Below are positions 1 to 32,000 of a stretch of DNA of 32,000 nt, in pieces. The stretch is taken from assembly GCA_001552015.1 (NCBI GenBank), contig CP010514.1, positions 360,001 through 392,000 on the forward strand, given 5' to 3'. Numbering within the stretch: position 1 is the stretch's first letter; the number at the start of each line of letters is the position of its first letter. The DNA is from Candidatus Nanopusillus acidilobi. Its GTDB lineage: Archaea; Nanobdellota; Nanobdellia; Nanobdellales; Nanobdellaceae. The notes under the pieces were generated by a model. It was given only the letters and a program-made list of their open reading frames with translations. It was not told the DNA's origin and ran no database searches. Made by a program: the position numbers and the translations under genes.

Positions 1-602
1 TTAGTTAAAAATTGATTTGAAATAATTAATATATTAAATTCACCATTTTTTATTTTTTCCTTAATTTCTTTTTTATTACCACCATAATATGCTATAAACT
101 TTATATTTAGATTTAGACTACTTATAAATTTATCAAACAAATCGCTAAATTGCTTTACAAGCAATCTTGTTGGTAATATTATTAGTATCTTTTTGTTGTA
201 CTCACTAGAAAAGTAAATAGAAGAAACTATAATAAATGTTGATTTTCCAACACCTGTTGGCGCTATCATAGAAAAACTATTGTTTTTATATAATCTTTCA
301 AACCACATTATTTGTACTTTCCATGGATTAGAATTTAATAATTTTTTAAAAAATTCAGAAAATTTAGTAATTTCTTTATATAAATTATAAATATTTGAAT
401 AATCTTTTAATTTCCCCTTTTCAGATAATTTTTTATATAGAAGCTCTCTAAAAGTGTTTTCATCCTTTATATTTAATAATTCTAATATTTCTTTATCATC
501 TAAATCATTTTCACAAGGAAGACCATTTGAAAGCCTATAGGAAGAAATTGTACCATTACAATTAAAGCATAAATTTTTTATATATAAAGGAATATATTCC
601 AT
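1..602 (-). CDS. rgy: Reverse gyrase, N-terminal part (5' end of the gene at 602; the ORF runs off the window at position 1)
   Basis: Own translation from the ATG at 602-600; not in the ORF track because it is open at the window edge. Sequence: MEYIPLYIKNLCFNCNGTISSYRLSNGLPCEN...FFKKLLNSNPWKVQIMWFERLYKNNSFSMIAPTGVGKSTF...ILPTRLLVKQ...GEFNILIISNQFLT. An N-terminal Zn-finger-like CxxC, then the PW..Q..W..R...SF...APTGVGKS/T Walker A and the PTR.L..Q helicase motif, follow the reverse gyrase N-terminal pattern. Whether the gene is split or fused cannot be seen here. Confidence 0.75.
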   Translation of the reverse strand, partial: MEYIPLYIKNLCFNCNGTISSYRLSNGLPCENDLDDKEILELLNIKDENTFRELLYKKLSEKGKLKDYSNIYNLYKEITKFSEFFKKLLNSNPWKVQIMWFERLYKNNSFSMIAPTGVGKSTFIIVSSIYFSSEYNKKILIILPTRLLVKQFSDLFDKFISSLNLNIKFIAYYGGNKKEIKEKIKNGEFNILIISNQFLT

Positions 603-643
603 ATTTTCTTTTATTTTAAAAATTAATTTAAAAATATTCTATT

Positions 644-1243
644 ATGGATATATCAGATATAATCACTTACTTACAAAAAGAAAAAGAGAAAAAAACATTA
701 CAAAATTTACAAAAAGATTTTTATGTTAAGGTATCTGAATTATTAAAAAAATACAAAAAACAATTAGAAGCATATAAATCTGATAGTAAAGAATATAGAG
801 AAGTTATTGCAACAATAGATAGACTAAAAGAATCATTATCAGAATTAATTAATATAAGAATTAGCAAAATAATGAGTAATACAGTACTAGAAGTTAAAGA
901 AGATCTAAATATAATATCAGAAGATACTTTGGGAGAAGAAGAAAAATTATTATATTCTCTTGTTAAAAAAATATTAAAATCATATAAAGAAAATATACAA
1001 AGCAAGATTATTAATGGAGAAGAAATAGATATCAATAAATTTTTTTCAGATATAAATATAGATGTTTCATTATATCAAAATAAAATAGATAAGAAAATTG
1101 TTGTTATTAAAAATCAATTACCAAAGATTGTTGGACCAAATGGAAAAATATATGGACCTTTTAAAGTTGGAGATATAATAATACTAAATAATAACTTCGC
1201 TGAAAAATTAGAAAATACTGGAATAGGAAAAACAGTTGATTAA
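644..1243 (+). CDS. GINS subunit (Gins51/Gins15-like DNA replication factor)
   Basis: 199 aa. The N-terminus (ITYLQKEKEKKTLQNLQKDFYVKV) matches the archaeal Gins51 pattern L..E..s..L..l..dFY. The C-terminal small domain (GPNGKIYGPFKVGDIIILNNNFAEKLENTGIGK) matches the B-domain pattern g..yGPf.kGD...lp...A..L...G. Confidence 0.55.
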   Translation: MDISDIITYLQKEKEKKTLQNLQKDFYVKVSELLKKYKKQLEAYKSDSKEYREVIATIDRLKESLSELINIRISKIMSNTVLEVKEDLNIISEDTLGEEEKLLYSLVKKILKSYKENIQSKIINGEEIDINKFFSDINIDVSLYQNKIDKKIVVIKNQLPKIVGPNGKIYGPFKVGDIIILNNNFAEKLENTGIGKTVD

Positions 1244-1275
1244 ACTTATAAAATTATTTAATATTATTATCTTTA

Positions 1276-1590
1276 ATGAAATTACCAAAGACTATTAACA
1301 AATATTGCCCATATTGTAAAAAAGTTACTGAACATAAAGTAATCATTGTAAAAAGTATAAAAGCTAGGACTGGATTAGTTTGGGGTGCTAGAAGAGCTAG
1401 AGAAGGAAAAAAAGGTAGAGGAAATAAAGGAAAATATAGTAAGAGACCATTATCACAAAGAAAAAGAGGTGTTATAAAATCTTCTAAAGGTGTTGATATA
1501 AGATTAGAATGCAGCATATGCAAGAAACAAACTATATGGGAAATAAAAGGTAGATACAAAAAAGTAGAATTATCAACTGCTATAAAATGA
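1276..1590 (+). CDS. rpl44e: 50S ribosomal protein eL42 (L44e)
   Basis: 104 aa: MKLPKTINKYCPYCKKVTEHKV...GARRAREGKKGRGNKGKYSKRP...LECSICKK. It has the two CxxC pairs and the basic G-rich loop typical of L44e. Confidence 0.85.
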   Translation: MKLPKTINKYCPYCKKVTEHKVIIVKSIKARTGLVWGARRAREGKKGRGNKGKYSKRPLSQRKRGVIKSSKGVDIRLECSICKKQTIWEIKGRYKKVELSTAIK

Positions 1591-2057
1591 AGTCAAAAAT
1601 ATATTTTGAAGCATTTTCTAACGATAAAGATAAATTAACTGAATTTTTAAATAAAACATTCGATGCTATATCAAAATTCAAAAATTTTCAAATAATAGAT
1701 AAAAAAATTGCTGATCCTATAACAAAAGATATAAAAACCCCGGACGGAAAAACTATAAATGGATGGTCATCCTATTTAGAAATATATGCAGATTTTAAAG
1801 ATTTCGATTCATTAATAGATTTTATACTATTTTATACACCATCAAGAATTGATATAGAAGATATAAAAGAAATGAGAATTATAACAAAAGATAATGAAAT
1901 AAAATATAACAAAGAAAAAGTTAATCTATTATTAAATCAAATACCACAAGCTATAAATATGAAAGTATCTGCATTGTTAAATATATATCTTGCACAAGTT
2001 AAAAAAGATTCTAAAGGACCTGACAACCAATCATTAACAAATTTAAAAATAAAATAA
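1587..2057 (+). CDS. Hypothetical protein, translationally coupled to rpl44e
   Basis: 156 aa, K/E/I/D-rich like the other real genes here, with no Cys. The start overlaps the eL42 stop (ATGA at 1587-1590). I recognise no domain. Confidence 0.5.
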   Translation: MKSKIYFEAFSNDKDKLTEFLNKTFDAISKFKNFQIIDKKIADPITKDIKTPDGKTINGWSSYLEIYADFKDFDSLIDFILFYTPSRIDIEDIKEMRIITKDNEIKYNKEKVNLLLNQIPQAINMKVSALLNIYLAQVKKDSKGPDNQSLTNLKIK

Positions 2058-2061
2058 AATT

Positions 2062-2859
2062 TTATCCATAATAATATCCTGAACCTTTTTCCCTTTTCTT
2101 GTTTTCTTCCTCTAACTTCTTAATCATATCTAAATCTTTTTCTAATCTTTCTTTTAGTTTTTTACCCTTTTCCTTTAGATCACTTGTATCAACTTGAAAG
2201 TCATATAATTTACCTAAGATTTCTAATGCCTTTGAAGCACCAAAATATCCATTAACTTGATTTGATAAATATGTTTCAACTAATAATAAATAAGCTGGTT
2301 TTTTAAATAATTGAGAATAATATAAAAATAATCCACTCATTCCAACAACAGTATTTGATTTATATAAGTTAAGTTCTCCCAATTTTTCCTTTATCTTATT
2401 TACATCATAATATTTATTTAGTGCAAACAAATAATTTGGATTTTCTGGTTCTAATTGATGTGAACCTATTCCACCAATTATACTTAACTCTAATAGATTA
2501 AATTTACTTATTATTCTAAATAGCTTATTCATGAATCTATATCTAAAGTATAAAGACAATCCAGGATCTTCTAAAATCATTATCTGAAAATCTCCATATA
2601 ATACTAGAAAATTATAGTTACCAATTGGAACAGAATATAATTTATAACTTATATTATCTGCTATATATCCATTTTTATTTACTTTAACTACATCAGGAAA
2701 GAAATCTGTAATTATTCTTCCAACAACTTTTCCTTTATAAGTTTCTATTAACTTTTTTCCAACTATTTTTGACAAATTTCCAAATCCTCCGCCTATTGAA
2801 TAAAGAAAAACTATATTATTCATACTTTTTATTTTTTCTTTATCTATTATAAATTCCAT
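2062..2859 (-). CDS. PAC2-family protein (archaeal proteasome assembly chaperone PbaA/PbaB-like)
   Basis: 265 aa. A globular N-terminal region (FLYSIGGGFGNLSKIVG..., LLELSIIGGIGS, VVGMSGLFL) is followed by a charged helical tail ending ...GSGYYYG, a possible HbYX-type (hydrophobic-Tyr-X) proteasome-docking C-terminus. It sits directly downstream of aIF2alpha-Nop10, the conserved archaeal position for this family. Confidence 0.55.
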   Translation of the reverse strand: MEFIIDKEKIKSMNNIVFLYSIGGGFGNLSKIVGKKLIETYKGKVVGRIITDFFPDVVKVNKNGYIADNISYKLYSVPIGNYNFLVLYGDFQIMILEDPGLSLYFRYRFMNKLFRIISKFNLLELSIIGGIGSHQLEPENPNYLFALNKYYDVNKIKEKLGELNLYKSNTVVGMSGLFLYYSQLFKKPAYLLLVETYLSNQVNGYFGASKALEILGKLYDFQVDTSDLKEKGKKLKERLEKDLDMIKKLEEENKKREKGSGYYYG

Positions 2860-2865
2860 AATATA

Positions 2866-3042
2866 TTATAGTATATTATTTTTATATAAGATTTCTTTTT
2901 TCATTTTTCTTCTATAACCACCCCATTTATCATCAGGAGAAAATTTAGGAGGTATTACTCTAGATGTTTTATTACCACAAATCGGACAGATTTCTTTAAA
3001 TGTATATATTTTACAATTTTTACATTTTCTAATCTCTTTCAT
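2866..3042 (-). CDS. nop10: H/ACA RNP component Nop10 (missing from the supplied ORF track)
   Basis: Own translation, 58 aa: MKEIRKCKNCKIYTFKEICPICGNKTSRVIPPKFSPDDKWGGYRRKMKKEILYKNNIL. It has the CxxC...CxxC zinc ribbon plus the P.KFSP.DK.G.YRR signature of Nop10. It overlaps the aIF2alpha 3' end by 14 nt. Confidence 0.85.
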   Translation of the reverse strand: MKEIRKCKNCKIYTFKEICPICGNKTSRVIPPKFSPDDKWGGYRRKMKKEILYKNNIL

Positions 3043-3805
3043 ATTTATTTATTTCATAAATTACATTATAATTTTTAGCTTCTTTATTAATTAATTCTAG
3101 CATTTCTTTTTCCTTTTTTTGTAAATCAGATGGGCTTATAGTAACATATTTTAGCATATATGTAGGAGCTCCCAGATATTTTATCATTATATTTAGATCC
3201 TTTATTTTTTTAAGAAATTCCTTTATTTTATATATTCCATCACCATCTAAGCAATATGCCTGCATTATATATGTAAACTCATATTTTGGTGGATTTAGAT
3301 AATCAAGTATATATTTGTATAATAGATCTGAGTATTTTTTACTTATTTTATATTTATCTAAAACAGTTTTTCCATTTATATAAGCTTCTAAAAATACACT
3401 ATAAAGTTTGTTTTCTGGAACAATTTTAAATATTATCTCTTTTTCTAATTTATCCATATCTATATTTTCCTTTTCACTCATTATTTTCAATATATTATAA
3501 GCAGCCATCTCTCTTTTATATTCAAAAATCTTTGCTTTTTGTTTATTCTTATCAACTCTCTTTAACGATAAAGTAGCCAATCTATTTTGTACATCTACAT
3601 CTAATACTAAACATACAATCTTTTTACCTTCCCTAACTAAAATCCTTGGATTTGTAATTCTTCTATTTGATAATTCGTCTATTGGAATTATTCCATTAAA
3701 ATTCTCATATTCATCTAAGCTAACTTTTACATCTACATCTGATATATTATTTACTGTACATATAACATAATCATTCACCTTTGGAGGATCTTTTCTCTTA
3801 TACAT
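3029..3805 (-). CDS. eif2a: Translation initiation factor aIF2 alpha subunit
   Basis: 258 aa. The N-terminal S1/OB domain reads PKVNDYVICTVNNISDVDVKVSLDEYENFNGIIPIDELS...ILVREGKKIVCLVLDVD. It is followed by helical and alpha-beta domains of the expected length, and the conserved Nop10 gene lies downstream. Confidence 0.85.
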   Translation of the reverse strand: MYKRKDPPKVNDYVICTVNNISDVDVKVSLDEYENFNGIIPIDELSNRRITNPRILVREGKKIVCLVLDVDVQNRLATLSLKRVDKNKQKAKIFEYKREMAAYNILKIMSEKENIDMDKLEKEIIFKIVPENKLYSVFLEAYINGKTVLDKYKISKKYSDLLYKYILDYLNPPKYEFTYIMQAYCLDGDGIYKIKEFLKKIKDLNIMIKYLGAPTYMLKYVTISPSDLQKKEKEMLELINKEAKNYNVIYEINKYERD

Positions 3806-3848
3806 CTTTAAAATATATTAAAAAATACTTATTAAATTTATATACGAT

Positions 3849-4829
3849 TTAGGTTTTAGTTACTGGGATATTATATGTAACCTCTTCATAACAATTATAT
3901 GAAAGATTCATTAAAATATATGCTGGTATTCCTATATTTGAATTAAGAAGATTTTGAATTTCTGGATTGCTTTGTGCTAATTGTTGAAGATTTATAATAC
4001 AAGATATTGAAGGTGAACTTATTGGAACATTTTGTGTTGGACTACATGAGAAACCTTCTCCCCCATTTGGTATATCTATTGGAGTTGTTCCGATAATACG
4101 TAATTCAGCATTTACATTAAAGGTAGCTTGACTATTAGAATATACATTACTAAAGCATCCAACAGAATCTTGGAAAGATATTGAGAAATATATATTTCCA
4201 TCAATTTCATTTACATTGATATTAGAAGATACTGGTGTTATTGGAGATGATGAATAATATACAGGCTCACTTAATGTTATTGAACTATTAGAATAATTTA
4301 ATTGTAGTGGAATTAATACATTCGTAACAACATTTGATACATTATATTCTACAACTATTGGTATTTGAGAAGGCACAGCCAGAATACCAGGACTTAAAGA
4401 AACTTCAATATTTCCAATAGTAGAATTTGAAGGAATAAGTTGATCAGAAGAGGAATTATAAGTTGCTGGTTCTGCATTAAAATTACCTGAGTAAGGAGAA
4501 GATAAAGTATAACTATTTACATAATATGAAACTTCTAATTGAGAATTTGACATTGTATAAATATTATTAACATAGATAAGAGGCAATGTATAATTTAAAC
4601 CACTTGATTCACTATAATTTAACGAAGAAGGTGCTTGAACATATATATATAAGTTTCCTGGCTGACTTACTGCCCATGAAGGTTGATATAAATTAGAACC
4701 TGAACTTCCGCTATTAAAAAATCCTGAATTTCCAAATCCAATGTTACCAATTGGACATGTAGAAAAATAAAATAGAGTAGTACCTGCAAATAATATAGGC
4801 AACAAATATATAAATCTTCCAGCTTTCAT
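3849..4829 (-). CDS. Secreted or membrane-anchored N/S/Y-rich protein (putative glycosylated surface protein)
   Basis: 326 aa. The N-terminus MKAGRFIYLLPILFAGTTLFYF is a short basic segment plus a hydrophobic helix. The rest is almost free of K/E and rich in N, S, Y, I, P, with 8 N-X-S/T sequons (counted by eye) and 5 Cys. I recognise no domain. Confidence 0.6.
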   Translation of the reverse strand: MKAGRFIYLLPILFAGTTLFYFSTCPIGNIGFGNSGFFNSGSSGSNLYQPSWAVSQPGNLYIYVQAPSSLNYSESSGLNYTLPLIYVNNIYTMSNSQLEVSYYVNSYTLSSPYSGNFNAEPATYNSSSDQLIPSNSTIGNIEVSLSPGILAVPSQIPIVVEYNVSNVVTNVLIPLQLNYSNSSITLSEPVYYSSSPITPVSSNINVNEIDGNIYFSISFQDSVGCFSNVYSNSQATFNVNAELRIIGTTPIDIPNGGEGFSCSPTQNVPISSPSISCIINLQQLAQSNPEIQNLLNSNIGIPAYILMNLSYNCYEEVTYNIPVTKT

Positions 4830-4872
4830 TAATTATATTTTTACTTTATTAATTATAAACTTTATCATAATA

Positions 4873-5145
4873 TTAGCCCGAAGTATTTGAATTATTTTGA
4901 TTATTAGATGTATATAAATTATTTAAACTAACATTTTCATTTAAGGCAGTTTGAATAATATTAAAAGCTTGTTGGGCATCATTGATAAATTGTACTATAC
5001 CATTTTCGACACTCTGGAACATTTCATTATTTTCCATATATGCAAGAATTTGATTACGATATAAATAAGCTACTATTATTAAAATTATTAGAATTAATAA
5101 AAAAATCAATCCACCGCCAGAGCTTTTAGCTCTTCCTTTCTTCAT
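4873..5145 (-). CDS. Small membrane-anchored N/Q-rich protein
   Basis: The track ORF 4873..5151 begins with TTG. The first ATG is at 5145, giving MKKGRAKSSGGGLIFLLILIILIIVAYL... (90 aa). It has one TM helix and an extracytoplasmic N/Q-rich tail ending ...NNQNNSNTSG, with 3 sequons. Confidence 0.5.
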   Translation of the reverse strand: MKKGRAKSSGGGLIFLLILIILIIVAYLYRNQILAYMENNEMFQSVENGIVQFINDAQQAFNIIQTALNENVSLNNLYTSNNQNNSNTSG

Positions 5146-5177
5146 AAACAAATTATAAATTTATTTATTTATAAGTT

Positions 5178-6230
5178 TTAGGATATCTGCAAATAATCTA
5201 TCTTAAGATAATTGTCTGTCTTTATTTCTAATAGATTCTCTGGCAATAAACAATTAGATATATTTACTACATAAGCCCCAACAGACGAACTTATATTATA
5301 TATACAATTATTATTTAGTATAACTTCTCCAGAGCCCTGACTTACTATAATATCCAATATGTAATTTGTTAAATTATTTGGAAATGCTATATAAAATATA
5401 TTGCTCTTTGCTTCTACATATAGATTATTTATATTAACTGGATAAGATGATATCAAACTGATACTATTTTCTCCAATATTTAAATATGGAGTTAAATAAA
5501 ATAAGTTAGAACATGAAGATAAAGGAATTGACAATCCATTTATAATTAATTCTACATTTTGAGGAGAATATGGACAAAAATCATAGAACATATATATATC
5601 TCCAGATATATAATAATAGCTAAAATTTAATGATGAAAACTCTAGATAATTTATATTTATATTATTTAATATTCCATTTCCATTAAATATTATACTAGTT
5701 GGAGAAAACTCTATTTTTAGCTCATTATTTCCATTATATAAATAATTTGGAGAAACAAAAATACCTATTTCTCCATTTTGACATCCAGAATATACTTCAT
5801 AATTATTTACATATATATCGAACTTACCATTATTACATGTAGAATAAGCAGTAATATTTATTCCATCATAATTGTTAGAATAATAGAAATATAAGCTCTT
5901 ACTAACTGTTCCATAAAATATATTTGTTTCAAAATTCAAAGTTCCTAAATTAATATAATATACTGGAATATAACTTCCTATTGTATAATTGCTTGTTATA
6001 TAATAATAATTCTGACTCTCCGATAATTGTATATTTTGAAAGATATATTGATTTCTCATACTTGTATTTGAAAAATTTGAAGAAGGATATAATGTTACAT
6101 TAGTTCCATTAAACAATTGTTGTATTAAGGATTGTTTATATTGATATGGAATAATAGCCCAATATACAAAAATTACTATACCTAATAATATAAAGAATAT
6201 ACCTAAACTTGTCATTTGTAATTTTTTCAT
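5178..6230 (-). CDS. Membrane-anchored N/Y/S-rich protein (putative glycosylated surface protein)
   Basis: 350 aa. The N-terminus is MKKLQMTSLGIFFILLGIVIFVYWAII. The remainder is K/E-poor and N/Y/S/I-rich with a beta-strand-like alternating pattern. It has 10 N-X-S/T sequons (counted by eye) and 6 Cys in three spaced pairs. I recognise no domain. Confidence 0.6.
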   Translation of the reverse strand: MKKLQMTSLGIFFILLGIVIFVYWAIIPYQYKQSLIQQLFNGTNVTLYPSSNFSNTSMRNQYIFQNIQLSESQNYYYITSNYTIGSYIPVYYINLGTLNFETNIFYGTVSKSLYFYYSNNYDGINITAYSTCNNGKFDIYVNNYEVYSGCQNGEIGIFVSPNYLYNGNNELKIEFSPTSIIFNGNGILNNININYLEFSSLNFSYYYISGDIYMFYDFCPYSPQNVELIINGLSIPLSSCSNLFYLTPYLNIGENSISLISSYPVNINNLYVEAKSNIFYIAFPNNLTNYILDIIVSQGSGEVILNNNCIYNISSSVGAYVVNISNCLLPENLLEIKTDNYLKIDYLQIS

Positions 6231-6255
6231 ATTTTAATAGAATATTCTTTAATAT

Positions 6256-7272
6256 TTATAATTTATACCTTAATTTTCCAACAATACAGAATCTATCAAT
6301 TAATTCAAAATTACTGACATTATTATTTACAAAATATATTTCAGCATTTATTTTATCCAAAATATTAAATAAATTTATAATTTTATCAATATTATTTTCT
6401 TCTTTCATTTTTTTAAAACATTCTTCAGAAATTAAAATATATTCTATATTATTATACATTGCATTATTATATACCTCATCATATCCAAATGCTACCATAT
6501 TTTTTTGCATTAAATATAATATTTCTTCTATTAATTTATTTATTTCTAAAATTTCTAAATTTTTTAATGTCTCATAATATTCTGTTCTTCTAACAAATTC
6601 ATATATTCCATTTACACCTCCGCTAGATACTTTATATATTTTTATATTTTTTATATTTAATTTATCCTTTATATAATCATAAAATTCTTCAGGATAAAAT
6701 AATGGACCAATTATACATAGAAATTTAATATCATAATCCTTTAGTGTATCTAAAAATTCTGAAAATATTTTATATAATTTTGCTTTTTCTTCAGGATCTC
6801 CTTTGTTTATCTTATAATATTCCTCTTTTATAATTTTTATTCCATTATTTATTATACCAAGAGCTATCTCATTATTATCTATAGATATTACAAAGATATT
6901 TTCTTTTTTTCTAGAAGATTTTTCCAATATTTTTTCTTCATATTTTTTTATTTCCTCCTTTTTATATAATGTAAATTCTGTAGATATTCTTATATCAAAT
7001 GTATGATAATGTCCAATAGAATCTTTATCACTTGAATCAATTATTTTTCCAGAAATCCTTAATGAATCTTTATATTCAGAAAATTTTATACTCTCAACTT
7101 CTATTTTTATTTTTATTTTCTTCTTTTCTTTTTCATTTTCAAATTTTAATGTTCTATAATCATATCCTTCTATAATATCTCCTAAATTAACTATTTTATA
7201 TAAATACAATAAGTCTACTTCATCTTCTATCTTAATTTTTATTGTCTTCTTATCTATTATTTCATATTTCAT
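6256..7272 (-). CDS. pelA: mRNA surveillance protein Pelota (Dom34 homologue)
   Basis: 338 aa. The N-terminal Sm-like domain (EDEVDLLYLYKIVNLGDIIEGYDYR...LRISGKIID...IGHYHTFDI) is followed by central and eRF1-like C-terminal domains (GPLFYPEEF..., VAFGYDEV, ILISEE). Confidence 0.85.
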   Translation of the reverse strand: MKYEIIDKKTIKIKIEDEVDLLYLYKIVNLGDIIEGYDYRTLKFENEKEKKKIKIKIEVESIKFSEYKDSLRISGKIIDSSDKDSIGHYHTFDIRISTEFTLYKKEEIKKYEEKILEKSSRKKENIFVISIDNNEIALGIINNGIKIIKEEYYKINKGDPEEKAKLYKIFSEFLDTLKDYDIKFLCIIGPLFYPEEFYDYIKDKLNIKNIKIYKVSSGGVNGIYEFVRRTEYYETLKNLEILEINKLIEEILYLMQKNMVAFGYDEVYNNAMYNNIEYILISEECFKKMKEENNIDKIINLFNILDKINAEIYFVNNNVSNFELIDRFCIVGKLRYKL

Positions 7273-8252
7273 ATTAGTAAGAATATTAAAGAAAGAAATA
7301 TTGGAGGAACAAAAGGTGCTCCTTCCTTTACTTTTACTTTTATATCATTATATTCTCCCAATTTCCTTAATATACTAACTTCTTCTTTTGAAAGACCAAA
7401 CCTTCCAATAAACAGTTTATTTTGAAATATATGATAAAATATTATAATAAATGGCATAGAATAATAAAATAAAACTTCATTTAAAAAATAAAATATTAGT
7501 GGCAAAATTGCAATTATTAAGATAACAAGAGAATTTATTAATTTATTATTTTTCTTAAATTTTAATATATATTTATTCCCATTTTCATAAATATCGAAAT
7601 ATTTACTTAATATTTCTTTATCTTCTTCCTTTATACTATTAATTTCTATTCTATCTTCTATCCAATCCCCTTCAACCAATTCATTTACATTTCTTATAAA
7701 TGTTAATTTTTCATCTAAATCCTTTGATATATATCTAAATAGAAAATATGGGATATATATTAAAATTAAAGAAATTAATAGATAATAAATATCAAAATAC
7801 AAAAAGAAAAGATTGATAAAAAATATAGAAACTAATATTAGGATAATATTAAAAATATAAACATAATACTTTTTTCTATTTTCTTTATATACTTTAATAG
7901 CTTCCAAATTATGAAATACAAATGCGAACAATACTAGATAAAATAAAAATAATAATATCTTATATAGAGGAAAGAAAGATAATAGAAAGAATATTGAAAA
8001 GAAAATAAATAGATCTCCAATAGCTAGCAATCTAAATAAATACAATAATATAAAAAATAGAAGAATAAAATATGAAAATATAAAATTCACTGGATAAATA
8101 TTTTGAACAATTAAATATGAGAAATAGAATATATTAAATATCAATAAAATATATATTATTATATCATCTACAGACTTATATTTTATATCCTGATATGATG
8201 AATATGCCAATATTATTATATCAAATATCAATAAAGGAAGCATCTCATTCAT
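7269..8252 (-). CDS. Polytopic membrane protein, A24-family prepilin/preflagellin aspartyl peptidase-like (FlaK/PibD-like)
   Basis: 327 aa. Candidate catalytic Asp 1 lies in AYSSYQDIKYKSVDD (compare the FlaK-type S.QD...R.I.D). Candidate Asp 2 lies in LLAIGDLFIF (a degenerate GxGD). The C-terminus is EGAPFVPPIF. A soluble insert of about 60 aa (KDLDEKLTF...KFKKNNK) sits between TM blocks, as in FlaK. There is a 4-nt overlap with pelA. Confidence 0.55.
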   Translation of the reverse strand: MNEMLPLLIFDIIILAYSSYQDIKYKSVDDIIIYILLIFNIFYFSYLIVQNIYPVNFIFSYFILLFFILLYLFRLLAIGDLFIFFSIFFLLSFFPLYKILLFLFYLVLFAFVFHNLEAIKVYKENRKKYYVYIFNIILILVSIFFINLFFLYFDIYYLLISLILIYIPYFLFRYISKDLDEKLTFIRNVNELVEGDWIEDRIEINSIKEEDKEILSKYFDIYENGNKYILKFKKNNKLINSLVILIIAILPLIFYFLNEVLFYYSMPFIIIFYHIFQNKLFIGRFGLSKEEVSILRKLGEYNDIKVKVKEGAPFVPPIFLSLIFLLI

Positions 8253-8290
8253 ATAAAAAATAAAAAATACAATTCTTATAAATAATTATT

Positions 8291-8339
8291 ATGATGATGT
8301 GGACACAATCTGATTAATGATGAAAGGAGTAGCTACTGA
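8291..8339 (+). ncRNA. Box C/D sRNA (2'-O-methylation guide), core from C box to D box
   Basis: The layout is: C box ATGATGA (8291-8297); 12-nt spacer TGTGGACACAAT; D' CTGA (8310-8313); 3-nt linker; C' ATGATGA (8317-8323); 12-nt spacer AAGGAGTAGCTA; D CTGA (8336-8339); then TTTTT. This is the canonical archaeal 12-nt-guide architecture in an otherwise unassigned 117-bp gap. Confidence 0.75.
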
Positions 8340-8369
8340 TTTTTAAATTCCTATATATTATTATTTATT

Positions 8370-8726
8370 ATGCCATTAATAATACCATCACCAGAATATG
8401 CTAAAAGAAGGAAAATATTACAAGTTGATAATAAAATTAAAAAATTGGAAAAAGAAAGAAGTGGAAAAATAACTTTAGTATTAAAAAAAGAAATAGACCT
8501 AAATAATGTTGATGAATCATTAAAATTTATATCAATGTTAAAAGAATTGGAAGGGAGAAATTTCTTTGATGAATTATATATTGTTAAATCTGACAAAGTA
8601 TATGATTATTTAGATATAGAAAAAGAATTAGATCAAAAAAATATAGAAAAGAAGAAACTGATAAAATTGTATGATATAGTAAGTAGACTTACAGATATAA
8701 TAGATAAAATTAAAAAAATCTATTAG
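8370..8726 (+). CDS. Hypothetical protein
   Basis: 118 aa, K/E/I-rich like the other genes, preferred over the antisense 81-aa ORF 8351..8596. Its 3' end overlaps the convergent coiled-coil gene by 4 nt. I recognise no domain. Confidence 0.45.
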   Translation: MPLIIPSPEYAKRRKILQVDNKIKKLEKERSGKITLVLKKEIDLNNVDESLKFISMLKELEGRNFFDELYIVKSDKVYDYLDIEKELDQKNIEKKKLIKLYDIVSRLTDIIDKIKKIY

Positions 8727-9886
8727 TATTTGTATTCGTTTTCTTCTTTTATATTTTTAGATAATAGTAATCTCTTTATATTTTCTATATCATTTTCTAA
8801 TATTTTTATTTTCTCTATTTCATTTATTATATATTCAAAATTAGATAAATCAATGAAATTCTCTATTTTCTTTATTTTATTCATTAAATTTTCATAATCT
8901 GATAATACAGATTCTAATATATCTTTAGAATCATATAATTCTGTTTTTACCTTTCTTATTTCCTCCCTAATATTATTTAGGCTTTCTTCCAATTTATTAT
9001 ATTTTTCATTAATTTCTTCTATTTTATCCATTTCGTTTATTTTAGATCTCAAATCTGTAACCAAATTATTTAATTCCTCAAATAATGCATATATACTATT
9101 TAATCTATTTTCAAAGTTTATATATTTGTTATATAATTCTTCATAAGCTTTAAATTGTTTTACATTTTTAATATCATCATTTGTTAATTGTAATAAGTAA
9201 TTCATATTACTTATTTTATTATTAATTTCAGAATATTTTTCTTCATATTTCTTTTCTATCTCTTCCAATTTACTATTAACATTATATAGATCTTTTTCCC
9301 TTATTTCATTTATCATTTCAGATATTTTATTATATTGCAATAGATCTTTAGATAAATTATCTATTGTTTTGGATACTAAATTTGCCAAATTATCAACTTT
9401 TGCTTTTAGATCATTAAAATCATTAATACTTGTATATGAGTCTTCTAATTTATTTAATCTATCTATTGAATCTTCTAATTTATTCCTTAATTCTTTTATA
9501 TTATTTATAACATCCTCATATTGTGTTATTTTATTACTTAGAGAATTTATATCAAGTTCTAATTTATTTATTTTTGATTTTATATTTACTATAGTAGAAT
9601 AATCAACAAAGTTTTTCTGATTATTTTCTAATACATCTACTTTTATTTTCAAATCATTTAAATATCTTATTTTATCCAATAAATCTTCATTTAATATTTC
9701 TTTATAATTATCTAATACTTTTTCTACATTTTCTAATTCTTCTTTCAAGGCTTTTAATTGATTATTAAATTCTTCTCTATTTACAAAATTATTCAAGCTT
9801 CTTTTTATTTCTGATATTCTATTATTAAAATTTTTTACATATGAAAAAAATTCATCAATTAGATTTTCATCTTTATTTAAATCCAT
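8723..9886 (-). CDS. Long coiled-coil protein, unknown function
   Basis: 387 aa with heptad-like N/K/E/L/I periodicity almost throughout, no TM segment and no Cys. An internal 14-nt direct repeat (tcttctaatttatt at 9442-9455 and 9470-9483) encodes NKLEDS twice. Confidence 0.6.
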   Translation of the reverse strand: MDLNKDENLIDEFFSYVKNFNNRISEIKRSLNNFVNREEFNNQLKALKEELENVEKVLDNYKEILNEDLLDKIRYLNDLKIKVDVLENNQKNFVDYSTIVNIKSKINKLELDINSLSNKITQYEDVINNIKELRNKLEDSIDRLNKLEDSYTSINDFNDLKAKVDNLANLVSKTIDNLSKDLLQYNKISEMINEIREKDLYNVNSKLEEIEKKYEEKYSEINNKISNMNYLLQLTNDDIKNVKQFKAYEELYNKYINFENRLNSIYALFEELNNLVTDLRSKINEMDKIEEINEKYNKLEESLNNIREEIRKVKTELYDSKDILESVLSDYENLMNKIKKIENFIDLSNFEYIINEIEKIKILENDIENIKRLLLSKNIKEENEYKY

Positions 9887-9921
9887 AAACTAATTATGTA
9901 TAATAAATTTTATTAAACTTA

Positions 9922-10239
9922 CTATATATTTTTTAATAATTCTTTTCTTATATCATCAATTTCTTTCTTTATCATATCATATTTCAATTCTAAATTATAT
10001 AATCTTTTTTTAATATCATCTATATCTTTAAATTTTAACCTTATTTCCAATAAAAGCATTTTTAATTCTTTCAATAATTTATTATATTCATTATCTTTAT
10101 CAAATACATTTTTTAATTTCATATATTTCTCATAAATTTCATCTTTTATTTTTTTATTTTTTTCTAATTCTTCTTTTAAATCCTTAATCTTATTTTCTAA
10201 ATCTTCTATGATTTTTTCATATTCATTTATTTCATCCAT
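9922..10239 (-). CDS. Small coiled-coil protein, unknown function
   Basis: 105 aa, entirely helical and charged (IEDLENKIKDLKEELEKNKK...). Its start overlaps the polB stop by 8 nt. Confidence 0.5.
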   Translation of the reverse strand: MDEINEYEKIIEDLENKIKDLKEELEKNKKIKDEIYEKYMKLKNVFDKDNEYNKLLKELKMLLLEIRLKFKDIDDIKKRLYNLELKYDMIKKEIDDIRKELLKNI

Positions 10240-12652
10240 TTTTAAAAAATGATAATATATCTTTTTGAGCTTTTCCTATATTTTCCATGGATATATTTAA
10301 TGCTTTTAATATAGGTTCTATAGCTGGTAAAACCTGTTTATATATATAATATTCTGGATCATATTCATTATCTTTAACCTCATCTAATACTCTAACTTTA
10401 TCAGAAATTTTTTCACCACCTTTTACTATAATATATTCAACTATAAATCCCCTTCTAACATCATAACCTTTTTCTTTATATTTTTTTGCTGCTATAATAT
10501 GTGGAGCTGTAACCTCATATTCTGATAAATCTTTTCTTAATTGTTCCCTTAATATAAATTTCTCTTTAGGATAAACATGATTTCTTATATTTTTAATAAC
10601 TTCTGACAGATAATCATTTATTTCTCTTATTTTTCCTTCTAGTGCTAATCTAATTACATTTTCTTGAACTTCCCCAGCAATTTCTGACCAATCTCTTCTA
10701 ACAACTTCAAAACCTCTTAATTTAATATTTTTATTTTCAGATAATAATGCATATTTTTTTCTAGCACCACCCTCTCCAGATCTTTTTTCTACAAATATCC
10801 CAGATATATAATAATCTTCAAATTCCATTTCCAATGGTTTTGGCAAAATATTATTTATTTTATTTAATAAATTTAGAGCATTTTCTTTATTATCTACAAT
10901 AACAAATATAGAATCTGTATCTCCATATAATATTTTATATCCACTTTTTTCAATAAAATCTTTTACTTCTAATATATGTTTTCTACCTAAAGCAGTTACT
11001 GCAGCCGCACATTCTAAACAATACCATCTAGAATTTGGAAAACCCAAATAACCATATGTGGAATTTATTATATATTTTAATGCTGTCTGTCTACTATCAA
11101 TTATTTTATATTCCTCAGAATTTTTATCTAAACTTTTTAAAGCTTTCTTTAAATTTGCTCTTTCTTCAAATACTTTTTCTAATACTGCAGATATAAATCC
11201 TTTTTTCTTTTTACAGAACCATACTTCAGATTTTCCTAAACTTGTTTCAATAGTTATTTTATCTTTCATGCATTCTTCATGCTCACATTTCAATGTATCT
11301 GGAGAAATATTATATCTAATTATTATTGAAGGATATAGAGATCTGAAATCAAAAACAGCAATATTTTTATATAAACCAGGTTTTGGTTCCAATACAATAG
11401 CACCAGTATATGTTACCCTTTTTCTTTTATCTACTTCTTCAGGATCTGGTCTATTTGGAATTATTTCATTAAATTCTTTTGCCCTTTTTATTAGATAATT
11501 TTCTACAAGTATTCCATATGTACTTCCCGATAATTCATATAATGTAATTCCAACCAATCTTGCTAACTCTAATAAAATTCCTTCAAAATGTTTATATAAT
11601 TTATAAGTTAATTCCACATCTTTTCTATTATATTTTATTAGATAACTGAAATCTTTTTTATTATAAATTATATCTGACATTTTATCTAAATCCATATCTA
11701 ATTTTCCTTCTCCTAGTATTTCCATAGCAACTTCATCTAAAGAATATGTTTCAGAATTTAATTGCGGTGCAAATATTGTTGTAACAATATCATATAAATC
11801 AACATTTTGTATTCCAACTACCCTATATTTTTTATCTTCTTCTCTTTTTTTAGTATATACTATTCCTTTTCCATCCCATCCAAAATCAAAATTAAATCCT
11901 AATCTTTTTGCTTTCTCATATAAAAAGTATAAATCAAAATTATTTGAATTATATCCAACAATTACATCTGGATCCAAACTTTTAATTATTTCATTAAATT
12001 TTTTCAATAATTCTAATTCACTATTTACTTTTATTCCTTCATTTGATTCCCCTCCCCAATATATTGAATAATATTTTTCTCCATCATATATTGAAATAAT
12101 GTAAATATATGCTTTTTCTGGTGATATTATAGATTTATTAGAAGCTGTTTCTATATCAAATGATATAACTTTTAATTTATATTTATTTTCAACCATCCCG
12201 TTATTTTTCTTTAATTTGTAATAATCTATATTATCTCCTTTTTTTATTAATTCCAATTCCAAATCATATGTATATAATGGATATATATCATTATCTATTT
12301 GAAACTTTTTTATTATACTTATATCACCTTCTTTTTTTCCAATTATTTTTCCTTCTTCCTTTAATTTATCAGCAAAATTTTTTATTTTATCATAATCATC
12401 CTGACTTAAATAAACTTTTATTACAGTATATTCCTTTCCTATAAAATTTTTCTTTAGAATTTCAAAATTTTTCACATATTTTTCATCTTTCAATTTATTT
12501 TTTATTTCTTCTAAATATTTTTCATCTTTTAATATTAAATATACATAAAATGGTTGATCATACTCTATTCTTACCTTCTTTCCATTTTCATCCCTTCCAT
12601 AAATATAAACTTTTTCTTTATCATGATCAAAATCTAATACAAATACTTTCAT
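10232..12652 (-). CDS. polB: Family B DNA polymerase (PolB), contiguous, no intein
   Basis: 806 aa. Exo I is SFDIET, Exo II is YNSNNFDLYFL and Exo III is YNRKDVELTY. Pol motif A is DFRSLYPSII, motif B is KYIINSTYGYLG and motif C is YGDTDS. The C-terminal PIP box is QKDILSFF. Confidence 0.95.
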   Translation of the reverse strand: MKVFVLDFDHDKEKVYIYGRDENGKKVRIEYDQPFYVYLILKDEKYLEEIKNKLKDEKYVKNFEILKKNFIGKEYTVIKVYLSQDDYDKIKNFADKLKEEGKIIGKKEGDISIIKKFQIDNDIYPLYTYDLELELIKKGDNIDYYKLKKNNGMVENKYKLKVISFDIETASNKSIISPEKAYIYIISIYDGEKYYSIYWGGESNEGIKVNSELELLKKFNEIIKSLDPDVIVGYNSNNFDLYFLYEKAKRLGFNFDFGWDGKGIVYTKKREEDKKYRVVGIQNVDLYDIVTTIFAPQLNSETYSLDEVAMEILGEGKLDMDLDKMSDIIYNKKDFSYLIKYNRKDVELTYKLYKHFEGILLELARLVGITLYELSGSTYGILVENYLIKRAKEFNEIIPNRPDPEEVDKRKRVTYTGAIVLEPKPGLYKNIAVFDFRSLYPSIIIRYNISPDTLKCEHEECMKDKITIETSLGKSEVWFCKKKKGFISAVLEKVFEERANLKKALKSLDKNSEEYKIIDSRQTALKYIINSTYGYLGFPNSRWYCLECAAAVTALGRKHILEVKDFIEKSGYKILYGDTDSIFVIVDNKENALNLLNKINNILPKPLEMEFEDYYISGIFVEKRSGEGGARKKYALLSENKNIKLRGFEVVRRDWSEIAGEVQENVIRLALEGKIREINDYLSEVIKNIRNHVYPKEKFILREQLRKDLSEYEVTAPHIIAAKKYKEKGYDVRRGFIVEYIIVKGGEKISDKVRVLDEVKDNEYDPEYYIYKQVLPAIEPILKALNISMENIGKAQKDILSFFKNG

Positions 12653-12682
12653 AAAAAATTATTGTAAAATATTAATTAAAGT

Positions 12683-14125
12683 TTAACCTTTTATAACTGC
12701 TATTGGTCTTAATCTTACAACAATTTTAGATATACCTAATTCGTCAGTTACTTTTACAACTTCATCAACATTTTTATAAGCTTCAGGTACTTCTTCAACT
12801 ACACCTTCTTTTGTTGTAGATTTTACATAGATTCCTCTTTCTTCTAAATTTTTAATTATTTCATTATAATTAAATGATCTTCTAGCAGCAGCTCTTGACA
12901 TATTTCTTCCAGCACCATGTGCAGAAGATCCAAATGATAACTCCATAGATTTTTCAGATCCTATTAATACATATGATGCTGTTCCCATTGAACCTGGAAT
13001 TAATACTGGTTGTCCAATTTTTCTATAATCTTCAACCAATTCTTCTGAACCTGATGGAAATGCTCTAGTAGCACCCTTTCTATGAACAATCAATTTTTTC
13101 TTTTTACCATCAACTTTATGTTCTTCAATTTTTGCAATATTATGAGCTACATCATATATAACATTTAATCCAATATCTTCTGCTGGATGATTATATATCT
13201 TTTGGAATGACTTTCTAATAAAATATGTTATTATTTGTCTATTATTCCATGCAAAATTTGCTGCAGCACTCATTGACTTCCAATAATTATTTCCATCATC
13301 AGATTGAAATGGTAAATATACTAATTCTTTATCCGGTAATTTATTTATTTCTTCTCTATATTTTTTCAATCCTAGATCTATATAATCTGATGCAATTTGA
13401 TGTCCAAAACCTCTAGAACCTGTATGAATTAATACCGTTACTTGTCCTTCTTCATATATTCCCAATTTATTTGCTATATCTTTATCAAATATCTTATCAA
13501 CTACCTGTATTTCAATGAAATGGTTTCCAGATCCTATAGTTCCTAATTGATCTATTCCTCTTCTAATTGCTAAATCTGATACATGCTCTATTGAAGCATC
13601 TTTTAATCTACCATAAGATTCTACATGTTCCAAATCCTCTTTCCATGCATAACCTTCTCTATAACTCCATTCTAAACCTTCTTCTACAGCATCCTTAAAT
13701 TGTCCTGGAGATAAAACAATCTTTCCAGTTTCTCCAACTCCGGCAGGTACATTTCTAAATATTTCATTTACAATTTCTTTTAATTTTGGTTTTATCTCTT
13801 CATATTTTAAATTTGTTCTTAACAATCTTACACCACAATTTATATCATATCCTATCCCACCTGGAGAAATTATTCCTTCATTTATATCAAATGCAGCAAC
13901 TCCTCCAACTGGAAATCCATAGCCTTCATGCCCATCCGGCATTATAATAGAATATTTTTGTATTCCAGGTAAACTAGCAACATTCTTTCCTTGTATTAAT
14001 GTTTTATCCTCTTTCATCTTTTCTATTAACTTATCATTTGCATATACTCTAACTGGAACATTCATTCCATTTTCTTTAGGTATTTCATATATATTTTCAG
14101 ATATTTTTCTTAACTTTATATCCAT
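12683..14125 (-). CDS. rtcB: RNA-splicing (tRNA) ligase RtcB
   Basis: 480 aa with the motifs GYDINCGVRL, GSGNHFIE, HTGSRGFGHQ, HRKGATRA, PGSMGTASY and SSAHGAGR. No intein is present. Confidence 0.95.
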   Translation of the reverse strand: MDIKLRKISENIYEIPKENGMNVPVRVYANDKLIEKMKEDKTLIQGKNVASLPGIQKYSIIMPDGHEGYGFPVGGVAAFDINEGIISPGGIGYDINCGVRLLRTNLKYEEIKPKLKEIVNEIFRNVPAGVGETGKIVLSPGQFKDAVEEGLEWSYREGYAWKEDLEHVESYGRLKDASIEHVSDLAIRRGIDQLGTIGSGNHFIEIQVVDKIFDKDIANKLGIYEEGQVTVLIHTGSRGFGHQIASDYIDLGLKKYREEINKLPDKELVYLPFQSDDGNNYWKSMSAAANFAWNNRQIITYFIRKSFQKIYNHPAEDIGLNVIYDVAHNIAKIEEHKVDGKKKKLIVHRKGATRAFPSGSEELVEDYRKIGQPVLIPGSMGTASYVLIGSEKSMELSFGSSAHGAGRNMSRAAARRSFNYNEIIKNLEERGIYVKSTTKEGVVEEVPEAYKNVDEVVKVTDELGISKIVVRLRPIAVIKG

Positions 14126-14131
14126 AAAATA

Positions 14132-15301
14132 TTATTTATTATAATTCTTTAAAACATAATTTAAGAAAAGGAAGGAAATTCCTAAAATAATAAATGATAA
14201 AAACAAACCATATTGAACAGAAATATAATAAAGTAACAAAGATCCTATTGCACCACCCAAATTTCTAAATAAATATATATTTCCAAATTTTTGTGGATAA
14301 TTTAATATTATATAATTATCAAAGAAATATTGAAACATTGTCCATGAAAATGCAGCTAATATAAATAATACTGTTAGTATTATACCATTATATATTTTTG
14401 ATAAAGAAAATATTAAAGACAATAATATTATTATTCCTATAAAAAATCTAGAAAATATTCCAATTTTTATATTTCTAAAATTAATTTCCCTTTTATATAT
14501 TTTATATAATATTGAAGTATACAATCCATTTATAAATAATAAAAATGGAAAAATTGTAGATAAAGAAAATACATTTACAGAATAAACTAAAGATGCCCAA
14601 ACTAATGAAAATCCAATCAAAACAAATAGATTATATAATTCTAAATATCCTATTCTTAACTTTTTTATATTTAATGGAAATACTAAACCTTCAAATATAG
14701 GATATAGAGTTCCAAATTTATCTATATTATTTTCTGCAATTGAAAACATTTTATCAATTCTTTTCAATAAATTTAATTCATATGCGGATGAAAATAAAAA
14801 TAAATATAATTTCCTATATATAATAATTATCGTAGATAATAGCAATAAAATAAAAACTATATATATGTTATAAATCAGGGAAAGAAAAATAAGAGAAATT
14901 TGAGGTATTATTTCTCCAAAAGTCCAATAAATATTAAAATAGAAATTTAAGCCTACATCTCTATAATATAGTAAAAATGAAAAATATGTAGATGATGTTG
15001 TAATATTAAACAAGAAGAATGATAATATTAGTAAATAAATATTTGGATAAACTAATAGTAGAGAAGATAGGAGAGGCCCTATTACACCAATCATTGCAAT
15101 ATTAATATAATTTTTCTCATTTATTCTAATATTTCCAAATATTGCTGAACTTATTATTGATCCTATATAAGATATAGAAATTAAAGAATAATATATATTA
15201 GATGGGAAATTAAAATAATATGGGTAAACAAAGAATAAACTATTTAATATTCCCCCAACTAGATTATTACTAATTAAAATAATTTTTTCTTTATAATTCA
15301 T
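14132..15301 (-). CDS. Polytopic membrane protein, possible MFS-type transporter
   Basis: 389 aa. Two blocks of about six hydrophobic helices are separated by a charged loop (SSAYELNLLKRIDKMFSIAENNIDKFG). I see no diagnostic MFS motif, so the call rests on topology only. Confidence 0.4.
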   Translation of the reverse strand: MNYKEKIILISNNLVGGILNSLFFVYPYYFNFPSNIYYSLISISYIGSIISSAIFGNIRINEKNYINIAMIGVIGPLLSSLLLVYPNIYLLILSFFLFNITTSSTYFSFLLYYRDVGLNFYFNIYWTFGEIIPQISLIFLSLIYNIYIVFILLLLSTIIIIYRKLYLFLFSSAYELNLLKRIDKMFSIAENNIDKFGTLYPIFEGLVFPLNIKKLRIGYLELYNLFVLIGFSLVWASLVYSVNVFSLSTIFPFLLFINGLYTSILYKIYKREINFRNIKIGIFSRFFIGIIILLSLIFSLSKIYNGIILTVLFILAAFSWTMFQYFFDNYIILNYPQKFGNIYLFRNLGGAIGSLLLYYISVQYGLFLSFIILGISFLFLNYVLKNYNK

Positions 15302-15918
15302 TTTATTATATCTCTAAATTTTTCTTTTAATATATCTGCCAAAGCTATGCCTATAGCAATTGAAATTGAAATAACTATTCCACCAAAAAGTATTATAAAC
15401 ATATAGAGAAGAACTGGAGATAAAAGATTTAGATAGCTAAGTGTTAATACTAATACAAAAAATAAAACAATAAATCTTATTAAGCCTAATATAAAGTTTG
15501 CATATCTAAAATTTTGGATTAATGGATATAAAAAAGATCTCAATATAAATTCCATCATTGCATATGAAATTATTATTACAACAATTATTATCAATAGACT
15601 GTTTAATATATTAAAAACTAGGATTCCTATATTTCTAACATATGGAACTATGTAAAATGAAAATCCAATAAAATAAAAGTATATAAAGAACTTAACTATA
15701 TTTACTAGTAGATCTGTAAGAGAATATGCTGTCATTATTTGTTTATCATGTAGCCATTTATCTAGACCAAGAATTTTTTTTAGTATTATCTTAAGTATTA
15801 ATGCTGTAAGTTTTCCTATAAAATATCCAATTATAATAATAGAGACAGAAATTATTATTATTTTTAATATATTATAGTTAAATATCTGAAATATAAGATT
15901 GATAATACTTTCCAGCAT
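15298..15918 (-). CDS. Integral membrane protein, unknown function
   Basis: 206 aa with about 5-6 TM helices. Its stop overlaps the start of the downstream membrane gene (4 nt). Confidence 0.5.
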   Translation of the reverse strand: MLESIINLIFQIFNYNILKIIIISVSIIIIGYFIGKLTALILKIILKKILGLDKWLHDKQIMTAYSLTDLLVNIVKFFIYFYFIGFSFYIVPYVRNIGILVFNILNSLLIIIVVIIISYAMMEFILRSFLYPLIQNFRYANFILGLIRFIVLFFVLVLTLSYLNLLSPVLLYMFIILFGGIVISISIAIGIALADILKEKFRDIIK

Positions 15919-15993
15919 AATATTATCTAAAAAAATGATAATTTATAAATACATAGTCCTCCTAAAATTAACATAACTTTCAAAAATTAAAAG

Positions 15994-16066
15994 TAGCCCC
16001 GCGGGGATTCGAACCCCGGTCTCAGGGACCAAAACCCTGAATCCTAGACCACTAGACGACGGGGCT
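15994..16066 (-). tRNA. tRNA-Gln (anticodon UUG)
   Basis: Reverse complement: AGCCCCGTCGTCTAGTGGTCTAGGATTCAGGGTTTTGGTCCCTGAGACCGGGGTTCGAATCCCCGCGGGGCTA. The acceptor is AGCCCCG/CGGGGCT (A1-U72). The anticodon stem is CAGGG/CCCTG with loop TTTTGGT. The T arm is CGGGG-TTCGAAT-CCCCG. No intron and no encoded CCA. Confidence 0.9.
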
Positions 16067-16120
16067 ATATAGCATATCATATTCTTTAAATTTAATAATA
16101 TTTTTATTAAACAATTTTAT

Positions 16121-17137
16121 ATGAATGATACTGAAATGCTTAATTTTTTTAAATTAAGAGACAATCCCTTTAAACTAGAGGTAATTTTAGAAACTTTTGT
16201 TGGATATAATTTAGAAAGAACAAAACTATTAAATTCAATAAATAATAAAGAAAAAATTGTTTTGGTTTCTGGTCCTACTGGAGCAGGAAAAACAACATTA
16301 TTATTATGGATATACAATAATCTTAAAACAAAGAATAAAATATATATTTATAGGCCTTTTGAAAAAAGAGAAGAATTTGAAAAATATTTTATTGATAGAT
16401 TATCATTTTTTGAAAGATTAATATACAAATTTAAGAAATTTAATATAGTAGAATATTTAAATAAGAAAAATTTGATAATATTTTTAGATGAAGCTACTTT
16501 TTGTGATGACAATATTTTAGAATGGATAAAAGTTATGTCAGATCAAACAAATTGCACATTTATATTAGCAGGTTTACCGGAGTTTGAAGAAAGATTATTA
16601 AAAGAACATAGAACATTATATGAAAGAATTATCACAAAAATATATTTAAAATCTCTTGATCCTGAAAGCGGTAAATTATTAATTAAAAAAAGATTAGAGC
16701 TTGCAGGTAATCCAAATCTATTTACAGAAGATGCAATAGAAGAAATATATAATTTATCTGGAGGTTTACCAAGAGAAATATTAAAATATTCATACGAAGC
16801 ACTATTAATTGCATATAGAGAAAGAAAAAATATTATTGATAGAGATATTGTAGAAAAAATATATGAAGCAAAGAAACCTCCAACAGATTTATTAAAATTA
16901 ACAGAAAAACAAAGATATATAGTAGAATTAATAACAAAATATGGTCCAAAAACAGTTAATGAGTTATTAAAATTATTTAAGGAAAGATATTCTGATACAA
17001 CAATTCATGCAATATCAAATATATTAAAAAGAATGACCGAAAGTAAAATATTAATTAGGACAAAAGTAAAAGGTAAATTCGTATATGATGTTGTACCTGC
17101 AATAAAAGATTATTTCATAAGAGAAATAAATAAATGA
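16121..17137 (+). CDS. AAA+/P-loop ATPase with a C-terminal winged-helix domain (ExeA-like or divergent Orc1/Cdc6-like)
   Basis: 338 aa. The N-terminus has FKLRDNPF; Walker A is SGPTGAGKTTL; Walker B is IIFLDEATF. These are followed by LAGLPEFE..., a GGLPREI lid motif and a C-terminal wHTH-like LTEKQRYIVELITKYGPKTVNELL...ISNILKRMTESKILIR. The family assignment is ambiguous without a profile search. Confidence 0.55.
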   Translation: MNDTEMLNFFKLRDNPFKLEVILETFVGYNLERTKLLNSINNKEKIVLVSGPTGAGKTTLLLWIYNNLKTKNKIYIYRPFEKREEFEKYFIDRLSFFERLIYKFKKFNIVEYLNKKNLIIFLDEATFCDDNILEWIKVMSDQTNCTFILAGLPEFEERLLKEHRTLYERIITKIYLKSLDPESGKLLIKKRLELAGNPNLFTEDAIEEIYNLSGGLPREILKYSYEALLIAYRERKNIIDRDIVEKIYEAKKPPTDLLKLTEKQRYIVELITKYGPKTVNELLKLFKERYSDTTIHAISNILKRMTESKILIRTKVKGKFVYDVVPAIKDYFIREINK

Positions 17138-18063
17138 AATGTAGTTTTTGTAATAATAATGCAATATATAGAGATATTGATGGAAATTATTATTGCAAAG
17201 ACCATTTTATAAAATATTTTGAAGAAAAAACAATAAATACAATTGAAAAATATAAATTGATAAAACCTGGAGAAAGAATTGGTGTTGGGGTCTCTGGAGG
17301 AAAAGATTCAAATGCATTATTATTTTTCTTAAATAAATATAAAGAATATTTTGATATTGAAGTTTTTGGAATTCATATTGATGAAGGAATAAAAGGATAT
17401 AGAGATAAAGATACAGAAAAATTATTAGAAATTTCAAAAAAATATAATTTAAATGTAAAAATATATAGATTCACTGAATATTTTAATACTAGATTGGATG
17501 AAGTTGTAAAAATATCAAAAGAATATAAAGCATGTACAATCTGTGGTGTATGGAGAAGATGGTTAATGTGGAAAGCAGCAAAAGATTTAAATTTAGATAA
17601 ATTTGCGACTGCACATAATTTAAATGACGAAGTTCAAACAATTCTAATGAATATTTTTGAAGGAAATTTAAAGGATCTATTAAAAGAAGGACCATATGTA
17701 GGAATAGTTGAAGAAGATTTTATTCCTAGAATTAAACCTTTTTATTTCAATACAGAAAAAGAAAATATGTTATATTCAGTATTAAATAATTTAGAACCAC
17801 CATTTGGAGAATGTCCTTTTATTGTTGGTGAATTTAGAGATATAATTAGATCAAAGTTATATAAGTTAGAAGATGAATATCCAGGATTTCATAGAAATTT
17901 CTTAAGAAATATTTTAGAAATAATATATAAAGCTAAAATTGATTATAAAAAGGAAAATATCATAAAATTAAGAAAATGTAAAATTTGCGGATATCCAACT
18001 ACTAGAGAAATATGCAGAGCATGCGAAATAAAATTAAAAATAAGTAATGTTAAAAATACTTAA
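17134..18063 (+). CDS. PP-loop ATPase, tRNA 2-thiolation enzyme family (TtuA/Ncs6-like)
   Basis: 309 aa. The N-terminal zinc finger is CSFCNN...YCKDH. The PP-loop is GVSGGKDS. Fe-S ligand candidates are CTICG and GECPF. The C-terminal zinc finger is CKICG...CRACE. There is a 4-nt ATGA overlap with the upstream ATPase gene. Confidence 0.75.
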   Translation: MKCSFCNNNAIYRDIDGNYYCKDHFIKYFEEKTINTIEKYKLIKPGERIGVGVSGGKDSNALLFFLNKYKEYFDIEVFGIHIDEGIKGYRDKDTEKLLEISKKYNLNVKIYRFTEYFNTRLDEVVKISKEYKACTICGVWRRWLMWKAAKDLNLDKFATAHNLNDEVQTILMNIFEGNLKDLLKEGPYVGIVEEDFIPRIKPFYFNTEKENMLYSVLNNLEPPFGECPFIVGEFRDIIRSKLYKLEDEYPGFHRNFLRNILEIIYKAKIDYKKENIIKLRKCKICGYPTTREICRACEIKLKISNVKNT

Positions 18064-18233
18064 TTCTTTTGTATCTATAAGAATTACAAATCCTTCTTAA
18101 ATGAAAAATATTTAATTATAGAGCATAGAAAGACTAATTTTAAGAAAATAGATAAATTACATCAAAGACAATAGAATTATACTTAAGAAGTCATAGTAAT
18201 TAGTTTTTAAATTTTTCTATAATTCAAAAAAAT

Positions 18234-18650
18234 ATGAATAATATAGATATAACAAAAGAATTTCTATACACGCTCTTATTGTTATTTTCTATAGAAACAT
18301 TCTTAGACCTATTATCATTTATTATATATCCATCAATTTTTCCAAATTATATTAATATTTCCGTTGATATTTTCTTATTTATAATTCTTTTATTATCTAT
18401 ATTTTCAATTTATTTAATAAAAAAAGATAATTTATACGGTTATATAATTTCATTGTTTATATCAATATTGATTTTATTTTCTTCTTTTACATTAAATTAT
18501 AATAATATAATAGATATAGCAGTAAGAAATGTAGCATCTAATTATGGTATATATCCAAACCCAATAATATTGTTCTTTGGTATTTCAATATTTTTAATAA
18601 GTATAAGAAAAATAATTCAATTAAGAAAAACTAAAATTTCTTCAACTTAG
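18234..18650 (+). CDS. Small integral membrane protein, unknown function
   Basis: 138 aa with about 4 TM helices. Its 3' end overlaps the convergent rpoN by 20 nt. Confidence 0.45.
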
Positions 18651-18828
18651 CAATTATCTCTATTTGTTGAACATGTCCTAAAAATACCTGTCTACAACAA
18701 GCTCTTTCCAATCCTAATTCATCTAAAGCTTCTTTCATTGTTTTACCTTCATTTAATAATTTAATATATCTTTCATATAAATGTCCAATTGGTTTTCCGC
18801 ATGTAAAACATCTAATAGGTATTATCAT
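18631..18828 (-). CDS. rpoN: DNA-directed RNA polymerase subunit N (Rpo10)
   Basis: 65 aa: [21 protein letters not shown]...[19 protein letters not shown]. This matches the signature MiiPvRCFtCGk ... LG..RyCCRr. Confidence 0.9.
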
Positions 18829-18859
18829 AGTATTAGAATTTTACAACATTTTTATAAAT

Positions 18860-20062
18860 CTATGCATTTGCAACTATTTGAATTACATCTCTATGTTTTA
18901 ATACATAATCTTTTCCTAGGAATTTTCTTGTCCTAACATCTATAGCTCTTACAAAATTCTTTGCCAAATCAGAGTGTATTTTATTTGCAAAATCTATTAC
19001 AGTACTTCCAGGAGGCATTAAAAAACAATCTGGTAATATTCTTCCTTCCTTATCTGCTAAAGAATCTACTCCTCCAGGAAATACCGCTACATATTTTAAA
19101 ACATCAAATACAGTTATATCTAAAATATTTTGAACACCAGTACTTCCAAATTCTTTAAATATATAATTTTCAATAAATTCCAAAGCTTTCTTTTCTTTAT
19201 CATTCAAATCTCCCTTAATTTCAAAATAACTTTCTCCAGGTATATAAAATATTTTTCCTTGTTTATCCAATTCTTTTAATATTAATTCTGCATAACCAGA
19301 TGTAGGTATTATAACTTTATCCGGATATTCTTTCTTTAATCTTTCAAGGTTTTTCTTTGCAATATCTATATTTATATCTACTCTATTTGCTGCAATAATA
19401 ATTGGTTTTGATATTTTTCTAATTTCAGACGCAAGTTCAAATAATTTTTTATCATCATTTATTATATCATAATCCTCTTGATTAATTTTCAATTCATTAA
19501 ATGCTTTTGATACATGCTCTTCTTTTACATTTAATCCAGAAATTAATTTTGCCAATTCTTTATCTAATTCTAAATGTTCATTCTTTATTTTTCTTATATT
19601 TTTTTCTAAATTTTTCTTTATTACACCATAAAACCACCAATCTATTTCTTCTTCATACCATTTTACATCTTTTATTGGATCATAATTTCCAGGACCAATA
19701 TATTGTCCTTCTTCATTTGTTGAACCTGAAATATCTATTACATGTATCAATGCATCTGCCTGTCTTACATCGTCTAAAAATTTATTACCTAACCCTCTAC
19801 CTTCATGTGCACCAGGAACTAATCCTGCTATATCTAATATCTCTATTGGAACAAATCTATATTTTCCCTTTATAAAACCATATCTCGGATTTGATTTAAC
19901 ATTAAATTCTGGTCCGATATCTTCTACTCTAACATATCCATAACCTTTATTTGGTTCTATCGTTGTAAATGGATAATTTGCAATTGCAACATCTTGTAAT
20001 GTTATTGCTTTAAACATTGTAGATTTTCCAACATTTGGTTTTCCAGTAATACCTATTTGCAT
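18860..20062 (-). CDS. Obg-family GTPase with C-terminal TGS domain (YchF/Ygr210-like)
   Basis: 400 aa. G1 is GITGKPNVGKST, G2 is YPFTTIEPN and G3 is DIAGLV. The TGS-like C-terminus reads GSTVIDFANKIHSDLAKNFVRAIDVRTRKFLGKDYVLKHRDVIQIV. Confidence 0.8.
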   Translation of the reverse strand: MQIGITGKPNVGKSTMFKAITLQDVAIANYPFTTIEPNKGYGYVRVEDIGPEFNVKSNPRYGFIKGKYRFVPIEILDIAGLVPGAHEGRGLGNKFLDDVRQADALIHVIDISGSTNEEGQYIGPGNYDPIKDVKWYEEEIDWWFYGVIKKNLEKNIRKIKNEHLELDKELAKLISGLNVKEEHVSKAFNELKINQEDYDIINDDKKLFELASEIRKISKPIIIAANRVDINIDIAKKNLERLKKEYPDKVIIPTSGYAELILKELDKQGKIFYIPGESYFEIKGDLNDKEKKALEFIENYIFKEFGSTGVQNILDITVFDVLKYVAVFPGGVDSLADKEGRILPDCFLMPPGSTVIDFANKIHSDLAKNFVRAIDVRTRKFLGKDYVLKHRDVIQIVANA

Positions 20063-20111
20063 TATAATTTAATAATAACTATATTTAAAAATTAGAAAAT
20101 TTTTTGATAAA

Positions 20112-20186
20112 TAGCGGGGGGAGGATTTGAACCTCCGACCTGGGGGTTATGAGCCCCCCGGGCACTCCTAGCTGCCCTACCCCGCT
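20112..20186 (-). tRNA. tRNA-Met (CAU), initiator type
   Basis: Reverse complement: AGCGGGGTAGGGCAGCTAGGAGTGCCCGGGGGGCTCATAACCCCCAGGTCGGAGGTTCAAATCCTCCCCCCGCTA. It has an A1-U72 pair and an all-G-C anticodon stem (GGGGG/CCCCC) next to loop CTCATAA, which are archaeal initiator hallmarks. No intron and no encoded CCA. Confidence 0.88.
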
Positions 20187-20223
20187 ATATTAAATAAATA
20201 ATTATCAAAAAATATAAAAAAGA

Positions 20224-20514
20224 TTACTGTTTCTTAACAAGTACAATTTCTATACTTGATATCCTTCTCTTTTTACCACTTTGATCTACCTGCCTTTCCT
20301 CAGAATCTATATTTATACTTTTTATATCAACCTGTCCTGCCATAAATTTCTTCCTTATTACTTCTGCTACATCTACTGCTCTAGCTATGTATCTTCCTCT
20401 TGCCTTAATTACAACCTCCTTTGCATCCTGGCTTGTAAATTGCATTGCTACCGCTGTTACATAGTTCATAAATGGCTTATTTCCTATATATATTATTGTT
20501 TGCTCTGCCATCAT
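20224..20514 (-). CDS. albA: Alba DNA/RNA-binding chromatin protein
   Basis: 96 aa: IIYIGNKPFMNYVTAVAMQF...EVVIKARGRYIARAVDVAEVIRKKF...RISSIEIVL. This is the Alba signature. The gene is visibly less AT-biased than its neighbours. Confidence 0.9.
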   Translation of the reverse strand: MMAEQTIIYIGNKPFMNYVTAVAMQFTSQDAKEVVIKARGRYIARAVDVAEVIRKKFMAGQVDIKSINIDSEERQVDQSGKKRRISSIEIVLVKKQ

Positions 20515-20705
20515 GAGCTTTGTAATTTCTTAATTTGTCTTGTTATATATCCAGCTAACATATTTCTTAATCTCTTTGATGGAACTTCAGCTACAACTTC
20601 TAATATTTTTACATTTTTCTTATAATCTGCAGTAAATAAATTTGCATATTTTTCTAATATTTTATTAGCCTCCCTTCTAAATTTACCATGAAGTATTCTA
20701 CCCAT
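20511..20705 (-). CDS. rps17e: 30S ribosomal protein eS17 (S17e)
   Basis: 64 aa: MGRILHGKFRREANKILEKYANLFTADYKKNVKILEVVAEVPSKRLRNMLAGYITRQIK. It matches the S17e pattern (..F..NK......SKRLRN..AGYITR). It overlaps albA by 4 nt. Confidence 0.9.
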   Translation of the reverse strand: MGRILHGKFRREANKILEKYANLFTADYKKNVKILEVVAEVPSKRLRNMLAGYITRQIKKLQSS

Positions 20706-20728
20706 AATTCTTTATTATAAAAATTAAA

Positions 20729-20736
20729 TTTATAAA
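20729..20736. promoter_or_regulatory. Palindromic TATA-box candidate shared by the divergent rps17e and ppa genes
   Basis: TTTATAAA is its own reverse complement. It lies at -29..-22 from the ppa ATG (20758) and at -31..-24 from the rps17e ATG (20705). Archaeal TATA boxes centre near -26/-27 of the TSS, so this fits leaderless transcription in both directions. Confidence 0.35.
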
Positions 20737-20757
20737 AAGATAGCAAACTATAATAAA

Positions 20758-21273
20758 ATGAAAGCTGGAAAACAACCTCCAGAAGATATAAATGTATTCA
20801 TAGAAATACCAAAGGGTAGCAATATAAAATATGAATTCGATGAAGAAGAGAAAGTAATAAAAGTAGATAGAATATTATATACCGCAATGTTTTATCCATT
20901 TAATTATGGATTTATACCAGAAACTTTAGAAGAAGATGGAGATCCATTAGATGCTTTAGTTATTACATATGAATCATTTGTTCCTGGAGTATTAATAAGA
21001 GCAAGACCAATTGGTGTATTAATAACAGAAGATGAAAATGGAATTGATAGAAAAATAATTGCAGTACCACATGAAAAAATAGATCCAAGATTTTCAAATA
21101 TAAAGGATATAAAAGATTTACCAGAAGCAATATTAAATCAAATAAAGCATTTCTATGAACATTATAAAGAATTAGAACCTGGAAAATTTGTTAAAGCTAA
21201 AGAATTTAAAGGAAAGGAAGAAGCATTAAAGATAATTAATGAAGCAATAGATAGGTTTAAAAATAAGAAATAG
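20758..21273 (+). CDS. ppa: Inorganic pyrophosphatase (family I)
   Basis: 171 aa: [16 protein letters not shown]...[33 protein letters not shown]...IAVP. Confidence 0.95.
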
Positions 21274-21279
21274 TAAATA

Positions 21280-21286
21280 TTTTTTT
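21280..21286 (+). terminator. Oligo-T tract, candidate archaeal terminator for ppa
   Basis: A run of seven T lies 7-13 nt after the ppa stop codon (TAG at 21271-21273) and immediately before the C/D sRNA candidate. Oligo-T is the usual archaeal termination signal, but T-runs are common in this composition. Confidence 0.3.
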
Positions 21287-21287
21287 A

Positions 21288-21337
21288 GTGAAGAAGCATT
21301 ACGCTTCTGAAAAAATGATGAAACTATGTTTTTCTGA
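21288..21337 (+). ncRNA. Box C/D sRNA candidate (variant C box)
   Basis: The layout is: C box GTGAAGA (21288-21294, variant at position 5); 12-nt spacer AGCATTACGCTT; D' CTGA (21307-21310); 4-nt linker; C' ATGATGA (21315-21321); 12-nt spacer AACTATGTTTTT; D CTGA (21334-21337). The last D-box nucleotide is the A of the downstream ATG. Caveat: AGAAGC-ATTAC-GCTTCT (21292-21308) can also fold as a hairpin. Confidence 0.6.
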
Positions 21338-22407
21338 TGATAATTAAAAAGAGTTTTGAAGAACATTTTAAAGAATTATTAGGAGATAAATATGAATTGT
21401 TTTTAGAATGGTCCTTTAAATTATTAAAGAAATCTATAAGAATTAATACAATAAAAGTAAAGGATAATATAAATTTTGAAAACTTAAAAGAAATATTATT
21501 ATCAAAACAGGATCATTTAAGAGAAAAAGAATTAAAAGAAATATCTGAAAAAATTGATAATTTATATAATTTAAAACAAAATCCTTTTAATTTAAATATA
21601 AATGCAAAAGAAATATTATCAAGAATAAAAGAATATGGATGGGAAATTGAAAGAATACCTTTTTATAAATATGGATTTTGGATAAAGGGAGAAAGAAGAG
21701 ATATTGGAAATACTGTAGAATTTCAATTGGGATATTATTATCCACAAGAAGCTGCATCAATGATACCACCCTTAGCATTAGATTTAAAAAAAGATGATTT
21801 GGTTTTAGATATAGCAGCTGCACCTGGTTCTAAAACAACACAAATTGCAATGCATATGGAAAATGAAGGATTAATAATTGCAAATGATATATCAATTGAT
21901 AGAATTAAAGCATTAAGTGAGAATTTACAAAAAATGGGTATAATAAATACAATTATAACAATGATGGATGGGAGAAAATTATATAAATTAAATTTAAAAT
22001 TTGATAAAATTTTATTAGACGCTCCATGTTCTGGAACTGGTGCAATAAGGAAATCATATAAAACATTAAAAATATGGAATGAAAATACGATAAATAGATT
22101 AGCAAATTTACAAAAGAAATTATTATTAACTGCCTTTGATTTATTAAAAGATAATGGTATTTTAGTTTATTCTACATGCTCTGTTGAACCATTAGAAAAT
22201 GAGTTTGTAATAGATTATCTATTATCTAAAAGAGAAAATGCTAAAATTGAAAAAATAGAAATACCAAATTTAAAGAAATCTGAAATAATTTCTGAATATA
22301 ATGGATATAAATTAGAACATGAAGAAGAAATAAAAAATACAATAAGATTATGGCCTTGGGATAATGATACAGAAGGTTTTTATATTGCAAAGATAAGAAA
22401 AATATAA
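21337..22407 (+). CDS. NOL1/NOP2/Sun-family RNA cytosine-C5 methyltransferase
   Basis: 356 aa. The motifs are SIRINTIK, GYYYPQEAASMIP, the SAM motif LDIAAAPGSKTTQIA, catalytic Cys motif IV LLDAPCSGTG and motif VI LVYSTCS. Confidence 0.9.
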   Translation: MIIKKSFEEHFKELLGDKYELFLEWSFKLLKKSIRINTIKVKDNINFENLKEILLSKQDHLREKELKEISEKIDNLYNLKQNPFNLNINAKEILSRIKEYGWEIERIPFYKYGFWIKGERRDIGNTVEFQLGYYYPQEAASMIPPLALDLKKDDLVLDIAAAPGSKTTQIAMHMENEGLIIANDISIDRIKALSENLQKMGIINTIITMMDGRKLYKLNLKFDKILLDAPCSGTGAIRKSYKTLKIWNENTINRLANLQKKLLLTAFDLLKDNGILVYSTCSVEPLENEFVIDYLLSKRENAKIEKIEIPNLKKSEIISEYNGYKLEHEEEIKNTIRLWPWDNDTEGFYIAKIRKI

Positions 22408-22414
22408 TTTTAAA

Positions 22415-22489
22415 TGCCCCCGAGGGGATTCGAACCCCCGATCTCCAGGACCGAAGCCCGGAATGTTGTCCTGGCTACACTACGGGGGC
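22415..22489 (-). tRNA. tRNA-Arg (anticodon UCG)
   Basis: Reverse complement: GCCCCCGTAGTGTAGCCAGGACAACATTCCGGGCTTCGGTCCTGGAGATCGGGGGTTCGAATCCCCTCGGGGGCA. The anticodon stem is CCGGG/CCTGG with loop CTTCGGT. No intron and no CCA. Its 5' 15 nt lie inside the upstream same-strand CDS. Confidence 0.9.
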
Positions 22490-24001
22490 TTCATTATATA
22501 TTATTTTTTGATATGAATTAAAATATTCATCAAAGTATTGATCAAATGTATAATTTATATTATATTTCTTTGCTATTTTATTATATATATCTACCAATCT
22601 TTTTGGATAATTTTTATCAGGAATTGAATTTGTTAATTTATGATATTCAAATATCTTAGAAAATGTTTTTTCTCTTTTTACATTTAATTCAGTATTTTCT
22701 TCATTATCTACATTATTTGCTTCATATGTTGATTCAAATTTTCCAAAATTAAATCCTGAATATTCAATTGGATTCATCGTATTCATTAAATAATCTGAAA
22801 AATATTTATCATATATTAAATTTGGTAAAAATAATCCCAAAGAAATATATGGATTAAATACTGTAGAGTTTTTATTATTAAATGGTATATAAACTGATAT
22901 ATCATTTAGATCAAATAAATTAGAAACATATCTTATATCTTTTCCTAATAATGATAATTCTCCATATGCATCTTTTTCTATTAAATATTTTGCAATATTA
23001 TAATTTACTTCTGAAGATTTATCTAAATTATTAAAATCAAATAATGATTTATTTAAATCTTTAATTGATACTTTTCCAATATATATTCCTTCTAAAATTG
23101 TTCCTAAAATATATCCTAAATATAATGTATCTAAACCATATCTATTTGATAAATCAATTAGATCCCTTATATATTCTTCATTTAATATTCCTAAAAATGG
23201 TCCTAAAATATTGAAGGGTTCATATGGATATTCTTTCTTTAAATTATTAACTAAAGGATAAATATAATCATCAAATATCTTTTTATTTTCTTCTTCAGAT
23301 AAATATATGTTCTTATAATTTAAAATAGGGATCCTATCCGATATAGATTGATAAAAATCTTTTATTGATTCTTTTTCTTCTTCTATTAATTCTATATCTA
23401 ATCTTTTATTTTCAATTTTATTATCTCCTCCAATTGATAAACCTGATATATTATGGTATCTATATAATACTGATCCAATTCCACCCTTTGTAACTTTTAT
23501 TTTATTATTTTCAAATATAATTAAATTTCCATATATTGTAAATTTTGATCCCAATCCATTTAACAAAATAATAAAATCTTTTCCACCATATATATCTTTC
23601 AGAGTATTATATAATTCTTCTTTTCTTTTATATATATCTTCTGATATATCATTTTCTAAAAATATAACATTATCATTTTCTATAATTAAAAAATATTTTT
23701 TATCTAATTTTCCATATAGAACTATTATATCATTACCTGTTAATTTAATATATTTACCAAAAGAAGATAAATTAATATCTAAAGAACCTGTTATTGGAGA
23801 TCTATAAATAATTAATGAATTTATATTATCTTTATTTTTTTGATGCCCAACGGAAAATATTGTTAAATTATTTTCAAATGGATCTTTTTCATATGTCTTA
23901 TAATCAAAATGCAAATTAATTGAATGATCCAATGTTTTTGAATCAGTTACATAATTTTTTGATTCTTTTTTATATAAATCTATAAACAATACTCTAATCA
24001 T
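22475..24001 (-). CDS. Aldehyde:ferredoxin oxidoreductase (AOR)-family-like protein, cysteine-free and probably non-redox
   Basis: 508 aa. The N-terminal domain matches the AOR pattern: DPFENNLTIFSVG...YRSPITGSLDINLSSFGKYIKLTGNDIIVLYGKLDKKYFLIIENDNVIF versus DP...N.L.ia.GPLTG...kSPLTG...GG.FG..LK.AGYDaIvveGka.kPvyl.I.d..v. Further matches are KGGIGSVLYRYHNISGLSIGG versus GRGGvGAVMGSKNLKAIaV.G, and YGLDTLYLGYILGTILE versus lGLDTIStG..lA.AME. The protein contains no Cys, so the four [4Fe-4S] ligands are absent. Confidence 0.6.
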   Translation of the reverse strand: MIRVLFIDLYKKESKNYVTDSKTLDHSINLHFDYKTYEKDPFENNLTIFSVGHQKNKDNINSLIIYRSPITGSLDINLSSFGKYIKLTGNDIIVLYGKLDKKYFLIIENDNVIFLENDISEDIYKRKEELYNTLKDIYGGKDFIILLNGLGSKFTIYGNLIIFENNKIKVTKGGIGSVLYRYHNISGLSIGGDNKIENKRLDIELIEEEKESIKDFYQSISDRIPILNYKNIYLSEEENKKIFDDYIYPLVNNLKKEYPYEPFNILGPFLGILNEEYIRDLIDLSNRYGLDTLYLGYILGTILEGIYIGKVSIKDLNKSLFDFNNLDKSSEVNYNIAKYLIEKDAYGELSLLGKDIRYVSNLFDLNDISVYIPFNNKNSTVFNPYISLGLFLPNLIYDKYFSDYLMNTMNPIEYSGFNFGKFESTYEANNVDNEENTELNVKREKTFSKIFEYHKLTNSIPDKNYPKRLVDIYNKIAKKYNINYTFDQYFDEYFNSYQKIIYNEAPVV

Positions 24002-24037
24002 ATAAAATAAATAATTCTTTAAACTATATTAAATTAT

Positions 24038-24120
24038 GGACCCGTGCCCGAGAGGCCAAAGGGGATCGGTTCAGGTCCGATTGGAGAGATCCTTCCGGGG
24101 TTCGAATCCCCGCGGGTCCA
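24038..24120 (+). tRNA. tRNA-Leu (anticodon CAG), long variable arm
   Basis: GGACCCGTGCCCGAGAGGCCAAAGGGGATCGGTTCAGGTCCGATTGGAGAGATCCTTCCGGGGTTCGAATCCCCGCGGGTCCA. The acceptor is GGACCCG/CGGGTCC, the anticodon stem ATCGG/CCGAT with loop TTCAGGT, and the T arm CGGGG-TTCGAAT-CCCCG. Confidence 0.9.
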
Positions 24121-24148
24121 TATTATAAAAACAAATTTAATCTAATTA

Positions 24149-24742
24149 CTATTTATTTAATTTGCTTTCCTTTAATTTATTTAAAAATTCCGCAAATTTT
24201 TTAGCAGATTCTTCTAATAATCCTTCTTCATTATTTATTACTTCTACTATTGTACCATATTCAAACATAAACATTGTAGTAAAATATATTGTTAGATTTT
24301 GTTGAATTTCAATTCTTTTTAAATTTTCTATATCTCTTCCCCTTATTTGAATATCTTTTAATCTTCTAACAAAAATTTTATCTGGATCAGAAACTATTAC
24401 TGCAATACCATCAGGTCTTAAAATTTCTGCATACTCTCTTAGCATACCTGGAATATATCCTTCATATGATTCTATTACTAAATGAGTATCTAAAATTATA
24501 TCACTTTCCTTTTCCATTTCCTTTATTCTCTTAATTGCTTCCTTTTGTATTTCTTTTTGTTGTTCAAATGTTAATTTCTTTCTTATTTCATCTCTATTAT
24601 TTATATTATACTTCTCTTTTGCTAATTCAAACATTATATCTCCAGTACTTACAACTTTAAATTCATATTTTAAGTATTTTTTAGCTTCATTAATTACCGA
24701 AGTTTTTCCAACACCAGGTACTCCTACAACAATTACTATCAT
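24149..24742 (-). CDS. adkA: Archaeal-type adenylate kinase (AdkA)
   Basis: 197 aa. The P-loop is VVGVPGVGKTSV. Other matches are NNRDEIRKL, ILDTHLVIESYEGYIPGM and SDPDKIFVRRLKDIQIRGRDIE (compare the archaeal AdkA ..RR..D.tR.RD.e). Confidence 0.9.
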   Translation of the reverse strand: MIVIVVGVPGVGKTSVINEAKKYLKYEFKVVSTGDIMFELAKEKYNINNRDEIRKKLTFEQQKEIQKEAIKRIKEMEKESDIILDTHLVIESYEGYIPGMLREYAEILRPDGIAVIVSDPDKIFVRRLKDIQIRGRDIENLKRIEIQQNLTIYFTTMFMFEYGTIVEVINNEEGLLEESAKKFAEFLNKLKESKLNK

Positions 24743-24848
24743 AAACTAAATAAATACTATGAAAAATAAAAGATTTATTGAAAAGATAATTTTTATAACA
24801 ATCTAAAATAATTTTCAATATTTTGAATTATAAAAATATAATTTTAAA

Positions 24849-24932
24849 TGCGGCGGAGGGGATTTGAACCCCTGGCGGATCTTATCCAATCGGACCTCAA
24901 CCGATCCCCTTTGGCCTCTCGGGCACCGCCGC
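24849..24932 (-). tRNA. tRNA-Leu (anticodon GAG), long variable arm
   Basis: Reverse complement: GCGGCGGTGCCCGAGAGGCCAAAGGGGATCGGTTGAGGTCCGATTGGATAAGATCCGCCAGGGGTTCAAATCCCCTCCGCCGCA. The acceptor is GCGGCGG/CCGCCGC and the anticodon loop is TTGAGGT. Confidence 0.9.
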
Positions 24933-24996
24933 GTATTTTATTTTATATTTTCCAAAATTTTAAAATATAAGAGATAATATTCATGAAACAAATAAA

Positions 24997-25488
24997 TTAA
25001 CAACAATGTAAATTTTCTTTATTATTTTTTGAAATCTTTAGTTTTTTAATATCTTTTCTTTTATTCAATCCTAATAAAAATATTAAATTAACTATAAACA
25101 AAATATCACTAACAATTAATAGAATTTCTCCAAATTCAAATATATTTAATCTAAATATTGGAGCAAGAGTTGCAACTAAAATTGCAAAAGAACCTGTACT
25201 ACATCCAACTAAACATGCTTGAAATCCGGCAAAACCAAATATTGCAGAAATAAATGATAAAATATTTCCTGCGTAAAATTTCCTATAATTAATTATCATA
25301 AAAGATATTAAAGCAAAATTTAAAGAAAATAAAATTACATATGAACATGCAAGGATTTTTATATAAATTGAAGCTAATAACAAACCCAAAAATATTGATT
25401 TAATATAAAAATAACCAATTAGAAAAAATATTATAATTAAAATAATTCCAATTTTACTTTTTATCATATCTTTAAAAATGTTATTCAT
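24997..25488 (-). CDS. Integral membrane protein with intramembrane and C-terminal Cys motifs, unknown function
   Basis: The track ORF starts at a TTG (25503). The first ATG is at 25488, giving MNNIFKDMIKSKIGIILIII.... It has about 4-5 TM helices, a CxxxC inside a helix (FQACLVGCSTG), and a C-terminal tail ...KENLHCC. Confidence 0.45.
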   Translation of the reverse strand: MNNIFKDMIKSKIGIILIIIFFLIGYFYIKSIFLGLLLASIYIKILACSYVILFSLNFALISFMIINYRKFYAGNILSFISAIFGFAGFQACLVGCSTGSFAILVATLAPIFRLNIFEFGEILLIVSDILFIVNLIFLLGLNKRKDIKKLKISKNNKENLHCC

Positions 25489-25542
25489 TTTTATAATATT
25501 CAAAATATCTTTTTAAATATTTTTTCTAATTATTTGAAATGA

Positions 25543-26979
25543 ATGACAATCGGTGTAATTTATATATATAATACATTAACAAAGAAAAAGGAAATATTTG
25601 AACCAATAGAATATCCTTTTGTAAAAATATATCATTGTGGAATAACTCCATATGATACATCACATATAGGTCATTTAAGGTCAGAAATTTCTTTAGATAT
25701 TATAAGAAGAATATTCAGATATTTTGGATATATAGATATAGCAATTAGCAATTTTACAGATATAGATGATAAAATAATAAAAAGAGCAAGAGAACTAAAT
25801 TTATTAAATGATTGGCAGAAAATACCTGAAGAATATATAAAATATCATTTAGAACAAGTAAAAAGATTAAATAATTTACCATTTTATATAAATCCAAGAG
25901 TTACAGCACATATTAATGATATTGTAGACTTTATAAAGGATTTAATAAATAAAGGATATGCATATAGAGGAAAATATAGTATATATTATGATATAGATAA
26001 ATATCCATATTATGGACAACTATCAGGAACAAAAAAAGAACAATGGGAACAAGAAACAGAATTTTTAGAAGATAAAAGACATACATATGATTTTGCATTA
26101 TGGAAATTTAAAAAAGAAGATGAACCATATTGGAATACAGAAATAGGAGAAGGAAGACCTGGTTGGCATATTGAATGTTCTACAATGTCATCAAAATATT
26201 TAGGACCACAATTTGATATACATTCAGGAGGTCAGGATTTAATATTCCCACATCATGAAAATGAAATTGCACAATCAGAAGCTAGATTCAATAAACATCC
26301 ATGGGTAAAATATTGGCTACATTTTGGATTTATAAAAATTAGAGGAGAAAAAATGAGTAAAAGTTTAGGAAATATAATACCTGCAAAGGAATTTTTAGAT
26401 AAATATGGAGAAGATATTACTAGATTTTATATTGGATCTTATCATTATAGAGAACCAATTGATATAAATGAAGAAAGTATAAATCAAGCAAAAGAAAATT
26501 ATAGATATATAACTTCAACAATTAAAACAATTGTAAATGAAATAAATAGTTTAGATAGAACATTTTATTTAGATGATAATAAAATAAAAATATGGAAAGA
26601 ATTATTAAATTATGAAAAAGAATTTATAAATAGTATAAAAGATGATTTTAATACAAGAGAGGCTACAAGAATATTATTAGAAGCAACAAATTATATAAAT
26701 AAGAATGTTATTGGATCCGAAACATTTACATTATACTTTACTTCATATAATTTCTATAATATTGCTTCAAGAATTTATGGATTATGGGAAGATATATTTT
26801 ATGGAAGAGAAAGTAAAGAAAATCTAACAAATATTTTATTAAATATAATAATAGATATTAGAAATGAATTAAGAAAAAATAAAAATTATGAATTATCCGA
26901 TAAAATAAGGGAAGAACTTAGAAAAATTGGTATAGATTTATTAGATCAAGGAAATAAAACAATATATAGATTTATATAA
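25543..26979 (+). CDS. cysS: Cysteinyl-tRNA synthetase
   Basis: 478 aa. The N-terminus is IYNTLTKKKEIFEP, the HIGH motif is TSHIGHLRS, followed by GRPGWHIECS and the KMSKS motif GEKMSKSLGN. Confidence 0.95.
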   Translation: MTIGVIYIYNTLTKKKEIFEPIEYPFVKIYHCGITPYDTSHIGHLRSEISLDIIRRIFRYFGYIDIAISNFTDIDDKIIKRARELNLLNDWQKIPEEYIKYHLEQVKRLNNLPFYINPRVTAHINDIVDFIKDLINKGYAYRGKYSIYYDIDKYPYYGQLSGTKKEQWEQETEFLEDKRHTYDFALWKFKKEDEPYWNTEIGEGRPGWHIECSTMSSKYLGPQFDIHSGGQDLIFPHHENEIAQSEARFNKHPWVKYWLHFGFIKIRGEKMSKSLGNIIPAKEFLDKYGEDITRFYIGSYHYREPIDINEESINQAKENYRYITSTIKTIVNEINSLDRTFYLDDNKIKIWKELLNYEKEFINSIKDDFNTREATRILLEATNYINKNVIGSETFTLYFTSYNFYNIASRIYGLWEDIFYGRESKENLTNILLNIIIDIRNELRKNKNYELSDKIREELRKIGIDLLDQGNKTIYRFI

Positions 26980-27018
26980 AAATTATCATTTTTTAACTTT
27001 TTTATTAAAAATAAGTGA

Positions 27019-28218
27019 ATGGATGATATAATATATCCTGATCTATCAATAATAATATTGGGACATGTTGATCATGGAAAAACAACATTGGCAAAATCAT
27101 TAACAGGTCAATGGTTATCAAAACATTCTGAAGAAATAAAAAGAGGATTAACAATAAAATTGGGATATGCAGATTTTACAATATATAAATGTGAAGAACA
27201 TGGATATTTTACAGAAAAAATATGTCCAATATGCAATAAAGAAAATAAACCAGTAAGAAAAATATCTATTGTAGATGCACCTGGTCATGAAAGTTTATTG
27301 ATGGTAATGTTAACTGGAGCTGCAATTGTTGATGCTGCTATATTAGTTATTGCTGCAAATGAACCAGTTCCACAACCACAAACATTAGAACATCTTGTAG
27401 CATTTAAATATTTAGGAGATAAACCATTAATAATTGTACAAAATAAAATTGATCTTGTAACAAAGGAAGAGGCAATGAAAAATTATCAGGAAATATTAAA
27501 TTTATTAGATAAATTAAATATTGATAAAAATAAAGTAAAAATAATTCCAATATCCGCAATAAATAATGTAAATATAAATTACTTATTAGAAGAATTAGCT
27601 AATTTACCAAAATCTGAAAAAGATGAAAATTCAGATCCAATATTTTTAATATCAAGATCATTTGACGTAAATAAACCAGGTACTGATATAGAAAAATTGA
27701 TTGGAGGAGTTTTGGGAGGAAGTTTACTAAAAGGTAAATTAAAATTAAATGATGAAATAGAAATAAGACCTGGATTGTTTATTAATAATAAGTGGATTCC
27801 TATAAAAACAAAAATAGTTTCATTAAAGCAAGGTAATCATAATGTAGAAGAAATATTACCGAGAGGAACTGCAGGAATTGGGACAAGTTTAGATCCTTCA
27901 GTTACAAAAGATGATACATTATCAGGACAAATTGCTGGATATTCAAATAAATTACCTCCACAATATGATGAAATAAAGGTAAAATATGAAATAATAAAAG
28001 AATTATTTAATGAAAATGAAAAAATTCAAAAAGGAGAAGCAATAATTGTAGGATTATATAATATAATTTCTGATGGAATTATAAAAAACATAGAAAAGGG
28101 AAATGTAATTACTATAAAGTTGAATAAACCAGTTTTAGGATATAAAGATGATAAAGTAATAATATTAAGAAATATTAATAAAAGATGGAAGATATTTGCA
28201 ATTGGTAAATTATTATGA
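27019..28218 (+). CDS. eif2g: Translation initiation factor aIF2 gamma subunit
   Basis: 399 aa. G1 is GHVDHGKTTL. The zinc-ribbon insert is CEEHGYFTEKICPICNK. G3 is DAPGHE and G4 is QNKIDL. Beta-barrel domains II and III follow. Confidence 0.95.
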   Translation: MDDIIYPDLSIIILGHVDHGKTTLAKSLTGQWLSKHSEEIKRGLTIKLGYADFTIYKCEEHGYFTEKICPICNKENKPVRKISIVDAPGHESLLMVMLTGAAIVDAAILVIAANEPVPQPQTLEHLVAFKYLGDKPLIIVQNKIDLVTKEEAMKNYQEILNLLDKLNIDKNKVKIIPISAINNVNINYLLEELANLPKSEKDENSDPIFLISRSFDVNKPGTDIEKLIGGVLGGSLLKGKLKLNDEIEIRPGLFINNKWIPIKTKIVSLKQGNHNVEEILPRGTAGIGTSLDPSVTKDDTLSGQIAGYSNKLPPQYDEIKVKYEIIKELFNENEKIQKGEAIIVGLYNIISDGIIKNIEKGNVITIKLNKPVLGYKDDKVIILRNINKRWKIFAIGKLL

Positions 28219-28622
28219 AATACAAAATATTAATTGATACAAACATATTTTTTATTCCATTTTATGAGAATTTTGATATAATAAATGAATTAAAAGATTT
28301 TTTAATGAAAAATAATATTGAATACGAAGGATTTTATACATTAAGAAAAAATATTATTGAAATTGAAAATAAAATAAATAGCTCAAAATCTGAAAAATGG
28401 AAAAAAATATATAATTTAGTATTAGAATATATAAAAAAGAATAACATAAATATTATAGAAACAAAAGAAAATTATGAAAAAACAGATAGACTTATAATAA
28501 AAACAGCATTATCTGATAAATTTATTGTATGTACATTAGATAAAAATTTAAGAATGATATTAAAGAAACTAAATATACCAGTAATTTTTTATTCAAATAA
28601 GAGATTACATATAATATGGTAA
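28215..28622 (+). CDS. PIN-domain protein (Fcf1/Utp24-like, the conserved neighbour of aIF2 gamma)
   Basis: 135 aa. The motifs are KILIDTNIFFIPF (first acidic residue), KTDRLII and VCTLDKNLRMILKKLNIPVI. There is a 4-nt overlap with eif2g. Confidence 0.7.
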   Translation: MKYKILIDTNIFFIPFYENFDIINELKDFLMKNNIEYEGFYTLRKNIIEIENKINSSKSEKWKKIYNLVLEYIKKNNINIIETKENYEKTDRLIIKTALSDKFIVCTLDKNLRMILKKLNIPVIFYSNKRLHIIW

Positions 28623-29464
28623 CAAATGCAGGACCAGAATTTTATGCCGCAAAAGAAAAATATGAAAATGCTAAAACTCCAGAAGAAAAATTAAAATATT
28701 TATATGAAATGTTAAAAACTGCTCCAAAACATAAAGGATCTGAACATTTAATTGCATGGATAAATAAAAAAATATCAGAATATGAAAAAATGATTGAAGA
28801 AGGTAAATATAAAAAGGGAGGAAGTAGTATAAAATTAATAGAGAAATCCGGTGATATTTTAATAAGTATATTGGGAATAGAAAATACTGGAAAAAGCTAT
28901 TTTTTAAGGAAATTTACAAATGCAAATGTTGAAGTAAGTGAAATTCCATTTTCTACAATAAATCCAGCAATTGGTACAATATTTTATAATTGCGTATATT
29001 ATCAATTTGTTGAAATTCCATCTACATTTGAAAGAAAATTTAGATCAATTTTATCATTATCTGATTATTATATATTAATATTAGATGAAAAAAGAAATAT
29101 AGAAGAACAATTGGAAAGAATAAATAAATTTTCTGAGGGAATAATTGAATTTAGTACAATTCCAAATAATAAATATAAAATAATATATAATAAATTTGAT
29201 GATTTTAAAGATATAAATTTACAAGAAATATTAGAAAATATAATTAAAGATTTAGATTTAATAAGAGTAAAACCAATAGATTCTGATCATTGCGTAATAT
29301 TAAATAAAGATTCTACTATAAAAGACTTCATTGAAAAAATAAATAAAAAATGGATAGATAAATTTAGATATGCAAAGATAATTAGAGGAGATAAAATTAT
29401 AAGAGCTGGATTAAATTATAAATTAGAAGATAGAGATATTGTTGAATTAAAATTAAAAATATAA
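28616..29464 (+). CDS. DRG-like Obg-family GTPase with TGS domain, with a degenerate G3 motif
   Basis: 282 aa. The N-terminus is TAPKHKGSEHLIAWINKKISEYE (compare DRG T.KNKaTe.HlG.LKAKlA.L). G1 is GIENTGKS, G2 is PFSTI, G3 DLPG is replaced by EIPS, and G4 is YNKFD. The TGS-like C-terminus is STIKDFIEKINKKWIDKFRYAKIIRGDKIIRAGLNYKLEDRDIVEL. Confidence 0.6.
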   Translation: MVTNAGPEFYAAKEKYENAKTPEEKLKYLYEMLKTAPKHKGSEHLIAWINKKISEYEKMIEEGKYKKGGSSIKLIEKSGDILISILGIENTGKSYFLRKFTNANVEVSEIPFSTINPAIGTIFYNCVYYQFVEIPSTFERKFRSILSLSDYYILILDEKRNIEEQLERINKFSEGIIEFSTIPNNKYKIIYNKFDDFKDINLQEILENIIKDLDLIRVKPIDSDHCVILNKDSTIKDFIEKINKKWIDKFRYAKIIRGDKIIRAGLNYKLEDRDIVELKLKI

Positions 29465-29725
29465 TTATTTATGTTTTTCAAGCTTTTCCTTTAATTCTAT
29501 TATATCTTTTCTAGTATATTCTATTAATATTGCAATTACAGATAACCATAATACTCCTAACCATGTAAATAAAGCTGCTATAACCATAGCAGCTGAACCT
29601 TGTAGTGCAAGTGGTAGTTCTATGCTTTTAAACATCAAAAGATATCCCAATATCATATTAATAAAAAATCCTACCAGCAATATTATTTCTAACAAATTTG
29701 GTGTTTTGTAATCAAAGCCAACCAT
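29465..29725 (-). CDS. Small two-TM membrane protein, unknown function
   Basis: 86 aa with two hydrophobic helices and a charged C-terminal tail (RKDIIELKEKLEKHK). Confidence 0.4.
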   Translation of the reverse strand: MVGFDYKTPNLLEIILLVGFFINMILGYLLMFKSIELPLALQGSAAMVIAALFTWLGVLWLSVIAILIEYTRKDIIELKEKLEKHK

Positions 29726-29761
29726 TATTAATTTTTAAATTAAATATTTATATATATTTCT

Positions 29762-30235
29762 ATGAAAAGTTTAGATAAAAAATCAAGAAAAAATTTAATC
29801 GAATTATTAAAAACAAATTATAAAATAGAATGCGAAAAATTAAAAAATGAAAATATATTTTTAGATGAAGAAAATAATATTTACGTATATAATAATATTC
29901 CAATAGCGTTTATAAGAGATAATAAAATATATCCAACAATATTTTTGATAAATGAATGTGAAACAAATATGAATTATATTAAAGTAAATATTGGGGCAAA
30001 AGAAAAAATATTAAATGGTGCAGATGTATTTAGACCTGGAATAATTGAATTTTCAGATTTCAAAAAAGATGAAATAATATTAGTAATATCTGAGGATAAT
30101 AAATTATTAGCAATTGGAAGAGCATTATATGATAGCAATGATGCTATTAAAATGAAAAAAGGAAAAATAGTAGAAAATATACATTATTATGGAGATAAAA
30201 TAACAAAATATTATTTAAATAAAATTAAAAATTGA
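29762..30235 (+). CDS. PUA-domain RNA-binding protein (MCT-1/Tma20-like)
   Basis: 157 aa. The C-terminal half, VNIGAKEKILNGADVFRPGIIEFSDFKKDEIILVISEDNKLLAIGRALYDSNDAIKMKKGKIVENIHYYGDKI, matches the PUA pattern (GA.v..pGi...i..gD.V.v......AiG.a..s.......kG..v...h..GD.i). Confidence 0.7.
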   Translation: MKSLDKKSRKNLIELLKTNYKIECEKLKNENIFLDEENNIYVYNNIPIAFIRDNKIYPTIFLINECETNMNYIKVNIGAKEKILNGADVFRPGIIEFSDFKKDEIILVISEDNKLLAIGRALYDSNDAIKMKKGKIVENIHYYGDKITKYYLNKIKN

Positions 30236-31360
30236 TTTTTGTTTTAATAAATTACTATATTTTCTTAATTTATATACTGAAACATTATATTTATTCATAA
30301 ATTTATTATTTAGATATTGAATTAGTTCATTATAATCATCAAATTTTTCTATCAAATTATTTAACATATACTTTGTTCCTTCTCTAACAACCCAAACACC
30401 TAGAGGAACTTTATATTCTTTTGTTACAAATCTAAATACAACTAAATTTCCAATCATTTTATAATTTCTCATAAATTCTGCAAAAGATAATTTTAAAGCA
30501 CTATAACCTCCTGATTCATCATCTCTGCCAATTATACTATATTTGAAATTCAAATTATATGCAGAACCTGGTATTAATGTTTCAATCAATTCACAATTTC
30601 CATTACCTGGGAAAAATACTCCATAAAAATCATTTCCATATAAAGAATAATAGAATAAGTAATATTTATCATTAATTTTAGAATAATCCTTTATTTCTTC
30701 CTTTATTTTTTTCTCTAGAATTTCATGAACTGCAGTTATTGCCCATTTACTTGGAACTAATTTTTTATTTATCTTATATCCAAAGAATCCCATTGAAAAT
30801 AATCTTGATAAATAATAATCAGACATCCCAGATTTATATAAATAATATATAGAATCTTCTGCCTTCATTTCTTCTATTTTATATATCTCATTTGGTATTT
30901 TTGGATTTTCATTTATCTTTATTTTATCTATTATACCAGAATATCCATATAAACCTATTATCTTTGAAATTTTCATATTTTCACTTATTTTATTTAGATG
31001 TATTTCTAAATTTATTGATTTAACTGACAACATTGAATCTAAAATTTCATTATATAATCTATCATTTTTTCTTGGTAAATTCGCATCTACAATCTTCTTT
31101 GCATTTATTAAACTTATTCTACTCTTTATAATTTCTTCAACATCTATATTATTTTTTGCCCAATATATAGGATTATCATATAATTCTATATTTTCATTAT
31201 AAGATGTTAAAACACCTAAAGACAATTTGGGATAGTTAATTGAACTGATTAAATTTGATGGAGGAGTATATCCATTTATCTCCTTTTTTAATATTATAGA
31301 TTTTCCATATAATTTCTTATATTTTTCTGCAAGTTTTTTTGCATTTACGACATCTATCAT
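30215..31360 (-). CDS. nre: Archaeal Nre-family protein (PCNA-associated DNA repair factor, DUF650/DUF651-like)
   Basis: 381 aa. Matches are TPPSNLISSINYPKLSLGVL (compare PSvFVGr.gYP.V..Gpl), KKLVPSKWAITAVHE (compare VPTRWSITAvDd) and PLGVWVVREG. The C-terminal PIP-like box is QKSIFNFI. The 3' end overlaps the convergent PUA gene by 21 nt. Confidence 0.6.
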   Translation of the reverse strand: MIDVVNAKKLAEKYKKLYGKSIILKKEINGYTPPSNLISSINYPKLSLGVLTSYNENIELYDNPIYWAKNNIDVEEIIKSRISLINAKKIVDANLPRKNDRLYNEILDSMLSVKSINLEIHLNKISENMKISKIIGLYGYSGIIDKIKINENPKIPNEIYKIEEMKAEDSIYYLYKSGMSDYYLSRLFSMGFFGYKINKKLVPSKWAITAVHEILEKKIKEEIKDYSKINDKYYLFYYSLYGNDFYGVFFPGNGNCELIETLIPGSAYNLNFKYSIIGRDDESGGYSALKLSFAEFMRNYKMIGNLVVFRFVTKEYKVPLGVWVVREGTKYMLNNLIEKFDDYNELIQYLNNKFMNKYNVSVYKLRKYSNLLKQKSIFNFI

Positions 31361-31394
31361 TAGATTTTTATTTATTTTTTAAATTATAAGTTTG

Positions 31395-32000
31395 ATGGAT
31401 ATAATAAATATACCGACAAAGTATAAATTAAAAGAAATTAAAAATTTAGATGAATTAAAAAAATATTTACCAAAAAAATTTGCTTTGGTATCTTTAACAC
31501 AATATTCTGAATATACTAAAAAAATATATGAAATATTAAAAGAAAATTATGAAATAATATTAAAGGAAGGATTATATGGTATAAATGTTTTGGGATGCTA
31601 TTCAGAACCTGCAAATATAGAAGAAGTAGATACAGTACTATTAATTGGAAATGGAAAATTTCATGCAGAAAATATTATAAGAAAATTAAAGAAAAAGGTA
31701 ATTGTTTATGATCCAATATATGGAGAAATAAAAGTTTATGAACCAGATTATAATTTTGATAAAATTTTAGAATTTCTATTGAATAAATTAAAGAATTCAA
31801 AGAATATTGGAATAATATTATCAATAAAGCCTGGACAATATTATTATGAAGAAACATTAAAGATTAAAGATAAATTAGAAAAATCTGGAAAAAAAGTATA
31901 CTTATTTATTGGAGATACAATAGATATTTTACAATTATTAAATTTTCCATATATAGATTTCTGGATTTTCTCTGCATGTCCAAGATTGATTGATGATATA
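31395..32000 (+). CDS. dph2: Diphthamide synthesis protein Dph2 (2-(3-amino-3-carboxypropyl)histidine synthase), 3'-truncated by the window edge
   Basis: Own translation from the ATG at 31395, with 202 codons open to the window end: MDIINIPTKYKLKEIKNLDEL...LVSLTQYSEY...NVLGCYSEP...VDTVLLIGNGKFHAEN...IGIILSIKPGQYYYEETLKIKDKLEKSGKKVYLFIGDTIDILQLLNFPYIDFWIFSACPRLIDDI. This matches the archaeal Dph2 pattern (GaC, iG.i.s.k.GQ, L.nf..iD.fV..aCPR). Confidence 0.8.
   Translation, partial: MDIINIPTKYKLKEIKNLDELKKYLPKKFALVSLTQYSEYTKKIYEILKENYEIILKEGLYGINVLGCYSEPANIEEVDTVLLIGNGKFHAENIIRKLKKKVIVYDPIYGEIKVYEPDYNFDKILEFLLNKLKNSKNIGIILSIKPGQYYYEETLKIKDKLEKSGKKVYLFIGDTIDILQLLNFPYIDFWIFSACPRLIDDI

What the first reader, a model, noticed from the sequence alone, without database searches (positions are those of the whole stretch)
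3849..6230. Three-gene island of sequon-dense N/S/Y-rich surface proteins inside a housekeeping gene string
Three consecutive minus-strand genes (350, 90 and 326 aa) sit between pelota and aIF2alpha. Each starts with a short basic N-terminus followed by a single hydrophobic helix (MKKLQMTSLGIFFILLGIVIFV, MKKGRAKSSGGGLIFLLILIILII, MKAGRFIYLLPILFAGTTLFYF). Their composition differs sharply from every neighbouring protein. Lys and Glu are almost absent, while N, S, Y, I and G dominate. By eye I count 10, 3 and 8 N-X-S/T glycosylation sequons, and the two large proteins have 6 and 5 Cys. I recognise no known domain in any of them. If the genome belongs to a reduced, host-dependent archaeon, as the rest of the window suggests, exposed glycoproteins are the prime candidates for envelope structure or host-cell attachment. 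Such proteins are typically lineage-specific and undescribed. The cluster lies two genes downstream of an A24 peptidase-like gene on the same strand.
Basis: partly seen in the sequence, partly recalled or inferred. Interest (0 to 1): 0.7.

Follow-up and report, generated by a model that had tools for sequence, protein, structure and literature searches.

The report
Conserved DPANN envelope-protein cassette beside pelota
The three odd-looking genes are real, exported, acid-adapted envelope proteins of a Nanopusillus nanoarchaeon. They are not a lineage-specific insertion: they are the trimmed local version of an undescribed cassette (a pilin-like protein, a membrane protein and lipoprotein-type proteins) kept next to the pelota gene across DPANN archaea.

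Summary
Three minus-strand genes lie between pelota and aIF2alpha: A (350 aa), B (90 aa) and C (326 aa). They carry 10/3/8 sequons and 6/0/5 Cys, with K+E of 4-8% against about 20% in neighbouring proteins. No Pfam, NCBIfam or PDB sequence match was found. The genes are not an inserted island. The order A24 peptidase-pelota-A-B-(C)-(D)-aIF2alpha holds in all 14 nanoarchaeal loci examined. A homologue of A also lies beside pelota in distant DPANN MAGs. The three "hydrophobic helices" are three different things. A belongs to a family whose distant members start with a canonical class III (prepilin) signal, [KR][GA]|QAAAG. Nanopusillus keeps K(-2) and Q(+1) but has Leu at -1. Cys25 of C aligns with the Cys of a canonical LAGC lipobox in an orthologue. 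B is the N-terminal remnant of a 408-aa, 8-Cys protein. Sequon density follows from composition, though several sites are positionally conserved. dN/dS is 0.16 (A), 0.38 (B) and 0.25 (C), against 0.08-0.10 for the flanking genes, so all three are under purifying selection. Models show all-beta ectodomains: jelly-roll, lectin-like for A and tandem beta-sandwich for C. The most likely reading is a membrane-tethered envelope assembly. A role in host attachment is untested.

The parts
7269..8252 (-). Divergent archaeal A24 (FlaK/PibD-type) class III signal peptidase candidate, 327 aa, polytopic. Likely processing enzyme for A and for archaellins.
   Evidence: Pfam Peptidase_A24 scores E 1e-3, below the cut-off. 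Of 7 orthologues, 5 hit Peptidase_A24, 3 hit Arc_PepC and 2 hit Arc_PepC_II, all weakly. Invariant I78-G79-D80 and P313-F314-x-P316 motifs. Syntenic in all 14 nanoarchaeal loci. The N. acidilobi gene table lists it as Nps_02085, a 7-TM protein, and lists no other prepilin peptidase.
6256..7272 (-). Pelota (aDom34). A context anchor that lies beside gene A in every locus examined.
   Evidence: Pfam eRF1_1/2/3. Adjacent to A in 14 near-clade loci and 4 far-clade loci, and within 3 kb in a fifth.
5178..6230 (-). Gene A: 350-aa pilin-like (class-III-type N-terminus), all-beta, jelly-roll ectodomain protein with 6 invariant Cys.
6150..6230 (-). N-terminus of A (residues 1-27, MKKL|QMTSLGIFFILLGIVIFVYWAII): basic leader, invariant Gln5, hydrophobic helix. 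Homologous position to the [KR][GA]|Q cleavage site of distant relatives.
   Evidence: Translation. N-terminal survey: the far clade is canonical in 30/31. The near clade has K/R at -2 and Q at +1 in 29/29, but -1 is L/Y/S/N/T/H/G. The AF2 model has helices at 3-26 and 29-43.
5181..6053 (-). Ectodomain of A (residues 60-350): beta-strands only. Three repeats of a Cys-pair motif (C132/C150, C219/C240, C309/C327). Sequons conserved at N41, N44, N81, N125 and N286.
   Evidence: AF2 pLDDT 78. Foldseek hits to galactose-binding-like and CBM jelly-rolls at E 2e-6 to 1e-4, but TM only about 0.2. Internal repeat hhalign E 5e-5 to 2e-4. Invariant Cys. Sequon conservation.
4873..5145 (-). Gene B: 90-aa bitopic remnant (basic N-terminus, TM helix, short helical segment, N/S/Q-rich tail). 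It is the N-terminal module of a 408-449-aa, 8-Cys protein found in other Nanoarchaeota.
   Evidence: BLAST to the 408-aa protein of L003, E 8e-4. B-long HMM hits the L020 and L019 orthologues. Length is 90-124 aa in all Nanopusillus and Nanobsidianus, and 168 aa in YN1. dN/dS 0.38.
3849..4829 (-). Gene C: 326-aa lipoprotein-derived, all-beta (tandem beta-sandwich) protein with 5 invariant Cys.
4755..4829 (-). Signal region of C (residues 1-25, MKAGRFIYLLPILFAGTTLFYFSTC), ending in invariant Cys25 (codon 4755-4757) within a degenerate lipobox F-S-T-C. A Gly/Ser/Asn-rich linker follows.
   Evidence: Translation. Cys25 is invariant. It aligns with the Cys of IIFLAGC in orthologue L020. Paralogue D shows the same pattern. 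The odd Cys count (1+4) is conserved. AF2 residues 1-45 are low-confidence and the rest has pLDDT above 85.
3029..3805 (-). aIF2alpha, the downstream boundary of the cassette. It begins the conserved aIF2alpha-Nop10-PAC2 string.
   Evidence: Pfam EIF_2_alpha and S1. Synteny.

Best explanation
The three genes are the Nanopusillus version of an ancient, vertically inherited envelope cassette of nanoarchaea (A-B-C-D). The cassette is fixed between an A24 signal peptidase-pelota pair and the aIF2alpha-Nop10-PAC2 string.

Shown:
- A belongs to a DPANN-wide family of type-IV-pilin-like proteins. It has a short basic leader, an invariant Gln, a hydrophobic N-terminal helix, a flexible sequon-bearing linker and an all-beta ectodomain built from three Cys-pair repeats.
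- B is the retained N-terminal module (TM plus helix) of a larger Cys-rich bitopic protein.
- C, like D (lost here), descends from a lipoprotein. Its Cys25 is the positional homologue of a lipobox Cys.
- All three are under purifying selection.
- Their charge-poor, N/S/Y-rich composition occurs in no other non-membrane protein of the window.

Inferred mechanism:
- All three are exported through the membrane and stay tethered to its outer face. A is held by its pilin-type helix, possibly after the leader is clipped before Gln5 by the adjacent A24 peptidase. B is held by its TM helix. C is held by a modified Cys25 or by an uncleaved signal.
- Their ectodomains are stabilised by disulfides and by N-glycans at the conserved sequons.
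- Together they form an extracytoplasmic assembly between the membrane and the S-layer or at the cell surface. The jelly-roll, lectin-like modules of A probably bind glycan (own envelope or partner cell).
- The assembly is a core envelope component and not a host-range determinant.
For: Reality and selection: orthologues occur in 11 species-level genomes and many metagenomes. dN/dS is 0.16 (A), 0.38 (B) and 0.25 (C), against 0.10 and 0.08 for pelota and aIF2alpha.

Synteny: A24-pelota-A-B-(C)-(D)-aIF2alpha in all 14 near-clade loci. A lies beside pelota in 4 of 5 far-clade loci and within 3 kb in the fifth.

Pilin-like nature of A: the profile search finds 19 representative clusters. hhalign of A against the far clade gives probability 94.7%, E 6e-8 over 335 columns. 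The far clade has [KR][GA]|QAAAG in 30/31. The near clade keeps K/R(-2) and Q(+1) in 29/29. The model has a long N-terminal helix, then a disordered linker, then beta-strands only.

Lipoprotein origin of C and D: HMM orthology to L020 C (E 2e-20) and D (E 3e-12), which carry LAGC. The Cys residues align. L019 and the far loci carry xAGC, IIGC, LVGC or LVSC lipoproteins at the same position. Lipoproteins and AliA are reported as prevalent in DPANN (PMC12462473).

Extracytoplasmic location: Cys sets are invariant. Sequons are positionally conserved: A N41 in 12/12 and N125 in 11/12; C N163 in 11/11. K+E is 4-8% with a non-hydrophobic body. WGA lectin labels the N. acidilobi surface (PMC4935971).

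Fold: jelly-roll, GBD or CBM-like hits for A. Distant members give weak matching Pfam hints: BetaGal_ABD2, CBM-like, GBD-like. C is a confident all-beta model, pTM 0.77.

Core rather than host-specific: A is 57% identical to its Nanobdella orthologue, against 56% for pelota, although the hosts differ.
Against: - The window protein fails the canonical class III motif, with Leu at -1 (G, A or S expected from established knowledge of A24 specificity). Cleavage is therefore doubtful.
- The lipobox of C (F-S-T-C) is non-canonical. arCOG02177 (AliA) does not appear in the N. acidilobi gene table. Lipidation may have been lost.
- No type IV filament ATPase or platform gene lies in the window.
- Fold matches have low TM-scores (about 0.2) and are generic.
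- Homology of the far-clade B and C analogues to B and C is not significant.
- There is no expression evidence. None of the three has a signal in the N. acidilobi proteome, although that is expected from their 0-2 usable tryptic peptides.
- Physical interaction among A, B and C is inferred only from gene linkage.
Confidence: 0.6

Rival explanations
1. Host-recognition or attachment proteins. A, B and C are exposed glycoprotein adhesins, or parts of the cone/portal/filament 'attachment organelle' seen in YN1, YN4 and Nanobdella, and they mediate contact with the host cell.
For: The protein components of the attachment organelle are explicitly unknown (PMC11420986; 2026 preprint). A has orthologues in YN1 and Nanobdella. 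'Hypothetical external' single-TM proteins are the class with the highest non-synonymous SNP density in Nanoarchaeota populations (PMC6142677). B and C evolve 3-4 times faster than the flanking genes. The folds are lectin-like or Ig-like, as in many adhesins.
Against: A is as conserved as pelota across genera with different hosts. A also occurs in distant DPANN MAGs. YN1 has the organelle but lacks C and D and has only a short B. All dN/dS values are well below 1. No localisation data exist.
Confidence: 0.17
2. Plain signal-anchored membrane proteins. In Nanopusillaceae the ancestral class III site of A and the lipobox of C have decayed, so neither is processed. The N-terminal segments act only as uncleaved TM anchors, independent of the A24 peptidase and of any pilus or lipidation machinery.
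For: The -1 residue of A is L, Y, S, N, T or H in the near clade. The lipobox of C and D is F-[SAE]-[TSVI]-C, not L-A-G-C. No arCOG02177 entry appears in the N. acidilobi table. No filament-assembly genes lie nearby.
Against: K/R(-2), Gln(+1) and Cys25 are invariant despite 40-60% overall divergence, which implies the sites are still read by something. The A24-like gene stays syntenic and selected, with dN/dS 0.15. The odd, conserved Cys count in C and D fits a modified or otherwise engaged N-terminal Cys.
Confidence: 0.3
3. Bindosome-like nutrient capture. A is a class-III-signal binding protein, like the Sulfolobus sugar-binding proteins, mounted on a pilus-like base. It captures glycans or host-derived solutes for uptake.
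For: Class III signal proteins include substrate-binding proteins and not only pilins (2026 TFF preprint). The ectodomain of A resembles carbohydrate-binding jelly-rolls.
Against: No ABC transporter or permease lies next to the cassette in any locus. The fold is not a periplasmic-binding-protein fold.
Confidence: 0.08
4. Chance ORFs or decaying pseudogenes in an AT-rich genome.
For: No domain hits. No proteome signal. B is truncated relative to its homologues.
Against: Full-length orthologues have invariant Cys and motif columns across more than 40% divergence. dN/dS is 0.16-0.38. The AF2 models are confident.
Confidence: 0.02

Closest known systems
Archaeal class III signal peptide proteins (type IV pilin-like proteins; substrates of the A24 peptidases FlaK, PibD and EppA)
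   Same: A has a short basic leader, Lys at -2, Gln at +1 (as in many archaeal pilins), a hydrophobic helix of about 22 residues at the extreme N-terminus, and a beta-rich C-terminal domain. An A24-like peptidase gene is in the same gene string. Distant homologues have the textbook [KR][GA]|Q site.
   Different: The -1 residue is Leu here (Tyr, Ser, Asn, Thr or His in relatives) and not Gly or Ala. The ectodomain (about 290 aa of jelly-roll repeats behind a disordered linker) is much larger than a typical pilin head. No assembly ATPase or platform gene is adjacent. No match to pilin Pfam or NCBIfam models.
Archaeal lipobox lipoproteins (AliA/AliB-dependent; PMC12462473)
   Same: C (and D in relatives) has a basic n-region, an h-region, an invariant Cys, a Ser/Gly/Asn-rich linker and a globular domain. 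Orthologues in L020 and L019 and the analogues in far DPANN loci carry canonical LAGC-type lipoboxes at the aligned position.
   Different: In Nanopusillaceae the box is F-S-T-C, F-A-V-C, F-E-T-C or F-S-I-C, which fails the [LVI][ASTVI][GAS]C rule at -3 and -1. No AliA arCOG is listed for N. acidilobi. Lipidation is unproven.
Carbohydrate-binding jelly-roll modules (galactose-binding-domain-like or CBM domains of GH35 beta-galactosidases and BcsB; PA14 and F5/8-C-type domains of phage tail proteins)
   Same: These are the best Foldseek matches for the ectodomain of A (E 2e-6 to 1e-4). Weak Pfam hints of the same kind appear in distant family members.
   Different: TM-scores are about 0.2 and sequence identity 7-15%. 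No catalytic domain is attached. No binding residues could be identified. The resemblance is at fold-class level only.
'Hypothetical external' proteins of Nanoarchaeota (Jarett et al. 2018, PMC6142677)
   Same: The operational class is the same: unannotated proteins with a single N-terminal TM helix, predicted to be surface-exposed and more variable than housekeeping genes.
   Different: That paper treats the class statistically. It does not describe this cassette, its synteny or its signal types. A is among the more conserved members, not the fast-evolving ones.

Membership tests
Class III signal peptide / type IV pilin-like protein (gene A) | Short positively charged leader ending in [KR] at -2 and G/A(/S) at -1, directly before the hydrophobic stretch | tested here: not met
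   The window sequence is MKKL|QMTSLG..., so -2 is K but -1 is L. No FlaFind-like match in 0/21 near-clade proteins and in 1/13 genome orthologues (Nanobdella only, KG|QTVL).
Class III signal peptide / type IV pilin-like protein (gene A) | Hydrophobic alpha-helix of about 20 residues at the extreme N-terminus, followed by a globular beta-rich domain | tested here: met
   AF2 helices at 3-26 and 29-43, then beta-strands only from residue 60. The hydrophobic window starts at residue 3-6.
Class III signal peptide / type IV pilin-like protein (gene A) | Homology to proteins with a canonical class III site | tested here: met
   The far clade has [KR][GA]|Q in 30/31. hhalign probability 94.7%, E 6e-8, 335 columns. 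hmmsearch E 5e-7 to 1e-3 against 1.8 billion proteins.
Class III signal peptide / type IV pilin-like protein (gene A) | A cognate A24 peptidase encoded in the genome | tested here: inconclusive
   The gene at 7269-8252 has sub-threshold Peptidase_A24, Arc_PepC and Arc_PepC_II hits and conserved GD and PFxP motifs. No PDB sequence hit.
Class III signal peptide / type IV pilin-like protein (gene A) | Leader removed by the peptidase; incorporation into a filament built by an ATPase and platform protein | not testable with these tools
   This needs N-terminal mass spectrometry and microscopy. No assembly ATPase or platform gene lies in the 32-kb window.
Lipobox lipoprotein (gene C) | Signal peptide ending in [LVI][ASTVI][GAS]C | tested here: not met
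   The window has L-F-Y-F-S-T-C, with F at -3 and T at -1.
Lipobox lipoprotein (gene C) | Invariant Cys at the end of the h-region, homologous to a canonical lipobox Cys | tested here: met
   Cys25 is invariant in 18/18. It aligns with IIFLAGC of orthologue L020 (HMM E 2e-20). The same holds for paralogue D.
Lipobox lipoprotein (gene C) | Lipidation machinery (AliA/arCOG02177) present and the Cys lipid-modified | tested here: inconclusive
   arCOG02177 is absent from the published N. acidilobi gene table. That is an annotation look-up and not a homology search. The modification itself is not testable here.
N-glycosylated archaeal surface protein | N-X-S/T sequons enriched beyond composition | tested here: not met
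   Observed 10/3/8 against shuffle means of 7.8/2.0/7.9 (P = 0.23/0.31/0.56).
N-glycosylated archaeal surface protein | Sequons conserved in position among orthologues | tested here: met
   A: N41 12/12, N125 11/12, N44, N81 and N286 10/12. C: N163 11/11, N308 10/11. Occupancy is not testable here.
S-layer subunit | The lattice-forming main envelope protein of the organism | tested here: not met
   The predicted S-layer protein of N. acidilobi is a different gene, Nps760. The cassette genes correspond to Nps_02065 to Nps_02075. No similarity to solved S-layer proteins.
Galactose-binding-domain-like / CBM jelly-roll (ectodomain of A) | Fold superposes on known carbohydrate-binding jelly-rolls | tested here: inconclusive

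The most novel reading that the evidence does not exclude
The A-B-C(-D) cassette, with its syntenic A24 peptidase, encodes a previously unrecognised, DPANN-wide envelope machine built around a pilin-like subunit. The processing site of that subunit has escaped the universal Gly/Ala(-1) rule in thermophilic nanoarchaea. On this reading the peptidase would have co-evolved a new specificity. In Nanobdellota the machine would form part of the portal or filament of the attachment organelle that bridges symbiont and host cytoplasm.
Probability: 0.1. Interest if true: 0.85.

Novelty: new variant of a known kind. Interest (0 to 1): 0.5.

Why it matters
DPANN archaea live by physical contact with hosts, yet almost none of their envelope proteins have an assigned role. 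The papers on the attachment organelle state that its components are unknown.

This analysis turns three anonymous ORFs into a defined cassette with testable biochemistry:
- Is A clipped before Gln5 despite Leu at -1?
- Is Cys25 of C lipidated although the lipobox has decayed and AliA is not annotated?

It also shows that the core gene (A) has stayed beside pelota across the DPANN lineages sampled. That gives experimenters with Nanobdella, YN1/YN4 or Nanopusillus co-cultures a short, conserved candidate list for envelope or contact structures. It also flags possible non-canonical specificities of archaeal signal-processing enzymes.

Tried and rejected
- Paralogy of A and C: rejected. BLASTP finds no similarity, and profile comparison matches only within the signal peptide.
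- Canonical class III signal in B: no consistent [KR][GA] site across orthologues.
- Homology of the far-clade polytopic protein and lipoprotein to B and C: hhalign E 0.02 and 0.11, and the Cys spacing differs. I treat them only as positional analogues.
- Foldseek against PDB and BFVD: only generic jelly-roll or Ig-like hits with low TM.
- Sequence search of PDB with profiles of A, C and the A24 protein: nothing.
- Proteomic evidence: the N. acidilobi table shows no signal for Nps_02065 to Nps_02075. Pelota and aIF2alpha are also blank, and A and C give 2 and 0 usable tryptic peptides, so this is uninformative.
- Glycoproteome evidence: the Nakagawa et al. 2024 paper (J Bacteriol 206:e00205-24) is not held. 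The held supplement of the YN4 preprint covers only the host. I could not map the YN4 glycoproteins YN4_326 and YN4_730 to this cassette.
- Locus-tag literature search: nothing relevant.
- Presence in Nanoarchaeum equitans: could not be tested.
- Sigma-70 promoter and terminator scan: not run, because it is inappropriate for archaea and for a genome of 22% GC.


Full report
**1. What is there**

The window has about 22% GC. Its proteins are 77-96% identical to those of Candidatus Nanopusillus and Nanobsidianus.

Three minus-strand ORFs lie between pelota (6256-7272) and aIF2alpha (3029-3805):
- A: 5178-6230, 350 aa.
- B: 4873-5145, 90 aa.
- C: 3849-4829, 326 aa.

Spacing is tight. The A24-like gene overlaps pelota by 4 bp. 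Gaps of 25, 32, 43 and 43 bp then follow down to aIF2alpha.

K+E is 6.3/7.8/4.3%, against 20.1 +/- 6.9% for 30 other proteins of the window. N+S+Y gives z = 2.2-3.9. The other low-charge proteins in the window are polytopic membrane proteins with GRAVY near +1. The bodies of A, B and C are not hydrophobic. Nothing reaches threshold in Pfam, NCBIfam or PDB sequence searches.

**2. The genes are real and selected**

A has seven 90%-identity clusters and C has thirty-four in the protein collection. A profile search of 1.8 billion representatives finds 14 full-length relatives of A at E < 1e-30, and five more distant ones.

All six Cys of A and all five of C are invariant.

Among eight Nanopusillus and Nanobsidianus genomes, mean NG86 dN/dS is as follows:

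| Gene | dN/dS |
|---|---|
| aIF2alpha | 0.08 |
| pelota | 0.10 |
| A24-like | 0.15 |
| A | 0.16 |
| C | 0.25 |
| B | 0.38 |

All three cassette genes are therefore under purifying selection. A evolves about twice as fast as the translation factors, and B and C three to four times as fast.

**3. It is not an island**

The order A24-like, pelota, A, B, (C), (D), aIF2alpha, Nop10, PAC2 is found in every nanoarchaeal locus I could read. These include Nanopusillus spp., Nanobsidianus stetteri, Nanobdella aerobiophila MJ1, strain YN1, two Nanopusillaceae MAGs and two further thermophilic lineages (L019, L020).

What varies is the content of the cassette:

| Lineage | Cassette content |
|---|---|
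| Nanobdella, KM4331 MAGs, L020 | A (346-349 aa), B (408-416 aa, 8 Cys), C (318-328 aa), D (284-292 aa, 7 Cys) |
| Nanopusillus, Nanobsidianus | A, short B (90-124 aa, no Cys), C; D lost |
| YN1 | A and a 168-aa B only |
| L019 | five genes |

**4. Three different N-termini**

*(a) Gene A.* The distant relatives (385-423 aa, from many DPANN MAGs; one is labelled 'Nanoarchaeota archaeon' by NCBI) begin with [KR][GA]|QAAAGAAVLLAIIAG in 30 of 31 cases. That is a textbook archaeal class III (prepilin-type) signal. Homology between the Nanopusillaceae A proteins and this clade is supported by hhalign (probability 94.7%, E 6e-8, 335 columns).

In the thermophilic clade, K/R at -2 and Gln at +1 are kept in 29 of 29 sequences. 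The -1 residue is Leu (this window), Tyr, Ser, Asn, Thr or His, and is Gly only in Nanobdella. From established knowledge of A24 peptidases, -1 should be Gly, Ala or Ser. The window protein therefore fails that defining feature, yet the flanking positions are still constrained.

*(b) Gene C.* The hydrophobic segment ends in an invariant Cys25 (LFYFSTC). A Gly/Ser/Asn-rich stretch follows, which AF2 leaves unstructured. In the L020 orthologue the aligned residues are IIFLAGC, a canonical lipobox. The same holds for paralogue D: FFFSIC or LFYFSSC against LLFLAGC. L019 carries three xAGC proteins here. The far DPANN loci carry an IIGC, LVGC, LAGC or LVSC protein at the equivalent position. C and D have odd Cys counts (5 and 7), with the N-terminal Cys as the unpaired one. 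C is thus lipoprotein-derived, with a decayed lipobox.

Lipoproteins and the lipidation enzyme AliA (arCOG02177) are reported as common in DPANN 'with some gaps' (PMC12462473). arCOG02177 does not occur in the published N. acidilobi gene table. This hints that lipidation may have been lost, but it is not a proper test.

*(c) Gene B.* B is a plain bitopic remnant.

**5. The A24-like gene**

The 327-aa polytopic protein at 7269-8252 hits Peptidase_A24 only below threshold. Of seven orthologues, five hit Peptidase_A24, three hit Arc_PepC and two hit Arc_PepC_II. I-G-D80 and P313-F-x-P316 are invariant.

The N. acidilobi table lists it as a 7-TM unknown (Nps_02085) and lists no other prepilin peptidase, although the organism has archaellum genes. 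It is probably the cell's class III signal peptidase. Its constant linkage to A is consistent with A being a substrate, but does not prove it.

**6. Folds**

*Gene A.* The AF2 model has mean pLDDT 78 and pTM 0.52. It shows helices at 3-26 and 29-43, a disordered sequon-bearing linker (residues 40-59), and then only beta-strands.

Three stretches share a motif with a Cys pair: C132/C150, C219/C240 and C309/C327. Pairwise hhalign gives E 5e-5 to 2e-4.

Foldseek finds jelly-roll, carbohydrate-binding-type domains at E 2e-6 to 1e-4, but TM is only about 0.2. The hits include GH35 all-beta domains, BcsB, and PA14, F5/8-C and CUB domains of phage tail proteins. Distant family members give weak matching Pfam hints: BetaGal_ABD2, CBM-like and GBD-like.

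*Gene C.* The AF2 model has pLDDT 81 and pTM 0.77. It is a confident all-beta protein with only generic Ig-like, arrestin-like or pilin-like matches.

**7. Glycosylation**

Sequon density is what the N/S/T-rich composition gives by chance. Several sequons are nevertheless fixed in position across orthologues down to 57% (A) and 38% (C) identity. The surface of N. acidilobi binds WGA lectin (PMC4935971). N-glycoproteins have been detected in related strains, but I could not map them to this cassette. Glycosylation is likely but unproven.

**8. Pelota linkage**

A lies directly downstream of pelota in all 14 near-clade loci. It lies divergently adjacent in four of five far-clade loci. In the fifth, an IS element separates the two genes. 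I have no functional explanation for this and record it as unexplained conserved synteny.

**9. Interpretation**

The evidence best supports a membrane-tethered, disulfide-stabilised, probably glycosylated extracytoplasmic assembly that is a core envelope feature of nanoarchaea:
- A is a pilin-like stalk carrying lectin-like modules.
- C is a lipoprotein-type partner.
- B is a reduced membrane adaptor.

The charge-poor composition fits exposure to the hot acidic medium (N. acidilobi grows at pH 3.6 and 82 C). This link is an inference from general knowledge of thermoacidophile surface proteins.

The adhesin or attachment-organelle reading remains possible, because the organelle's proteins are unknown. 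Three observations count against it. A is conserved across genera with different hosts. A also occurs in distant DPANN. YN1 has lost C and D yet still builds the organelle.

It is open whether the N-termini are still processed, or now serve only as uncleaved anchors.

**10. Novelty and score**

The kinds of protein involved are known: class-III-signal surface proteins and lipoproteins. I found no description of this family, of its cassette, of its fixed position beside pelota, or of the departures from the Gly/Ala(-1) and lipobox rules.

I rate it a new variant of a known kind. It is of moderate interest, mainly to people working on DPANN cell envelopes and archaeal protein-processing enzymes.

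Noticed in passing
window 6256-7272 with 5178-6230; loci L005-L023: Pelota and gene A are neighbours in every locus where the region is on the contig. They are co-directional in 14 nanoarchaeal loci and divergent in 4 distant DPANN loci, and an IS element separates them in a fifth. No functional reason is apparent.
   Followed up: partly
window 4873-5145; L012:9052-10278; L013:9040-9546: Gene B has been cut down from about 408 aa (8 Cys) to 90-124 aa in Nanopusillus and Nanobsidianus, and to 168 aa in YN1. D is lost in both, and C is also lost in YN1. The deletion is clean, leaving only 43 bp to the next gene. The remnant is still under some constraint (dN/dS 0.38).
   Followed up: yes
P0026, P0034, P0036; L008:9743-10756; L011:9308-10381: Some public gene calls for C start 13-31 codons too early (MIKFLINKVNIYL...), which hides the signal peptide. 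The YN1 call for B (168 aa) begins in a Tyr/Asn low-complexity run and probably also starts too early.
   Followed up: partly
window 8723-9886 and 9922-10239: Two all-coiled-coil proteins (387 and 105 aa) lie upstream of the A24-like gene and are syntenic in all relatives. The N. acidilobi table calls the larger one 'Chromosome segregation ATPase' (Nps_02095), and it is detected in the proteome. Pfam finds no ATPase domain, only coiled-coil noise.
   Followed up: no
window 22475-24001: A 508-aa protein matches aldehyde:ferredoxin oxidoreductase domains only marginally: AFOR_N at E 2e-7 just clears its cut-off (31.5 vs 29.8 bits) and AFOR_C at E 4e-5 falls below it (23.2 vs 27 bits). It also has 6 sequons. 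It may be a degenerate or repurposed AOR-like protein.
   Followed up: no
window 14132-15918, 18234-18650, 24997-25488: Four membrane proteins with no Pfam hits: 389 aa, 206 aa, 138 aa, and 163 aa with 5 Cys. The first two overlap by 4 bp and follow RtcB.
   Followed up: no
L016:6813-7868: In a distant DPANN locus, the gene just upstream of the A homologue encodes a 351-aa protein with 15 sequons. It has a C-terminal PEF-hydrophobic-KRK tail resembling an archaeosortase-type (PEF/PGF-CTERM) sorting signal.
   Followed up: no
L016, L021, L023 (downstream of the cassette analogue): A bacterial-type NAD-dependent glycerol-3-phosphate dehydrogenase (GpsA-like) gene and a glutaredoxin gene follow the A/polytopic/lipoprotein trio in several distant DPANN loci.
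   Followed up: no
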